A stretch of DNA of 64,000 bases from Candidatus Bathyarchaeota archaeon. GTDB lineage: Archaea; Thermoproteota; Bathyarchaeia; Bathyarchaeales; Bathycorpusculaceae. The stretch's first letter is position 1. Every line of letters begins with the position of its first letter. The stretch covers positions 320,001 to 384,000 of the forward strand of contig CAWAKC010000007.1 in NCBI GenBank assembly GCA_963782525.1. Reading direction: 5' to 3'. Position numbers and translations under genes: made by a program. Positions 1 to 64,000 of this stretch are shown here, in pieces. The notes beneath the pieces are model-generated. The model worked only from the letters and a program-made list of their open reading frames with translations. It was not told the DNA's origin and searched no databases.

Positions 1-944
1 GATTCGCCGCCAAAGTCTAGTTCAACGCAGCCGGCTTTCTCTAAGAGTTGGAGGAAATCTTTGTCGTAATTTGCGAGGTAATCAAATCGGCAGTTAGCTC
101 TCCAGTGCACGCCTAACTTGCGATTTATGAGGCCTTGGCAAATTTCTTTAACCCGAAATTCATCCACGAAGACGTTGTCGTCGATTGGGTCAATGATTTT
201 GATGTGTGGGTATTTCTTAGTTATGTATTCGATTTCGTCGAGCACCTTTTTTGCAGATTTGCCTCGCCACCGGTTTTTGTTGAAGATGGAGTTGTAGCAG
301 AAACCGCATCGGTGTGGGCATCCTCGACTTGTTTGGATGTGGAAACGCCCTGATTTGAAAGCGGGATACTTGTCCATTTGGAGAAGTTCATAGGGCAACG
401 CTATGGGTATGGAGTCTAAGTCGATTGTTTTTCCATCAGGGTTGCTTTTGATTGCCCCGTTAATGACATAGGTTATGCCTGCAACACCGTCGATGGGTCG
501 GTTTAGCGCCAATGAGTTTGCCAAGTCTTTTATGATTAATTCGCCTTCGCCTCGAACAACAATATCAACGAAATCGTTGCTTGCGGTTTGTTCAGGCAGA
601 AGAGTTGGATGAACACCGCCCCAAACAAGAGGGCAAGAGGGATTCTGAATCCGAAGGTAACGAGCGAACTCAAGGGCATACTTGATTTGCAAGCCGCTCA
701 TGCAGCTTATTCCAACAAAAACTGGGGTTCCAACTTGGAAATGGCGGTAGTCTTCAAGGCGCATGTCAAGGATGCGCACGCTGAACCCGTCCTGTTTAAG
801 TGAGGAGGCAATATGCAGAAGAGCTAGCGGAATCTGAGGGTCAGGAGCCTTAAATTTTCCAGGATAAACAAGTACAATGTCCTTTTGAGTATTGCCTGAA
901 TGAAGGTTGCAAAAATGAGAAGCGCATGACTGTGGACTATACAA
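1..944 (-). CDS. B12-binding domain radical SAM protein (class B methyltransferase-like), partial, runs off the window start
   Basis: Manual minus-strand translation (absent from the ORF track) gives DIVLVYPG..PLALLHIAS, VWGGVHPTLLPE, VVRGEGE and TSRGCPHRCGFCYN (CxxxCxxC). The TTG start at 944 is uncertain. Confidence 0.85.
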   Translation of the reverse strand, partial: MYSPQSCASHFCNLHSGNTQKDIVLVYPGKFKAPDPQIPLALLHIASSLKQDGFSVRILDMRLEDYRHFQVGTPVFVGISCMSGLQIKYALEFARYLRIQNPSCPLVWGGVHPTLLPEQTASNDFVDIVVRGEGELIIKDLANSLALNRPIDGVAGITYVINGAIKSNPDGKTIDLDSIPIALPYELLQMDKYPAFKSGRFHIQTSRGCPHRCGFCYNSIFNKNRWRGKSAKKVLDEIEYITKKYPHIKIIDPIDDNVFVDEFRVKEICQGLINRKLGVHWRANCRFDYLANYDKDFLQLLEKAGCVELDFGGE

Positions 945-1037
945 AAGGAAATGCCTCAATAGATTTATTCAGAATTGCCCTATTAACACTTTACTAAATT
1001 GACGTTTGAAGAAGGATATCAAAATTAAAAGTCTAAT

Positions 1038-1059
1038 GCCGTTTCAAATTTGAAACGGC
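1038..1059. promoter_or_regulatory. Perfect 22-bp palindrome, possible operator or hairpin
   Basis: GCCGTTTCAAATTTGAAACGGC lies between rps19 and the radical SAM gene. Confidence 0.45.
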
Positions 1060-1065
1060 CAAGAT

Positions 1066-1137
1066 ACCAAGCCTATTTGGAAACTATATAGTTTATCGTT
1101 GCAGAAACCTGAAGGGGATAGGCCTGTATTGATTTTT
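1066..1137 (+). repeat. Dispersed ~70 bp repeat, copy 1
   Basis: ACCAAGCCTATTTGG..TTGCAGAAACCTGAAGGGGA..TATTG aligns with the copies at 24123 and 49254. Confidence 0.65.
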
Positions 1138-1222
1138 CAGCAGTAATTATTTGTTGAAGATGTTCAAAGTGATTCCTACGAAAGTTGACAAAACAAAATA
1201 GAAAATAAAGAAAGAAACTGGT

Positions 1223-1627
1223 TTATTTTAGTGGCACATACATTGATGAACGTGACGCACCGATACCTGGAGTTCCATGCCTAACGGGTTTGTTAGTTAT
1301 TGCGAATTCTCCAAGGTAATGACCAATCATTTCTGGCCTAATTTCCATGGCCACGAATTCTTTGCCATTGTGAACGGCGATTTTTGCGCTCACCATCTCT
1401 GGCAGAATGATAAGGTCTCGTACGTGTGTTTTTAAGCTGACGTCTTTGCCTTCTTTTTTGGCTTCTTTGGCTTCGCGTAGTTTTTCTAGCAGGATACGTT
1501 GTTCTGGTGTTAGTCCGCGTTGGAGGCTTCTGCGTTGGCGCGAGGGAAGCAAATTGATGAATTCATCCATAGACATGCCTGTTAAACTATTGAGGCTGTG
1601 TCCACGGTAGCTAAATTCTTTCGGCAT
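1223..1627 (-). CDS. rps19: 30S ribosomal protein uS19
   Basis: [14 protein letters not shown] and [12 protein letters not shown] motifs, [11 protein letters not shown]-terminus. Confidence 0.98.
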
Positions 1628-1672
1628 TTTTCATCTTTCCTAAACTTGTTTTTGTCCTCTATTATAGTTTCC

Positions 1673-2413
1673 TTAGCGGATTGCTCGTTTCTTCTTCTGT
1701 CCTGGACCTCTGGCTGCGATGAGTCCGACTTTCTGTCCTGGTGGAGCGCCATGCGAGGTAGTTGTGCATCTGCGAGAGCTGCGTTTACTGCTTCCGTATG
1801 GGTGAACTGCTGGAACCATTTTGCGACCGCTAGTTCTTGGATAAGTGTGACCTTTAGCTTTCATCAAGTGGAATTTTGCGCCTGCTTTCAGGAATGGCTT
1901 ATCGATTCTTCCAGAAGCGGAGATTACTCCGACGGTGGATAAGCAATAATCGTCAACGTAGCGTGTTCTGCCTGAAGGCAATCGAATCAGGGTGCCTTGC
2001 GGAGTGTGACCAACAACAGTTGCGTATGCGCCTGAAGACTTCGCCATCTTTCCTCCGTCACCTGGACGGAGTTCAAGATCGCAAACAATGGTTCCTTCAG
2101 GAACTTTTCCCAAAGGAATGATATTGCCTATTTCAGCTGGAGCTTTTCCGCCGTAGCAAATTTGCTGTCCAGTAAAAACGCCTTCTGGAACAACTGTGTA
2201 AATGGATAAGCCGTTCTCGAATTTTACAAGTGATAATGGGGCGCCGCGACCTGGGTCATGTACAAGTTCTGCTATTGTGCCCATTATTGAGGCTTCATAA
2301 GATTGTTTGGGTGCGATTGCTGGATACTTTGCTGGAGCAACACGTTTGTGAGTGTTGGCACGGAAGTTCCGTCCACCGCGACCACGTCTTTGAACACGAA
2401 TTCGTTTTCCCAT
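1673..2413 (-). CDS. rpl2: 50S ribosomal protein uL2
   Basis: MGKRIRVQRRGRG, HDPGRGAPL and APPGQKVGLIAAR motifs. Confidence 0.98.
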   Translation of the reverse strand: MGKRIRVQRRGRGGRNFRANTHKRVAPAKYPAIAPKQSYEASIMGTIAELVHDPGRGAPLSLVKFENGLSIYTVVPEGVFTGQQICYGGKAPAEIGNIIPLGKVPEGTIVCDLELRPGDGGKMAKSSGAYATVVGHTPQGTLIRLPSGRTRYVDDYCLSTVGVISASGRIDKPFLKAGAKFHLMKAKGHTYPRTSGRKMVPAVHPYGSSKRSSRRCTTTSHGAPPGQKVGLIAARGPGQKKKRAIR

Positions 2414-2430
2414 AAGTCATGCCTTCTATG

Positions 2431-2691
2431 TTAGAGTATTCCAAGTTTAATTGCAACGTCTGAAGCTTTGAATTCTGGCTTTAGCTTCACGAACGCTTTC
2501 TTTACGCCCTGCGGAGTAATGAGCATGTTAATTTTGCTAACTTTAACTTCGTAGAGGGTTTCAACGGCGCGTTTAACGTCGGTTTTGCCTGCTTTGAGGT
2601 TGACTATGAAGATTAGTTTGTTGTCTCGTTCAACCATAACGCTTGCGGATTCTGTCATCAGTGGAAAATTGATTATTTCGTTAATGTCCAT
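2431..2691 (-). CDS. rpl23: 50S ribosomal protein uL23
   Basis: KKAFVKL motif and position between rpl4 and rpl2. Confidence 0.97.
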   Translation of the reverse strand: MDINEIINFPLMTESASVMVERDNKLIFIVNLKAGKTDVKRAVETLYEVKVSKINMLITPQGVKKAFVKLKPEFKASDVAIKLGIL

Positions 2692-2696
2692 TTTGT

Positions 2697-3476
2697 TTAT
2701 TCTCCATAAAGAGTGTTTAGTTTTTCTATTGCGCCGTTTGTCCAGACAGTTAATCTTCCTGGGTGGGTTCCTGGTGCAAGCATTTCAGTGTTAAGGTTAG
2801 TTACGGTTGTTACATCTACGCCTGGAAGGTTGCTGGCTGCGTTAACTAAGCTTTTTCCGTCGACAACTACGATTAGCGGTCCAACGGCTTGCTTCATTTT
2901 TCTGCCTCTACGCTTACCTTTCCCTGCGCGGACGCTGCGGCTGTCACGTACACGAGTTAAATCTTCAGCTATGCCAAGGCTTGTGAATGCTTCTTCAACT
3001 TGGCTTGCTTTAGTTAAGCCTTCAAGTATATCTTCAACCACTATCGGAAACTGTGGAACTTCCCCGATTTTGTGTCCGCGGGAAGTTACGGTTTCTTTCT
3101 GTGCGGTCGCTGCAATGGCAGAAATTAAAGCTAATTTTGCTTCCTTCTTTGGAATAGCGCGCAGTATTTTCTTTTCTGCTCTTGGCGGATGGGGTTGTCT
3201 TCCTTTAACTGTGCTTGGAGCAAAAGCTGCTCTGCCCGCACCGCTTTTCATGCGGGGAACTCTTGCAGTTGCGCTGCCAGTTCCTCGTGATTCTGCGGTG
3301 GTTTTCTTTCCAGCCATCGGGTCTCGGCCCTGCTTCTGTCTTCTGTTAGATTGAATCGCTAAGACGGCGCGTTTTATCACGTCTGGTCTTAGGGGTGTAG
3401 AGAAAACGCTTGGAAGCGCAATTTTACCTGTTGCTTTGCCTTGTAAGTCAAAGATTTCTGCTGTTTTTTGTGCCAT
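2697..3476 (-). CDS. rpl4: 50S ribosomal protein uL4
   Basis: RPDVIKRAV, RAGKGKRRGR and LAPGTHPGRLTVWT motifs. Confidence 0.98.
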   Translation of the reverse strand: MAQKTAEIFDLQGKATGKIALPSVFSTPLRPDVIKRAVLAIQSNRRQKQGRDPMAGKKTTAESRGTGSATARVPRMKSGAGRAAFAPSTVKGRQPHPPRAEKKILRAIPKKEAKLALISAIAATAQKETVTSRGHKIGEVPQFPIVVEDILEGLTKASQVEEAFTSLGIAEDLTRVRDSRSVRAGKGKRRGRKMKQAVGPLIVVVDGKSLVNAASNLPGVDVTTVTNLNTEMLAPGTHPGRLTVWTNGAIEKLNTLYGE

Positions 3477-3489
3477 GGCTTAATTCACC

Positions 3490-4506
3490 TTACTTTCCTT
3501 GTGGGGACTCCAGTGAGATATATGTGACTTGTGGTGCTGCTTCGGGAACTTCTGTTGGTGGACGTGCTGGGACTCTTAATCGGATTTGGCGTTTTTCTGT
3601 TCCAGGTATGCTGCCTTCGATTAAAACGTAGGGTCCGTTCACTTCTCCGTATCGGATGAAGCCGCCTTTAACGGTGACTTCTTTGCCGTTTTTACCGATT
3701 TTAAGGATGCGTTTGTTGAATTCGATGCGTTGGTGATAACCCATTTGGCCTGCTCGTGGAATAGAGTACATTAGGTGGTGTGGATTCCATGGACCTAAAG
3801 TTGCGATTCCTCGCTTGGTTTTTCTGCCTTTATGCTGCAGGCAAGTTACTCCCCAACGTTTAACTGGACCTTGGAAACCCTTGCCGACTGTGATTCCGCC
3901 GACGTCGATGTATTGTCCGTCTTTGAAGACTTCTTCAGGCGTCACGGTTTTGCCCAAGAGTTGCTTAGCATACTCGAATTGTTGGGCGATTGTTCCGCCG
4001 CCGATTTGGATTTCGCTTGTTTCAGGTTTCTTCTTTGAGAGGCTGGTTTGTGATGGTTGTGTGGCGGCGATGACGCGAACTATGTTTGTTTGTTCGAGGT
4101 TTTGCGAGAGTTTCTCAAGCATTGCTTCGGTGTTAAAGTTGTCTGGTAGAACCAGTTTTCTGTCAAGTATGGCTGGTGGGTCTTTCATCCAAGCTTCCGA
4201 TATGTTTTGGAGCCCGTATGGTGTTTTAGTGTAAGTTCTTATGCCACATACAAGGATAGGTGGTGTTTCTAGGATGGTCGCTGCTCGAGCAACTTCTTTT
4301 CCAAAATGAGGAGAACGTTTACGGTCCTCGATTGTAAATACATAAGTCATGCCTGCTTTGTAGGCTGCTGAAAAACCAAGTAACTTTGGAGATTCTGACT
4401 TTATTTCTGGCCAGTATCTTATGCGTGCTGTCGGTTTCTTCGCACGATGCCTTGGCAAATAGGCTAATGAACCATGTTTTGGAGCATGAGTTTTACGATG
4501 TCCCAT
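3490..4506 (-). CDS. rpl3: 50S ribosomal protein uL3
   Basis: MGHRKTHAPKHGSL, GKGFQGPVKRWG and RAGQMGYHQR motifs. Start trimmed to the ATG at 4506. Confidence 0.97.
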   Translation of the reverse strand: MGHRKTHAPKHGSLAYLPRHRAKKPTARIRYWPEIKSESPKLLGFSAAYKAGMTYVFTIEDRKRSPHFGKEVARAATILETPPILVCGIRTYTKTPYGLQNISEAWMKDPPAILDRKLVLPDNFNTEAMLEKLSQNLEQTNIVRVIAATQPSQTSLSKKKPETSEIQIGGGTIAQQFEYAKQLLGKTVTPEEVFKDGQYIDVGGITVGKGFQGPVKRWGVTCLQHKGRKTKRGIATLGPWNPHHLMYSIPRAGQMGYHQRIEFNKRILKIGKNGKEVTVKGGFIRYGEVNGPYVLIEGSIPGTEKRQIRLRVPARPPTEVPEAAPQVTYISLESPQGK

Positions 4507-5223
4507 AGTACTTCCGCTTCGCGCCTTTAGCAAATAGTAGAAGGGGTTATAAACGTTGCCATCAAAAACGCAAAAGTGAGCGCAACCTTCGAAAAAGAAA
4601 TTTAGCAACTCAATTGCGTGAGTTGTTAGAGTATTTTAATTGTTAGCTATCTTTTGCAATGGATAAAGATTTCTGCTTTTAAAATAAACATTTTTTTGTT
4701 GGGTAGCATGTTGTTTGAGCAAAGCTTTGTGAAGACGTTTTCTTTGATCTTTAAAAACTGGCATGTGTATGCAATAATAGCTTTCAACCTTTATGTTGTT
4801 TGTGTAAAGTGTTAATAGAATTTTTTTTCACAACATTTGTTTCTCGCTAATTGCGATTTTTTGCCTTCTGTGATTTGGGTTAATTGTTGCAACCGCTTTG
4901 CAAAATGCAGGTGCAACAACAACTTCTCTGGCGCTTACTATCTCAACCAATTAAACCATCAAGATGGCAGAATACTGTAATTAGGTTAGTTTTGAAAGAT
5001 GCAACAGTCGATGTGCAAAACTTCAATTGCAGCAGCATCAGCAGCAGCAACTTTTATTTGATTTTGATTTGGTTGGTTTCGGATTGGGTTGTTTTCGGGG
5101 CTTTCAAGTTTGTGGTATGAGTTAGTTTGTGGATTCTCTCGGGCTCGATAAAAGGAGTGAACTGAAATTATCGTAGTCGCACTGAAAACTCTTTTAGCCA
5201 CAACACCAAATCATATGGCTGGA

Positions 5224-5348
5224 GCCGGGGTGGCGGAGTGGTTATCGCGCCAGCCTCGAGATCAAACAAAAGAGGGCTAAAGCCAGAAATGGCAAGATAG
5301 CTGGTGGGCTTCGTGCTCGCAGGGGTTCGAATCCCTTCCCCGGCGCCA
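5224..5348 (+). tRNA. tRNA-Ser(CGA) with a 38-nt intron (5261-5298) at position 37/38, CCA encoded
   Basis: Acceptor stem GCCGGGG/CCCCGGC, anticodon stem CCAGC/GCTGG, long variable arm, GGTTCGAATCC T-arm and a relaxed BHB motif. Confidence 0.92.
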
Positions 5349-5486
5349 TTAATCGTTTTATTTAGTTTTTCTGAAGCTTCAAACCTATTAACAAAAAATG
5401 GCTTGTTAGTCGAAACAGGATAAAATCCTAAAAGAGATAATATAGATTTTCAGCCAAAAACAACCACATCCGCAGTCCAATACTTT

Positions 5487-5808
5487 GTAGAAGAAGAAAA
5501 ACGGCTGATTCCCACAGAAAAAACCCGTTCTCCTTCTTTCCACCACAATCAAAGCCCAGTATAATTGAAAGAAGAAGACACTGACCTGCACACATCCACT
5601 GTCTTCTTCTACCTGTCAAGGGAAGAAGAAAAATCGGTTTTTCCCTAATAGCAATTTTGTCTTCTTCCAACTTAAAGCAAATTTCCTTTTGCGAGGCATC
5701 AATTAACGGGTAGAAGAGAAGGTTGTTGAGTTGCCACCGTCTTCTTCTTTTAAAACTATTATTCCAAAAGAACAACAACACTTGCAAATGGCGTGTTGTT
5801 GTTCTACC
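5487..5808. repeat. Array of five imperfect hairpins (AGAAGAAG...CTTCTTCT), REP/REPIN-like
   Basis: Hairpins at about 5487-5540, 5567-5612, 5619-5668, 5709-5750 and 5766-5808. GTAG/CTAC ends alternate. Confidence 0.6.
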
Positions 5809-6059
5809 ATCAGTTGTTAATGCTCATCCACACCTTAGACGATAACGTTACAGCTACCTTCCACAGGTGAATATTGCTCCTAAAGTGAAAACCTCTTCTA
5901 CGAGTACTGTGTTCGATTGTCTGGTGCTTTAGGGCTGAGTAAACTTGTCAGCATTGACAAATTACAGTTAACTAATTTTATATTCAGGTTTTTACTAAGT
6001 TATAATCATTCGTTTTGGCGTTTTTTAATTAATGTTAGACACAGAGGTGATAAAAAGTA

Positions 6060-6365
6060 TTAAATAACAATTTGTTGAGTAATGATGGGTGATACTATTT
6101 CTGTTGCCCTTTCATCTATCCCTCCTGTGGTGATATCGAATGTCCATGTATCGTCAGGGTGTATTAGGGTAAGAGGTTTTGTAGAATAGGGTTTTATCCA
6201 CCGATTTCCTGCAACTTTTATGCATACGTCAACTCGAAAATCAGAATTGTTAACGTGATGAACGGACTCAAACAGATCATCTTAGCTTCCGTATAGCGGG
6301 ATATAGCTGAAAGAAATGGTTGGTGTTTCTTGGTTATCTAAAGTTTGGCTTTCCAAGTTGTTGGG
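6060..6365 (-). pseudogene. Decayed in-frame C-terminal domain of the GH17 gene
   Basis: Same frame as 6366..7523. Reads PNNLESQTLDNQETPTISFSYIPLYGS*DDL..RWIKPYSTKPLTLIHPDDTWTFDITTGGIDERATEI with an internal TAA at 6282-6284. Confidence 0.6.
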
Positions 6366-7523
6366 CTATGTTTGGCCGTTGAATATTTTATCCATGTTTG
6401 TTTTGAAACTTCCATTATTGTCCCAAATGCCCCAATGGACGCCTACGGCGCCCTCGTTTGTTTTCCAGGGCTCATCGAACGCTTCAAAATACATAAACGA
6501 GACGTTGCTTGACTTAGCCCATGATACAAAAGTCATGAAGAAGTATCGAGCGTTTTCGGGTGATGGAATGGCGTTTCCAATTTTGTTGCCTGCGCTTGGC
6601 CAGCCAGTTTCTGCAATTATCACTGTTTTTCCGGCTGATGTGGCTATGATCTGTTGGTATGTAATGTTTAGGTGGAATAAGGCTTCATCTACGTTGACTC
6701 CTTGCCAGAAAGGATAGATGTTGGGCATTATGAGGTCGCATGCGTTCATTACTGCTGGGTGTCTTAGTAATTCGGTGTCAGTGTCTGCGGTTGTTACAGG
6801 TATTTCTGGGACAGCTTTCTTGACAGTGTGCATATAGTCTATTAGTTGGGATTCTGTTAAGTCACCTCTAAGAAGCACTTCTGAGCCTACTATGAGAATG
6901 TCTGCATTGCCAGCCTTACCTACGCTTATGAGGTTTGCGATTTCTTGCTGGTTTGCCGTTGTGTCAGAGCTTAGCCATGCCTGGGCAGCTACATTTATAT
7001 TCATTTCATTTGCTATAACGCCTACTTTTTCGAGGCCATGGGTACACCCATAGGTTCTGATCCATTGCGTGTATGGCTTTACAGTGGTCAATAGGTTCCT
7101 TATTTGGTTCTCTGAAATGATCGTGCCGTAGCTTGGATCTTGTCCTGTTTGAGTGAATGGGCTGAAATCCAATCCATATGCTTGGTATGGTGCTGAGAGG
7201 TATAGGGTGATTGTCTTGTTGGAGGTCATGCTAACTGTTGTTGGGTTGGTTGAATTGCTTTCTGTATTATTCCATGCGCTAAACGTCCAACCCTTACTTG
7301 GTGTTGCTATTAGACTTACAGATGAACCTGCTGGGTAGACATGGTCTCCGGCGGATGGATCAGAGGTTCCGTTGCCGATGATTATTATTTTGAGCGTGTA
7401 AGAGGAGAGTATCGGTGAGGGAATAGGGCCAGGAGATATAGCTCCAAAATGTATTGCTGTAGCAAAACCGATAACAAGTGCTACAATAAGGACACCAATT
7501 AGCAATAATCGCTTCTTTTTCAT
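6366..7523 (-). CDS. Secreted or membrane-anchored glycoside hydrolase family 17 (beta-1,3-glucanase/transglycosylase) with an InlB-like repeat domain
   Basis: N-terminal TM/signal segment, WIRTYG, IVGSEVLLRGD, NIYPFW, IAETGWPSAG and YFEAFDEPWK motifs. Confidence 0.88.
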   Translation of the reverse strand: MKKKRLLLIGVLIVALVIGFATAIHFGAISPGPIPSPILSSYTLKIIIIGNGTSDPSAGDHVYPAGSSVSLIATPSKGWTFSAWNNTESNSTNPTTVSMTSNKTITLYLSAPYQAYGLDFSPFTQTGQDPSYGTIISENQIRNLLTTVKPYTQWIRTYGCTHGLEKVGVIANEMNINVAAQAWLSSDTTANQQEIANLISVGKAGNADILIVGSEVLLRGDLTESQLIDYMHTVKKAVPEIPVTTADTDTELLRHPAVMNACDLIMPNIYPFWQGVNVDEALFHLNITYQQIIATSAGKTVIIAETGWPSAGNKIGNAIPSPENARYFFMTFVSWAKSSNVSFMYFEAFDEPWKTNEGAVGVHWGIWDNNGSFKTNMDKIFNGQT

Positions 7524-7534
7524 CCTGTTTTACC

Positions 7535-8290
7535 CTATTTTGTTAAAGCGTTGGTTGGTTTTTCTATAAGGCCAATTTTTAAGTATGCTACTGCTAGACC
7601 ATATTCGGCATCGCTTCTTATACTAATTAAAGGATTAATCATCCTATCGGTTGGCACAGTGCTAATGTATGTTAATGTTTCATTAAAGGCCTTTATTGGG
7701 TCGCATGCAGAAGAAGGAAAACAGTACAGCGCGGAAATTCCTTTATATAACATTAATTCTGGATCACTAGGAGAATAAGTTGCAGCTTCGCTAAAGCATT
7801 GATAACTAAAGTCAAAGAGGTGAGTATCCATTTCTTCTGTGTAATTACTTGAATTCCCACAATAGTCTATCAAAGACTTTGCATAGCTATATGGAGGCCT
7901 AATATTGGCCTTAACTAAAATAGTCGCATTGTTAATTCCCCAGTCCAAATAAGCAAGCCCCTCACTTCTCAAAACCGAGGGTGAACGCCTAAAGATTTCT
8001 AACGCAGCATCATAAGAGTCAATAGCTTTTTGATAATTTTGGCTATTAAGAAACTTATTACCTTGTGTTATGTCCTCTTGAAAGCTCAATTCTTGGTGAG
8101 GAGCGTTTTCAATGTGGTCAAAAATGCTTACGAATAAGCTCAATGACGCTATAAGCGATGTCACGACCATAATTTTTTGTGTCGTAGTGAGATGCGGAAA
8201 CTTTAGCCATCTTGGGAGCCGCCTCGTTTTGTGATTGTCATGATTAACCTTTGTATTTGTTGAATTAGGATGAGATTTTCTCCTAACCAT
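7535..8290 (-). CDS. Membrane-anchored TPR protein
   Basis: Single TM followed by TPR-like helices (YQKAIDSYDAALE, YGLAVAYLKIG). Confidence 0.7.
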   Translation of the reverse strand: MVRRKSHPNSTNTKVNHDNHKTRRLPRWLKFPHLTTTQKIMVVTSLIASLSLFVSIFDHIENAPHQELSFQEDITQGNKFLNSQNYQKAIDSYDAALEIFRRSPSVLRSEGLAYLDWGINNATILVKANIRPPYSYAKSLIDYCGNSSNYTEEMDTHLFDFSYQCFSEAATYSPSDPELMLYKGISALYCFPSSACDPIKAFNETLTYISTVPTDRMINPLISIRSDAEYGLAVAYLKIGLIEKPTNALTK

Positions 8291-8312
8291 TTTTAGCTGG
8301 TCCCCTCAGTTC

Positions 8313-9323
8313 TTAGACGAATTGCAAATCATCTAAATAGAAGGTGCAGCCGTTGGGATTTTGATCTGTATTGGTGACCCAGGTGAATCCGCCCACAACA
8401 TGGCTTAGATCTTTTCCTGTTAAGTCAATTGTGTACTGCTGCCATTGAGCTGAGAGTGTAACTACCGCTGGTTCTGTAGTAACCGCTGGCTGAATCGAGT
8501 CAGGAAACTGTCCAGAAATGCCGCCGACTTTGAACTCGCCTTTCTCACCACCGATTTCGCCGCGAGCCCAGAATGTTAGTTTTGTTACTCCTGTAAGATC
8601 TCGTCCGCCTGTTTTGTCTCCCCAATTGTTAGTTGGGTACTGCCAATAGAGGCCCGCCCATTCGTTACCTTGTGACCCTGCTGCAGAGTAAGTGATTTTA
8701 ATACAAAGAGGTGTTGAATGTGGATTGTTTGTTGAAGCAGTGTCTAATTTGATATCACCCCAATCGCCCATCCATCCTGAGGCATAGAAAAGATTGGTGA
8801 CTGACATAGAAGGGCTTACATCGGATCCAGCTGTAATGTGTAGAGTGTATTTGCAAGAATGTTCTTTACTTTCCTGTGCTCCGATTGCGTATATTGTTAT
8901 TGTGTAGGTTCCTACAGAAGCGTTAGGGCTTGCAGACACTGTTAAAGTAGACGTGAAAGTTGGAGTTGGTTTTCCAATCGGACTGTTAAAAGTTACTGAA
9001 ACGTCTGTCGATTGTTCAGGGGCGCTAAGACTGACATCGTATGGGTATTTTTCCGCTTGCTGGATAGTAACAGTCTCTTGTATAGTGTGACCTTGTTGAA
9101 CCGTACCTTGTATAGGATCAACAGATACGGTGAAATCGCTAACGGGCGCGCGCATATTAGCAAATTGTGGATAGAGACCAACTACCCCGACAACAGCAGC
9201 TATAATTGTGGCTATACTTGCGATTGTTAGCGTATTTTTTTGATTTTTTGACAGACGCCCTTTTCTTTTGGTGGAATTAAAAAATGAATAAATATTTATT
9301 CTTGAAGTAAACCACTTAGCCAT
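8313..9323 (-). CDS. Membrane-anchored protein with an Ig-like domain and a galactose-binding-like (CBM11-like) module
   Basis: TM, T/S-rich beta-sandwich, and C-terminal SGWMGD..WAGLYWQYP..DLTGVTKLTFWARG..WQQYTIDL..FYLDDL. Confidence 0.7.
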   Translation of the reverse strand: MAKWFTSRINIYSFFNSTKRKGRLSKNQKNTLTIASIATIIAAVVGVVGLYPQFANMRAPVSDFTVSVDPIQGTVQQGHTIQETVTIQQAEKYPYDVSLSAPEQSTDVSVTFNSPIGKPTPTFTSTLTVSASPNASVGTYTITIYAIGAQESKEHSCKYTLHITAGSDVSPSMSVTNLFYASGWMGDWGDIKLDTASTNNPHSTPLCIKITYSAAGSQGNEWAGLYWQYPTNNWGDKTGGRDLTGVTKLTFWARGEIGGEKGEFKVGGISGQFPDSIQPAVTTEPAVVTLSAQWQQYTIDLTGKDLSHVVGGFTWVTNTDQNPNGCTFYLDDLQFV

Positions 9324-10080
9324 GCCTATACACCCAAAAATCCTTAAATATCATATGTTAGTTCTTGCTATATAAGATTTTCAAAGATGAAAATCTGGAG
9401 CTATTTACTTCAAACAGGCTCAAAGAGTGGAGCTATTTAATTAGAAATGATACAGGAGTTTGGTCATCGCCCATATTAGCTGACGATATAGTCTATTTTC
9501 ATTAAAACTATTGTAGCTTGTATGCTTTTGGAAACACAAATCATACCCCTCTCGCTATGATAACTTCTTTAAACTTGCAACTCTAAATACAAACGGACTT
9601 ACCCCTTGCTAACTTGTATGATTGCAATAACATCTAAAGAAAAACTATTCATTCAGTAGCGAGAGTATTTACATAAAAAGTGCGAGAAACTCATCTGTCA
9701 GTTTAGTTAAAAAAATAATTTGAAAAAAAATTCTCCTGAATCTTCTATAACGTGAACTGACAGATGCAGGTTCAGGACCTTAGGCTCTAATTAGTTGCTT
9801 CAAACCGTTAATTTACTGATAAAAAAAGAAAAAGAAGGGACACAAAAATCCAAACTAAATTTACTGATGACATCACTAGGTGCTCCGTGGCCCAAATTAG
9901 ACCAAGAACACTTTATCAAAGAGATAAGCTGATTGTTGAAAAAAAGGTGACTTTGCGAGAGATTTGCCGTTTTAATATTATAGATGCCACAAAAGACCCG
10001 TGTGTTTTCAGTAGAGCTTACTTTAGAAAAAAAAGGGAAAGTTGCGGAGAAACTTGAGTGCTGATATCGCCTCTTTCACT

Positions 10081-10106
10081 GGGGTTTGAATCCCTTCCCC
10101 GGCGCC
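10081..10106 (+). repeat. attR-like duplicate of the tRNA-Ser 3' end
   Basis: 25/26 nt identical to 5322-5347. Confidence 0.85.
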
Positions 10107-10485
10107 TTTCAACAGTATTCACGGCAGCTATTCCCTTGCATAAAGTACGGCTTTTTAGTTAGCATTCATAAGTTATCATAGCAGTCTTTGTGGCAGATTT
10201 TTCCGTACGTTTCTTGACGTATCCCTGTACTTGTATTGTTTAGACAAAATCTGGCTATAGGTAGGATCACCTTACTAAAAGAAACCCTTCACCTCAATCA
10301 TTTTTTATTTATATTTCGGAAGGCTTTGAACACGGATATGTGGCAAGATCTCGGATTTTCGAATGGAAATTCACAGGCAGATTAGAACCAAGAGCTGTTA
10401 AGGCAGTGAATTATTAAGAATTGCACGGCTGTTCCTAAAATAGTTTGCAAAGAATCACGCTCTCTCACAAGAACTCCTAAATGTC

Positions 10486-10716
10486 GCAGAAAATAGATCC
10501 GTCAACATACAACCACACTCACACCCACACAACCCAACATAGCAACAATGTTGACTGTGTGGCACAATCCCTCTCCCACACTCAAACAGCAAGCCAAAAA
10601 CAGCCCAAACCAAAAAAGCAACCATTCCCAAAGCCACAAGTGTGGTGTGCAATCCTACGCCACCACACCCACACAAAGAACAAAAAACGAATAGCATAGG
10701 GTTCAAATCCCTTCTC
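10486..10716 (+). repeat. Dispersed C/A-rich element ending in a tRNA T-arm-like motif, copy 1
   Basis: Aligns with the reverse complement of 58294-58565 and shares GGGTTCAAATCC plus a hairpin. Confidence 0.6.
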
Positions 10717-10721
10717 TATGG

Positions 10722-12617
10722 CTAATTACCGTCTAATCTTTCTTGCTTCAGTAATTTCGTTTTCTTCAAGTAAAATGCTGCAGCAATGGCTATGATACCA
10801 GCTAAAAGTAGCGTTAGAATTATGTAGAAAGTTATTTCGTCGTGGTTGATTGTTGGTTTTGGGCTGCTTTCTGTTGCTTGGATAGGTGTGTTAAGGGTTT
10901 GGATGTTCAAGTCTTTGAAGGATACTGCGTTGTCCACATTGTTTGCAATTAAAAGTATCATGCTATTGTTGCCTGCATCGTAGGAGGTTGCTTTGCTTGC
11001 AATTACAGTTCCATTTGCATCTTCCAGTTTAGTGGCTATTCCGTTCATAGATATAACCGATGAAATGCTGTACCAAGTATTTTCGATTAAATGGTCTGTA
11101 GCATTAACAAAGACAGTGTTGCCTTGATTATCCAATATGTTTGTCAAATCATAGCCGCTTAGTCCCTGAAAGCTTAAACTGTAATTATCTGAGGAGTTAC
11201 TTTGCAGTGTCAAGCAGAATTGGTTGTTGATGGTTTGATTAAAATCGTCAGGTAATGATAGAGGCTCCAATCCCTGGGGTACATTCGCTGGCACTACAAA
11301 CGTTCTTTCAGGTATGAGTAGAGAATGGTTCTGTCTACCTGCCCCCCTCATCGAAATCTCTCGTGCGGGAACGGTTACTGTTTGTGTTTGAACATTTGAA
11401 GGCTCATGTCCTGTAGGCAGTATCATGAAATCGTAGCTGAAGGAAACATTGGTTCCAAGCGGGATGCTGAGAAAATCGTTGACACCCAGATAAGGACGCA
11501 GTTCATAGTTTGCTAGACCATCGTGACCAAAAATGTAGTTGTATTCAGGAGTCTGGAATTGAACAAGGAATTCGGGACCCACAAAAACTGCGAAGGTTTC
11601 GCTATCGGCACCTGCGTATTTTGAATCACCACTCCAGCTTGCCGTAACATAGTAAGTTCCTGTTTGAGTAAAATTCCAAAGCCACAGAAACCCGCCGTAA
11701 CTATTGGTAAAGTTTCCAGAGCAATCGATGCATGCGCCGTTGTGATAGATGTAAAATGTGATGTTTTTGTCTGGTTGCGCAGGTGAGATTAAGCCGGAAA
11801 TTACTAGTGCACGCGAGTTATTTTGGTTGATTAGTGGTTGTTGAGAAAGATTTAGGCTTATTGAAGAAGAAACCAAGGGATAGTCTAATCCCGCTGAAAC
11901 ACGTGCAAGTGAAGAGTCGCCCGCTGTATTGCCAAGAGAAATAATCTCCGCCTGTGCGTTGGCGACAGAATCGGATTGGTCACCGACTTTCCAATCCATC
12001 TTAGCTGTAGCTTCAGCGGTCCAGTATGTTTTGTTGTTGTATTCAAAACTTGTCGGCGTCATAAGCAAAGTGTGGTAGGCTGGACTATATGGAAGATAAA
12101 CTCCTACATTCATATGTCCAGGGTCGATTCCCACATAGTGAATTAAAACAACATCCAACCCTCCAGCCTTCATGATTGAAGCAGCCAGAAGCGACAGGCC
12201 AACGCAATCCGCTGAGTTTTGAACGAGAGTTTCAACAGGATATGCTGCGTCAGTTACTTTGTAGGGAATTTCATGAACCAGTGACAAGACGGCGTCAGCA
12301 AACTGTTCATTGCGATTGGGAAGATATGAGGTTTTGTTTAGAATACATTCTGCAATGGGTTCGACAGCTTGAGGTGTTATTAAATGAGCATAGTCAGCGT
12401 CACTGTTTATTTTGTGAGTTAAGTTTCCAAAGTAGTTGTAAACGGAAGGTGGAATTGAAATGTAAAGTTTATGGCTTAAAACTTCGAATTGAGCCCGAAA
12501 ATTAGGAGTATTACCGTTGCTATCGGCGACAGAGGTGGAGATTAGGAAAGAAGATAGGAGAACGCTCAATAGAAGTACGCTGGCTTTGAGGGATTTAAAA
12601 TGCATCCGAAACCCCAA
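10722..12617 (-). CDS. Secreted transglutaminase-like cell-surface protein with Ig-like domains and a C-terminal TM anchor
   Basis: Signal peptide, YPVETL..ADCVGLSLLAAS..GHMNVGV..AEAT (Cys/His/acidic), C-terminal TM plus basic tail. Start may be the ATG at 12605. Confidence 0.72.
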   Translation of the reverse strand: MGFRMHFKSLKASVLLLSVLLSSFLISTSVADSNGNTPNFRAQFEVLSHKLYISIPPSVYNYFGNLTHKINSDADYAHLITPQAVEPIAECILNKTSYLPNRNEQFADAVLSLVHEIPYKVTDAAYPVETLVQNSADCVGLSLLAASIMKAGGLDVVLIHYVGIDPGHMNVGVYLPYSPAYHTLLMTPTSFEYNNKTYWTAEATAKMDWKVGDQSDSVANAQAEIISLGNTAGDSSLARVSAGLDYPLVSSSISLNLSQQPLINQNNSRALVISGLISPAQPDKNITFYIYHNGACIDCSGNFTNSYGGFLWLWNFTQTGTYYVTASWSGDSKYAGADSETFAVFVGPEFLVQFQTPEYNYIFGHDGLANYELRPYLGVNDFLSIPLGTNVSFSYDFMILPTGHEPSNVQTQTVTVPAREISMRGAGRQNHSLLIPERTFVVPANVPQGLEPLSLPDDFNQTINNQFCLTLQSNSSDNYSLSFQGLSGYDLTNILDNQGNTVFVNATDHLIENTWYSISSVISMNGIATKLEDANGTVIASKATSYDAGNNSMILLIANNVDNAVSFKDLNIQTLNTPIQATESSPKPTINHDEITFYIILTLLLAGIIAIAAAFYLKKTKLLKQERLDGN

Positions 12618-12792
12618 CGAACGGTTTTTTACGTGGGTTACTTTGAGTACTTTGAATTAAGTTGGGTATATACCTTTTGAGAATCCGCGTTTTGCTACCA
12701 ATTAGCTCGAGTTTTTCTAAATGAAAGTTTAGCAATGCATTAAGCTGCACTTATTTACCCTTAAGCGTCTACATAGTTCTAGGAGATATCTC

Positions 12793-13386
12793 TTGATGGA
12801 CCCCGTCCGTATTTACTTAGCTGGCCCCGAAGTCTTCCTCAAAAACGCAAAAGAGGTAGGCGAACAAAAGAAAACTCTATGCAGAAAATACGGTTTTGAA
12901 GGCGTGTTTCCCCTGGACAATGAAGTGGACGCCTCGGGTAAAAGCCCAAGGGAAGTTGGTTTATGCATTAGCATAGTGAATGAGGGTTTGATTAAAACCT
13001 GCGACTTTGTGATTGCGAACATTACTCCGTTTAGGGGTCCAAGCGCTGATGTGGGAACCGTCTATGAGATGGGTTTTGCACATGCATTGGGGAAAAAGGT
13101 GTTTGCCTACACCAAAACTGCTGTACTGTTTACTCAGCGCACGGTGAGAGTTCTCAATTTACAAGTTACCCGCAGCAGCGATGGAAAATTAAGAGACTCC
13201 CACGGCATGTTCATTGAAGAAGTAAATTTAACCGATAACCTGATGATAGACGGATGCGTTAATGCAAGCAGCAGACTTTTAGTCGTTGAAGAAGCACCTG
13301 CCGATCAGTTGTTCACTTATTTTGTCGGGTTCGAAAAATGCCTTAAAGCTGCGCAAGAGACTATAAAAAATAGAGCAAAAAAATAA
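12793..13386 (+). CDS. Nucleoside 2-deoxyribosyltransferase family protein
   Basis: IYLAGPEVF and FRGPSADVGTVYEMGFAHALGK motifs. Confidence 0.88.
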   Translation: MMDPVRIYLAGPEVFLKNAKEVGEQKKTLCRKYGFEGVFPLDNEVDASGKSPREVGLCISIVNEGLIKTCDFVIANITPFRGPSADVGTVYEMGFAHALGKKVFAYTKTAVLFTQRTVRVLNLQVTRSSDGKLRDSHGMFIEEVNLTDNLMIDGCVNASSRLLVVEEAPADQLFTYFVGFEKCLKAAQETIKNRAKK

Positions 13387-13406
13387 AAGAAATGCGAAAT
13401 TGTTTT

Positions 13407-13703
13407 TTAGCCCATTATTGTTGGGTGGGCATCCTCTTCGTTGATGTGATGCATTACATGAAGCGCCAAACCTGTGGCGGCGCCAGCTGATAGTCCAACT
13501 AGCAAATAAGTTAGCCATGTGTAACCACCGAGTAATCCAATTACGGCTAAGACGTCAAATCCTAGTGCAATAGCGAGGTAGCCTACGCACCACATTTTAA
13601 CACTCATTCCCCGAGGCTTGTTTATGCCTATGCCGCCCAATGCTCCGAACATTATAAGAAAGCCGACTAATGCGTAGATCCAATCGTAACTCAATCCAAT
13701 CAC
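13407..13703 (-). CDS. Small three-TM membrane protein
   Basis: Three hydrophobic segments filling an intergenic gap. Confidence 0.6.
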   Translation of the reverse strand: MIGLSYDWIYALVGFLIMFGALGGIGINKPRGMSVKMWCVGYLAIALGFDVLAVIGLLGGYTWLTYLLVGLSAGAATGLALHVMHHINEEDAHPTIMG

Positions 13704-13843
13704 CGTTTAAGTTGGCTATGTTCCCAACGGAGGTTAATTAGCTTATCGAATTGACTTCTGCTTTTGAGACGCATCACAGTTAAGCAGGTAACGTACCGTT
13801 AACCTTTTTTACCCATGACTGGGAATCTTTAAGCCTTAAGGGT

Positions 13844-15925
13844 GTGGACACAGTAACAAACTTTGACGCCAGACAATGTCATAAATGGGCACAGCTATTG
13901 CTTGAGCGAAAACAGAAACTTACCCAAGCTTCAAGCGCAATCTCAAACCAGGATTTTGATTCAGCGAAAAAATTGAATAACCAAATTTTTAACGGGTTTA
14001 TGGGCGGCAAACAAGCTGACCCAGGCATGGCAGGGTCGCTTCTGTATCATATGGCTATGGTTTCGAAGATGGAGTCAGAAACACAAGTTCTGCTTGAAGC
14101 ATTGAATGTAAAGTTGCCATATGTCTCTGTTCAGTTAGGCATGATTTATTGTGATTTTGAATCTGACGCTAAAGAGCTCCTCAAAACAGTAGCCTCTCTC
14201 CCCTTAGGTCTAAAAGAAATAGCAACAAGCCCAAGATTGACAAGCGAGGAAAAAATCGAACTATTCACAAAACTAAAGCAAGAAAACAAAAAAGTCGAAG
14301 CCCTCCTAAACAGCAAGAATCCCAAAGCAACTGAAGCGTTGGAGCAACTGTTCGCCGACTGGGCTGAGCAAGTTATTCGGATGCGTCTTATCCAAGAGTA
14401 CGAAACAATCAAAGGGTTACTGGTTACAGCTGAATTAGCTAAAACAATAGGGTTACCTGCTCTTGAAAAAGCCATGTCAGATGTGCAGGAAAAGTTCGGT
14501 AAGGAAACTGTCGACATCGCCCTCGACGTAACTTTGAAGGTTGGAATGCGCCGAGAAAAGCTGCAGTCAGTCATGTTAAGCGACCACTTCATCAACATGG
14601 CTATGAGCAATGAAACCCTCGATGGGAAAATGGAGTTCCTAAACTGCCCTATCTACGGAGGCCACAAGTACGCCCAAGAAAAATATGGCGTCAGCGACAA
14701 GGTTTCGAATTTGTTCTGTAAACATTTCTGTTTTGCTCACGCCAAAGCGATGCTCGACACCGTCTTGCCTTTCCCATTCACACTCTGGCAGCCTAAACTG
14801 ATAGCAACCCATGGCAACTGTGAATTCTATCTAAAACTCGCCCATTCACCAGAAGCAGAGAAACCGGAACGGTATGTTCCCCTAGTTATGTCTTGGAACG
14901 TTACCCGCGAATGCAACATGAAATGCAGCCACTGCTACATCAACGCAACCGAAAACAAACTTGCCCACGAATTAACCACCGAAGAAGGCAAAAAACTCAT
15001 GGACCAAATATGCCAAGTAAGCAAGCCCCTGCTCATTCTCAGCGGCGGCGAACCCCTCTTGCGCCCAGACATATACGAGTTAATCAAGTATGGCGCATCT
15101 AAGGGTTTGAAGATGGGGTTGGGAAGCAACGGAAGCCTCATCGACGACGTTGTGGCTGCCAAACTTAAGGCGGCTGGTATAGCAACGGTTTCCATCAGCT
15201 TGGATTCTCATATTCCAGCGCAGCACGATGAGTTCCGAGGCGTTGAGGGGGCATGGCAAAAAGCCGTCAACGCATGCAAGGCACTACGAAAAAACAACGT
15301 GCTTGTCCAGGTAAACACCACCTTAACTCAACAGAATTACGACCAAATCGACGACATCATGAATTTAGCCGAGGAAATAGGCGTCGAAAACTTCCACCTC
15401 TTCTTCCTTGTCCCAACGGGCCGCGGCTCAAAACTAACCGATATTTCACCTCAAAAATACGAAGACATGATTTCTAATACCTTTGCCAAAGTTACTAAAC
15501 ACAAGTTGAACGTGCGACCCTCCTGTGCGCCACAGTTCATGCGCATTGCCAAGGGCATGGGCTTAGATATGAGACAATGGGTTCGCGGCTGCATGGCAGG
15601 TTTATACTACTGTCGCATCTACCCCAACGGAGACGTAACCCCCTGCCCCTACCTACCTGTTAAACTTGGCAACATCAAAGAAAAAACCTTCAAAGAAATC
15701 TGGTTTGACTCACCCATCTTCAAAGCCCTGCGGGATCCAAATGCGCTCAAAGGCAAATGCGGGAAATGTGACTACCGCACCTTATGCGGGGGTTGCAGGG
15801 CACGTGCTTATGGGCTTTCAAGCGACTTCATCGATTACTGCGGCGACCTACACGAACCAGGAGAACTAAAAAACGATTACCTCACTGAGGACCCTTGGTG
15901 TGTGTACCAACCAAAAACCCTTTAA
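13844..15925 (+). CDS. Radical SAM/SPASM protein (AhbD/NirJ2-like) with a ~340 aa N-terminal extension
   Basis: WNVTRECNMKCSHCY, LSGGEPLLR, PSCAPQFMRIA, GCMAG and CGKC..CGGCRARA (SPASM) motifs. Confidence 0.85.
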   Translation: MDTVTNFDARQCHKWAQLLLERKQKLTQASSAISNQDFDSAKKLNNQIFNGFMGGKQADPGMAGSLLYHMAMVSKMESETQVLLEALNVKLPYVSVQLGMIYCDFESDAKELLKTVASLPLGLKEIATSPRLTSEEKIELFTKLKQENKKVEALLNSKNPKATEALEQLFADWAEQVIRMRLIQEYETIKGLLVTAELAKTIGLPALEKAMSDVQEKFGKETVDIALDVTLKVGMRREKLQSVMLSDHFINMAMSNETLDGKMEFLNCPIYGGHKYAQEKYGVSDKVSNLFCKHFCFAHAKAMLDTVLPFPFTLWQPKLIATHGNCEFYLKLAHSPEAEKPERYVPLVMSWNVTRECNMKCSHCYINATENKLAHELTTEEGKKLMDQICQVSKPLLILSGGEPLLRPDIYELIKYGASKGLKMGLGSNGSLIDDVVAAKLKAAGIATVSISLDSHIPAQHDEFRGVEGAWQKAVNACKALRKNNVLVQVNTTLTQQNYDQIDDIMNLAEEIGVENFHLFFLVPTGRGSKLTDISPQKYEDMISNTFAKVTKHKLNVRPSCAPQFMRIAKGMGLDMRQWVRGCMAGLYYCRIYPNGDVTPCPYLPVKLGNIKEKTFKEIWFDSPIFKALRDPNALKGKCGKCDYRTLCGGCRARAYGLSSDFIDYCGDLHEPGELKNDYLTEDPWCVYQPKTL

Positions 15926-16189
15926 GTCTTAGATGTCTTTCAGAAACTTCAACAGGCAGTTAAAAAGGCTTTGGCAGCCCGCAACACAGCGTTTCAAATA
16001 ACTGTGGACCGCCAAAATGAACTTTGGACGGCGAAAACATGCAAGGAGTCCACACCTCCCCAGATTCGATCAAAGCGGTTAAAGTACCAGCCCCACATTC
16101 CACGACTAATTTCTTTAATCGAAAAATAAACAGGCGTTAGGAGGCCAGTCAAGATTACACATGCTGGTCTCTCAAAAAGTTTCTTTGGA

Positions 16190-17353
16190 ATGTTCAAAGA
16201 AACGGCTCTGGCATGTCTCTTCGACATCGGTGGCTTAATCGCCGGCTTCACGATTGCATTGCAACTGGGCGTTTTCCAGCTTTCGCCATGGGCAATAGCA
16301 CTCTACCCTGCAGTTGTAAGCGTGAAAGGCGTAATCACTGGTCTTTTAACTGGACGCTTAAGCACCGCACTGCATCTTGGAACCATTTACCCAAAATTCT
16401 TTGGAAATACAAGGATATTCTACAGGCTTCTTGGAGCCATGGTTGTTTTAACTCTGGCAACGAGCGGTACGATTAGCGCGATAGCGATGGTTTTTGGGAC
16501 TTTGTTTTGGGGTATGGCAATCAGTGATTTTGCAGCTGTCTTGACGGTTATGGTGGCGACGTTGTCTTTGGGGCTGCTTATAACTTTGATAACTGTGAAG
16601 TTCACGTTTATTTCTTTCAAGAACAGCTTAGATCCCGACACAATCGTTTACCCAGCCATCTCGACCGTGGCTGACATCATAATAACGTTCCTCTACATCG
16701 GAGTGTTGCACCTGTATTTTTCGGGGGCAATCGGTAGTTGGGCTCTAATCATTTTTGGGTTAATCAACGTGGTTCTAGTCCTAATAATCGTGCCACGCAA
16801 CATAAGGGACAGGGAATTTCTAAGAATAATTAAAGAATCTTTGCCGACCATGCTTTTAGTCGCTTTTATGGTAAACATAACAGGAACGGTTCTTAAGGGC
16901 ATAAGCAACCTTGCGGCTGGTCGAAGGGAAATCTATACTATTTACCCAGCCATAATCGACATGATGGGTGACGTTGGGTTAGTGGTGGGTTCAGCGGCAA
17001 CGACCAAACTTGCGTTAGGCGTCCTTACCCCATCACTGTTGTCGATAAAGAATCATGCTAAAAACATTTTTAGTGCTTGGACCGCGACCCTCATGCTCTT
17101 CGCTGTCTTGGGCTTCTTGTCTTTAGCATTAAACGGAATGTTGTCTACGCAGGGAGTTTTTAGTCTGTTACCGATACTTTTCGTTTCCAACGTAATTGCT
17201 TTTACCGCAATCGTGGTCGTCTCATATGCAATTTCCATATTAACTTTTAAAAGAGGCTTAGACCCCGACAACTTTGTCATTCCTGTCGAAAGTTCCATAG
17301 CTGACGCAATTACAACCATCGCATTGTTTGTTACATTGCTTTTAATATTGTAG
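16190..17353 (+). CDS. MgtE/SLC41-type divalent cation transporter with duplicated membrane domain
   Basis: GRLSTALHLG, LDPDT..STVAD and RGLDPDNFVIP..IAD motifs. Confidence 0.85.
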   Translation: MFKETALACLFDIGGLIAGFTIALQLGVFQLSPWAIALYPAVVSVKGVITGLLTGRLSTALHLGTIYPKFFGNTRIFYRLLGAMVVLTLATSGTISAIAMVFGTLFWGMAISDFAAVLTVMVATLSLGLLITLITVKFTFISFKNSLDPDTIVYPAISTVADIIITFLYIGVLHLYFSGAIGSWALIIFGLINVVLVLIIVPRNIRDREFLRIIKESLPTMLLVAFMVNITGTVLKGISNLAAGRREIYTIYPAIIDMMGDVGLVVGSAATTKLALGVLTPSLLSIKNHAKNIFSAWTATLMLFAVLGFLSLALNGMLSTQGVFSLLPILFVSNVIAFTAIVVVSYAISILTFKRGLDPDNFVIPVESSIADAITTIALFVTLLLIL

Positions 17354-17412
17354 CACAAAGCACAATTAAAATATCCTAGACCAAGCATCTTAAATGGTGG
17401 AGCACTCTTCAG

Positions 17413-18609
17413 TTGCCTCAATTCGAAAAAATAGTTTATAAACCCATTCCAGTCCGAGAACTTTTGCTCGAAATGAAAAATCTCTCGGAGTTAATGATTG
17501 ATTTAGCTTATTCAGCAGCCCTCTACAATGACAAGGACCTTGCAGAAGACGTACTTGCATTGGAGAGAAGGGTGGATTCTCTCTCCTACCTTTTAGACAT
17601 GGAGATTATGGTTGCTGCACGAGATGCAAAAGACGCAGAAGCATTAATCGGCGTCTCAATCGTTGCAGCATCTACCGATAAAATTTCAGATGCAGCCGCA
17701 GACATAGCAGCCATAGTTACTCGCAACATCGGCATTCACCCGATCATCGGAGAAATCTTCCAGAAAGTTGAAGAGCGCCTAATGAAAGTTACAGTTAAAC
17801 CAAACTCGGAAATCATCAAGAAAACAATCGAGGAACTTAATTTAGCGCAAAGAATGGGCGTCGATATCATTGCCATCCGCAGAAACCATGATTGGATTCT
17901 AAATCCTAAAGAAACCGAAACGGTGTTTCAGGGAGACATTTTAATCACTCGGGGAGCGCCATCGGGCATTGAAGAATTTAAAGGGTTAGCGGAAGGCAAA
18001 TTAGCGACGTTAGACACGGAAAAACGTGCTAAATTTGAAGAAATAGTTTCCAGGTTCGTGGAGCTGAAGGATACTTCAGAGTTGATGATAGATTTAGCAT
18101 ACTCCTCTTTGATGCTAAACAGTAAAGAGTTGGCTGAAGAGGTAGAGCAGCTTGAAGAACGCATGGATCAGTTACATACAGATTTTGAGTTGCTTGCATT
18201 AACAAGTGATTTTACGAAAGATGAGGCGTCAGGCTTTCTTGGGTTGATCAGGTTAGGAGTTGCGACGGAAAAGATTGCTGACGCAGCTGCGGATATGGCG
18301 GAAGTAGTTTTAAGAGGAATTGAACCCCACCCCATTTTGACACTGACAATTAAAGAGGCGGAAGAGACCGTTGCTCAAGCATGTGTAACTTTGGAGTCTC
18401 CACTGGTCGGCAAATCCCTAAAGGAAGCGCGTGTACATGAGGAAACTGGCATGTGGGTTTTAGTCATAAAGAGGAAAGATAGCTGCGTGCGTCCTCGTGG
18501 AGATTCAAAGATTGAGTCGGGAGATGTGTTGATTGCCTCAGGATACGCTGAGGGTGCTGATGCTTTAAAGAAGCTGGCATCTCCAACCCAAACATGCAAC
18601 GTTGAGTAA
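17413..18609 (+). CDS. Tandem PhoU + TrkA-C domain protein
   Basis: Two repeats of KxxSELMIDLAYS..KI(S/A)DAAAD, each followed by a TrkA-C domain. Confidence 0.85.
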   Translation: MPQFEKIVYKPIPVRELLLEMKNLSELMIDLAYSAALYNDKDLAEDVLALERRVDSLSYLLDMEIMVAARDAKDAEALIGVSIVAASTDKISDAAADIAAIVTRNIGIHPIIGEIFQKVEERLMKVTVKPNSEIIKKTIEELNLAQRMGVDIIAIRRNHDWILNPKETETVFQGDILITRGAPSGIEEFKGLAEGKLATLDTEKRAKFEEIVSRFVELKDTSELMIDLAYSSLMLNSKELAEEVEQLEERMDQLHTDFELLALTSDFTKDEASGFLGLIRLGVATEKIADAAADMAEVVLRGIEPHPILTLTIKEAEETVAQACVTLESPLVGKSLKEARVHEETGMWVLVIKRKDSCVRPRGDSKIESGDVLIASGYAEGADALKKLASPTQTCNVE

Positions 18610-18706
18610 TTCATAATCTTTAGTTTAAATTCATCAATGCTATAAGGCAGCAGCCGCAATTGCTGTTCAAGCAGGTTTGCCATATAGAAGTGTGGGGAAT
18701 AAGAAA

Positions 18707-19048
18707 ATGCTAACATGCCAAAATAGCTCTTGCAAAAAAACCTTTGAAGCCCCATTAAAAACCCTGAATCTCCAGGCAGCCCCAACAGAAATCTTCAACG
18801 CTTGCCCCTATTGTTTAACTAAAATTAAAGAACCTGAAAAATCCCTTGAAATTCAACTTGAAAATCTGCAAGCAAAAGTAAACCAAGTAAGAACTAAAGA
18901 GACACCCGATAAAAATAACGATGATCCAATAAAATGCCATTTTCACCAAGGCTACTTAAGTGAAAGAACCTCGAAAGAGAATATTCCAGATGAATGTCTC
19001 GTTTGCAAGGACATACTGGAATGCATGCTTAGAAAAATGCGTGAATAA
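18707..19048 (+). CDS. Small Cys-rich putative zinc-binding protein
   Basis: CQNSSC..CPYC and C-terminal CHFH..CLVC..C motifs. Confidence 0.7.
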   Translation: MLTCQNSSCKKTFEAPLKTLNLQAAPTEIFNACPYCLTKIKEPEKSLEIQLENLQAKVNQVRTKETPDKNNDDPIKCHFHQGYLSERTSKENIPDECLVCKDILECMLRKMRE

Positions 19049-19115
19049 CAAACAATTTTTTGCTTTTATAAAAATAAAAAAACTGAAAAGAAAAATATGA
19101 GAAAAGAGTGAAAGT

Positions 19116-19481
19116 TTATTTCTTTTTCTTTGCTGCAGATTTTTCTTCGGCAGAAGCGTCAGGTGCTTTCATCGGTTCGGTTGCTTCAACTTTCGGCTCT
19201 TCTTTCTTTTCTTCCATTTCGGTTGTGATTTCTTCGATTGGTTTTGGCGGGGGTGTTGTTGCCATTGTCCAGCCTATCCATGCTCCGATGAACAGGATAG
19301 CTACGAAAGCGACAAAGACTGGGACAGCGATGAGCCAGAATCGGACATCTGCAGATGAGCCAATGTTAAGCCATGGTTGGATTAATTGTTGATAACCGAA
19401 TAGTGCAACTAAGTAAACTACAGCGACCACTACGCATACTAGTAATATTGCTCCACCTATTGCTTGATCTTTGCTAACCAT
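19116..19481 (-). CDS. Two-TM membrane protein (DPM2/PIG-P-like pattern)
   Basis: DQAIGGAILL..AVPVFVAFVAILFIGAWIGWTMATTPPP with a charged tail. Confidence 0.75.
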   Translation of the reverse strand: MVSKDQAIGGAILLVCVVVAVVYLVALFGYQQLIQPWLNIGSSADVRFWLIAVPVFVAFVAILFIGAWIGWTMATTPPPKPIEEITTEMEEKKEEPKVEATEPMKAPDASAEEKSAAKKKK

Positions 19482-19558
19482 TTAGTGATTCACCACTTTA
19501 TAGCCATGTATTCGCTTAATCAATTTAAAGTTTGTCATGAATTCAATCGCTCAATTGA

Positions 19559-20821
19559 TCAGGTTGTGCCCATTTCCCAAGTTGAAAGGTACTTTTTCTG
19601 TTCAGCGGTAAGCTCATCGATGGCAACACCCATAGACTTCAGTTTCAACTCGGCAACTTTTTCATCGATATCTTTTGGAACAGTGTAGACTTTAGTTTGG
19701 AGTTTGGCTGTTTTGGCTACGTACTCAGAGCATAGGGCTTGGTTTGCAAAGGACATATCCATAACTTCTGAGGGGTGACCTTCCGCAGCGGCGAGGTTAA
19801 CTAGTCTGCCTTCAGCGAGCAAGTAGAGTTTTCTGCCATCTCTTAAGCTGTACTCTTCCATGTTGGGACGCATCGTCCGTTTAGCCTTAGAGAGCGATTC
19901 CAAGTCTGGAATATTGATTTCAACGTTGAAATGACCGCTGTTGCACATAATAGCGCCGTCCTTCATTTTTTGCATGTGTTCCTTACGTATGACACTTATG
20001 TCTCCCGTCGCAGTAACGAATATGTCGCCGATGGGTGCCGCCTCAGCCATAGGCATAACACGGTAACCATCCATGACTGCTTCCAGAGCGCGGGTTGGTT
20101 GAACTTCTGTTACTATAACGTTTGCACCTAAGCCTTTTGCACGCATAGCTATACCTCTGCTGCACCAGCCATATCCGCCGACAACAAAGTTTTTGCCAGC
20201 AAGCAGAACCGAGGTTGCCCTCATAATACCATCAATGGTGCTTTGGCCTGTTCCATAGCGGTTATCAAAAAGATACTTTGTGTATGCGTCGTTGACTGCT
20301 ATGATGGGATATTTGAGGCTGCCATCCTGCTCCATAGCTTTTAGTCGGACTACACCTGTTGAGGTTTCTTCAGTTCCGCCTATGACGTCTTTAATTAGGT
20401 TTTGACGTTTGCTGTGAATCATACCAACAACGTCTGCACCGTCATCCATTGTAATGGTTGGTTTGTAATCGAGGACTTTGTCGATGCATTTGTAGTAGTC
20501 CTCTGTGTTTTGTCCTCTCCATGCGAACACATGTACGCCGCTATCTGCTAATGCTGCGGCAACGTCATCCTGGGTTGACAGTGGATTTGAACCGCATAAA
20601 GCGACTTTGGCGCCTCCAGCAATGAGTACGTTGATGAGTACCGCTGTTTCTTTGGTTACGTGGAGGCATGCAGCTAGGGTTTGGCCTTTGAGCGGTTTTT
20701 CTTTTTCAAAACGAGCTTTTATGATGTTTAAAACGGGCATGTGTTTTGATGCCCATTCGATTTGTAAGTGCCCTTGAGGTGCTAAACTTTTATCTTTAAC
20801 TTGGAAGTCTTCCATGAACAT
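19559..20821 (-). CDS. ahcY: Adenosylhomocysteinase
   Basis: [26 protein letters not shown] and [14 protein letters not shown] motifs. Confidence 0.98.
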
Positions 20822-20943
20822 TCCTTCTTTTTAGGAACATTGTGTTCTCAACCTATTTAGAATTTGCTTCGCTAAACACCTAAAGTGGCTACTCGAAAAA
20901 GATTAATTATCCAAAGCCCAAATCTACATGAGAGAGAATTCAA

Positions 20944-21549
20944 ATGAAGGAATCCTTTGCTACATTCATCAAAAAAGAATTAGAGCCAAGAACCCTGCTG
21001 ATAACATGCGGACTACCTGCAAGCTACAAAACAGAAACCGCTGAAGAAATTTCCAAAATCAAAGGGTACCCTATCCTACGCAGCGATTTAATCAGGTTAG
21101 AAGTGCTTAAGAACGAAGATATTTTCGACGCTAAAGTCGCTGGAAACATGAACAAACGATTATCAGTCTACGATGAAGTGTTCCGACGCGCAGACGAGCA
21201 AGCAGCAAAAAGCAAAGGTGGCTTAATCCTTGACGCAACTTTTGTCACCCAAGAACTACGCAGGCGAGCAGCTGAGATAGCAGCAAAAAACAACATGACC
21301 TTTGTCATCCTTCAAACCAGTTGTCCCCAAGAAGTTTCTCTTGCCAGAATAAGTAAGCGAACGAAGGAAAAGTACGAGTCAAATGCTCTAACCGAAGAAG
21401 CCTACCTTGCCAACAAAAACAAGTTTGAGCCAGTAGACATTTATGAACTAAAGAAAAAATATCCAACCCTCAAAGTCACCCACCTAACAGTTGATACCTG
21501 CCGCGACGAAACCGACCAATGGTTCGTAGTTGGCATAGAGAAAAGATGA
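20944..21549 (+). CDS. AAA_33-type P-loop kinase with a variant Walker A
   Basis: GLPASYKT, LRSDLIRLE and ILDATF..RRR motifs. Confidence 0.8.
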   Translation: MKESFATFIKKELEPRTLLITCGLPASYKTETAEEISKIKGYPILRSDLIRLEVLKNEDIFDAKVAGNMNKRLSVYDEVFRRADEQAAKSKGGLILDATFVTQELRRRAAEIAAKNNMTFVILQTSCPQEVSLARISKRTKEKYESNALTEEAYLANKNKFEPVDIYELKKKYPTLKVTHLTVDTCRDETDQWFVVGIEKR

Positions 21550-21558
21550 GTAACCCAA

Positions 21559-22428
21559 ATGAAAATTGATTTACACATCCACTCTAATAGCTCAGACGGA
21601 AAATTCACTGTCCAAGAAATTTTACAAGAAGGCAAAGCCAGAGAAATCAATTTATTAGCGATTACAGACCACGATTCAATCGGCTGCCAAACCCAAGCCA
21701 CCACCGAAGCAAAAAAAGCAGGTATCAGATACGTTACGGGTGTGGAACTAAACGTAACTTTTTCACATCCCAAGTACAAGGAAGGCAAGTCGGTTTCGCT
21801 TGATTTCCTGGGTTACCAATTTGACCCAGACAACCAGGCGCTCCTAAGCAAACTGGAAACGATGGCTAAGTACCGACAGGATCGAGCAGCTAAAATCCTC
21901 GACAACCTCAACACTGAATTCAAAAAAGAGCAGATTCCAGCCTTAACCACAGACGATTTACGACAGATTGAGGAATCAGTTGACGGCGTTCTTGGCAGAC
22001 CCCACATAGCAGACTACTTGGTCAAGAAAGGAGTTGTCAAAACCCGCCAAGAAGCCTTCGACAAGTACCTTGTTAAATGTGACGCCCCAAAATATCCACT
22101 CTACCTCGAAGAAGCCTCAAAACTTATCCGAGAGGCAGGCGGAAAACTGGTTTTAGCCCATCCCAACGACCCTCATGGAACCTCTCTGGCAGCCTTAACT
22201 AAGGTCCTTAGCGAGCAAACGGAAATTGTTAAAGAAAAAATGTTTCCCTCAATTGACGGGATTGAATGTTGGCATTCAAGAAACACCCCCGAAACAACCA
22301 ACCACTATACAGCATTCGCAAGAGAGAACGGGTTAATAATGACTGGAGGAAGCGACTGCCACCAAAAACCAGTTCTCATGGGCACAATCCAGATTCCCGA
22401 TTGGGTAGCGGACCAATTCACAAAGTAG
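21559..22428 (+). CDS. PHP-domain phosphoesterase (TrpH/YciV-like)
   Basis: DLHIHSNSSDG, AITDHD, GRPHIA, LAHP and GGSDCH motifs. Confidence 0.92.
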   Translation: MKIDLHIHSNSSDGKFTVQEILQEGKAREINLLAITDHDSIGCQTQATTEAKKAGIRYVTGVELNVTFSHPKYKEGKSVSLDFLGYQFDPDNQALLSKLETMAKYRQDRAAKILDNLNTEFKKEQIPALTTDDLRQIEESVDGVLGRPHIADYLVKKGVVKTRQEAFDKYLVKCDAPKYPLYLEEASKLIREAGGKLVLAHPNDPHGTSLAALTKVLSEQTEIVKEKMFPSIDGIECWHSRNTPETTNHYTAFARENGLIMTGGSDCHQKPVLMGTIQIPDWVADQFTK

Positions 22429-22432
22429 CAGC

Positions 22433-23437
22433 CTAAAGGTTTTTTGCGTATTCAGCAGCTAAATTGAAATAGGCGTGGGCTTCTTTGGTTGCAGATGCTT
22501 TTTCTTGGGCGCTTATGTTTTGGTCGTCGAGTCTAAAGCTGACCACTTTTCCGCGTACATAAGCCCTGTAACACTTGTAGAAAGGCAGCAGTAGGGGCAG
22601 CGTCTTGTCTTTTGAATAAGCCAAGTACTGTTCTATAAAGTACTCTGCGAGATCTATTCTTCCCTGGAAATCCAAATCCATTGCTAAGAAAGCCACGTCG
22701 GCAGCGACGTCGGAGTATCGGAAGCGGTCGTTGAATTCTATGGCATCGAATATGCAGATTTTGTCAGTAATGAAGATGTTTCCTGAATGTAGATCGCCGT
22801 GGCAGTCTCGGATACGTTTGTCGGCTATTCGGCTTTCAAACAGAGCTGTGTTTTGGGTCATGAAGTTGTTGATTTTGGATTCGATGTATTGGAAGTCGAT
22901 TTGGGAGATGGTTTGGTTGAGGTATTTTGTTGTTTGGGAAAAGTTTTCGTCCCAGTTAGTCTTCACTATTTTGAGCGAACCGAACTGGCTGATTTCAAAG
23001 TTTGTCTGCGCTTTAGAATGGAACTTGGCAACTCTCTCTGCAATCGCATCGACCGTTTTTTTATCGACCTTATTCTCTTTGAGCAGGACGGTCATGATTC
23101 TTTCTTGAGGCAACCGCACCATCTTTAGGGCGTACTCGACAGTTACACCAGTGCCGCCAACTTTAATGGTGTCTGACTTAGTGATTGGAATAACTTCAAG
23201 ATATATTTCTGGGCAAAGCCGCCTATTGAGCTCCAACTCTTTTTCACAGAACAAATGTCTCTTGTCAAGGGTTGAAAAATCTAAGAAGCCGAAGTTAACG
23301 GCTTTCTTTACTTTGTAAACGTAATTTTCGGTTAAGAAGACAAAGGATATGTGGGTTTGGATGAGTTCAATTTTGCCCGGGTTTTGAGGATAAGCGTCTG
23401 AGGTTAGGAGAGCAGCTACTACTTGTTTTTGATCCAT
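22433..23437 (-). CDS. Aminoglycoside phosphotransferase-like kinase (COG2187-like)
   Basis: IQTHISFVFL, YKVKK, RDCHGDLHSGNI and FDAIEFNDRFR motifs. Start trimmed to MDQKQ. Confidence 0.88.
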   Translation of the reverse strand: MDQKQVVAALLTSDAYPQNPGKIELIQTHISFVFLTENYVYKVKKAVNFGFLDFSTLDKRHLFCEKELELNRRLCPEIYLEVIPITKSDTIKVGGTGVTVEYALKMVRLPQERIMTVLLKENKVDKKTVDAIAERVAKFHSKAQTNFEISQFGSLKIVKTNWDENFSQTTKYLNQTISQIDFQYIESKINNFMTQNTALFESRIADKRIRDCHGDLHSGNIFITDKICIFDAIEFNDRFRYSDVAADVAFLAMDLDFQGRIDLAEYFIEQYLAYSKDKTLPLLLPFYKCYRAYVRGKVVSFRLDDQNISAQEKASATKEAHAYFNLAAEYAKNL

Positions 23438-23453
23438 CAATCTTAGTTTTCCT

Positions 23454-24077
23454 CTACACATTCTGAATGTTTTTGACGTAATGTAGAACTTTGTCGGCTT
23501 GTTCCTTAGAAATGTGGTTGCCAATGTGGAGTGAGGCAACGATATCAGTGATTTTTGCCAGGGCATGTACGTGGTAGCCAAGTTTTTCCAGTTTCTCCTT
23601 ACCGCCATGTTCACGATTTACCACGACCAGCAGGTGCTTGACGTTGGCGCCTAATTCTACGAGGGGTTTTATTCCTTCAACTTTAGATATGCCTTCGCTT
23701 ATGACGTCATCGAAGAAAAGAATGTTGTCACCTTTGTTAACATCTGCCCCCGCTATCCTGCCTGTGACGCCGTATGCTTTCTCTTCTTTGCGCACAATAA
23801 CACATGGCAAATCCAATGTGCAGGCGATGCTGGGGACAATCAAAGCGCCCTTCAATTCGATGGAAGCTAACTTGTCTATTCGGTCAGTCGCCTTAATCTG
23901 TCTGATTTTTTCCGAGGCAGCGTCAGTTATTACGCAAAGGTGTTTTGGGGTAGATAGAACCCGTGCTAGGTCGATGTAGTAAGGGCTTGTGGCTCCTGAC
24001 TTGATTGTGAAGTTGCCAAACCTAAGGCACCCGGACAAGTAGAGGGCATCAGCCACTCTGTCGGTAATCGTTGACAT
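23454..24077 (-). CDS. pyrE: Orotate phosphoribosyltransferase
   Basis: FGNFTIKSGATSPYYID, VRKEEKAYG and the PRPP loop FDDVISEG. Confidence 0.88.
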   Translation of the reverse strand: MSTITDRVADALYLSGCLRFGNFTIKSGATSPYYIDLARVLSTPKHLCVITDAASEKIRQIKATDRIDKLASIELKGALIVPSIACTLDLPCVIVRKEEKAYGVTGRIAGADVNKGDNILFFDDVISEGISKVEGIKPLVELGANVKHLLVVVNREHGGKEKLEKLGYHVHALAKITDIVASLHIGNHISKEQADKVLHYVKNIQNV

Positions 24078-24122
24078 GTAATATCCCTGATGTGAAATGT
24101 TACCTTGCAAATTTAACCCTTT

Positions 24123-24186
24123 ACCAACCTATTTGGAGCCTAAGAGCGGTTCATTGCAGAAACCTATAGGGGGATGTCACCATTGA
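24123..24186 (+). repeat. Dispersed ~70 bp repeat, copy 2
   Basis: ACCAACCTATTTGG..GTTCATTGCAGAAACCTATAGGGGGA..CATTG. Confidence 0.65.
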
Positions 24187-24265
24187 CAGCTTCTTGAGCC
24201 ATTAAAAGATAAAATATGAAAAAAGAAAAAAATTAAATGCGGAATGGTGGTTTTGATTGGAAGGA

Positions 24266-24610
24266 TTATTTCTTTGTAGGAACCATAAACCACTTCACAT
24301 TATCAAACCCATACTTGGTTACCAAGGGGTCGATGAAGTTTGGGGATAAGTCTTCATCATCGATTTCTGCGAAAACCACGGTATCGCCGATCCGGTAGAC
24401 GATACAGATGATTGTGACATCTTTTAGGGCAGCATATTTGCCCTTGATTTCCCAGTAGCCAGGTTCATCCCGACCAGCCTCAATAACCCAAGAATACTTG
24501 TCTTCAGGATGCTGACCCTGCATAAAATTGAAAGCGCAAACCACTTCCCCAACAGCTTTGGGGTCCTCGTTTGTTTTGACATAGAACCAAATCGTCATAA
24601 CTAACACCAA
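24266..24610 (-). CDS. Hypothetical protein
   Basis: Protein-like ORF filling an intergenic gap. No family recognised. Confidence 0.6.
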   Translation of the reverse strand: MVLVMTIWFYVKTNEDPKAVGEVVCAFNFMQGQHPEDKYSWVIEAGRDEPGYWEIKGKYAALKDVTIICIVYRIGDTVVFAEIDDEDLSPNFIDPLVTKYGFDNVKWFMVPTKK

Positions 24611-24648
24611 TACTTACTGAGTTGGTTTCTGCCCTTAAATTGTTTTTT

Positions 24649-25269
24649 CTACACGCTAGCTTGAGCTTCTATGAGAGTTAAGGTTTCAAAGAAAGGAAGC
24701 TTGCGCTCTGCCTTCACAACTGCCTTAAGTCCCTGCGTATTAAACCCTCTGATGGTTTCTTCGACGCCGGTAAGCGTTGACTGCATCAAAAGAACCTGAC
24801 CATTCGGCTTTAGGTGCGGTGGAACTTCAAAGATAAAACCGTCAATAACTTCCCGCCCATTTGCGCCTCCTGCCCATGAACGCCCAATCCAAGATGCAAC
24901 CTCATACTCCTCAGAAGGCAAGTAAGGAGCGTTAAACAGAATTAAATTGAACTTTACATTTGGGTTTAGGGCTGTAAAAAGACTTGCTTGAACAAAACTC
25001 ATTTTGTTGCGTACGCCGTTGAGCGCTGAATTCTCTTTTGCACAACGGATAGCATAGGGGTTTAAGTCAATTGCCAACACGCTTGAGGCTTTTTTCGCCG
25101 CCAATATACCAAGCAAACCGCAGCCGGTGCCAACATCCAAAACAAGTTCGCCCTCTTTGACAGTGAGGTTCTCGGCGAAAAGAAAAGTGTCCTCTGCAGG
25201 CTCGTAAACGTCCTCATAAACATTGAAAACATGCTTATTGAAATGCACTCTTTTACGGTGGGAGGGCAT
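24649..25269 (-). CDS. HemK2/PrmC-like protein methyltransferase
   Basis: VYEPAEDTFL, LDVGTGCG and FNAPY motifs. Confidence 0.92.
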   Translation of the reverse strand: MPSHRKRVHFNKHVFNVYEDVYEPAEDTFLFAENLTVKEGELVLDVGTGCGLLGILAAKKASSVLAIDLNPYAIRCAKENSALNGVRNKMSFVQASLFTALNPNVKFNLILFNAPYLPSEEYEVASWIGRSWAGGANGREVIDGFIFEVPPHLKPNGQVLLMQSTLTGVEETIRGFNTQGLKAVVKAERKLPFFETLTLIEAQASV

Positions 25270-26071
25270 TTGTTAATGCTCCAAAATCTTTGGGGGAGAG
25301 TTCCCTTGGACGCCTGTCATGGAAAGGCAGGGTAAGCGCCAATTTCTCCGCGTCCTGCTTATTCAACTTGAAATTGTCTCTTATTAAGGGTGCAATTGCT
25401 TTTCCTACTTTTTTGTTACGTTGAGTAAAGAGCCATTTTACTAACCGAATAAAAAAAGCCTGGTCCTTCACTTGGAAAGTTTTTTGGTTCCACGGTTTTA
25501 ATCTGACGATGGCTGAATCAACTTCGGGGTGAGGATAAAACATGGCTTTTGGCACAGCGTCTAAAAGCTCAACTTCAGCATTTTGGTGGGTGACAACTGT
25601 TAACCAACCGTACTCCTCGCTGCCCACGGAGGCAACGAGGCGGTCAACGAATTCTTTCTGCAGAATCAAAACTGCGCATTCAACTCTTCGGTCCAAAAGC
25701 CATAGGATTAAATTAGTAGACAAGTAGTAGGGTGGAATTGCTATGGCTTTGTTAAATTCCGGCAATTCAGCCTTCAAGACGTCGCCCTCAACCACCGTCA
25801 CGTTGCCAAGACACTTAACTTTTTCAAGCAACACTTTTGCAACTTGAGGGTCTTTCTCAACAGCTATTACACCTTGGCACTTATCGGCCAAAAAACGTGT
25901 TAGCCAACCGAAGCCTGCTCCAGCATCCAACACGACATCCGCCTTGCTGAGCGCTGCATAGTTGCATAATATAGGGTAGAGCGTTGGCTCAATCATGAAG
26001 TTTTGTCCTAGAAGCTTGTTGGGAGAAATTCGGTGGGTTCGAAGCAGCTGCTTCGTTTCCTCAAGATACAT
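25253..26071 (-). CDS. ksgA: 16S rRNA adenine dimethyltransferase KsgA/Dim1
   Basis: LGQNFM, PPYYLS, FYPHPEVDSA and FTQRNK motifs, with conserved synteny. Confidence 0.93.
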   Translation of the reverse strand: MYLEETKQLLRTHRISPNKLLGQNFMIEPTLYPILCNYAALSKADVVLDAGAGFGWLTRFLADKCQGVIAVEKDPQVAKVLLEKVKCLGNVTVVEGDVLKAELPEFNKAIAIPPYYLSTNLILWLLDRRVECAVLILQKEFVDRLVASVGSEEYGWLTVVTHQNAEVELLDAVPKAMFYPHPEVDSAIVRLKPWNQKTFQVKDQAFFIRLVKWLFTQRNKKVGKAIAPLIRDNFKLNKQDAEKLALTLPFHDRRPRELSPKDFGALTNALPP

Positions 26072-26081
26072 CTGCTGTGCC

Positions 26082-26648
26082 TTACTGCGCCCGCGTGAAC
26101 AACCGGTACTTGCTGTCGCCCTCTAGCTCTTCCATAACCCGCTTCGTAGTCAACTTAACAGGATTCGGCAGTTCCGTTCGTTTCTGCAGATCCTCAAAGC
26201 TTTCGAAGGGCTTACGGTCGCGTTGGTTGATGACTTGCCACATGTACTTTTTGCCAATGCCTGGAACCAATTCTAAAGCGTGCATTCGAGGTGTAATCGC
26301 GCGGGCGGTGTTGAAGAAATTAACAAACCATTTTTCCCGATTCGTCACTATCTTGCTAATGACACTGGGAAGTTCTGCCTTCGCCGAAGCAGTCAACTCC
26401 TCATAGCCAATGCGCCCAATTATGTAAGTAACTTCTTCGCGGGAATCCTTTCCCACATAAACACGGTCACCCGGTTTCAGAACCAGCTCTTCCTTCACTA
26501 AAGCTTCCAAAAGAGTAAAGAATTCTTCACCGACGCATTGAATTAAGGCTCCTGCTCGATAACCTGCCCGTCCCGTAGGACGAAATCCTGGCTTGCCGTG
26601 CTGAAGGAAATCTAACACGTAAGCATGCTCTTCGTACCGCTTTTCCAT
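26082..26648 (-). CDS. DUF655 predicted RNA-binding protein
   Basis: EEHAYVLDF and RMHALELVPGIGKK motifs, next to rpo4. Confidence 0.92.
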   Translation of the reverse strand: MEKRYEEHAYVLDFLQHGKPGFRPTGRAGYRAGALIQCVGEEFFTLLEALVKEELVLKPGDRVYVGKDSREEVTYIIGRIGYEELTASAKAELPSVISKIVTNREKWFVNFFNTARAITPRMHALELVPGIGKKYMWQVINQRDRKPFESFEDLQKRTELPNPVKLTTKRVMEELEGDSKYRLFTRAQ

Positions 26649-26713
26649 AACACTCAGAGTCCATCAGCTAGTCTATTCTCGATTACTGCTTAAAAATACT
26701 TAGTCGCTTCCCG

Positions 26714-27052
26714 TTACTTCAACGTGCGATTCTCGTTCAAAAGCTCAACAATCGTGTGCAATTTTGAGGTTTCTATGATCTTTCGACCTCCAGCTAAGAA
26801 CACCCGCAATTCGTCAACGGTCTCAGGCATACAATTGATAATTTGTACAGCTTCGGCTTCGTCGAGTTCGTATTCTTTGAGGAGTTTCTGCAAGAGTTCT
26901 TCAGCTTTATCTGGATCACACTTGGAGAATTTGCTAACATAATCTAGTGTTCGGCGTTGAAACTGGTCTAAGTTTTCTTCGCCGATGGTTTCCAGAACCT
27001 TCTTAACCTGTGGGAGGGTTAAGCGACTTTCGCTTACTTCTCTCTTGCTCAT
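26714..27052 (-). CDS. rpo4: RNA polymerase subunit Rpo4 (F)
   Basis: AVQIINCMPETVDELR motif and synteny with rpl21e. Confidence 0.92.
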   Translation of the reverse strand: MSKREVSESRLTLPQVKKVLETIGEENLDQFQRRTLDYVSKFSKCDPDKAEELLQKLLKEYELDEAEAVQIINCMPETVDELRVFLAGGRKIIETSKLHTIVELLNENRTLK

Positions 27053-27057
27053 CTATC

Positions 27058-27354
27058 TCACTTACCTGTGTATGGCTCTAGGTGCTCTGAGCGAGTGATG
27101 ATTTCTTTAATAGCATTGCCTTGTGGAACGCTAACAACGTATCCGCGACCTCGTTTTTCTACGATCACGCCGATTTTGCCGTGGAAACGTTTGTGTGGCA
27201 TACTCTTCTGTGTGCTAGAATCCATCTTTATTATTACTTGAGAACCTGGAGTGTAATCTTGAAGGATTTTACCAATATGTGGTTTACCTTTTGCACGAGT
27301 TGGTTTACGCAATAGACTGCGAGTTCCTGTGTAGTAACCTTTTGAGCCTCTCAT
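27058..27354 (-). CDS. rpl21e: 50S ribosomal protein eL21
   Basis: MPHKRFHGKIG motif. Confidence 0.96.
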   Translation of the reverse strand: MRGSKGYYTGTRSLLRKPTRAKGKPHIGKILQDYTPGSQVIIKMDSSTQKSMPHKRFHGKIGVIVEKRGRGYVVSVPQGNAIKEIITRSEHLEPYTGK

Positions 27355-27367
27355 TCAATTTTCACCT

Positions 27368-28705
27368 TTAATTATCATCCATTATTACATTGAGAACGTC
27401 AAGCTTAAGCGTCTTCGCCCTGTTGTTGAGCAAATCTGAAACGTTCGGCACTGTTCTTCCTTCATCTCCAGACACCAATTCTTTAACATAGAGCCCGCCT
27501 TGACAACGAATTTCCAGCAGAGCCCTCTTAAGCGACACCTTCTTAACTTTAACCTGATATATGTACTTTTCTCGGATTAAATCCGCTCTTCGATGCAAAA
27601 CGCGTTGAGGCGTCTGCTGTTTAATACAAATACCCGATAGCTTCTCTTCCATGGTGCGTAGGTCTTGGGGGGACAATTCCTTCTCAAATTCCGCCAGCAG
27701 AGCATATTCTTTTTGTGATCCCTCACCCTTCTTGAGGTGCCGAACAACATCCTTAGTTGTGAAATGCAAATTTATAACCTCGATTTTTCCGGCTGCCTCA
27801 GTGTTAACTTGGGCTTCAATCTGTTTCAAATCCACAAACCGCTTCTTAGGTTTTGAAACCTCAATCACAAAAGGCCTACCGCTGCCAAGCATCCGTGCAT
27901 CGATGTCTTCTCTTCCAGAAGCATGCAAAAACGCATCTTCACCCAAAGTTACCAAAAGCAAAGGTTTAGAAGACAGTTCCTCCACCGATTCAGCATACAA
28001 TTTGCCTGTTCCACCGCACTTCTCGCATCCTCTGCCTCGGCAGTCTGAACAGAACCATTTCGACTGTGGAATTGTTCTCAGCAGTTTGCGGTATCTGCCA
28101 GCGACGAAGATGGGGTTAACTTGAAGGCGAATTTTCTCCAGAAAAGGGTTGAAAACCACGACTAAATCTGGAATTAGGTACTCTGCTTCTTTGCCCGTTT
28201 GTTTCGCGAGTGCTTTGCCTAGTAGCCGTCCGAATTCATGTTTTATGCTTTCGCCATAACCGATGTTGAGTGCAGCTTTAAACTCGTCTTCTCTCTCCTC
28301 AATTTTTGTTGGCAACTCAATTCCGACAAGGAAAGTGGTGAACTCGTAGTCTGCAATTAGTTCTAGAGCCGTCTGGGTTAAAACGTCAACTAACTCGAAC
28401 TTGCCTTCGCATAGACTACATTTGAGGTCTGCTTCAGTTTTCGGCAGGCGTTTTTTGAGGTGTTTTAGGGTTTCCTGGGCTTCCCGTGAAAACCCGTTAT
28501 ATGCCAAAACCTTAAGTCGCTTTATTCCATCGGCGTTTTTTTCTTGTACAAGGTCGTTGGCTTGCATAGTTAAACTGACTTTTAGTGCTTTGCCGCGCAC
28601 GTTGTTTTCCATGCTGTAACCAAGCAACGCAAATTGTCTGCCCAAGCAGTGGTCACAAAGCGGGTATTTACTCAGTAACTCGAAGGCTTTTTCTAAAACA
28701 TCCAT
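27368..28705 (-). CDS. pus10: tRNA pseudouridine(54/55) synthase Pus10
   Basis: LCDHCLGRQFA, GREDIDARMLGSGRPF and GGLYVKELVSGDEGRT motifs. Confidence 0.96.
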   Translation of the reverse strand: MDVLEKAFELLSKYPLCDHCLGRQFALLGYSMENNVRGKALKVSLTMQANDLVQEKNADGIKRLKVLAYNGFSREAQETLKHLKKRLPKTEADLKCSLCEGKFELVDVLTQTALELIADYEFTTFLVGIELPTKIEEREDEFKAALNIGYGESIKHEFGRLLGKALAKQTGKEAEYLIPDLVVVFNPFLEKIRLQVNPIFVAGRYRKLLRTIPQSKWFCSDCRGRGCEKCGGTGKLYAESVEELSSKPLLLVTLGEDAFLHASGREDIDARMLGSGRPFVIEVSKPKKRFVDLKQIEAQVNTEAAGKIEVINLHFTTKDVVRHLKKGEGSQKEYALLAEFEKELSPQDLRTMEEKLSGICIKQQTPQRVLHRRADLIREKYIYQVKVKKVSLKRALLEIRCQGGLYVKELVSGDEGRTVPNVSDLLNNRAKTLKLDVLNVIMDDN

Positions 28706-28715
28706 CGAACGTAGC

Positions 28716-30068
28716 CTACTTCATGCCCGGTGGCATACCCATTCCTTTACCGCCGAGTCCAAACGGCAGCTTCTTTTTGTTATGCTTAAACATCTTCAGC
28801 ATCTTACGCATCATAACGTATTGCTTGAGAAGCTCCTTGACTTCTTTTTCTGTGCTTCCTGAACCCCGCGCGATGCGTCTTGCCCTCGATGAGTTGAGCA
28901 GTTTAGGGTTCTCTTTCTCGGCAGGTGTCATGGATTGGATGATTACACCCCATTTTTCTAAGCGACCTTCAGCAGAGTTCAGCATTTCGTCAGGAACATC
29001 GGCAGACGAGAGCCCAGGAATCATTTTCATTACTTTGCCAAAGGGACCCATTTTCTTGACGGCTTGGAACTGCTCATACATATCAGTTAAGGTAAAGTTG
29101 CCACTCATGATTTCCTTAGCTTTCTTCTGGGGCACCTTGATTTCGGCATCATGAACTTTTTCGAGAAGGGTTTCTAAGTCGCCCATGCCTAAGAGGCGCC
29201 CAACGAATCGAGAGGGGATGAATGCTTCGAGGTCTTCTATTTTTTCGCCTGTGCCGATGAATTTTATGGGTGCGCCGGTTGCCGCGACCGCTGATAATGC
29301 ACCACCTCCGCGTGAGGAGCCGTCGAGTTTAGTTACTATGATTGCGCCGATCGGGGTAGCTTCATGGAAGGTTTTAGCTTGAGCAAGGGCTTGCTGCCCG
29401 ATAGTGCCGTCGATAACCATGATAACTTCGTCGGGGTGAATGCTCTTTTCAAGGTCCTTCATTTCCTTGATTAAATCCTTCTCTTCCTTATGCCGACCGG
29501 CCGTGTCAACGATAATCAAATCTTTATCGGCAAATAGCTTTAGGCCTTCCCTGACGACTTTAACGGGGTCTTTTTGTTTTAAGTCACCGAAAAAAGGTGC
29601 GTTTATGCGGGTTGCCAGTTGTTGAAGCTGGTTGTAGGCGCCTGGTCGAAAAGTATCCGCACAAATCAAGCCTACTTTCATGCCTCTTTTCTGGAAGTAT
29701 CTTGCCAGTTTGGCGGCGTGGGTGGTTTTTCCTGAACCTTGAATACCAACGAGCATGATGATTTTCTTTTTGCCGGGCTCCACTTTGAGGGGAACAGGTT
29801 TGTCGCCCACGAATCGGGTTAATTCTTCATAGACTACTTTTATGACGTGTTCACGTCTGGAAACTCCCGGAGGCACTTTCTCTTTTAACGCCCGTTCTTC
29901 GATGCGTTTGGAGATTTCGAGGACAAGTTGGACGTTGACGTCTGCTTGAAGCAGGGCACGTTGGATGTCGCGGACCAGTTCCTTCACTGCCGCTTCGTCC
30001 ACGGCGCCAGCTTTAAACAGCTTCTTTATGGCGTCGGTCAAGGAGGAACCTAACTTGTCTAGTGCCAT
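28716..30068 (-). CDS. srp54: Signal recognition particle protein SRP54
   Basis: GIQGSGKTT, DTAGRH, TKLDG and RIARGSG motifs. Confidence 0.98.
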   Translation of the reverse strand: MALDKLGSSLTDAIKKLFKAGAVDEAAVKELVRDIQRALLQADVNVQLVLEISKRIEERALKEKVPPGVSRREHVIKVVYEELTRFVGDKPVPLKVEPGKKKIIMLVGIQGSGKTTHAAKLARYFQKRGMKVGLICADTFRPGAYNQLQQLATRINAPFFGDLKQKDPVKVVREGLKLFADKDLIIVDTAGRHKEEKDLIKEMKDLEKSIHPDEVIMVIDGTIGQQALAQAKTFHEATPIGAIIVTKLDGSSRGGGALSAVAATGAPIKFIGTGEKIEDLEAFIPSRFVGRLLGMGDLETLLEKVHDAEIKVPQKKAKEIMSGNFTLTDMYEQFQAVKKMGPFGKVMKMIPGLSSADVPDEMLNSAEGRLEKWGVIIQSMTPAEKENPKLLNSSRARRIARGSGSTEKEVKELLKQYVMMRKMLKMFKHNKKKLPFGLGGKGMGMPPGMK

Positions 30069-30159
30069 ATGAGTCTCCAGCCTAACATTCTATTGTCCTT
30101 TTAAATAAAGATTACAGCGTAAAACCGCCACAATACAGGTTAATTTCTGTTTGATTGTT

Positions 30160-30235
30160 CTTTGAAGCCTCAGTTTCCCCATTAAACATATTCTTCACAA
30201 TTCAGACGGCTCTTCATGCATCATTGGCTTCAAAG
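30160..30235 (-). ncRNA. C/D-box guide sRNA
   Basis: Minus strand: 10-bp terminal stem CTTTGAAGCC/GGCTTCAAAG enclosing box C ATGATGC, D' CTGA, C' GTGAAGA and D CTGA. Confidence 0.7.
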
Positions 30236-30295
30236 CAAAAAGCTCCGTGCTAGAACATAAACTTTGACGGAAAAGATTAAGAAAATAAATTGTGA

Positions 30296-30688
30296 TTATT
30301 TTACTCGAACAATCTTTACTTTGCCAAGTATGGCCCAATACTCAATTTCTGCGCCAGCTACGAGCTTTTCTTTAAGTTCAGGCTCATCTGGGAACGGTGC
30401 ATCGATGTACTCGTAGGTTTCAAGGTCCATAATTTGGACGCCGTTAGGGTTAATAGCGAAGACTTGGCCCGTTCTTTTATCGATGATAGGAACTTCTGCC
30501 CCGAGGTCAACAGGTTTTACGAACTGACGTTTTTGGCCATCGAAGACGCCGATTGCAACAATTCTTGCTTTTGCGGAACCATGTTTTCCAGGTTTAGATT
30601 TAGCAATGTCAACTATGCGGCAGGGTTCACCCTCAATCATCATGTAGCCGCCAACGCGTAATTCTCCAACATCAACTGGTTTACTCAT
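30296..30688 (-). CDS. eif5a: Translation factor aIF5A
   Basis: SKPGKHGSAKAR hypusine motif. Confidence 0.97.
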   Translation of the reverse strand: MSKPVDVGELRVGGYMMIEGEPCRIVDIAKSKPGKHGSAKARIVAIGVFDGQKRQFVKPVDLGAEVPIIDKRTGQVFAINPNGVQIMDLETYEYIDAPFPDEPELKEKLVAGAEIEYWAILGKVKIVRVK

Positions 30689-30778
30689 ACGCACACCACA
30701 GATTAGTTCTATTTAATGCAATTCAGAACAACACCCATATATAGATTAAGGTTTACGCTAATTACTGAGCGGTGGAAA

Positions 30779-31618
30779 ATGTTCAAAACCGTAGGTTTAG
30801 TTGCCCGCTATGACCAAAAAGCAGCTTTGAAGCTCACTGAAAAACTTGCGAACTACCTAAACAAGAAAGGCTTGAAGGTTTACATAGAAAATAGCCTTAG
30901 CGACAAAATAATCTCTCATCATGAGTTTGTTCCACTCTCAGAGATGAAAACTGACTTCATAATCACCATAGGCGGCGATGGAACCATACTGCGAACTGCG
31001 ATAGCGGTACCCAAACCTGAACCACCAATCTTAGCCGTCAACATGGGCGTGAGAGGGTTTTTAACAGAAGTCGAGCCTGAGAACGCCTTTGAAGCTATAG
31101 ACAGAATTCTAAGCGGCGACTACAAGGTTGAAAAATGTACCAAGCTTTGTGTAACAGCAGGTGAAGAGATAATACCTGACGCATTAAACGACGTAGTAGT
31201 TTCGGCTGGCGAACCGTCGAAGATTCTTTACGCAGAAATACGTAAGGAAGATAAACCAATTTTGAAGTGCCAGGCTGACGGGTTGATAATTGCGACTCCG
31301 ACGGGCTCCACAGGCTACAACCTTTCAGCAGGCGGACCAGTCTTGGATAGCGAAGTAAACGCTTTCGTAATAACCCCAATCTGTTCGCTGACAGTGTTCC
31401 ATTCACTCGTGCTTCCTGCAGACTGCGCCATAACACTCAACGCACTAAGGCCAAACAACATGTTTGTTTTGATCGATGGAAACTACCGAAAGCTCCTAAC
31501 TGAAGATGAGCCTTCAGTGAAGATTACAAAATCAAAGAACGTAACCTCGTTCATACGTTTTGAAACCGGCTTCTACGATAGGCTGCGGAACAGGCTACTT
31601 TTCAAGGGAACGGAATGA
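30779..31618 (+). CDS. nadK: NAD kinase
   Basis: GGDGTILR, ALND and TPTGSTGYNLSAGGP motifs. Start trimmed to MFKTV. Confidence 0.95.
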   Translation: MFKTVGLVARYDQKAALKLTEKLANYLNKKGLKVYIENSLSDKIISHHEFVPLSEMKTDFIITIGGDGTILRTAIAVPKPEPPILAVNMGVRGFLTEVEPENAFEAIDRILSGDYKVEKCTKLCVTAGEEIIPDALNDVVVSAGEPSKILYAEIRKEDKPILKCQADGLIIATPTGSTGYNLSAGGPVLDSEVNAFVITPICSLTVFHSLVLPADCAITLNALRPNNMFVLIDGNYRKLLTEDEPSVKITKSKNVTSFIRFETGFYDRLRNRLLFKGTE

Positions 31619-32187
31619 GCGCCCAACCGGACAAACCTTGCAAGCGCGCGGTTGTTTTGGATACTTCTGCGTTTGTCGCGGGGTTTGACTCTTTCTCCTC
31701 GAGCGATGAACAGTTCACGGTGCCTAAGGTTGAAGAGGAAATCCGTCGAAACTCGATGATAAAGATGCGTTTAGAAATGGCCATCGAAGGCGGCAAACTT
31801 AAAGTTAAAGCTCCCGCACAGGAATTCGCAGCTAAAGCAGACTTATCCGCCGCCAAGGTGGGCGACTCCTTCAAGCTGTCCGAAACTGACAAGCAGCTTT
31901 TGGCTTTAGCTCTGGAGCTCAAAGCGGCGGGATATGCGCCTCAAATTGTCACCGACGACTACTCCATCCAGAACGTAGCCAAGCAAATGGACGTCGAATT
32001 TCTATCCCTCGCAACCGTTGGTATCAAACGCCTTTTGGAGTGGGTACGCTACTGCCCAGCCTGCTACAAAGAGTACGCGGCTGACTTCAAATTTAAAGAA
32101 TGCTTGGTCTGCGGTACTGAACTGAAGAGAAAACCCAAAAGGTCAAGTTCAGGCTCAAAAAAGCAGAAGAAGCAGAATAAGAAGTAA
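31615..32187 (+). CDS. nob1: PIN + zinc-ribbon endoribonuclease Nob1
   Basis: VLDTSAF, LSETD, TDDYSIQNVA and CPAC..CLVCG motifs. Confidence 0.92.
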   Translation: MSAQPDKPCKRAVVLDTSAFVAGFDSFSSSDEQFTVPKVEEEIRRNSMIKMRLEMAIEGGKLKVKAPAQEFAAKADLSAAKVGDSFKLSETDKQLLALALELKAAGYAPQIVTDDYSIQNVAKQMDVEFLSLATVGIKRLLEWVRYCPACYKEYAADFKFKECLVCGTELKRKPKRSSSGSKKQKKQNKK

Positions 32188-33963
32188 TCCTTCCATTCCA
32201 AAAATGGGAAAGACCACTTGCTTAGCTTTTACGATTGCCTTATCCACCAGCGTAGTCACCGACTTTAAACGTTCCTCGCCGATAACCCTGACCTGCGGCA
32301 CTGTTAAATGCAAATAACCTGCAGTGGATACCTCAAGGTTTGCCTCTGCCTTCTTCGCCGCCACACTGATGTAGTTGAGTAGCAGTTTGTGGTCCATGAC
32401 TTCGCCGACGGAGCGGTAGCCACGTCGCCCCGTCACCGATGCAGTCACAGCATGAGTATCCGTTGTGAAAACCTCACTTGATTCAAAGCCCAATCCAGCT
32501 AAAGATTCAAGAATCGTTTCTCGAAGTCCAGGAATCATGTTGTTGCCGTCGATGACTATGTAGGCGGTTTTCTGTTTTTCCACCTCAACAAGGATGGCGG
32601 TGATTCCGCCTGGACCCATGCCGCCCTTAAGGGTAAACTCTGTTGGGAACACGGTGGCTGAACCGACGCTGAATGGTGCCTTCGGCGACGCAAAGGCTTT
32701 TTGGAGACACTTGGATGCCGCCGTCTTCAGTTCGTCAAGGTGTTCTGCGGTGTCAATGACAGAGGTTAAACAGTTGTGAGTGTTCACGACCACTGTATTC
32801 TGTAGTCCAAGCGTTTTTGCTTCGTCGCTAACTATGCGTCCTAACTCTTGCGGCAAGTCTTCCGTCGTGTTGGGAGCTAACGTGAAAGAGAGGAAAGCGG
32901 TGTCGCCGAAAACCTGGCAAGAGGCCGTAGCTGCACCTTCTTTGAGGCGGACAAGAGGAGACGCTAAAGAATTTTTTGCTTCAAACCTGGCGGATTCCAC
33001 TGTTTGAGCGATTATTTTGTTGTTCTGAACTTGTGAAGCCAAGTCTAGTTCATGCCCCAAAATGCCTAAAGGAACACAGGCGTTGCAGCCGAATTCACGT
33101 TCATAGCCTTTCTTCATCAGGGAAGGCAAAAGGCTGCTTCCGATGTTCTTGAATGGTCCTGGATGCACTTGTGGAACGATGATTGCAGCCTTGGGTTTGG
33201 AGGTATCAAACTTTAGCAGAGTCACTTCAACGTCGGCATCTACACCCATATCTTCGAGGTGTTTTTCGAGGGGTTCGTTTTGGTCGGTGACCCAGTTGAG
33301 CAGAAATGCCCTAAAGAGGGGCAGCGCCGGAAGAAAGTAGATTTTTTTGCCTAATCGGTCGATGGATGAAAGCAACAAGTAAACTGCAATGTAGCCAAGT
33401 ATTGGAGCTAAAAACATGAAGGGCAAGACCTGCAGGACGATAGTTATTGAGATAGTTGCCCAAAAAACCAAAAAAGCTACGGCACTTAAAATGGGTTCAA
33501 GCAGAACAGACAAGAGTTGCCGCCATTTAGCTGCTGAAGAGGTCGCGTTAAACACCAAAAACCTAAGCGTCAAAACCGTAGCGAATCCTAAGATTGACAG
33601 TTTTACCCAAATTAACCAGCCGAACCAGAAGCTTAAGGCGACGCCTAAGATGATAAAGATGAGCCATATTCCCCAGCAAACAGCCGATACCACTAGGGTT
33701 CTTCGCATTGAGAATATTGGGTCTTTTTTCAGCAGAGATTTGCTAACGATCGTGCTGGTCACGAAGGATATCGCAAAAAGGGAAATGCCTAAATATAAAT
33801 TGACGAACGAGGGAAAGATAAGGAAGACGCAGAGGTTGACTGCGATGGCGCAGATAGCGGCGACTGCTAAGAGAGCAGTTCGGTATGATGGGAGAAAAAA
33901 CATTGAGGAATAGTGTTTGGTTGCACTGTCCATTGAGTGACTAAGAGAACTGTCTGGCGCCAT
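32155..33963 (-). CDS. DUF2070 family membrane protein
   Basis: Multi-TM N-terminus, HPGPFKNIGSS, DGNNM and TTDTH motifs. Confidence 0.88.
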   Translation of the reverse strand: MAPDSSLSHSMDSATKHYSSMFFLPSYRTALLAVAAICAIAVNLCVFLIFPSFVNLYLGISLFAISFVTSTIVSKSLLKKDPIFSMRRTLVVSAVCWGIWLIFIILGVALSFWFGWLIWVKLSILGFATVLTLRFLVFNATSSAAKWRQLLSVLLEPILSAVAFLVFWATISITIVLQVLPFMFLAPILGYIAVYLLLSSIDRLGKKIYFLPALPLFRAFLLNWVTDQNEPLEKHLEDMGVDADVEVTLLKFDTSKPKAAIIVPQVHPGPFKNIGSSLLPSLMKKGYEREFGCNACVPLGILGHELDLASQVQNNKIIAQTVESARFEAKNSLASPLVRLKEGAATASCQVFGDTAFLSFTLAPNTTEDLPQELGRIVSDEAKTLGLQNTVVVNTHNCLTSVIDTAEHLDELKTAASKCLQKAFASPKAPFSVGSATVFPTEFTLKGGMGPGGITAILVEVEKQKTAYIVIDGNNMIPGLRETILESLAGLGFESSEVFTTDTHAVTASVTGRRGYRSVGEVMDHKLLLNYISVAAKKAEANLEVSTAGYLHLTVPQVRVIGEERLKSVTTLVDKAIVKAKQVVFPIFGMEGLLLILLLLLF

Positions 33964-34208
33964 TTTTCTCTCTCCTAAGGAATCAGGTAGCCTTATTAAT
34001 ATTTAGCTAAGTTTTAAGGTCTTGCTTTAAGGCAATAAATACACTTTTTTTTATAACTCACAGCCAACATCGTCTTGTTTTGTCATGAAGTAATCAAAAG
34101 GATCGTTAGAGAAACGTTATTTAGCTGTGTAAACGCAAAAAAACAACATACCAAATAGAGGCAATTGTTTTATCCTTAGTTCTACAATTATACCAATTTG
34201 CGAAGCTT

Positions 34209-34499
34209 ATGCCAGATCAAGACTTGCCCCCATCAATCTTCCACATGCTTGAGAGAAATGTGGGCAAAAAAATCAGAGTCATTTTAGACCCCGCTTACGG
34301 TTTCGAAGGAACCTTAACAGCGGTTACTCATGAACCGTCAGGAATCTGGCTATCCGACGCAGAAGCAATCGTTTTAAGATCAACTATCGCTCAGCCGATT
34401 CCGCAGGTTGCTAGCAGAGAAGAAAGAAGCGAACTATTTTTGCACCTTAACTCAGTTCAAAGAATAGAAGTCTTGCACCCAACAGCGCCAAGACGATAA
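34209..34499 (+). CDS. Sm/Lsm-fold protein
   Basis: GKKIRVIL..GFEGTL..IWLSDAE..LFLHLNSVQRIEV Sm1/Sm2-like pattern. Confidence 0.6.
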   Translation: MPDQDLPPSIFHMLERNVGKKIRVILDPAYGFEGTLTAVTHEPSGIWLSDAEAIVLRSTIAQPIPQVASREERSELFLHLNSVQRIEVLHPTAPRR

Positions 34500-34504
34500 A
34501 AAGT

Positions 34505-34681
34505 TTAAGCTGGGAAGAAAACTTTAGCTAAAACTGAAATAACTATTAGTGTAACTGCAAAGACCACGAGCAGTTCAGGTCGGATTTTTACGCCTTCAGT
34601 CTCTTCCTCAAAGAACCTAAGCAACCCTGCACTTGCAGCAGGCATTGGACCTGTATCTTTCTTTTTCCTTCTTCCACTCAT
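34505..34681 (-). CDS. secG: Preprotein translocase subunit Sec61-beta
   Basis: Manual translation (58 aa, below the ORF-track cutoff): MSGRRKKKDTGPMPAASAGLLRFFEEETEGVKIRPELLVVF... plus a TM segment. Confidence 0.92.
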   Translation of the reverse strand: MSGRRKKKDTGPMPAASAGLLRFFEEETEGVKIRPELLVVFAVTLIVISVLAKVFFPA

Positions 34682-34773
34682 CAAACATTCCTACCGAAGC
34701 TAATGTGATACATGCCTAATATTTGCTTGCACTAATTAATCTTACGCCAACCCAGGATGCTCGAAATCCAAAA

Positions 34774-34841
34774 AGGTGGCATGCAACCCCGTTCTTCTGC
34801 TTTACGTAAGAGAGGAGTCATCGGGGGTTGCGAAAGCACCT
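34774..34841 (+). ncRNA. Candidate structured RNA hairpin
   Basis: Nested stems AGGTG/CACCT, GCAACCCC/GGGGTTGC and TTCTTCT/AGAGGAG (G-U pairs favour the + strand) in otherwise AT-rich intergenic DNA. Confidence 0.4.
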
Positions 34842-34941
34842 GCTTTTCTGTATACAAAAGCATCAACCAAACACACAAAATTGCTAATTTGAGTTTAATC
34901 TTTATTACCGCCCAAAATTAAATCCTCTGAAGTGAGCTCTA

Positions 34942-35229
34942 ATGGAAATTCATGAGTTTCAGAAAATGATGAAGCATCTTTACTTCGAAAGAGATTCCGC
35001 ACGCGGAGTACAAGGCACTTTCAATTGGCTAGTAGATGAAGTTGCTGAATTAGGCGAAGAGTTGAAGGGAACCGACAAAGAAGCCACCGAAAAAGAGTTC
35101 GCCGATGTCATCGCTTGGCTCGCATCCCTAGCTAACATTATGGGAATCAACCTTGAGAAGGCAGCACTTAACAAGTATAACCACAAGTGCCCAAAATGTC
35201 AAAGCTCACCGTGTCGATGCACTTTCTAA
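34942..35229 (+). CDS. MazG-like nucleotide pyrophosphohydrolase
   Basis: WLVDEVAELGE..KEFADVIAWLASLAN, C-terminal CPKC..CRC. Confidence 0.88.
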   Translation: MEIHEFQKMMKHLYFERDSARGVQGTFNWLVDEVAELGEELKGTDKEATEKEFADVIAWLASLANIMGINLEKAALNKYNHKCPKCQSSPCRCTF

Positions 35230-35474
35230 TCGAGACGTTTCTGTCCTAAACCAGTCGTCAACCAAACATACCGCACACTGCCCTTTCGCTCAACAGTTCC
35301 TTCATCCTTCAACAGCTTTAGGTGGTACATAACAACACCATAAGTCAAGGCGGATCCTTTTGCAAGGTTAGAAGCACTAAAACCTTGTTTCTCAAGCGAA
35401 CACAAAATTTTTGTTCGAGCCACAAGACCGCAATGTACGTTTCTTATGTTTTTTAAGTAAGCGTTCGGATGCAT
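35226..35474 (-). CDS. Small winged-helix protein
   Basis: LTYGVVMYHLKLLKDEGTVERKG wHTH pattern. Confidence 0.75.
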   Translation of the reverse strand: MHPNAYLKNIRNVHCGLVARTKILCSLEKQGFSASNLAKGSALTYGVVMYHLKLLKDEGTVERKGSVRYVWLTTGLGQKRLD

Positions 35475-35537
35475 AGTTTCTTTGATGATCTCTCCCCACG
35501 AGATACATCTGCAGACTATATTGAAAAGGTTTAGCTA

Positions 35538-38500
35538 CTAAAAATCAAAAAGCTTAGCTTGCTTTGGCTTTTTGTTGTCAAACATGGTGGCTATCTCTTC
35601 CTTGATTAAATCCATGCGCTGCGTATAGTATTTTGGCAAGCCATACTTGTCGACCAATTCTTGTGCGGCAAAAAGGTACTTCTCTATGCCGCCGCGGTAG
35701 ACGGTGAGGGTTAGTTTTCCGCCGCAATAGGAACATTTGCCTTTAAGGGGTAATCGCCGGAATTTTTTGTTGCAAGACTTGCACCTGAAACCTTGCGTTG
35801 AGAAGGCACGCATGTTACCTGCGATATCACGCATGAAGTGGGTATTCAAAACCTTCAATGCCACTCGCCTAGCATCGACGGCATCGATTTTTTCGCCCAG
35901 CTCCAATTGCATGTGCAACTTATCTATCATGGATTTGAATTCTTTGTAGGAACTGTTGGCGTTGCCGAGATTAATGTTTGTGCAGGGGGTGGTGTATTGG
36001 AAGCCTTCAAACTGCGCTTCCGTGCCCAGTCGGTGGCTGATGACATCCATCATGGCGCTTGCGGGTCTAGCGTCAAACTTCTCCAAGGTTTTCCTGTAGA
36101 ACTCGATTGGGTAAGTTGCGCTAACGTCGAAGTCGTGTGCTTGGCGCTGAACCTCTTTTGTGTTTACAAAGGGGATGAGTAGGATAGGAGCATCCATTAT
36201 TCCGCCGATCTGCGCAGGAAGAAAGACCCGAGAGAAGTTAAGAAGCGTGTCCAAAGCAAGCATGATAGCATCTTCGTCGCCGTCGCAGTCTCGACGTTTA
36301 GCCGAATGCCAAACGGGATGAGCATAAATCACGTTGCGGTCAGTGAAACCAACCACTCTGCCTAGGATGCAGGCACACGTGTGAGGCGCCAACCCAAAGA
36401 GCAGGTGCCCAACCATATCCTCAGCTTTCTTAACGTTATAGTAAGCGGGTTGCTTGTAGACGCGAACTAAAAGGTCGTCGATGAAAGCGGCGATTTGAAC
36501 AAAGTACTCGCCTGCACGCCAGGGAATCACAACATCTTGGATTTTAAGTTCGCAGACTTGATTAGAATCCGTTAGGGGCAAGCCATGGGTGTCTGAGAGA
36601 TAGTCCATTTGACGCATCTTTTCGACTGAGACGCCAACTTCAGCAGGAGTGATGTGTGTTAATGGAGCGTTTGTGGCGTCGAAGCGGATGGTGCCATCCT
36701 TGTAAACTGATAGCCCGTGTTTTGCCCGCAAGATACCTTTCTCAATGTTCTCAGGTGTTTTATCAAGGTTTGTTAAACCCTTAACACCGCGAAGCATCTT
36801 TGGCGCAGGATATCCGAGGTTTGAACTGGCAATGGCGATTAATTCTTTAAAGTTCACGGGTTGACGCTGATACATAACCCCATCGGTCTTGCATGTTGAG
36901 CATCCTGTGTCCTTTACTGTTTTACCACACCTTGGACAAATCTTCTCTGAGATGGTTTCGCAGTTGCATGAAGGACATTTTATTTTTAAGGTGTAGCTTT
37001 TGCAGTTTGGGCACTTACGCTTAGCCAGCTCGACAAAGACCGGCCCTTGTCGTGAAGCTTCCATAAGGTCACGGTGTGTTCCTCCCTTTAATCCGACAGG
37101 GAAGAGGAGATGGACGAGAGGTTTCATTTCGCGGTGCTTAGCTTTTTCTGGTCTACCCATGCGCCCGCCTACATATGTTGGGGCTTTATCTTTGATTTGC
37201 ACACTTGACAACAAGCTCAGCATTTCCAACGGGGAATTTGCTTGAACAACCTGTGTTTTACCGTAGCCAAGAGAGAAACCAAAAGAAGCAGCGTCTTCGC
37301 CAACCAGCACTATTTTGCCGTCAAAGATTTTATGCTGTACAAAGATTTTTCGAAGAGACTCTATTACGGCCTCACTGACGTCACCCACAATTTTGCTCGC
37401 AAAGCTTTCGTTCAATGTTACTTCACAATTTGTTAACCACCGCCTCAGCAACTCGATTTCAGTTAGATTTGATATGCTGCCCCAAAACAAGAGACAATTA
37501 GGGGCAAGAGGGATGTCAAAGCAAAAACTTAATGCAGCAGCTTCTTTAACGGTTGGCTTGCATGCAAATGGGTCCGCAACAAAAGCCTCAAGCTTCACTA
37601 TAGAAAGATTTGTCGCTTGAGCAGCCTTCTGAAAATCAGAACCGAATTTTTCCATAATAGCCCTTTGAAGGTCTTTTGCCCACCATTCCTCAACGTATCC
37701 CGAGGGTGGAAGCGCTTTGTTACAATATAGAAAATCGCCGAAGTCTATGAGCATGTCACCTAAGAAGAGGATTTTTTGAACCTTACCCTTAATATCAGGA
37801 TAGTTTTCGAGCGAAACCCGCACAACGGAATTGTCTTTGAGCAAAACTACAGGTTGCTCAATGCTGTCCACGGGCATAGTGACGCCGCCTTTACCGGGCA
37901 ACTCCAGACGCATCTGTGTGCCTGCAGCGAGAAAATTTTCAACTACAGCCATTGTAGCAGGATGAATACCCACTGCTGAGAGCCCCGTATTACGGGACCT
38001 TCCGTATCTGAGGCGAAAACCACCGCGAGTGGAAGGAAACGCAAAGATAGGGCGACCGGCAATGACATCGTCCATGAAACCGCCTGATTTCTTCTCAGAT
38101 TTCTTCTTGAAATTCTTGAGCCATTCCCAACCCTGAAAACCTAGCTTATCAATTATCACATAAACTTTCTGAGCGCGCCCAACGATGCCGTCGTTTACGA
38201 CACGAAGGGCTCCGCCTCTGACCCGATTGGTTTCGACTCTCTCCAGGTTACGATATGACGAGACCTCTACGGGATCGGATTCGGTTCCTGTGCATTCGAC
38301 TGGGATGAGGTTAAGCGCTTTTTTTAGTTCCTCATCGGGAATGTGGTATTGGAAACGTCCCACTGAGCGTTCGTAGAGTCTTAGTTCTTCGACGAAGCGG
38401 GAGACTTCTTCCTCAGTTGGCTTGTACTTGTCAAGGTCCAGTTCCCGACGTACGTAATCGCCCACAACTAACGTTAACGCTTGATCGGTGCCGCCAGCTG

Positions 38501-38960
38501 AACGAATGGGCCCAGCAAAGTACACAGCGAGATAACGTGACTTGTCGGCGTTTGTTTTTATTTTAACTTGGGCTATACCCTGAATCGGTGCTGCAGTTAG
38601 GCCTTCAGTAAAGATTGCAAGGGCAGTTCGAATCGCTTGTTCCGCCAATTGTTCTGGTCTCTGTTCCGTCTTAGCGAATTTTCCTTGGGCAATTTGTTGG
38701 GCTACTTTAAACGCTACTTCTTCTCTCGGCATCTTTGTGTTTAATTCACGGATGCTAACAGCTACATCTTTGGGGCCAACTAACCCTTCCACCAAGTCCG
38801 CGATGTCCTGTGCAACGATGCACTCGGTTTTTAGGGCTGGATCTAAGCCTTTGGATCTGGCGCTGTCACTTATGGCGTACAGTCGTTTAAGCTCGTTATC
38901 CATTGTTTGGACATAGTTTTGATAGCCCTTGCTAATATTCAATCGACAGCTCACCCGCAA
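35538..38960 (-). CDS. polC: DNA polymerase D large subunit DP2
   Basis: AGPIRSAGGT, FRLRYGRSRNTG, RMGRPEKA and KRRDCDGDED motifs. No intein seen. Start uncertain. Confidence 0.98.
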   Translation of the reverse strand: MRVSCRLNISKGYQNYVQTMDNELKRLYAISDSARSKGLDPALKTECIVAQDIADLVEGLVGPKDVAVSIRELNTKMPREEVAFKVAQQIAQGKFAKTEQRPEQLAEQAIRTALAIFTEGLTAAPIQGIAQVKIKTNADKSRYLAVYFAGPIRSAGGTDQALTLVVGDYVRRELDLDKYKPTEEEVSRFVEELRLYERSVGRFQYHIPDEELKKALNLIPVECTGTESDPVEVSSYRNLERVETNRVRGGALRVVNDGIVGRAQKVYVIIDKLGFQGWEWLKNFKKKSEKKSGGFMDDVIAGRPIFAFPSTRGGFRLRYGRSRNTGLSAVGIHPATMAVVENFLAAGTQMRLELPGKGGVTMPVDSIEQPVVLLKDNSVVRVSLENYPDIKGKVQKILFLGDMLIDFGDFLYCNKALPPSGYVEEWWAKDLQRAIMEKFGSDFQKAAQATNLSIVKLEAFVADPFACKPTVKEAAALSFCFDIPLAPNCLLFWGSISNLTEIELLRRWLTNCEVTLNESFASKIVGDVSEAVIESLRKIFVQHKIFDGKIVLVGEDAASFGFSLGYGKTQVVQANSPLEMLSLLSSVQIKDKAPTYVGGRMGRPEKAKHREMKPLVHLLFPVGLKGGTHRDLMEASRQGPVFVELAKRKCPNCKSYTLKIKCPSCNCETISEKICPRCGKTVKDTGCSTCKTDGVMYQRQPVNFKELIAIASSNLGYPAPKMLRGVKGLTNLDKTPENIEKGILRAKHGLSVYKDGTIRFDATNAPLTHITPAEVGVSVEKMRQMDYLSDTHGLPLTDSNQVCELKIQDVVIPWRAGEYFVQIAAFIDDLLVRVYKQPAYYNVKKAEDMVGHLLFGLAPHTCACILGRVVGFTDRNVIYAHPVWHSAKRRDCDGDEDAIMLALDTLLNFSRVFLPAQIGGIMDAPILLIPFVNTKEVQRQAHDFDVSATYPIEFYRKTLEKFDARPASAMMDVISHRLGTEAQFEGFQYTTPCTNINLGNANSSYKEFKSMIDKLHMQLELGEKIDAVDARRVALKVLNTHFMRDIAGNMRAFSTQGFRCKSCNKKFRRLPLKGKCSYCGGKLTLTVYRGGIEKYLFAAQELVDKYGLPKYYTQRMDLIKEEIATMFDNKKPKQAKLFDF

Positions 38961-39022
38961 GATATGCTGAGATAGGTTATTTTGGCTTTCTAAAGAATAC
39001 CGAAAAATCTAACAATAAAAAA

Positions 39023-39781
39023 TTAGGATTTAATGTTTTGTATTGCTTTTATTATTTCTGAAATCCGTTTTGCTGCATCACTTGATTCAGTCACGTTTCC
39101 AGTAACGATTACGTCTGCACCTGCAGAAGCTGCGGCTAAAGCCTGCTCCTTTAATCGAATTCCTCCGCCGACGATAAGCGGAATGTCGATTAAGTGCTTG
39201 ACGGCACGAATCATTTCTGGTGGCACAGGGTGTGCTGCTCCGGAGCCGCCTTCAAGATAGATGAAGCGCATGCCGAGGTATTGCCCGGCCAAAGCGTGGG
39301 CAGCTGCGAGTTCAGGCTTGTTGTATGGTACGGTGATTGCTTTTCCAACAATGCCAGCTGTTCCTCCATCGCCTACGATTATGTAACCCATGGAAATGGG
39401 TTCCAACCCATATTTTTTGACGAGTGGAGCTCCCAAGATTTGAGCGCCAATAAGGAAGTATGGATCCACTGAATTGAGCAAGGACATGAACCAAATTGCA
39501 TCGGCATGACAGCTTATTCCCGTGACGTTGTTTGGAAAAAGAATCGTGGGAATGTCTACTTTGGATTTGATTGCTTTGACTACGTCGTTTAGGTGGTTTT
39601 CAGAGACAAAAGTTGAACCGCCAATCATTATCGCGGTTGTTCCGCTCTTCTTAGAGCTTTCAGCAATATTTGAAGCTCCTTCTACCGTGACTTTTTCTGG
39701 GTCTATTAGAGTTATGTGAATTGAACCGCCATTTTTTATTTTTTCGAGCAAGTACCGTTCAATAGGCCCTAGCATGGTCAT
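39023..39781 (-). CDS. Geranylgeranylglyceryl phosphate synthase
   Basis: HITLIDPEK, IMIGGS, YLEGGSGA and VGGGIR motifs. Confidence 0.95.
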   Translation of the reverse strand: MTMLGPIERYLLEKIKNGGSIHITLIDPEKVTVEGASNIAESSKKSGTTAIMIGGSTFVSENHLNDVVKAIKSKVDIPTILFPNNVTGISCHADAIWFMSLLNSVDPYFLIGAQILGAPLVKKYGLEPISMGYIIVGDGGTAGIVGKAITVPYNKPELAAAHALAGQYLGMRFIYLEGGSGAAHPVPPEMIRAVKHLIDIPLIVGGGIRLKEQALAAASAGADVIVTGNVTESSDAAKRISEIIKAIQNIKS

Positions 39782-39788
39782 CCTTCAA

Positions 39789-40058
39789 TTACTCTTTTTT
39801 AACGCTCGTTATAGGCGTCCTTTTTTGGGTGCCGTAAACTCGGTCAGTTAACATGCAGTAGACGTCAACTTCGCCCTGTGCTAATTTAACGGGGAACTCT
39901 TCTTTGAGACCACAACTACTGCATTGTGCAACCGCGTGTCCACCCTCGTCACGTGTAATTTCTACTTTAACTGTTTCTTTTCCGCATTTAGGGCAAGAAT
40001 AGAATTTCGGTAACCGTTTCTTTGGAATATGAACAACTTTTTTCCTTCTTCGCCCCAT
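39789..40058 (-). CDS. elf1: Transcription elongation factor Elf1
   Basis: MGRRRKK..LPKFYSCPKC..CSSC..VDVYC. Confidence 0.92.
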   Translation of the reverse strand: MGRRRKKVVHIPKKRLPKFYSCPKCGKETVKVEITRDEGGHAVAQCSSCGLKEEFPVKLAQGEVDVYCMLTDRVYGTQKRTPITSVKKE

Positions 40059-40138
40059 ACAATAACCTTCTAAATCGTCTGGTAATGTTCATTAATATTT
40101 ATGCTTGTCCTTAAATACTTGCCTACTAACCATCAATA

Positions 40139-40999
40139 GTGAGGCTGCATCGGCACTTGAAGTTAACACCGTCCGTGTTAGAGATGGATTTTTCAGAGAC
40201 CCAAAAAAGAATCTGCCGTTTCATTGAAGAATACGTTGAAAATGCCGGAGCTAGAGGAATTGTACTCGGGCTCTCGGGAGGAATCGACAGCGGAACTATA
40301 GCGGCGCTATCAAGTCTTGCCATTGGCGGCGAAAATGTCTTGGCGCTGATGTTGCCAGAGAAAGAGAATTTTAACCAAAAAGACATCGACGACGCGAGGG
40401 CTATTGCTAAAAAGTTTCATGTGGAAACGCAGGTCTGCGACATGTCAAAGGCACTAAACGGGATTTACCATGCCATTCCAGTGTTTGACCAGTCCAACAG
40501 ACTTTGCAAGGGAAACATCAAAGCTAGATATAGGATGATCTTCCTCTATTATTATGCCAATAACCAAAACCGAATCGTCTGCGGTAGCTCCGATAAGTCC
40601 GAAACGATGATGGGGTACTTCACCAAATGGGGAGACGCCGCTGCAGATATAGCACCAATCATGGACCTGTACAAGACTCAAGTCCGCAAACTCGCGTTGC
40701 ATTTAGGAATCCCAAAGGAACTCGCCTTAAAACCATCCACACCAGCGCTCTGGCCTAACCAGCTGGCGGAATCTGAGCTCGGAATCAAGTACGAAACATT
40801 GGATCTTATCCTCTACGGGCTCGAACGATTCGTTTCTCCAGAAGAAATCGCAAAGGAACTCGCCGTTGAAAAGGTTCTTGTGGATAAAGTAAAGAGCAAA
40901 TGGCTAGCTAATGAGCACAAGAGAAGAATGCCCTTGGCCCCAAAGATTAGTTACCGAACCGTAGGAAACGATTTTAGGCTTCCAAGACACACATACTAA
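40139..40999 (+). CDS. nadE: NH3-dependent NAD+ synthetase
   Basis: GLSGGIDS, GNIKARYRM, GYFTKWGD and EHKRRMP motifs. Confidence 0.95.
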   Translation: MRLHRHLKLTPSVLEMDFSETQKRICRFIEEYVENAGARGIVLGLSGGIDSGTIAALSSLAIGGENVLALMLPEKENFNQKDIDDARAIAKKFHVETQVCDMSKALNGIYHAIPVFDQSNRLCKGNIKARYRMIFLYYYANNQNRIVCGSSDKSETMMGYFTKWGDAAADIAPIMDLYKTQVRKLALHLGIPKELALKPSTPALWPNQLAESELGIKYETLDLILYGLERFVSPEEIAKELAVEKVLVDKVKSKWLANEHKRRMPLAPKISYRTVGNDFRLPRHTY

Positions 41000-41013
41000 A
41001 AAGTGGAACCCAA

Positions 41014-41847
41014 ATGAAAGACAAGATTAGACTTGCACTTGCTCAAATCAGCAGTAAACGTGAAAACAAAAGCGAGAATCTGAGGAAGATAGAAGAGCTA
41101 ACCATAAAAGCCAAAGAGCAAGGCGCAGACCTAATTATCTTTCCAGAGATGTCTTTAACAGGTTACGTTATTTTAGATCAGGTTTACGAGCTTGCCGAGA
41201 CGATACCTGGACCGTCAACCGATAAAGTTGAGACTTTGGCGAAGAAAACAGGAATGCACATCGTTTTTGGGATGCCGGAGTTGAGCGAAAAAACCCAAGC
41301 AACAATCTTTAATACCGCTGTCCTTGTTGGTCCCAAAGGCCTAATCGGTAAATACCGCAAGATGTACCTGCCAACTCACAGCGTCTTTGAAGAGAAAAGA
41401 TATTTCCGCCCAGGGTATGAGCCAGCGGCATTCGAAACAGGTATAGGCAACATCGGATTATCCATATGCTATGACGTTTTCTTTCCTGAAGTGTTTAGGC
41501 TATCACGCCTCAAGGGTGCGCAACTGATAATTTGCATTTCCGCGTCCCCAGCCGTGCGGAGAGGCTACTTTGAAATTTTAACGTGTGCTCGAGCACTTGA
41601 AAATACGGCGTTTATTGCATACGTTAACCTTGCTGGTGTTGAGGATGGATTGCAGTTTTGGGGTGGAAGCCGACTTGTTTGCCCAACGGGCGAGGTTGTT
41701 GCTAAGGCAAAGTACGATGAAGAAGATTTTGTCGTCTGCGACGTTAATTTTGGCGATTTGAGGGCTGCTGAAACGTTCATTCCGACCTTGAGAGATTTGC
41801 GGCCTGAACTTTTCGATAAATTGAAGGAGTTTTCAGAGCAAATCTGA
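41014..41847 (+). CDS. Nitrilase/carbon-nitrogen hydrolase, probable glutaminase partner of NadE
   Basis: Catalytic triad in FPEM, YRKM and ICYD. Lies just downstream of nadE on the same strand. Confidence 0.88.
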   Translation: MKDKIRLALAQISSKRENKSENLRKIEELTIKAKEQGADLIIFPEMSLTGYVILDQVYELAETIPGPSTDKVETLAKKTGMHIVFGMPELSEKTQATIFNTAVLVGPKGLIGKYRKMYLPTHSVFEEKRYFRPGYEPAAFETGIGNIGLSICYDVFFPEVFRLSRLKGAQLIICISASPAVRRGYFEILTCARALENTAFIAYVNLAGVEDGLQFWGGSRLVCPTGEVVAKAKYDEEDFVVCDVNFGDLRAAETFIPTLRDLRPELFDKLKEFSEQI

Positions 41848-41975
41848 GATGTCACAGTTACATAAATTCCTTGGAGTGCAGCATCACAGGGGTATCACAA
41901 GGCTGTGATGTGAGGTAATTTGTGGTAAAATCACGTATTTCGGGTGATGTCACGGTGTTTTTTGTATGATGCCAC
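41846..41975. repeat. Cluster of GTGATGTCAC-like motifs
   Basis: GAGATGTCAC 41846, GCATCAC 41881, GTATCAC 41892, GTGATGTG 41905, GTGATGTCAC 41944, ATGATGCCAC 41966. Confidence 0.7.
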
Positions 41976-42323
41976 GAATAAGTTGTGGCCTGAAAACTAT
42001 GTTTTAGTGTAAGATTGACCTAGAAAAAGTGTGGATATATCGTCGGAAATGCTAAAAATAAGGAGTTTAGGTTTGAGGGCGTTTGCAAAAGAGCATTTTT
42101 CGTGTAAAGTTCAGGCGCATTGGAGTAAAAAATTAACGAGAATTTAGGCTTTATTATGTCAACTGCACTTATTCTCGCACCAATTACTAAACAAGTCAAA
42201 ATTGCGATCTAGATTAATAAATGGACGTTAATTCGAGCTTTTAATATTTCTGTAATGAGGGGTTAGGGCGGGTGCAAAGGTTAAAAACAAGGGTTAGTAT
42301 ACAAAACCGTATCCATTCAGACT

Positions 42324-42821
42324 ATGGAGGAACGCGGAGATTTGAAGTTAAAAGACGGCGTAACAGCATGGTTAAGCGGGGCATTAAACGACCCCATTGT
42401 GCAAGTACTGGCTAAAAACAGCCAATTAACTAAAATACAGCTTGAAACATTGCTTATTGATGTTTTAGCTGAAAATATTTCCGATAAACAGCTAAACTAC
42501 GATGAAAAATCTGCTTTACGGCTAACGAAGTCCAAAATAAGCCGCGGTTCGTTTAACAGGACGTTAAAACAGTCCAAAGAAAACGTCATAAAATCGATCT
42601 ACACGGTACTACTTTTGGGTTATCTGGGTGTGTTTGAGAGCTCAACTCTTGACCCTTATCTCGAAATAGCCAATAAACTGCATGATTATGTAGAGGCTCA
42701 CCAAGAAATGCCGGGCAAGGAAGAGGAACTAAAAGACCATCTAAAAGTGATAGAAATCATCCGAAATGAGCTCGAAACGAGCCTAAAACGGCTTTCTAGC
42801 CCATCACAAGACCAATTGTGA
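42324..42821 (+). CDS. Origin-proximal hypothetical protein with an HTH-like segment
   Basis: LTKIQLETLL..YDEKSALR..ISRGSFNRTLKQ resembles an HTH. Confidence 0.75.
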   Translation: MEERGDLKLKDGVTAWLSGALNDPIVQVLAKNSQLTKIQLETLLIDVLAENISDKQLNYDEKSALRLTKSKISRGSFNRTLKQSKENVIKSIYTVLLLGYLGVFESSTLDPYLEIANKLHDYVEAHQEMPGKEEELKDHLKVIEIIRNELETSLKRLSSPSQDQL

Positions 42822-43100
42822 CGTCACAAATCACAGATTTTTCAGTCATTTTTTTGCATTTTAGATGAAGTAAATCATTTATCTGAATAGGCTTTAGTTA
42901 AGCATTAATTAACAAAATAAGCCTAATAATCGATTTTAAATGTATGGATACAGCTTCAAAATGATGCACTGTGATGTGTGATGTCATACTTTACTAGGCA
43001 TGATGTCACCGATAACCTTATTACTCCATGGAAATACTGTGATGTGTGATGCAACATTTGAAAACACGGCGAATCACGGTTGAGTCACAAATAAATCACG
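42816..43100. repeat. Second GTGATGTCAC-type motif cluster
   Basis: Perfect palindrome TTGTGACGTCACAA 42816-42829, direct repeat ACTGTGATGTGTGATG at 42968 and 43036, ATGATGTCAC 43000, plus further TCAC half-sites. Confidence 0.75.
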
Positions 43101-43112
43101 AGGGAAAACATC

Positions 43113-43895
43113 ATGATTGACCTCACACCAGTAATCGTAGGCATTTTAGTAACTATGACAGCATTAGCTGGATACGAATACTATAAGCAAGTCCGCAAGG
43201 CATACAAAGAATACGAGAAAGCCAAAGATTTCATCGAAGATATCGTGCTCAGTTTTGATCGTGAGCTTAAACGTGAATCGGATAAGTTTGACACGATGGT
43301 TTCTAAAGTTGAAGGAAGCTACAACACAGCAAACGTGAGTTATAGAAAAGCAGATAACGTCGAAAGTAAAATAGAACCATTAGAGCAACAACTCGTTGCA
43401 CTCAGCCAATCATACCAAGCGATGTCACAAACAATCTCACAGAATATAGGTGAAAACACTCAAAATAGCACCAGCATCCTTACTGGGTTAACGGGGTTTG
43501 AAACAAAGATAAAAGATATTGAAGTCACACAGGAAACCTTGAGAAACAGAATATTAGCCTTTGAAGACCAAATTCAGAAGCTTTCTGTTTCTCCTCCTGT
43601 AGAAGCTAAAAACGAAATTGTTTTGCCTTCCATAGTAATCAAACGGGACAAAGCCATGTCCGCTCTTACTGACACCGAAATCGCAGTTCTTGAAATGTTG
43701 TCTAAAGAAGGGGCCAAGACGGCGCCTGAAATCAAAGAGAGGGTAAAGCTTAGTCGGGAGCATACGGCAAGGTTGATGAAGAAACTCTATGAAGAAGGGT
43801 ACCTTGAGCGGGAAGCAGGTAAAATTCCCTTTAGGTATAGCATTAAGAAGGAAATGGAAGCATTACTGCAGAAATCTGAGAGCACAGCGGTTTAA
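43113..43895 (+). CDS. Membrane-anchored coiled-coil protein with a C-terminal winged helix
   Basis: N-terminal TM, heptad-rich middle, LTDTEIAVLEML..TAPEIKERVKLSREHTARLMKKLYEEGYLER wHTH. Confidence 0.85.
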   Translation: MIDLTPVIVGILVTMTALAGYEYYKQVRKAYKEYEKAKDFIEDIVLSFDRELKRESDKFDTMVSKVEGSYNTANVSYRKADNVESKIEPLEQQLVALSQSYQAMSQTISQNIGENTQNSTSILTGLTGFETKIKDIEVTQETLRNRILAFEDQIQKLSVSPPVEAKNEIVLPSIVIKRDKAMSALTDTEIAVLEMLSKEGAKTAPEIKERVKLSREHTARLMKKLYEEGYLEREAGKIPFRYSIKKEMEALLQKSESTAV

Positions 43896-43913
43896 GGCAA
43901 AATTGTAACTTGA

Positions 43914-44703
43914 GTTCACAGGTTGTTCACAGTTGTGTTTTGTGAAGGGATTACTTTATGCGTTGTTTGATTGTCGCTTGTGGTAGGCTTGGGGCTGTCT
44001 TATACTTTAAGCTGTTTGGTCCACCCGTCCTAAGCAGCATCCCTTTGGCTGCCATCCTTGAAAGATAAGTTGAAACTGTACTGAGGCCCACAGGTTCTTT
44101 GAGTTCCTGTTCGTAGATAGACTGGATTTCTTTGGATGAGAACCAAATCAAGGGGAAATTTTTCTGGATAACCAACTGAACCTTCTCAAAACGTGACAAA
44201 ATCTTATTCGGTAAAGCATTCCCTGCAATTGCAGTTGGACCTTCGCCTGATGCTCCACCTAGCAGCTCCACAAGATCCAAAAGGCGCAGAGCTTTATCTC
44301 GGGTCACTTGGCCCTCAAAAGCAATGGTATATCGATTACCATCGCTATCGAACAGCTCAACGCGCATTTTACGAGCCGGCATCTGGTTACACCTTAAGGT
44401 TGTTCACAACTTTATGCTTCACAACATATAGCTGTTATGGTGAAGCCGATGAATAGGAAAAAGAATATTTGAGCTTATACATCTGTTTTGGATGTAATTT
44501 GAAGTGATTTGGCTATAACCAGCTTCACAAATAAACGAAACTGCTAAAAATATTCAGTTAAGGCTTAGTTCTGCTTTTCCAGTAGAAGCGTAGGGGTGCC
44601 TTGTTCACTTGTAAGAGACAAGAAAAGGGTAATTTACCAGCAAATAACCCAAATAAAGCGACAAATAAATTGTTATTTCACATGTATTCACAGTTTTGTG
44701 AAC
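43914..44703. repeat. TTCACA-type motif arrays flanking the 143-aa wHTH gene
   Basis: GGTTGTTCACA at 43921 and 44398, GCTTCACAA at 44416 and 44522, TTCACA at 43915, 44677 and 44687, TGTGAA at 43941 and 44697. Confidence 0.7.
43951..44382 (-). CDS. Winged-helix protein divergent from cdc6
   Basis: WFSSKEIQSIYEQ..LSTVSTYLSRMAAKGMLLRTG wHTH with a small N-terminal domain. Confidence 0.82.
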   Translation of the reverse strand: MPARKMRVELFDSDGNRYTIAFEGQVTRDKALRLLDLVELLGGASGEGPTAIAGNALPNKILSRFEKVQLVIQKNFPLIWFSSKEIQSIYEQELKEPVGLSTVSTYLSRMAAKGMLLRTGGPNSLKYKTAPSLPQATIKQRIK

Positions 44704-45160
44704 ATAAAAACAAAGAAAAATTAGCAAAAAAAATATAGGCAAACTTAGCGATATCTACAAACAAAAAATTACAGAAACAAAGTACTCACCGCCACCATCA
44801 AGGAAATTTACCATAGAAAATTAGTTGTAGCCACACCCCTATGTTTCCGCTCGAAGTATTTGGGAGAAAAAGAAGTCAGAAAAGCCTGAACAAACTTTTG
44901 CAGAAGATTTGTCTAAAAACTTTGATGACAAATATTAATATATAAAAAAATAACTTACCTATTACAGTATATTACTGTATATATAATAAATAGTAGTTTT
45001 CTTTTAACCAACATTATTCTCCAGTAGAAACTTTGGGGTGTGTGTGCTCTCGCTTTGTTTGGTTGTTATCGGCTATTTTCTTTGTTTTTTAGGATTGTTG
45101 TGCTCTAAAACTATTTTTTTGTAGTGTATACTTTATCTGTTCCACACGAAATAACGGTGT
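44577..45160. other. Replication origin oriC (ORB elements and DUE)
   Basis: ORBs TTCCAGTAGAAGCGTAGGGGT 44577(+), TTCGAGCGGAAACATAGGGGT 44835-44855(-), CTCCAGTAGAAACTTTGGGGT 45019(+) and a mini-ORB at 45140. An AT-rich stretch at ~44930-45010 lies between the inverted ORBs, adjacent to cdc6. Confidence 0.9.
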
Positions 45161-45191
45161 TGCCTCTGAAGAATGATGAGAGGGATGCCTG

Positions 45192-46433
45192 ATGGGAAAT
45201 TCAAGCGTATTAGATGATGTATTCGAAAACTTCGTGAACGGAGTTAAATTGTTCAAAGACCGAGAGGTCTTAAGGCACGATTATCTTCCGGAGAAACTTC
45301 CACACCGAGAAGACCAGATTCGCCTGTTAGGTGCAACCGTTGCCCCAGTTTTGAGGAATTCAAGATGCTCAAACATTTTCATCTATGGAAAAACGGGGAC
45401 TGGAAAAACGGCCGTAACTAAATACGTTTTAAGTCACTTGGAGTCTAAAGCAAAGGAATATGGTGCACAAGTAAAATTCTGCTACATCAACTGCCGAATG
45501 ACTGGGTCTGAATACCGCGTTTTCGCAAGCCTTAGCCAAAGCGTGGGGTTATCAATACCCTTTACAGGTCTATCTGCAGGAGAAGTTTTTGACCGTTTTC
45601 GTCAAGGATTAGATCAATCCAGAATAATATTTATCATCATTTTAGATGAAGTTGACGCCCTGATCAAGGAACACGGCGACTCATTCATGTACGAGTTAAC
45701 CAGGATAAACGAAACTTTAACCAAAAGCAAAGTTGCACTAATCGGCATATCCAACGACCTGCGGCTAAAAGAATTCCTCGACCCAAGAGTCTTCAGTTCT
45801 CTGAGCGAAGAAGAATTGGTCTTCAGACCTTATGATGCAGGTGAACTTCGAAATATATTGCTTGAACGGTCGAAGCTCTCCTTCCAAGATGGCGTTCTCA
45901 CTGATTCAGCATTGAGCATTTGCTCGGCTTTAGCTGCAGCCGAACATGGAGACGCGCGGCGAGCTTTGGATTTGTTGCGCGTTGCTGGGGAAGTTGCTGA
46001 GCGGTTGGGAGCGAAAACGATCACAGAAGAACACGTGCGCCAAGCTGAAAAACACATCGAGCATAACCGCGTTGTAGATGCCCTCAACAACTTAACGTTG
46101 CATTCCAAGCTCGTATTACTAAGCGTTTATCACTTAAACAAATCAAGCGCAACTACCGGAGAAATCTATGATATCTACAATGAATTGTGCGGTGAAATGG
46201 GCGCTGGGCTTCTAACTCAACGTCGTTTAGGTACTTTGGTTAATGAGCTTGATTCAATGGGGCTTGTGAATGCAAAAGTAGTAAGCATGGGCCGATACGG
46301 CAGAACCAAAAAAATCCGTTTGGAGATTTCTCGCAGCTTAATTCGCGACGTCTTCAGCAGCGATAACCGTTTTAGTCACTTACTTGAGTACTCGCCCCAA
46401 GTTTCCAACAAAAAGCCAAACAACAGTACATAG
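45192..46433 (+). CDS. cdc6: Orc1/Cdc6 replication initiator
   Basis: YLPEKLPHRE, GKTGTGKT, ILDEVD, GDARRALDLLR and SMGRYGRT motifs. Confidence 0.98.
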   Translation: MGNSSVLDDVFENFVNGVKLFKDREVLRHDYLPEKLPHREDQIRLLGATVAPVLRNSRCSNIFIYGKTGTGKTAVTKYVLSHLESKAKEYGAQVKFCYINCRMTGSEYRVFASLSQSVGLSIPFTGLSAGEVFDRFRQGLDQSRIIFIIILDEVDALIKEHGDSFMYELTRINETLTKSKVALIGISNDLRLKEFLDPRVFSSLSEEELVFRPYDAGELRNILLERSKLSFQDGVLTDSALSICSALAAAEHGDARRALDLLRVAGEVAERLGAKTITEEHVRQAEKHIEHNRVVDALNNLTLHSKLVLLSVYHLNKSSATTGEIYDIYNELCGEMGAGLLTQRRLGTLVNELDSMGLVNAKVVSMGRYGRTKKIRLEISRSLIRDVFSSDNRFSHLLEYSPQVSNKKPNNST

Positions 46434-48011
46434 TTAATTGAACGAAAGGACTGTAGTCTGTAAGGTTTGTAGGTTCACAACCGGTACCATACCAGGTGTA
46501 GGAACCAACCCTAATTTTTCCATATAGTCTGTTTGGTCTTGCCAACCGCCAGAATTAACAACCAATACGCCACGGTAGTTGCAGTAACCTATCACGTGTA
46601 TGTGTCCTGCATGAAAAATGTCAGGAATTCTATCCACGACGAGGTAGTCTCGGTTTTCTGGGGACAACATGGTTTTCCCACCGTACACAGGCGCTAAATG
46701 TCGACTCTGCATAAGAAGCCGCATCGCTTTCTCAGGATGCGCATGATCCATTCCAGGTATAACAGCGATTATGTCGTCTAAGCTTCGGCCATGGTACATT
46801 AAAACATCAACGCCATGCAGACTTAGAAGGCATGGGCTTCCGACAGAATGAATGTTGTTCATTCCCTTTATGCCCGTTAAATAACCTTCTGGTATGGCTG
46901 GTTGTGGTAAGGATTTGCGTGCTGCGTCATGGTTTCCTGGTGACAGAAAAATCTCGATGTAGCTGGGAATTTTTTCAAGGTACTTGGCGGCGTAATTGTA
47001 TTGTTTGTGCACATCCCGTATGGTTAACTCGTTCTGTTGACCGGGGTAGATTCCTACTCCGTCCACGATGTCTCCCGCAACGAGGAGGTATTTTACTCGA
47101 CTTGCGATTTCCTTCATCTCTGGCGTTCCATACTTGCCCCTAAGCCACAGAATAAATCTCCTGAATGATTCTTTGGTGAATTTTGTGCTGCCTATGTGGA
47201 TGTCCGACGTGAGGACTGCGTAAACTGGTTCTTGGGCTCTTTGCTGCTGTTTTCTTCCGATGTCTGGAAAGATTATATCTTCAGCCATGAACAGGTTGGT
47301 CCGCGTTTTGATGACTGCTAAACAGATTACTTGGTCAGGTAACAGCATAAGTGCTTTTTTCTTGACTTCTTCGGGGGCTTTTTGAGGCACAAGAACAGTT
47401 GCGCTTCCGTCCAAGTCCTCGACCGAGAGGATAGTGTGGTTTTTTGAATCCCGCTTCTCGGTTAACATGCAGATTATTTTGAGTTTGGTTTTGGCCGGTG
47501 ACTTGAGTGCCTCTGTTATAGGCGTTGCTGCTTTAACATCCATTCTTTGCCGAAGCAAGCGTTCGATGCGCTTGAAGCGGTCTTGGAAGTACGCGACATA
47601 CTCGTCTAGGGTTCCGTTTGAGGTCAATTTGCCTGTGGCATCATCGAGGATTTTGATGTCTGCGGGTATGTCTTTGGCATATGGATAGAACTCGACTTCA
47701 TCTAAACCTTCAGTTGTTATTGGACGATCAAATTTTATGGGTGGTTCAGGCATAGTTTGTGTCTTTGATATAGGCTCTTCTGTTATGGTAATTGTTGGCT
47801 GATGTATTAGTGCTTCCAAAAAAACCCGTTCAATAAACATTGGCTTATCTTGTAACAAATCTATTTTTTCAAGCGCCAGATTCGTTATGGTGATTGGATC
47901 ATTTGTTTCTGCGTTCTGTATTAGGAACTCAAAGGCTTCGCTGTTAAGTTGGTATCCCGCAGCCATTATCGCTTGAATAGCTCGTTGCAGTTTTTCTTGT
48001 GCACTCATCAA
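46434..48011 (-). CDS. polB: DNA polymerase D small subunit DP1
   Basis: SDIHIGS, GDIVDGVGIYPGQ, PGNHDA, HLAP and GHIH motifs. Confidence 0.97.
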   Translation of the reverse strand: MMSAQEKLQRAIQAIMAAGYQLNSEAFEFLIQNAETNDPITITNLALEKIDLLQDKPMFIERVFLEALIHQPTITITEEPISKTQTMPEPPIKFDRPITTEGLDEVEFYPYAKDIPADIKILDDATGKLTSNGTLDEYVAYFQDRFKRIERLLRQRMDVKAATPITEALKSPAKTKLKIICMLTEKRDSKNHTILSVEDLDGSATVLVPQKAPEEVKKKALMLLPDQVICLAVIKTRTNLFMAEDIIFPDIGRKQQQRAQEPVYAVLTSDIHIGSTKFTKESFRRFILWLRGKYGTPEMKEIASRVKYLLVAGDIVDGVGIYPGQQNELTIRDVHKQYNYAAKYLEKIPSYIEIFLSPGNHDAARKSLPQPAIPEGYLTGIKGMNNIHSVGSPCLLSLHGVDVLMYHGRSLDDIIAVIPGMDHAHPEKAMRLLMQSRHLAPVYGGKTMLSPENRDYLVVDRIPDIFHAGHIHVIGYCNYRGVLVVNSGGWQDQTDYMEKLGLVPTPGMVPVVNLQTLQTTVLSFN

Positions 48012-48242
48012 TTCTGCCCTTGCCCATGGTTAAATGCGTTTTTTTATGTTACGCAGTTACGCTGTTGAGTTATTTACTGTTTTTCGTTTGCCGACTATTT
48101 TTTTGGAATAAAGTTTGGCATGACATTTTTGTCTCTTAACATTGGTTTGATTGTTTTTCTAAATTAAAGTTATGAAAAATCAACTCAATTTATATAAGCT
48201 GATTCTAGTTTAGATAGGTTGTAACTTTCGGAGAGATATCGT

Positions 48243-49217
48243 TTGGGTGAATCACGGAAAATTCAGCAGACACCAACGGGCACTTTCTTTGTTTGCTTGC
48301 CGAGAGATTGGGCAAATGAATCTGGCTTAAAGAAGGGTATTCAAGTAAATTTGGAAGTTACCAGCGATGGGAAACTTCTTGTTGATCCCAAAAATGCTGT
48401 TGAACCTGAACCCAAAGTAGCTACTTTAGGAGTTGGTCCATTTTTGGGACGTGAAATAGTCGGCAGATACCTGTTGGGCTATGATACTATTAACATTGAG
48501 GCAAAGGGCCGCATAGATGCAGCGGCTAGGAATATTGTTAAGTCGACTGCTAGTTCGCTGGCTGGTTTAGAGATAGTTGAGGAAACAAGTTGCAGGATTT
48601 CATTACAGAGTATTGCTCAGCAACCGTTTGGTTTTTTGCCTCAAAAGATCCTGCAGCGAAATCATGGTTTAGTGGCTGGAATGATTCGTGACGTTTCTAA
48701 TTCGTTCATTACGAGCGATTTAGAATTAGCAAAAAGTGTTGTTTCCCGAGATAATGAAAGCAACCGACTTTATTTCTTGTTGGTTAGAACTCTGCGTACC
48801 ATTATCCAGAACCCACAGTTAAGTGAGAAACTGGGGATTACTCCTATTGAATGCTTGGACTACCGTTTAGCGGCAAGCCTAATCGAAGGCATCGGCGACG
48901 CATGCGTGCAAGTAGCCTCAAACACCATGGCGCTTAATGGAGCAAAACTATCAGAAGAACTGCGGAAGCTACTGATTGAATTGCAGTCAACCTGTTGCGA
49001 AGCCAATGAACGGGCACTCAAAGCATTCCTGACCAAAGACATCTCGGTCGCAGAAAACGTGCGTAGTTTGAACAAAAAAGTCGAAGATACGTACGTTAGA
49101 ATTGAACAAGCCGCAAAAGAATCCTCGGTGGACCTGATGCCTCAGATTTTGGCAGCAGTGTCTTTTCTTAGGCAGATTTACGAGCGCAGCGTTGACATGG
49201 CTGACCTAGTTGTCTAA
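48243..49217 (+). CDS. AbrB + PhoU domain phosphate uptake regulator
   Basis: RKIQQTPTGTFFVCLPRDW, YLLGYDTI and NRLYFLLVR motifs. Confidence 0.88.
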   Translation: MGESRKIQQTPTGTFFVCLPRDWANESGLKKGIQVNLEVTSDGKLLVDPKNAVEPEPKVATLGVGPFLGREIVGRYLLGYDTINIEAKGRIDAAARNIVKSTASSLAGLEIVEETSCRISLQSIAQQPFGFLPQKILQRNHGLVAGMIRDVSNSFITSDLELAKSVVSRDNESNRLYFLLVRTLRTIIQNPQLSEKLGITPIECLDYRLAASLIEGIGDACVQVASNTMALNGAKLSEELRKLLIELQSTCCEANERALKAFLTKDISVAENVRSLNKKVEDTYVRIEQAAKESSVDLMPQILAAVSFLRQIYERSVDMADLVV

Positions 49218-49253
49218 CCCCTATTCTTACTTGGCACACCTTATTGGTTGCAA

Positions 49254-49324
49254 AAAATTCCAATACGACCTCCCCCCCAATAGGTTTCTGCATAGAACTG
49301 CTTGGGGAACCAAATATGTTGGTT
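49254..49324 (-). repeat. Dispersed ~70 bp repeat, copy 3
   Basis: Minus strand ACCAACATATTTGG..GTTCTATGCAGAAACCTATTGGGGGGGA..TATTG. Confidence 0.65.
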
Positions 49325-49338
49325 AACACTCAAGACGG

Positions 49339-49824
49339 TTATTGTCTGTCGTATTTTTCAAATTCATTATTCACTATGGCAAGATCGATTCCCGCTTGTT
49401 TGAACATCTCGATTGTATCGGCGTCAGCGTGATAGCGTTTCTCACAGACTACGCGTTTGATTCCAGCGTTTATTATCATCATTGCGCAGGTTCGGCATGG
49501 AGTCATCTTGCAAAAAAGTGTTGCTCCCTCAAGTGGAATTCCAAACCTAGCTGCTTGGATGATGGCGTTCTGCTCAGCATGCAGCGTGCGGACGCAATGC
49601 TGAGTGACTTCTCCGTTTGAGTTGAATACTTTACGCATGTCATGTCCCGCTTCGTCACAGTGGGGCAGCCCCGCTGGAGCACCGACGTAACCAGTGGTCA
49701 TGATTCGTTTATCCTTGACAATGACGCAGCCGCTTCTGCCTCGATCGCATGTTGCGCGTCTAGCCACGGCTTCACACATATCTAAGAAGTACCTGTCCCA
49801 ATTTGGTCTGGTGTTAGTGCTCAT
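49339..49824 (-). CDS. dCMP deaminase (ComEB family)
   Basis: RPNWDRYF, HAEQNAI and PCRTC motifs. Confidence 0.92.
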   Translation of the reverse strand: MSTNTRPNWDRYFLDMCEAVARRATCDRGRSGCVIVKDKRIMTTGYVGAPAGLPHCDEAGHDMRKVFNSNGEVTQHCVRTLHAEQNAIIQAARFGIPLEGATLFCKMTPCRTCAMMIINAGIKRVVCEKRYHADADTIEMFKQAGIDLAIVNNEFEKYDRQ

Positions 49825-49897
49825 TATTTTTATGCCTCGATAGTTTTAGAAACATAGTTCACACAACGAATTAATAAATTGTATCTGCATAGAACCA

Positions 49898-51211
49898 TTA
49901 TTTTTCGAGGATGTGGATTTCTCTGCCAATCATATGGCGTTCATCCATTTCCACTAAAGAGGCTGCATGAAGGAGATTGTCGAGTCCGCCTGCGTTCTGC
50001 GAGAACATTTCTTTTGAGAAAGCATAAACCCTCCTGAACCCAAGTTCATCAAGCTTTTCGTTGATCGGCATGGTTATAGATTGTCTTATACGTGTTTTAA
50101 TGTACGGCGTTACCATCACCAAGCGACCGCTTGGCTTTAGTGTCATGTATGCTTGTTCCAAAAAACCAATGTACAGCGGTTCAAGCTTCTGGATGATTTT
50201 TTCGGCATAAGGACCCGTGGGCACTTGCCGTAGGGCTGGACCCAAATCAGGTTCACAAACGATGCAATCCATTGTTTCCTGTCCAACCTTCTCCACTAGC
50301 TTGTTAACGTTTCCTTGCAGAACTCGAAAATCCGCACCCTCAAGCCCATACTCGCGTACTAACCACTCGAGATTCTCGGTTGCAGCTTTAACGCACCAGG
50401 GGTTAACATCCATGCCCACTACCATTGCCTTCTCCTGCAGAGCTTCTTGGAGAATTGTGCCGACTCCGCAGAATGGATCAAGCAGGACCTTTCCAATTTT
50501 ACATGCGGACAAATTAACCATCATCCTCGCCAACCTTGGTGGCATCCCAAAGATTTTGCGTTGGTTAGGTTTGTAAATGTCCCTTTTCTGAAATTCAAAC
50601 GGGTTATGCACAGCAACCGTGGTTGCAACCCACGTTTCAGATCTGCCAATGCAGAATAGTACTTCGGCTTTGCTAGCAACTAAGTTCTTCTTTAACACTT
50701 CAACATGGCTTAGCTGGGCAAGTTTTCTATCGCTACCGAACCCCATGAAATTCGCTTTCTTGCCCAAGAGAGCCAAAGTATCCTTAACAGTACTTCCGAC
50801 GAACCTTTGAATGGCACTTGACGACGAGCGAAGAGTGCTTTCAGTGCAGTATACACTAACTCCAAACAGCTCCTTCTCAGGCGATTTAGCCATCCCCTCG
50901 ACTAAACTGCCTGCCGCTAATGATTCAGTCATTTCTATTTTGGCTTGTTTGTTTTTTTTAAGGAACGCTTCCTTCACAGTTTCAGTTGAAAACTTGGTTT
51001 TTACTTCAGCTATTTTTATCGTGCCGCCCAGATCAGCCATGACAGCGGGGGCTGCAAAATCTTCCTTAAAGGACAGGACGAAGAATTCTCCAGAAAACAA
51101 TTGGATTTCAAAATCGATTTCTCTGGCTTTAAAGTAAGAGGTGAGCTCCGCTAAAGAGAGCATCCAGTTTTTTCCTGAAATAAACAGTTTTGCTGGCATT
51201 CTGAAAATCAA
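49898..51211 (-). CDS. Trm11-like RNA methyltransferase
   Basis: GMPPRLARMMVN, LDPFCGVGTIL and CEPDLG motifs. Confidence 0.8.
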   Translation of the reverse strand: MIFRMPAKLFISGKNWMLSLAELTSYFKAREIDFEIQLFSGEFFVLSFKEDFAAPAVMADLGGTIKIAEVKTKFSTETVKEAFLKKNKQAKIEMTESLAAGSLVEGMAKSPEKELFGVSVYCTESTLRSSSSAIQRFVGSTVKDTLALLGKKANFMGFGSDRKLAQLSHVEVLKKNLVASKAEVLFCIGRSETWVATTVAVHNPFEFQKRDIYKPNQRKIFGMPPRLARMMVNLSACKIGKVLLDPFCGVGTILQEALQEKAMVVGMDVNPWCVKAATENLEWLVREYGLEGADFRVLQGNVNKLVEKVGQETMDCIVCEPDLGPALRQVPTGPYAEKIIQKLEPLYIGFLEQAYMTLKPSGRLVMVTPYIKTRIRQSITMPINEKLDELGFRRVYAFSKEMFSQNAGGLDNLLHAASLVEMDERHMIGREIHILEK

Positions 51212-51365
51212 AAGTAAACTAACTATATAAGTAAGTTACCTTTAAACTCTCAAATATTGCTTGTTTAGTAAATATCTGGAAGTTAGAAAATGCACGGAAT
51301 TATCGTCGCAGATTTACAAATCGTTTAAATACCGCTGGAATGTGTAGGTTAAAAAGGGACGTTGT

Positions 51366-51923
51366 ATGCAAGCACGAAACTATAGGCACGTAAAGAATCG
51401 CGCCTACACACGAAAGAAATATGCAAGAGGTTTTCCACCACCAAAAATAGTAAAGTTTACTATGGGCGATACCAAGGGTAGCTTTGCACTCGAAGGCAGG
51501 CTTATCGCCTTACAACGCGCACAAATCCGCCACAGCGCGTTAGAAGCAGCACGTGTAGCTACAAACCGTATCCTAATGGATAAACTCATAAACGAATACC
51601 TCATGGTCGTTAACCTGTATCCTCACATTATTCTAAGAGAAAACAAAATGATTTTCGGCGCTCACGCTGACCGACTTCAACAGGGAATGAGACGTTCCTT
51701 CGGAACAGCAATTGGCACAGCAGCAAAAGTTGAGGTAGACCAAACCATCATTACAGTCAAAGTTAAAGCAGGCCAAGAAGCAGTTGCCAAAGAGTCACTT
51801 AAAAGAGGAAGCGCAAAACTTCCAATCCCCTGCAAAATAGTCATCTCCAAAATTCAAGTTTCTCCAACAATAATGGAAACAGCCGAATCCGAAGCGCTTG
51901 AAGCGGAGACGGAGACGACTTGA
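51366..51923 (+). CDS. rpl10e: 50S ribosomal protein uL16 (L10e)
   Basis: IRHSALEAARV and GAHADRLQQGMRRSFG motifs. Confidence 0.97.
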   Translation: MQARNYRHVKNRAYTRKKYARGFPPPKIVKFTMGDTKGSFALEGRLIALQRAQIRHSALEAARVATNRILMDKLINEYLMVVNLYPHIILRENKMIFGAHADRLQQGMRRSFGTAIGTAAKVEVDQTIITVKVKAGQEAVAKESLKRGSAKLPIPCKIVISKIQVSPTIMETAESEALEAETETT

Positions 51924-54349
51924 CCGTAAGAGAGAAAGAGCTCGTTTTATGGTTTGAAGATGTAAGAAATGTTGATGTTTCCATTGTTGGCGGCAAAAAT
52001 GCCAGCCTTGGAGAAATGATTAATTCGGGACTTCCTGTCCCTCCTGGTTTTGCAATAACTGCTTTTTCGTATGAACGTTATATTCAAGAGAAAAAAATTG
52101 CTGAGCAAATTTACAAAGTCATAAAGGAAACAGTCACAGACCCAAACGACCCCAAACAGTACGATGTTGCATCCAAAAAAATCCGTGAGCTCATCGAAAA
52201 AACACCTATGCCCAAAGACATAGAAGACGCTATTAGAACAGCCTATAAGGACTTAAATAAGCGGCTTGAACTCAAGGATACTTTTGTTGCAGTGCGGTCA
52301 AGCGCGACAGCCGAAGATTTACCTGACGCATCATTTGCGGGTCAACAGGAAACTTACCTTAACGTTAAAGGCGCAGATGACCTTATCGACAAGGTGAGAA
52401 AATGCTGGTCCAGCCTTTTCACTCCACGCGCAATATTTTACCGCAACGAAAAAGGATTCCCACACGAAAAAGTCTTCATAAGCGTCGGCGTCCAAAAAAT
52501 GGTTAACTCTGGATGCGCCGGAGTTATGTTCACCATAAACCCGGTAACTGGAAACCGCGATGAGATTGTCATCGAAGGCAACTACGGGTTAGGAGAAACG
52601 GTTGTTTCAGGTGCCGTTAACCCAGACGACTTTGTCGTTGACAAAGCTACAACTACAATTAAGGAACGACGAATTGCTCGCAAGACGGTAGAGTACATCC
52701 GTGACCCCAAGACAGGAAAAACAGTACACTTAGAAATTCCACCGGAAAAGCAGAAAATAACCTGCATAGAAGACCGCGAACTCTTAGCGCTCGCAGAACT
52801 TGCAAAACGAATCGAGAAGCACTACGGCAAACCCATGGATATTGAATGGGCAATCGACCAAGACCTGTCTTATCCACAGAACATGTTTATCGTTCAAGCT
52901 AGGCCAGAAACAGTTTTTGGTACAAAAGAAATGGAAGCACCTAAAATGGAAGACACAAGAGCTCAAGAACAACTAAAAGTTGTAGTGAGAGGAATCTCTG
53001 CTGGACGAAGGGGCTACGGCATAGGAAAAGCAACAGTCGTTTTAAATCCTGACGATGCAAACAGAGACATGAAAAAAGGCGACATTCTTGTTACAGGAAT
53101 GACGGATCCTGATTTTGTACCCTTTATGAAAATGGCCAGTGCGATCGTTACCGATAAAGGCGGAATCACATCTCACGCAGCTATCGTGAGCCGAGAACTC
53201 AACATTCCATGCGTCGTGGGCACCGAAACCGCAACCCAAGTAATGAAGACAAGTAAAGAATACACTGTAGATTCAAGGAACGGCGTTATCTACGAAGGCA
53301 TATTGGCGCAGGCAATTCAGCCAGCCACACCAAACAACGACTGCGGAATCATGCAGGTTGCCGAGGCAGCCCCCGTAACAGCTACAAAGATTTACATGAA
53401 CCTCGGAACGCCCGAGATGATTGAACAATACAAGAACTTACCCTTCGAAGGCATCGGGCTCATGCGCACTGAATTCATCTTAGCCAGCGCTATCGGCAAG
53501 CACCCCATGGCGTTTGTAGATGAAGGCAAAAGCCAAGAATTCGTCGATAAACTCGCAGACGGCATAGCCACTGTTGCCCGCGCAATCCAGCCTAAACCAG
53601 TCGTGGTACGTTTAAGCGACTTTAAAACTAACGAATACCGCGGCTTAAAAGGCGGCGAAAAATACGAAATCATAGAAGAAAACCCTATGTTGGGTTGGAG
53701 AGGGTGCAGCCGCTACATAAGCAAATGGTACGACAAAGCCTTCCGTCTGGAATGCCAAGCTATCAAGAAATGTCGCACCGAATGGGCGCTCAAAAACGTC
53801 TACGTCATGCTGCCCATGGTCCGAACTCTCTGGGAAGCAAAAGCGGTCCTTCAAATCATGAAGGAAGAAGGCTTAGAACGCAACAAAGACTTCAAGGTAT
53901 GGTTCATGGCTGAAACACCCTCCATCGGAATCATGGCAGACGAATTCAGCAAACTCGTCGACGGCTTCAGCATAGGCTCAAACGACATGACCCAAGGAGT
54001 TCTCATGATTGATCGCGACTCTGAACGGTTAGGACAAATGGGGTACTTCGACGAACGTGACCCAGCAGTCAAACGCATCATCGCCCACCTTATCAAAGCT
54101 GCACACGAAAACGGCTGCACAGTTAGCATTTGCGGCGAAGGGCCTTCAAATATGCCTGACTTCGCAGAGTTCCTCGTTCGAGTAGGCATCGACAGCATAT
54201 CTGTCAACAACGACGCCGTTGTCGCAACACGCAAACACGTTGCAAGCGTAGAACAAAAAATAATCCTTGAACGCCTCGCAGAACAAGCAGCATTAGCACG
54301 TGGACAACCGCTCAAGAAGCCAAAGCAAGACTGGGAATGGCAACTCTAA
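51920..54349 (+). CDS. ppsA: Phosphoenolpyruvate synthase
   Basis: VGGKNASLGEM, RSSATAEDLP, TSHAAIVSRE and FSIGSNDMTQ motifs. Confidence 0.96.
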   Translation: MTVREKELVLWFEDVRNVDVSIVGGKNASLGEMINSGLPVPPGFAITAFSYERYIQEKKIAEQIYKVIKETVTDPNDPKQYDVASKKIRELIEKTPMPKDIEDAIRTAYKDLNKRLELKDTFVAVRSSATAEDLPDASFAGQQETYLNVKGADDLIDKVRKCWSSLFTPRAIFYRNEKGFPHEKVFISVGVQKMVNSGCAGVMFTINPVTGNRDEIVIEGNYGLGETVVSGAVNPDDFVVDKATTTIKERRIARKTVEYIRDPKTGKTVHLEIPPEKQKITCIEDRELLALAELAKRIEKHYGKPMDIEWAIDQDLSYPQNMFIVQARPETVFGTKEMEAPKMEDTRAQEQLKVVVRGISAGRRGYGIGKATVVLNPDDANRDMKKGDILVTGMTDPDFVPFMKMASAIVTDKGGITSHAAIVSRELNIPCVVGTETATQVMKTSKEYTVDSRNGVIYEGILAQAIQPATPNNDCGIMQVAEAAPVTATKIYMNLGTPEMIEQYKNLPFEGIGLMRTEFILASAIGKHPMAFVDEGKSQEFVDKLADGIATVARAIQPKPVVVRLSDFKTNEYRGLKGGEKYEIIEENPMLGWRGCSRYISKWYDKAFRLECQAIKKCRTEWALKNVYVMLPMVRTLWEAKAVLQIMKEEGLERNKDFKVWFMAETPSIGIMADEFSKLVDGFSIGSNDMTQGVLMIDRDSERLGQMGYFDERDPAVKRIIAHLIKAAHENGCTVSICGEGPSNMPDFAEFLVRVGIDSISVNNDAVVATRKHVASVEQKIILERLAEQAALARGQPLKKPKQDWEWQL

Positions 54350-54426
54350 GCCGAACTCACCCCATCCGTGCAATCTTCAGTTTTTTATTTCCTTTCTTCT
54401 CCTAATCTTAAAAGTGAGGGCAGCGT

Positions 54427-55428
54427 ATGATAGGGTTTGATTTTGAAGAAGAACGTATAAAACAAGAGATCACCAAACTCGATGCCAAACGTGTTCTACT
54501 TCAGATGCCTGAGGGATTAAAGCCTGAAGCTCCAAAATTAGCCAAAATCGTTGAGAAAAGTGGTGCAGTCGCGATAATTTCTGCTGACCCCTGCTACGGC
54601 GCCTGCGACATAGCCGTCTCTGAAGCGGAGGGTTTCGGCGTGGATTTGATTGTGCATTTTGGCCACTCAAAGATGGTTAAGGACGAGGCAGTACCAACGA
54701 TTTACGTGGAAGCCCGAGCAACCGTAACGGTCGATGAGGCAGTGGAAAAATCCCTGCCACTCTTGAAAGATTACACCACTGTTGGTTTAGCAACTTCGGT
54801 GCAGCACCTGCAAGCGTTAAACCAAGCCAGAGAAATCCTGACCCGCGCAGGAAAAACCGTCATAGTCGGGGACACAGGGCAAATCGCCTATCCGGGGCAA
54901 GTGAGCGGCTGCAACTACAGCAATGCCAAATCCATAGCAGACGAAGTTGAAGCATTCCTCTTTGTAGGCGGCGGCATGTTTCACGCGTTGGGCATCGCAC
55001 TGAATACTTCGAAGCCAACTATCATAGCTGACCCTTACGATAACCGAGCTTACCCCATCAACGCAGAAGCACAAACGATACTAAAACAACGCTTCGCAAG
55101 CATCCAAGAAGCCAAAAACGCAAAAAAGTTTGGGATTTTTGTGGGGTTAAAGCCTGGGCAGAAACATTTGGAAAACGCGTTGCATGTGAAGGCGGTGGCT
55201 GAGAAAAATGGCAAAGCAGCTTATTTGTTGGCGGCTAGAGAAATCACTCCAGAAACCCTCTTAGAATTCCCATCAATCGATGCCTACGTGAACACGGCTT
55301 GCCCAAGGGTTTCTCTTGAAGTCACGGGGAAGTTCCAAAAGCCTGTTTTGACGGTTAACGAGTTTATGGTGGTTTGCGGCGAATCTTCATGGGAGAACAT
55401 GCTCAAAAAAGGCTTATTCGAAAACTAG
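54427..55428 (+). CDS. dph2: Diphthamide biosynthesis enzyme Dph2
   Basis: LQMPEGLK, PCYGACD, GQVSGC and TACPRV motifs. Confidence 0.95.
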   Translation: MIGFDFEEERIKQEITKLDAKRVLLQMPEGLKPEAPKLAKIVEKSGAVAIISADPCYGACDIAVSEAEGFGVDLIVHFGHSKMVKDEAVPTIYVEARATVTVDEAVEKSLPLLKDYTTVGLATSVQHLQALNQAREILTRAGKTVIVGDTGQIAYPGQVSGCNYSNAKSIADEVEAFLFVGGGMFHALGIALNTSKPTIIADPYDNRAYPINAEAQTILKQRFASIQEAKNAKKFGIFVGLKPGQKHLENALHVKAVAEKNGKAAYLLAAREITPETLLEFPSIDAYVNTACPRVSLEVTGKFQKPVLTVNEFMVVCGESSWENMLKKGLFEN

Positions 55429-56102
55429 ATTTAGAGCGGTTCCTCTCCACTATTGCTCCCCAATCTAACCCTAAAGCTCATCTTGAACAGTACACGTCCT
55501 CTGAGCAGCTTGCTGCAAACATGCTCTATATCGCTGCCTACGCAAACGACGATATCTTTGGTAGGTCAATTCTGGATTTGGGCTGTGGCACAGGCAGACT
55601 TGCTTTAGGTGCATTGTGTCTTGGCGCCAAGGAAGTAGTCGGTATAGACATTGATAGATCAGCAATCAACACGGCTTCTGCCAACTCTAAGAAAACCGAT
55701 TTAGCAAACGGCGTGCAGTGGGTTCTTGGCGACATAAGCGCTGTCGTCGGAAGGTTTGATACGATTTTGCAGAATCCGCCGTTTGGTGTGCAGACGCGTG
55801 GGGCTGATCGTGCGTTCTTGGTTAAGGCTCTTGAAGTTGGCAACTCAATCTATTCGTTGCATAATCACCCGGAAGTTGATGCCCGATTGATAAAGCAGCT
55901 TAAAGCTAGCCAAGGGTTCTTGCAGGTTCAGGCTTCGCCTTTTCTTGAAAGGTTCATTTGCCAATATGGCGGCTCTATACAGGGGGTGTATGGTATGCTT
56001 ATGACGATTCCTCGGATGTTTGATTTTCACACTAAACTAAAATATGATTTCGTCATCGACTTGTATGTTATAAAAAAGCAAAGTTCTAATCAGGTTCTTT
56101 GA
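55389..56102 (+). CDS. METTL5-like RNA methyltransferase
   Basis: HLEQY, DLGCGTG and QNPPFG motifs. Start uncertain. Confidence 0.88.
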   Translation: MGEHAQKRLIRKLDLERFLSTIAPQSNPKAHLEQYTSSEQLAANMLYIAAYANDDIFGRSILDLGCGTGRLALGALCLGAKEVVGIDIDRSAINTASANSKKTDLANGVQWVLGDISAVVGRFDTILQNPPFGVQTRGADRAFLVKALEVGNSIYSLHNHPEVDARLIKQLKASQGFLQVQASPFLERFICQYGGSIQGVYGMLMTIPRMFDFHTKLKYDFVIDLYVIKKQSSNQVL

Positions 56103-56214
56103 TTGCCAAGGAAAACTGTTTTTTGTTTATTAATCAAAAGGTTTATTGCGTGGATTGGAAACTAAGCATATGCATTTATCAAAATAAGTTTATTTACAGG
56201 TTAAGGGAACCATC

Positions 56215-56796
56215 ATGAGTTTAAAATCTCCAGAACAAAAAAGCGGTCATTTAGTATTGCCTGGCGAACGCTTAGGCGTTATTGAAGAATTTATTCCCGA
56301 TGCGGGAACATACGTTAAAGACGGTGTTATTTTCTCAAAGGTTGTTGGTCGCTCACTGATGGACCTGCAAACCAGACGCGTGTCTGTTTACCCTGTAGTT
56401 GATGGTGTGGTTGTTCCTAAAGTTGGGACTGTCGTTATCGGCCAAATCGGCAACGCCCAATCAGACAACGTTCTAGTCAAAATATTCAGGATTGGAAACA
56501 AGAAACTCTCAGGAAATTTCGGTGGCATCCTCCACGTTTCCGACGTCTCTGACAGGTACGTTGACCAAATAAGCGATGTTTGCAAGCCAGGCGACATCAT
56601 CAGAGCTAAAGTCATCAGCGATAAGAATCAAGTTTTCCACTTATCAATGAACGATAAAGGATTGGGTGTTCTGTACGGTTTCTGCTCCAGATGTGGTACC
56701 TTGCTTGAGCAGCATGGCTATGACCTTAAATGCCCCAAAGATGGTAACGTAGAAACACGGAAAATATCTCCAGATTACAGCAAAGAACAAATCTAA
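56215..56796 (+). CDS. csl4: Exosome RNA-binding cap protein Csl4
   Basis: VLPGERLG, S1 domain GDIIRAKV and a C-terminal zinc ribbon. Confidence 0.93.
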   Translation: MSLKSPEQKSGHLVLPGERLGVIEEFIPDAGTYVKDGVIFSKVVGRSLMDLQTRRVSVYPVVDGVVVPKVGTVVIGQIGNAQSDNVLVKIFRIGNKKLSGNFGGILHVSDVSDRYVDQISDVCKPGDIIRAKVISDKNQVFHLSMNDKGLGVLYGFCSRCGTLLEQHGYDLKCPKDGNVETRKISPDYSKEQI

Positions 56797-56808
56797 AAGG
56801 CGAAATAG

Positions 56809-57090
56809 ATGAAAGTTAAAGTACTCAAAAAATCAGAAAACGAACTAAAAATCGAAATCGAAGGCTCAAGCCACGGGCTCTGTAACCTGTTAGCCAAGAG
56901 ACTTTTAGAAGACAAAAAAGTAGAGTTTGCGGGCTACGATATCCCTCATCCTTTAGCTTCAAGCCCCATCATCTACCTCCGCATGAAAGGCGCAAACAAG
57001 CCAGAAGATGCGTTGATTGAGGCTACCGAGAAGGTTCGGGAAGCAAACGATGCTTTTGGCAAAGAGCTTACACGCGTTCTCAAAGCATGA
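56809..57090 (+). CDS. rpo11: RNA polymerase subunit Rpo11 (L)
   Basis: EFAGYDIPHPL motif. Confidence 0.94.
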   Translation: MKVKVLKKSENELKIEIEGSSHGLCNLLAKRLLEDKKVEFAGYDIPHPLASSPIIYLRMKGANKPEDALIEATEKVREANDAFGKELTRVLKA

Positions 57091-57183
57091 TCCAAACTTT
57101 TTTAATTTTTTTTTTCGAGATGGTTCTTTCAACCTTTAGAGTGCCTTTAAATTGAATCCCAGTGTATTAATTTAGGGAAGAAT

Positions 57184-57789
57184 TTGAGTAAGACAAAGAG
57201 TTTCCGTGTCATAAAGCCAGAAATCAGAGTGCTCGGAATAGATGACGGAAAATTTGTTCCACACACCAAAGGTTCAGCTATGATTGTGGGTGTTGTTTTT
57301 CGGGGAGGATACTCAATTGATGGCATAATGCATACCGAAATCTCAATTGACGGTTTAGATGCAACTGAAAAGTTGGTTTCAATGATTAACAGTTCTCCTC
57401 ACCGTAGGCAGTTGCGGTTGGTGATGCTGAATGGGGTAACGTATGCAGGTTTTAACGTTGTTGATTTAAAAAAACTGAATTTGCTAACGGGCCTTCCAGT
57501 TATTGCCTTAACGCATGATAAGCCAAATTTGGACGCCATTAGTTCAGCGCTCAAGAACTTGCCTGAATGCGAGGAGCGGCGAAGCTTGGTGCTTGAAGCA
57601 GGGCCAATTTATGAGGTAACCAACCACGGCACCACAGTTTACATGGTGTTAGCAGGAATATCACTTGGTGATGCTGAGAAAATAATAAAGTTAACGTCAA
57701 CTCGGAGTTGTATGCCTGAACCTCTCCGTGTTGCACATCTAATCGCGTCGGGCATTACCTCAGATTTTGGGGAAATGGAAAAAGTTTAA
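57184..57789 (+). CDS. DUF99 (endonuclease V-like) protein
   Basis: LGIDDG, DGLDAT, AGFNVVD and PEPLRVAHLIA motifs. Confidence 0.9.
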   Translation: MSKTKSFRVIKPEIRVLGIDDGKFVPHTKGSAMIVGVVFRGGYSIDGIMHTEISIDGLDATEKLVSMINSSPHRRQLRLVMLNGVTYAGFNVVDLKKLNLLTGLPVIALTHDKPNLDAISSALKNLPECEERRSLVLEAGPIYEVTNHGTTVYMVLAGISLGDAEKIIKLTSTRSCMPEPLRVAHLIASGITSDFGEMEKV

Positions 57790-57836
57790 AAGGTACAAAG
57801 CTAAGGGAATCCCAAAACGGATAAGGATTGAGGTAT

Positions 57837-58190
57837 ATGGAATTCTGCCCTAAATGCGGTTCGCGTCTTGAGCCAAAGAAATCAAAGAGCGGTAAAGATG
57901 CAACTTTGGTTCTTGCCTGCCCAAAATGTGGCTACAAAAAGCCTGAAGCAGACAAAAAAATCGAGCGAGTGGCACCCAAAGTTATCCAGCATTCTCCTCA
58001 ACAATTTGTAGCTGTCATCGGCAAAGAGGAGCAGAAGCTGAGCACGTTGCCCACTGTGCGGATCGAGTGTCCAAGGTGTGGAAACAACACGGCTTATGTT
58101 TGGCAAGTACAGACACGCGGAGCAGACGAATCATCCACCCAGTTCTTACGCTGCACTAAATGCAACTACACCTACAGAGAATACAGCTAA
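57837..58190 (+). CDS. tfs: Transcription factor S
   Basis: MEFCPKCG and QTRGADE acidic hairpin, two zinc ribbons. Confidence 0.95.
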   Translation: MEFCPKCGSRLEPKKSKSGKDATLVLACPKCGYKKPEADKKIERVAPKVIQHSPQQFVAVIGKEEQKLSTLPTVRIECPRCGNNTAYVWQVQTRGADESSTQFLRCTKCNYTYREYS

Positions 58191-58293
58191 CAAGCCGAAT
58201 TCTTAACTTCGCGCTAAGTCTCTTTCTAAGGAAGACAAGTGCTTGAAATTTACCAGAGTATTGAAAAGCGCGAGCCTCCCATAGTTTTGATGT

Positions 58294-58565
58294 GAGGGTT
58301 GGATTTGAACCCATGATATTTGTTTTTTCTCAAAATAGTTTCTGCTAAGAGCTATCGTTTCTTTGTTTTTTGTGGGGATGGGTTGCGCTGGAAATTCCCC
58401 ATCCCACGTTGGGTTGAGGGGGCGGTTGGTTTTTTGATTTAGGCTGTTTTTCTGGTTGCCTTGGGATGGGGAAAGCGGTTTTTTTTGCCCACGTTCTATG
58501 TTGCGCCATGTTGATGTGGATGGGATGAGGAAGGGGAAGCATATTGGCGACTCAATTTCTATGCC
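58294..58565 (-). repeat. Dispersed C/A-rich element ending in a tRNA T-arm-like motif, copy 2
   Basis: Reverse complement aligns with 10486-10716. Confidence 0.6.
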
Positions 58566-58702
58566 AAGCAGGAACTACTGATCTTCATAATGGGTATTGG
58601 GCTCAGGATAGTGATCGTAATTGGTGGTGGAGCATAATGCCTGTTTATGTAACTCTAGCAATAGCTTCAAGTGTAGTAGTTATCAGAAAAGGAAAGCGAT
58701 AA
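58562..58702 (+). pseudogene. Possible 3' remnant of a C-terminally anchored surface protein
   Basis: Frame reads ..DRNWWWSIMPVYVTLAIASSVVVIRKGKR* (TM plus basic tail) with no long upstream ORF. Confidence 0.35.
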
Positions 58703-58801
58703 AATCATTCTTCTCTTTTCTTTTCCTTTCTTAATTGCGATGGATTACATACCCTTTTTTAACATTAAAACTACCATATCATATTCGTTTACAGGTATGG
58801 A

Positions 58802-59860
58802 TTGCTGATGCAGGATCTTCTCGCAAAAATTAAGGAATACTTAATCAAGCTTTTGCCGCTCATCGCGTTTGCCACACCCCTGGCCTTACTGTACCTTCTA
58901 AACCCTGTCGATTCGGCGCTGAAGATTTCGCCGCAGAATTCTTTCCAAACAATGTGGAAAGGTAGAACTTTTGAGTTGTTCTTCATCTGGCTTGTTTCGC
59001 TTGAATATATTCTAAGTTGGGAAACCATCCAATCAAAAATAACTATGCAAAAAAAGGCAAGAACGTTGTTGTTTGCTGTGGTTTTGTTGCTTCCTAGCTT
59101 GTTTGTGTTCTTAGAGTATTCTGGGTTGAATATGGCTGTGGCTTCTTGGGCTACGCAGGATGGGTTGGTTTTTGCGGGCACATTGCCGATCGCAATCGAA
59201 TACTTGGTATTTTCGCTTCTGTTTTGTTTAGCGGTGTTTGTGCCTTTTGGCAAAAAGGGGTTGACTGGTTTTGCTTTGCCAGTCTTGTTTGTTGGCCTAA
59301 TCGGCGTTATCTACGCTATCGACACCATTTTTCCCCACGGACAATTTACGCCATTTCAGTTGCTTGTTCCCACGACTGCCTCGTTTGCAGGGGACATTTT
59401 GAGTTTGATGGGAAACACCGTTGTTGTGGGCACGGACCTTGGGACTACGATGCCGACTCTGCAGGTTACTGGTGCTTTGGGAACCGCAAAGTTTGCGGTA
59501 GCTTGGCCCTGCGCAGGCATAGAGAGCCTGCTTATTTTCACGGCTGTGGCTCTGCTGTTCTTGAAGCGCATGCCCATTTCTATGAGAGCCAAAGTTGGGT
59601 ACTTAGCGTTTGGAGCAGCCATCACTTACCTCATCAACATCTTTAGAATAGTCTCTATCTTCATGATTGGGATGCAGTTTGGTGTGGACTCATCTCAAGT
59701 GGAAGCATTCCACGCTTACTACGGTCCATTATACGCGGTGGCATGGATAATTTCGTATCCGCTGCTTATTCTCATAAGCCAAATGGCTTGGCAAAAATAC
59801 AGGAGCCATAAACCTTCGGAAGTTAAGACGTTTCAACCAAAACCGCTAAGCCTTGCTTAA
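58802..59860 (+). CDS. Exosortase/archaeosortase family protein (thaumarchaeosortase-like)
   Basis: Multi-TM protein with catalytic WPCAGIES, NIFRI and FHAYYG motifs. Confidence 0.88.
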   Translation: MLMQDLLAKIKEYLIKLLPLIAFATPLALLYLLNPVDSALKISPQNSFQTMWKGRTFELFFIWLVSLEYILSWETIQSKITMQKKARTLLFAVVLLLPSLFVFLEYSGLNMAVASWATQDGLVFAGTLPIAIEYLVFSLLFCLAVFVPFGKKGLTGFALPVLFVGLIGVIYAIDTIFPHGQFTPFQLLVPTTASFAGDILSLMGNTVVVGTDLGTTMPTLQVTGALGTAKFAVAWPCAGIESLLIFTAVALLFLKRMPISMRAKVGYLAFGAAITYLINIFRIVSIFMIGMQFGVDSSQVEAFHAYYGPLYAVAWIISYPLLILISQMAWQKYRSHKPSEVKTFQPKPLSLA

Positions 59861-60410
59861 CCAAAATTTGCGCGTTCTGAGGAGGCAGTGAAGCAACATC
59901 CTCCGCCACGAACGGTCCATAGGATTTCATGTCTGCACCCATAATCGCAGGTATACTCTTCAGGAACCTTACAGTTGACCGATGGGCTCGCGTCGGTTCT
60001 GCAGGGTCTGTTGATTCAACTTTAATTATGACTTTAATCGGCTCCGACACTAATTGCCCTTGCATTAAGCCGCCGGCAAATTTTTTGTAGGATTTTGAGA
60101 AATCGGCGAAGGTTTCGCACATCTTGGCTTCTTCAAACGTCAAGAGTTCAACGGGCAGCTTTTGGCTTTTAGTTACAGTTTTGATGATTTTTCTGTACCT
60201 GACCTCGAGCAGTTCCTCAAGCATTCGCTCAACGTTCTGCGCTTCATGGGTAAGCAGGTTCATTTTGACAGATTTTTTGTCGAGAATTTTGTCTTCTTCT
60301 TTTATCCGCTTTAGGTACTCGCCGATTTTGCGGTAAAAATCCGTTTGCAGTGCCCCAAGCGTTGGGTCGTCGATTTCCCGTTGCCAGGCCGCATAGAGTT
60401 CATTGTACAT
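59823..60410 (-). CDS. GINS complex subunit (Gins51-type)
   Basis: Helical A-domain, then B-domain VRFLKSIPAIMGADMKSYGPF..LPPQNA. Lies downstream of priS. Confidence 0.9.
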   Translation of the reverse strand: MYNELYAAWQREIDDPTLGALQTDFYRKIGEYLKRIKEEDKILDKKSVKMNLLTHEAQNVERMLEELLEVRYRKIIKTVTKSQKLPVELLTFEEAKMCETFADFSKSYKKFAGGLMQGQLVSEPIKVIIKVESTDPAEPTRAHRSTVRFLKSIPAIMGADMKSYGPFVAEDVASLPPQNAQILVKQGLAVLVETS

Positions 60411-61636
60411 TACTTTGCCACCTCAGCTCTTCTCTTACAGATAAGCATAACCGCCGCAGCAACCGGCAACTCAACAGTTTGATTTTTGTATGGACCCAAC
60501 GTTTCCCCACTCAACTTAAACTCTGGTGCATCAAACACCAACACCTTCACCTTGCCCTTTTTAAAAGCTACCGCTCCAGTGAATGGGTCAAAATCCTGCA
60601 GGTCTTTGGCGGGGAATTCGATTTTTTTTAAGCCTGTTTTGCCGTGTAGAGTGCCGTTCATGCGGATTAGGCGGTGGATGTCGGTGGTGACTACGGTGTC
60701 AATCTTTGAGGACTGCTGGTCTTTGACGTATTCGGCTAGTTTTAGCCACGTTTGTACACTTACGCCGTTAATGCTTTCCCATCTGCCCTCTTTGATAGCT
60801 CGATTAACTATTGTGTCCCTGTTTTCTAGCAATGCCTTGTTCTTTAGGCCGACAGCTCTGAGATCTTCTTTAGTAGCTTTAACAAGAAACTCCTGCATCC
60901 CAATTTTTAAGAGCCTATTCCAGCCGAAATTGTGCAGACTAAACTTTTTAGTTGCTGACCTTTTCCCACGTTTCTTCTCTTGCTTCTTGTCGAGAATGCT
61001 AATGCCCAAACCCGTAACGTAATCGACGATTTCTTTTCTCGCCATCGCATCAAGTGACCGCACAATTTCATTTTCAATGTGAACGTGGTAACCGCGGTGA
61101 CCAGAAAAATAAACGTGCATCTCATCTTGGGAGAAGCCGAAGTCGTTTCCTAACATGTCGAGGAGTTTGGCGGTTTCTTCTCGGGCAGATTGAATACACA
61201 AGTCACAGGCCCATATCTTGGTTTCAAACTTGGATGCTTCACAGCAGGGGCAGATTTCGGGGGTGATTCCTCTGCCTTCAAAGCCGCATTTTACGCATCT
61301 GAATTCGTCGTGGATTTTGTTGCATGTGGTTGGGATGTGGTCGGCGTCTATGTCGAAGACTAAGTCGGCGCCTATCCAGCCTTTTTTGTCCATGTCAAAG
61401 TCGGGGTTTTCGTAGTAAGCGCAGGAATGATAAACATCCGACGGCACCGTTTCAGCCAGCATTGACCTAAACGTTTTGAATTCCGTGAACCTTCGGTGTC
61501 TAACCATGAATCGTTCTTTGAACATAAGGTAAGCGAATTCTCGCTGCTCGGGAAGGGTTGTTGCAGGAATCACTGTCGAGGGGTCGCGGTAGTAATCGGT
61601 GAACTTTTGGTAAACGAATTCTCGAGAAGCCTCCAT
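60410..61636 (-). CDS. priS: DNA primase small subunit
   Basis: DLVFDIDADH, FSGHRGYH and IDTVVTTDIHRLIR motifs. Confidence 0.97.
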   Translation of the reverse strand: MEASREFVYQKFTDYYRDPSTVIPATTLPEQREFAYLMFKERFMVRHRRFTEFKTFRSMLAETVPSDVYHSCAYYENPDFDMDKKGWIGADLVFDIDADHIPTTCNKIHDEFRCVKCGFEGRGITPEICPCCEASKFETKIWACDLCIQSAREETAKLLDMLGNDFGFSQDEMHVYFSGHRGYHVHIENEIVRSLDAMARKEIVDYVTGLGISILDKKQEKKRGKRSATKKFSLHNFGWNRLLKIGMQEFLVKATKEDLRAVGLKNKALLENRDTIVNRAIKEGRWESINGVSVQTWLKLAEYVKDQQSSKIDTVVTTDIHRLIRMNGTLHGKTGLKKIEFPAKDLQDFDPFTGAVAFKKGKVKVLVFDAPEFKLSGETLGPYKNQTVELPVAAAVMLICKRRAEVAK

Positions 61637-61813
61637 AACCCCACCCTCTTGTTAACGATATGATTATCCGGCTTGCCTAAATTTAACTTTAGCCGAAAAA
61701 ACCCGTTTAACCAAACATTGGATTTGAGGAAGTTATTGAGGTTGGTTAGCGTTAATATGATAGCAAAAATTTTTATTTTCGATACATAAATGCAGTTTTG
61801 AGGAAAAAATAAA

Positions 61814-62466
61814 ATGAGTAGCTTAGAATCTAACAAGAACTTAGCTGGCATCGGCTCCATGTTACTGTTGTTTCCAGTCGTCAGCATCGTCGGAATAATC
61901 TACTTTACTTAAGCATCAAAGGACTATCAGAGTACTACAAGGATGAAAGCATCTACAGAGATGCCCTCCGCGGCGTAATCTACGCAATCATCGCATTAGT
62001 CGCCATCGCAGTTGCAGTGCCACTATTCATAATCGGCGGCATGTTCAGTGTCTTCACTTTAGGTCCATTCGGCATAGGACTCGGATTAATCTCTCTGCTC
62101 CTGTTAGTTGTCATTGTTTTCATATTCTACGTTCTTGCAGCTATGCAATTACAAAAAGCCTTCAACAACCTCGCACAGAAAACAGGCGAACACATTTTTG
62201 AAACCGCTGGAATGCTCTTATTCATAGGTGCCATACTGACGATAGTGTTCTTTATCGGCTTAATTTTGATTTTTATCGCTTGGATAATCGCGACTATAGC
62301 GTTCTTCAGCATAAAAGTTCCAACGCAATCATACGCTTACGCTCAGCCAACAGCATCAACAGCTCCAACGACACAACCAAGCCGATATTGCCCAAACTGC
62401 GGTGCACCCCAAGACCCAAACGCAACCTTCTGCTCCTACTGCGGAAAACAGTTGCCCCCAGCCTAA
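61814..62466 (+). pseudogene. DUF996 membrane protein with a C-terminal zinc ribbon, frameshifted near 61900
   Basis: The ATG 61814 frame MSSLESNKNLAGIGS..VGII stops at 61910, while the -1 frame continues LLYLSIKGLSEYYKD.. into ORF 62017..62466. Could be an assembly error. Confidence 0.75.
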
Positions 62467-62556
62467 ACCTACCCATTTTTTACTTTTCTTGTGGCTGCCG
62501 AATGTAACCACATACGTTTAAGAGATAAACCAACTCGCTTTATTTGGGGGCGTTTC

Positions 62557-62757
62557 ATGGAAAGAAAACCACCTTACGGCAAAAGAATTAAGGACTTATC
62601 CAAAATACCTAAAGCACCACCGCTGCATGAAGAACCTCTACGTGGAATAAACCCGGGCAAGATAGTCTGTACGATTTGTGGAAAAACATTTTCAAACAAA
62701 AGTCAATTGGATCGGCACATGATAACTGAGCATGAATTGGACGAAGAAAAAGAGTAG
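62557..62757 (+). CDS. Small C2H2 zinc-finger protein
   Basis: CTICGKTFSNKSQLDRHMITEH. Confidence 0.8.
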   Translation: MERKPPYGKRIKDLSKIPKAPPLHEEPLRGINPGKIVCTICGKTFSNKSQLDRHMITEHELDEEKE

Positions 62758-62976
62758 CATTGAAGACTTTAGGTTGTTTTTCGATTTTGAAATTTTTGGC
62801 TGCTTGTTTTGTGCTCTGTCGGCTAATCGTAAATGTAATATGGTAATTTGGGGACAAAGTGTCTTCTGAAATGCCATTTTACTTGAAGGATAAATCTGAC
62901 GATGAAAGGTTTGTTCCTGTCCGAATTCATCTTCAACTGGTACCATTCAATAACAGAATAAAATTTAATGATTAGT

Positions 62977-63054
62977 TGGTGCTCCGGCCGGGATTTGGAC
63001 CCGGGTCGCCGACTCGAAAGGCCAGTATACTTGACCGGACTATACTACCGGAGC
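62977..63054 (-). tRNA. tRNA-Glu(TTC), CCA encoded
   Basis: GCTCCGG/CCGGAGC acceptor stem, CTTTCGA anticodon loop, T-loop TCCAAAT. Confidence 0.92.
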
Positions 63055-63116
63055 GCTTTACAACAAAGCATCAACCAGAATGCTTTTTCCCTCGAATAAA
63101 CCTTACCCTTCCAGAA

Positions 63117-63641
63117 TTATACTTTAACTAACTGGCTTGTCGGCTTTGGTTTTTTTGGGGCAAATAAATGAGCCGTTATTTGCTCAACAAGTTTAGCTTG
63201 GGTTGCACTGGTTTTTTCGAGTTCTTGGATTCTTTTTTCAAGATCGTTGGACATGATTTTGCCCTCGATGCGGTTTGAGCTGCGGAACATGAGTAGCATC
63301 TTGAACACTTCATCGATTGCTCTCCGTTGTTCTTCTGAGGATGCAGGTTTTATTCCTGCAACTATCGAAAGGAGGTCCACATAGTGTTCTTTGATTTTTA
63401 ACTCCGCATTAACTGAAGGGTCGGTTGGGAACGCGATGCTAAGCGGCGTCTTCTTAGCTAATTCAGCGGCAGTTGGGAAACGGATGATTATATCTCCTCT
63501 TATCCAGGAAGACACAAACTCTAAAACAAAGCGTTGAATATCTTCTTGTGAGTAAAGCAAGGATGACTCTGGCTTTGGCTCAGGTTTTCTTTTGATTCGG
63601 ACACTTATGATTTTTTTGTCGTCTGCATTATCCTTCGACAT
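63117..63641 (-). CDS. Hypothetical protein with a C-terminal coiled coil
   Basis: Long ORF with protein-like composition. No family recognised. Confidence 0.65.
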   Translation of the reverse strand: MSKDNADDKKIISVRIKRKPEPKPESSLLYSQEDIQRFVLEFVSSWIRGDIIIRFPTAAELAKKTPLSIAFPTDPSVNAELKIKEHYVDLLSIVAGIKPASSEEQRRAIDEVFKMLLMFRSSNRIEGKIMSNDLEKRIQELEKTSATQAKLVEQITAHLFAPKKPKPTSQLVKV

Positions 63642-63715
63642 AAAGTTCCCTTCTAAGCGTTCTCCGTGTTGTTTTCTTAAGCAACACCTAGTATTTAAGA
63701 AAAAGCGTCTGCGGC

Positions 63716-64000
63716 CTAGAAAGAAATTTTGGCGGCTGAAGGAATCTTGCCCAAGATCTTCGCTGTTGCCTTCTCAACCCTTGCTCTATCTGCTTCTGAG
63801 GTGTAGACGCGCAGGATATTCATGAAGCCTTTGAGGGTTTCAAAAATCTTCGAACTCTCGCTTAGCCGCTGAAGTTTCTTTTCTCCCCCTGGACTTCTCG
63901 TAAACACTGGAATCTCGGTTGACTCCATGAGCACCGCATGGTGGTAGGGAACAGATGGTACGGTTGGCACATCGATAATAACGGAATCTAATTCCACGCC
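63716..64000 (-). CDS. C-terminus of an HD-superfamily phosphohydrolase (COG1078-like), partial
   Basis: VIIDVPTVPSVPYH..NILRVYT resembles the C-terminus of this family. Runs off the window end. Confidence 0.6.
   Translation of the reverse strand, partial: GVELDSVIIDVPTVPSVPYHHAVLMESTEIPVFTRSPGGEKKLQRLSESSKIFETLKGFMNILRVYTSEADRARVEKATAKILGKIPSAAKISF

Follow-up and report, generated by a model that had tools for sequence, protein, structure and literature searches.

Two protein and repeat-site units beside an ORB-type replication origin of Bathyarchaeia, one of them a possible membrane tether

What might three uncharacterised genes, spaced by DNA rich in iterated motifs, be doing beside an archaeal replication origin? 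The locus lies in a 64,000-nucleotide stretch (the window) of a Candidatus Bathyarchaeota archaeon (GCA_963782525.1, contig CAWAKC010000007.1, positions 320,001 to 384,000), and all positions given are those of the window. Positions 41848-45191 contain P165 (42324-42821, + strand), P260 (43113-43895, + strand) and P143 (43951-44382, - strand), each found where an initial annotation had placed it, beside a three-ORB origin and cdc6, with intergenic spacers of 476, 291 and 809 bp. ORB1 (TTCCAGTAGAAGCGTAGGGGTG, 44577-44598, + strand) and an abutting TTGTTCAC site together span 44577-44608; the inverted ORB2 (44834-44855, - strand) and ORB3 (45020-45042, + strand) follow, and all three were present in the genus alignment. 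The AT-rich stretch lying between the inverted ORB2 and ORB3 (44920-45000), seen in GC content and the same alignment, is presumed from its layout to be the unwinding element; GC content across 44600-44999 was 0.29. The 5' region of cdc6 carries CTGTTCCACACGAAATAACGG (45139-45159, + strand, invariant within the genus), which we take to resemble a mini-ORB, and cdc6 itself (45192-46433, + strand) encodes a Cdc6/Orc1 initiator (Pfam Cdc6_lid and Cdc6_C, E 1e-24), the Cdc6-1 ortholog, which was detected in 99 of 151 genomes. GC skew gave no independent origin signal.

Footprints were read from an alignment of 15 genus genomes, in which the spacers were mostly diverged, with islands of invariance. 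The alignment also displayed a conserved 30-nt block, TTTGCAAAAGnGCAnTTTTTnGTGTAAAGTT, in IG1 (42083-42112), for which no Rfam match was found. The locus contains three cis motifs, ATCAC (motif A), TTCACA (motif B) and an 18-bp palindrome (motif C); the two iterated motifs described in the initial annotation do form the densest clusters of the genome, and the third, GTATAC-N6-GTATCC, had been missed. The association of the trio and its motifs with the origin is real and lies well past chance expectation.

Nineteen ATCAC cores are arranged in two clusters ~900 bp apart, on either side of P165. The distal array (7 cores, 41848-41980, from the site list and genus footprint) begins at the nitrilase stop codon, 344-476 bp 5' of P165, and contains ATCACA-N5-ATCACA-N4-TGTGAT and the palindrome-like GTGATGTCAC. 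The proximal arrays (12 cores, 42803-43100, from the site list and genus alignment) include TGTGACGTCACAAATCACAG across the P165 stop codon, two copies of TGTGATGTGTGATG, and GTCACCGATAACC, and three of the sites, phased by 11 bp, overlie the TATA-like TAAAT of P260. When the 2.87-Mb genome was scanned for [AG]TCAC[AG], the best 300-bp windows held 11 sites in IG2, 6 in IG1 and no more than 4 elsewhere, the proximal and distal arrays being the densest and second-densest windows. The composite words TGTGATGTGTGATG, GTGAYGTCAC and the triple 11-bp-phased ATCAC were found at this locus only in the whole genome. Spacings between cores on one strand have peaks at 7, 10-11, 21-22 and 32-33 bp, and across the P260 loci there are 84 copies of the palindrome GTGAYRTCAC; as these loci are related, the counts are not independent.

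Cores of just 5-6 bp, compared among genomes that are all relatives, might be a functionless by-product of composition or shared ancestry. Such an origin is very improbable: the clusters are the top windows of the genome, they form invariant islands within diverged spacers, they are helically phased, they are retained across two classes, and motif presence follows protein presence. The last point was scored over 41 loci. The maximum number of ATCAC cores per 300 bp ranged from 5 to 14 (median 11) in the 34 loci with P260, against 6, 3, 2, 3, 2, 3 and 2 in the seven loci without it, and P260 was not detected genome-wide in any of the five genomes checked whose locus lacks it. The expectation that the motifs would be enriched here and conserved among relatives was upheld.

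P260 had been annotated as a transmembrane (TM) segment followed by a coiled coil and a winged helix (wHTH), and hydropathy, coiled-coil profile matches and Pfam bear this out. The N-terminus (TM at residues ~5-22) is hydrophobic, with a Kyte-Doolittle mean of 2.02 at residue 6 (17-aa window), and the TM is present in 31/35 class loci and 13/15 outgroup loci. By profile, the helical region matches the coiled coils of tropomyosin, chemoreceptors and GCN4 (E 1.5e-5 to 1e-3); 8 of 200 shuffles reached its crude heptad score, and this spacer varies in length among homologs. The MarR/TrmB-type wHTH (residues 185-244) passed the Pfam cut-offs (30.8 bits vs 24.6; 28.8 vs 25.6). Almost nothing of P260 lies external to the membrane, therefore it has no sensor domain there, and neither an extracytoplasmic nor any other sensor domain was detected by Pfam and hydropathy.

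The main rival to a tether is an ordinary transmembrane regulator. All three genes would then be local transcription factors, P260 a single-pass transmembrane regulator and P143 and P165 small autorepressors, with the motifs as their operators and the position at oriC a frozen gene order around replication genes; this is a real possibility, though we do not favour it. As described in the survey of PMC10269533, transmembrane transcription regulators (TTRs) are common in archaea, with ~4 per genome and examples in 367 of 404 species, and P260 fits the definition published there in having one TM and a DNA-binding domain, which would act from the membrane. It departs from the TTRs of that account in that its TM lies at the extreme N-terminus, with almost nothing external and no sensor domain, its DNA-binding domain sits at the C-terminus, behind a long coiled coil, and its candidate target is one multi-site array by oriC, not a regulon. 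The main text of PMC10269533 contains no mention of MarR, Thaumarchaeota or Bathyarchaeota cases. As operators would, motifs of every type lie across a promoter, start or stop of their cognate gene; however, 19 cores in two separated clusters far exceed the need of an autorepressor, and the composite sites are confined to this locus, therefore there is no regulon to regulate.

P165 (165 aa) is a single-copy protein that is nearly universal in the class (126/151 genomes). Its description as HTH-like was not sustained: no family was found in Pfam or NCBIfam, and the predicted model is all-alpha (pLDDT 75.6), with no match in the PDB (best E 2.3). The sole HTH hint was a weak Sigma70_r4 lead from the atlas (score 0.78). 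The P165 promoter (42278-42314, + strand, invariant in the genus) consists of a TATA-like AAGGTTAAAAA followed by an operator-like palindrome, GTATACAAAACCGTATCC. The palindrome at the P165 start, motif C (42297-42314), occurs as the full 18-bp word once in the genome, and the form G.ATAC-N6-GTAT.C lies just 5' of P165 in nearly all of 40 loci and also in Nitrosopumilaceae-type loci. P165 may autoregulate through this palindrome at its own transcription start.

P143 consists of a beta-beta-alpha N-domain, a variable linker and a C-terminal wHTH with an invariant recognition helix, LST.STYL. The annotated wHTH is supported by the AF2 model (pLDDT 69.9; 77-87 over residues 61-130) and by Foldseek, which returned generic wHTH matches only (best E 5.5e-3; the AspA wHTH at rank 50, E 0.04); no Pfam family was above threshold (best Penicillinase_R, 16.9 bits vs 22.6). 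Three TTCAC cores lie between the P260 3' end and the P143 3' end (43915-43946, from the site list) and are missing from some genus members. The P143 promoter (44397-44455) is an invariant genus block in which TTGTTCACAA, CTTCACA and TGGTGAA surround a TATA-like TATAGC; a single conserved site, ACCAGCTTCACA, follows at 44518-44530 (genus alignment and site list), and the triple TTTCACAtgtaTTCACAgtttTGTGAA, invariant in the genus, lies within the ORB1-ORB2 interval (44676-44703). IG4 holds 6 TTCACA sites against a maximum of 4 elsewhere, and the arrangement TTCACA-N3-5-TGTGAA is unique in the genome.

Most P143 loci have a motif B site at -25 to -50 relative to the start of P143 and an ORB 140-220 bp 5' of the gene, with motif B to either side. 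TTCACA counts were 2-8 (median 5) in 33 loci with P143 and 1-3 in eight loci without, the two classes overlapping at 2-3 in four P143 loci. Where the helix reads LST[VIA]STYL, there are 0-8 TTCACA per 700 bp upstream, with at least 3 in 29/35 loci; where it reads LS[IV]ISTYL, in 5 Nitrosopumilaceae-type loci, there are 7-10 TTAACA and 0-1 TTCACA. One locus is mixed. On this comparison the recognition helix of P143 and the motif paired with it change together in one clade. The protein-motif pairings are proposed from co-occurrence in related genomes and from this one covariation event.

The origin linkage predicted in the initial annotation was confirmed. Genes, order and motifs are maintained in 20/20 loci of the order and are found across the class, where 19/20 further loci place P165 next to DP2/DP1/Cdc6 genes, and the arrangement DP2-GGGPS-P165-P260-P143-ori-Cdc6-DP1, with motifs A, B and C, is found again beyond the class, in Nitrosopumilaceae-type genomes. 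The trio resolves into two pairs, one in which P165-P260 accompany the ATCAC arrays and one in which P143 accompanies TTCACA, ORB and Cdc6-1, so that the single three-gene module first proposed stands in its linkage to the origin and not in its unity. P165 shares the P260 contig in 101/110 P260 places, always within 8 kb. All 87 genomes with P143 carry the Cdc6-1 ortholog, the two being on one contig in 81/88 P143 places (within 6 kb in 80; median 1.9 kb). That P143 is never found without Cdc6-1, and that TTCACA sites lie between ORBs, far from the P143 promoter, both argue against purely local regulators, for which it counts that the unrelated GGGP synthase, NadE, nitrilase and PhoU-like genes are held in the same conserved synteny.

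The two units could instead be an initiation-control device, in which P260/P165-ATCAC and P143-TTCACA set firing time, for example by post-initiation sequestration or by gating Cdc6/MCM access, and the anchor only limits diffusion. Nearly every lineage has the module among cdc6 and the PolD genes DP1 and DP2, TTCACA abuts ORB1 and recurs between ORB1 and ORB2, and P143 and Cdc6-1 are both lacking in f24 (0 and 1 of 33 genomes, respectively), f21 (0/4), f18 and f33. A precedent is given in the account of Sulfolobus oriC1 in PMC12141716, where the non-initiator protein UBP binds an essential non-ORB motif, ucm, and origin activity depends on this accessory factor. We nevertheless consider this device unlikely, as the arrays lie outside the ORBs, 1.3-2.7 kb away, and family f24 retains the P260 unit without an ORB origin.

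Family f24 is one of several lineages that break the pattern. P260 is present in 30/33 f24 genomes, and the five loci examined have P165-P260 and the arrays but no ORB-like element; the array there is not beside a recognisable origin. The f24 arrays persist inside NadE and HypF-like coding DNA with the distance to P165 kept, which speaks against ordinary operators. The P260 homologs of f34 (4 loci, arrays present) and f41 (2 loci, arrays absent) have no TM. Searches of f14, f20, f23, f25, f26 and f27 did not find P260 (0/25 genomes), and because these six multi-genome families all keep Cdc6-1 it is dispensable. ATCAC clusters are fewer or absent at outgroup P260 loci (2-5 per 300 bp in 7/15), and at Nitrosopumilaceae-type loci the sites are compact and operator-like, within a ~100-bp spacer. 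The f24 loci, the TM-less P260 of f34 and f41 and the P260-less families speak against an obligate origin-tether role; the first two and the compact clusters also favour local regulation.

Our preferred reading, to which we give a probability of about 0.4, is that two protein-plus-site units operate at the origin, P143 as an accessory factor and P260 as a membrane tether with its ATCAC array. A P143 dimer would bind TTCACA sites through its wHTH and autorepress through those over its own promoter; since TTCACA sites are interleaved with the ORBs, it may also act beside Cdc6 as an origin accessory factor, like Sulfolobus UBP/ucm. The N-terminal helix of P260 would sit in the membrane, with the coiled coil and MarR-type wHTH in the cytoplasm, and P260 would bind the helically phased arrays flanking P165, which also cover the TATA box and start codon of P260 itself. 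As the arrays are the genome's only such address, 1.3-2.7 kb from the ORBs, their occupancy would both shut down P260, and possibly P165, and hold origin-flanking DNA at the membrane. From the sequence, a tether role for P260 is plausible, and tethering, for origin positioning or control, may be the selected function. The partition, tethering or initiation-control role first suggested is thus partly supported, by the unique origin-flanking array and the TM, and weakened by the exceptional lineages. Plain autoregulation, the outcome that the initial annotation had set against its proposal, accounts for some of the pattern at the least, because each protein's motif covers its own promoter, and it would suffice by itself to explain why all sites overlap promoters.

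Several known systems resemble parts of this arrangement. Bacillus RacA/ram and Noc/NBS combine a DNA-binding domain and a membrane-binding element with origin-proximal sites and no dedicated ATPase. Iteron plasmid replicons and ParR/parC have helically phased direct repeats, together with inverted repeats, across the promoter of a neighbouring winged-helix or coiled-coil DNA-binding gene, as KfrA reportedly does (PMC7783346); in contrast, P165-P260-P143 is chromosomal, has no relatives in viral contigs, and includes no Rep-type double winged-helix and no actin-like or ParA motor. Pfam shows no homology of P260 to RicO, RacA or Noc. As reported for Staphylococcus aureus, RicO is a DNA-binding, membrane-binding protein that anchors origins (bioRxiv 10.64898/2026.03.06.710092); RicO/ricS shares with P260 sequence-specific DNA binding, a membrane element, origin-proximal sites and no dedicated ATPase, but it is bacterial, has a C-terminal amphipathic helix where P260 has a TM, and its sites are scattered through the origin region while the ATCAC sites are packed in ~1.2 kb. 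UBP/ucm matches the proposal for P143/TTCACA in pairing a short non-ORB motif between ORBs with a small non-initiator binder; UBP, as described in PMC12141716, is a beta-rich saddle with hundreds of genomic sites, encoded away from the origin, whereas P143 is beta-beta-alpha plus wHTH, encoded at the origin and with few sites. The SegAB and AspA-ParBA systems of Sulfolobus and pNOB8, as presented in PMC5120986, likewise have a small dimeric binder and sites 5' of its own gene, which may double as centromere and operator, but their operons contain a ParA-type ATPase. None was found in the module by ORFs and Pfam, as the initial annotation had claimed; elsewhere in the genome lie ParA/MinD-like genes (7 AAA_31 and 12 CbiA matches). 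The arrangement spans archaea from Bathyarchaeia to the ammonia oxidisers, in which it may hold or tune the origin.

The three uncharacterised genes P165 (42324-42821, + strand), P260 (43113-43895, +) and P143 (43951-44382, −) are preceded on the left by PolD DP2 (35538-38960, −) and then by genes for GGGP synthase, a small Zn-ribbon protein, NadE and a nitrilase, the last of which ends at 41847. A spacer of 809 bp separates P143 from cdc6 (45192-46433, +), which is followed by PolD DP1 (46434-48011, −) and a PhoU-like gene. Judged by the ORB consensus, this spacer contains three origin recognition elements, at 44577-98, 44834-55 (inverted) and 45020-42, and part of it is richer in AT than anything else in the region (GC 0.29). 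Repeated ORBs, an inverted pair around an AT-rich stretch and an adjoining cdc6/orc1 gene are the features of an ORB-type archaeal origin, and the predicted layout of the spacer is the usual one. The initial annotation had placed the trio directly beside an ORB-containing origin, and this was borne out in the window. GC skew over contig C7 was flat, with no switch at the predicted origin, and no Rfam match was found across 41700-45300.

Several other elements of the region were recorded. A 30-nt block, TTTGCAAAAGnGCAnTTTTTnGTGTAAAGTT (42083-42112), is conserved in the genus within an otherwise diverged spacer and has no Rfam match. A mini-ORB-like sequence, CTGTTCCACACGAAATAACGG, is invariant in the genus at 45139-45159, in the cdc6 5' region, and is a possible site of Cdc6 autoregulation. 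The conserved gene neighbourhood of the origin includes a PhoU-domain protein whose N-terminus carries an AbrB/MazE-like domain (48243-49217). Another contig of the genome encodes a second Cdc6/Orc1 paralog (29% identity; G000:C10:98930-100030), with no ORB-like element within about 10 kb. At one locus of family f34 (L038, genome G122) ORB-like elements flank the P143-P260-P165 block on both sides, so that the trio sits inside the origin region.

The order P165-P260-P143-cdc6-DP1 was kept in 20/20 loci from 20 genomes of the order (one contig stops before cdc6), all with the ATCAC (motif A) and TTCACA (motif B) arrays described below, and P260 was present in 36 of 41 relatives. Alignments of 15 genomes of the genus showed invariant motif blocks amid diverged spacers. 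A phylum-level search found P165 relatives in 98 of 201 genomes. In one outgroup family (six loci) the full DP2-GGGPS-P165-P260-P143-origin-cdc6-DP1 layout recurs, with the same TM-spacer-wHTH build of P260, the same palindrome at the P165 start (motif C), ORB-like repeats, and ATCAC sites where P165 ends and where P260 begins; exact look-up assigned the outgroup proteins to a Nitrosarchaeum species, where they are labelled hypothetical or 'winged helix DNA-binding protein'. Synteny with cdc6/DP1 holds both in the order of Bathyarchaeia and at six Nitrosopumilaceae-type loci. In loci L060-L064, which are also Nitrosopumilaceae-type, an extra 53-aa AbrB/MazE/SpoVT gene lies between P260 and P143 (L062:11073-11234), with a very AT-rich palindromic stretch ahead of it.

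Across 151 genomes of the class, P165 was found in 126, P260 in 109, P143 in 87 and an ortholog of the window's cdc6 (Cdc6-1, called at E at most 1e-90) in 99. The trio is made up of two pairs, P143 with Cdc6-1 and P260 with P165. All 87 genomes with P143 have the Cdc6-1 ortholog; 81 of 88 P143 places share its contig, 80 of them at a distance of 6 kb or less (median 1.9 kb), and the remaining seven are on short contigs. Of 110 P260 places, 101 have P165 on their contig, never more than 8 kb away (median 1.06 kb). Families f14, f23, f26 and f27 keep P165, P143 and Cdc6-1, and P260 was not found in them. In family f24, P260 is present in 30/33 genomes and P165 in 28/33, while P143 is found in 0/33 and the Cdc6-1 ortholog in 1/33; no ORB-like element was found at the f24 loci. 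The only Cdc6 paralog in f24 (30-33% identity) is far from the locus; it is the same paralog as that on G000:C10 and is the sole Cdc6 homolog found in three f24 genomes. The idea that Cdc6-1 and P260 complement each other as alternative replicators is not supported by the class counts (both 76, Cdc6-1 only 23, P260 only 33, neither 19).

Three motif types were found where the initial annotation had described two iterated motifs, and it was right that arrays lie beside the origin: counted genome-wide, the motif A and B clusters are the densest windows. Motif A, with the core [AG]TCAC, occurs as seven cores at 41851-41953 and 12 at 42803-43099, flanking P165 and overlapping the P260 TATA box and start. 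These clusters rank first (11) and second (6) among 300-bp windows of the whole 2.87-Mb genome, with at most four elsewhere, and the composites TGTGATGTGTGATG, GTGAYGTCAC and a set of three ATCAC sites phased at 11 bp are confined to this locus. Spacing of motif A peaks at 7, 10-11, 21-22 and 32-33 bp. Motif B, TTCACA, has 11 cores, which lie in the P143 promoter, beside ORB1, in a cluster of three in the ORB1-ORB2 interval, and past the 3' end of P143, and it forms the genome's densest TTCACA window. Although only the first base distinguishes the two motifs, they are unmixed, with nine A and no B sites in the P165-P260 spacer and no A and six B sites in the P143-cdc6 spacer of the window. Motif C, GTATACAAAACCGTATCC, lies between a TATA-like box and the P165 start. 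That such clusters have no function at all was considered extremely improbable. That the genes and their sites form a device for the control of replication initiation was likewise judged unlikely.

From sequence comparison we infer which protein probably binds which motif. Among 41 loci, the highest ATCAC count in any 300 bp was 5-14 (median 11) for the 34 that have P260 and 2-6 for the seven that do not, and the TTCACA maximum was 2-8 (median 5) for the 33 that have P143 and 1-3 for the eight that do not; all of these pairing counts come from related genomes, so that their independence is overstated. P260 was not found anywhere in five genomes lacking it at the locus. The link between P260 and ATCAC is looser in the 18 outgroup loci (2-10 with P260, n = 15; 2-3 without, n = 3). 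The P143 recognition helix reads LST[VIA]STYL wherever TTCACA is in use; at five Nitrosopumilaceae-type loci it reads LS[IV]ISTYL and the origin spacers carry TTAACA (7-10, versus 0-1 TTCACA), and one locus is intermediate. This covariation is suggestive support for the pairing and only that, because it represents a single clade-level switch. Motif C accompanies P165 at nearly all of the 40 loci from the class and at 7 of 18 from the outgroup, in keeping with a dimer, in the simplest case P165, that regulates its own gene.

The N-terminus of the P260 protein is hydrophobic, with basic residues after it; the TM segment has a Kyte-Doolittle 17-aa mean of 2.02, and at least 2.0 was reached in 31 of 35 class loci. 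The helical region gave profile matches to tropomyosin, chemoreceptor and GCN4 coiled coils, and its crude heptad score was equalled by 8 of 200 shuffles. Residues 185-235 match MarR (PF01047; 30.8 bits, cut-off 24.6), and TrmB (PF01978) is also matched (28.8 bits, cut-off 25.6). A canonical MarR protein is a soluble, compact dimer whose wHTH has helices to either side; the match in P260 covers the HTH core of roughly 51 residues only, the remainder being TM and coiled coil. P260 has the at least one predicted TM and the DNA-binding domain that define a transmembrane transcription regulator in PMC10269533. The description of a membrane-anchored coiled-coil wHTH protein with iterated sites beside oriC was confirmed and extended. 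About 3000 database relatives carry 'MarR family' labels, mostly from Bathyarchaeota, and viral contigs held none.

Around the P260 start (window 43095-43125), 11 of the 15 genus loci (loci L013-L032) lack any ATG, GTG or TTG in the stretch from the upstream stop to the conserved TM. At 43113, where the window has ATG, most members of the genus have ACG, within an ATCACG site, and the Nitrosopumilaceae-type start, GTGATG, is likewise a motif A word. This may reflect a non-canonical start or a coupling of binding and translation.

For P143 no family scored over threshold. In its AF2 model (pLDDT 69.9) a disordered linker joins a beta-beta-alpha N-domain to a wHTH; Foldseek returned generic wHTH matches only (Fur, MecI/BlaI, RosR, AspA; all E ≥ 5.5e-3), and a PDB sequence search gave nothing significant (best E 0.023). 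P165, modelled as all-alpha (pLDDT 75.6), has no Pfam, NCBIfam, PDB-sequence (best E 0.23) or Foldseek relative. Its earlier description as HTH-like was not confirmed, the only hints being a weak atlas lead to Sigma70_r4 (score 0.78) and a reading of the sequence. P143 and P165 each have about 3000 database relatives, nearly all 'hypothetical'; ten distant 130-aa relatives of P165 are also hypothetical at source with no Pfam family, and viral contigs held no P165 relatives. A complex prediction for P260(24-260) with P165 scored 0.00, which is neither support nor counter-evidence. Metatranscriptome contigs from four runs cover parts of all three genes at a likeness of 88% or more, a weak hint of expression, since DNA can be present in RNA libraries and relatives may be the source of the contigs; near-empty bins in the spacer upstream of P165 carry no weight.

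As had been claimed initially, the module has no ParA/SegA-type ATPase (none between 41014 and 48011); the AAA_31 and CbiA matches of the genome are located outside it. ParABS encodes a Walker ATPase, ParA, with its DNA-binding partner, whereas the module here has none, and the ParB-type HTH/CTPase domain was absent from the Pfam and NCBIfam matches of all three proteins. In SegAB, segA (a ParA ortholog) lies directly upstream of segB, while the neighbours here are nitrilase, NadE, cdc6 and DP1. A HerA-like ATPase (DUF87, E 5.3e-8) is encoded downstream of P143 on the same strand, together with a partner of roughly 330 aa without Pfam match, at one genus locus (L019:6979-9514) and, between P260 and P143, at five loci from other families of the order (L026-L029, L031). 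This HerA-like/NurA-like pair was rejected as a 'missing motor' for this genome, being found neither there (tblastn) nor among the class-level loci inspected. Close functional analogues are RacA, Noc, ParR/parC and the iteron Rep systems. So too are RicO of S. aureus and SegAB and AspA (PMC5120986). UBP, which acts at ucm of Sulfolobus oriC1, is according to PMC12141716 a beta-rich saddle with DNA-binding beta-hairpins, whereas the P143 model has two strands and a helix, then a wHTH; P143 may be likened to it in role, not in fold.

The preferred reading, held at roughly 40%, joins an origin accessory factor and a membrane tether. P143 would be an autorepressed accessory factor of the origin, and P260 would be a membrane-anchored binder of the unique, helically phased ATCAC array; such binding would necessarily place origin-flanking DNA at the membrane. 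That this placement is the selected function is suggested by the many sites with no other genomic target, by the lack of a sensor domain and the variable spacer in P260, and by the retention of arrays in f24 even within NadE and HypF-like coding DNA. Against it stand f24, which lacks ORB and Cdc6-1, the TM-less P260 homologs of f34 and f41, the repeated absence of P260, and the compact, operator-like site clusters of the outgroup. Transmembrane regulators are also common in archaea, as reported in PMC10269533. The main rival account, that the genes encode ordinary local transcription regulators with no role in replication or segregation, was given only slightly less weight than the preferred reading. 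The earlier interpretation as a tethering or partition system was supported in part: the unique arrays, absent sensor domain and conserved layout speak for it, and f24, the TM-less homologs and the P260 absences do not. In f24 the arrays lie in the NadE (L039:9240-9390) and HypF-like (L036:11127-11260) coding sequences at roughly the usual distance from P165.

Family f24 also raises the idea that the P165-P260-ATCAC unit is a membrane-attached, iteron-like, Cdc6-independent origin with a membrane-anchored winged-helix binder, membrane attachment being taken in the sense of the classical replicon model. This draws on the near absence of Cdc6-1 (1/33), the absence of P143 (0/33) and the lack of ORBs at the loci examined. 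The AT-rich spacer beside the f24 arrays has 100-bp GC minima of 0.15-0.25 in four of five loci and 0.32 in the fifth. Helically phased direct repeats together with inverted repeats at the promoter of the binding protein are a feature of iteron-type replicators that the P260 locus shares. Iteron Rep initiators have two winged-helix domains, whereas P260 has one wHTH. The unit would be the working origin at the f24 locus, and in other lineages an additional, neighbouring origin or a tether that evolved from such an origin; this was considered quite improbable.

Literature searches, which did not extend to supplements, found no paper on Bathyarchaeia origins or these genes and no membrane tether of an archaeal origin; to our knowledge, origin positioning, segregation and regulation in archaea beyond the Sulfolobales are largely unknown. 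Three unnamed protein families with likely DNA sites are defined here, conserved from uncultured Bathyarchaeia to Nitrosopumilaceae, and since the latter include cultivated strains the predictions are directly testable. If P143 is an origin accessory factor, the UBP/ucm idea would extend to a second, unrelated fold, and if P260 tethers origin-flanking DNA, it would represent an ATPase-less positioning device in archaea. If neither is true, the locus would still be a clear example of three self-regulating factors whose place beside oriC has become frozen.
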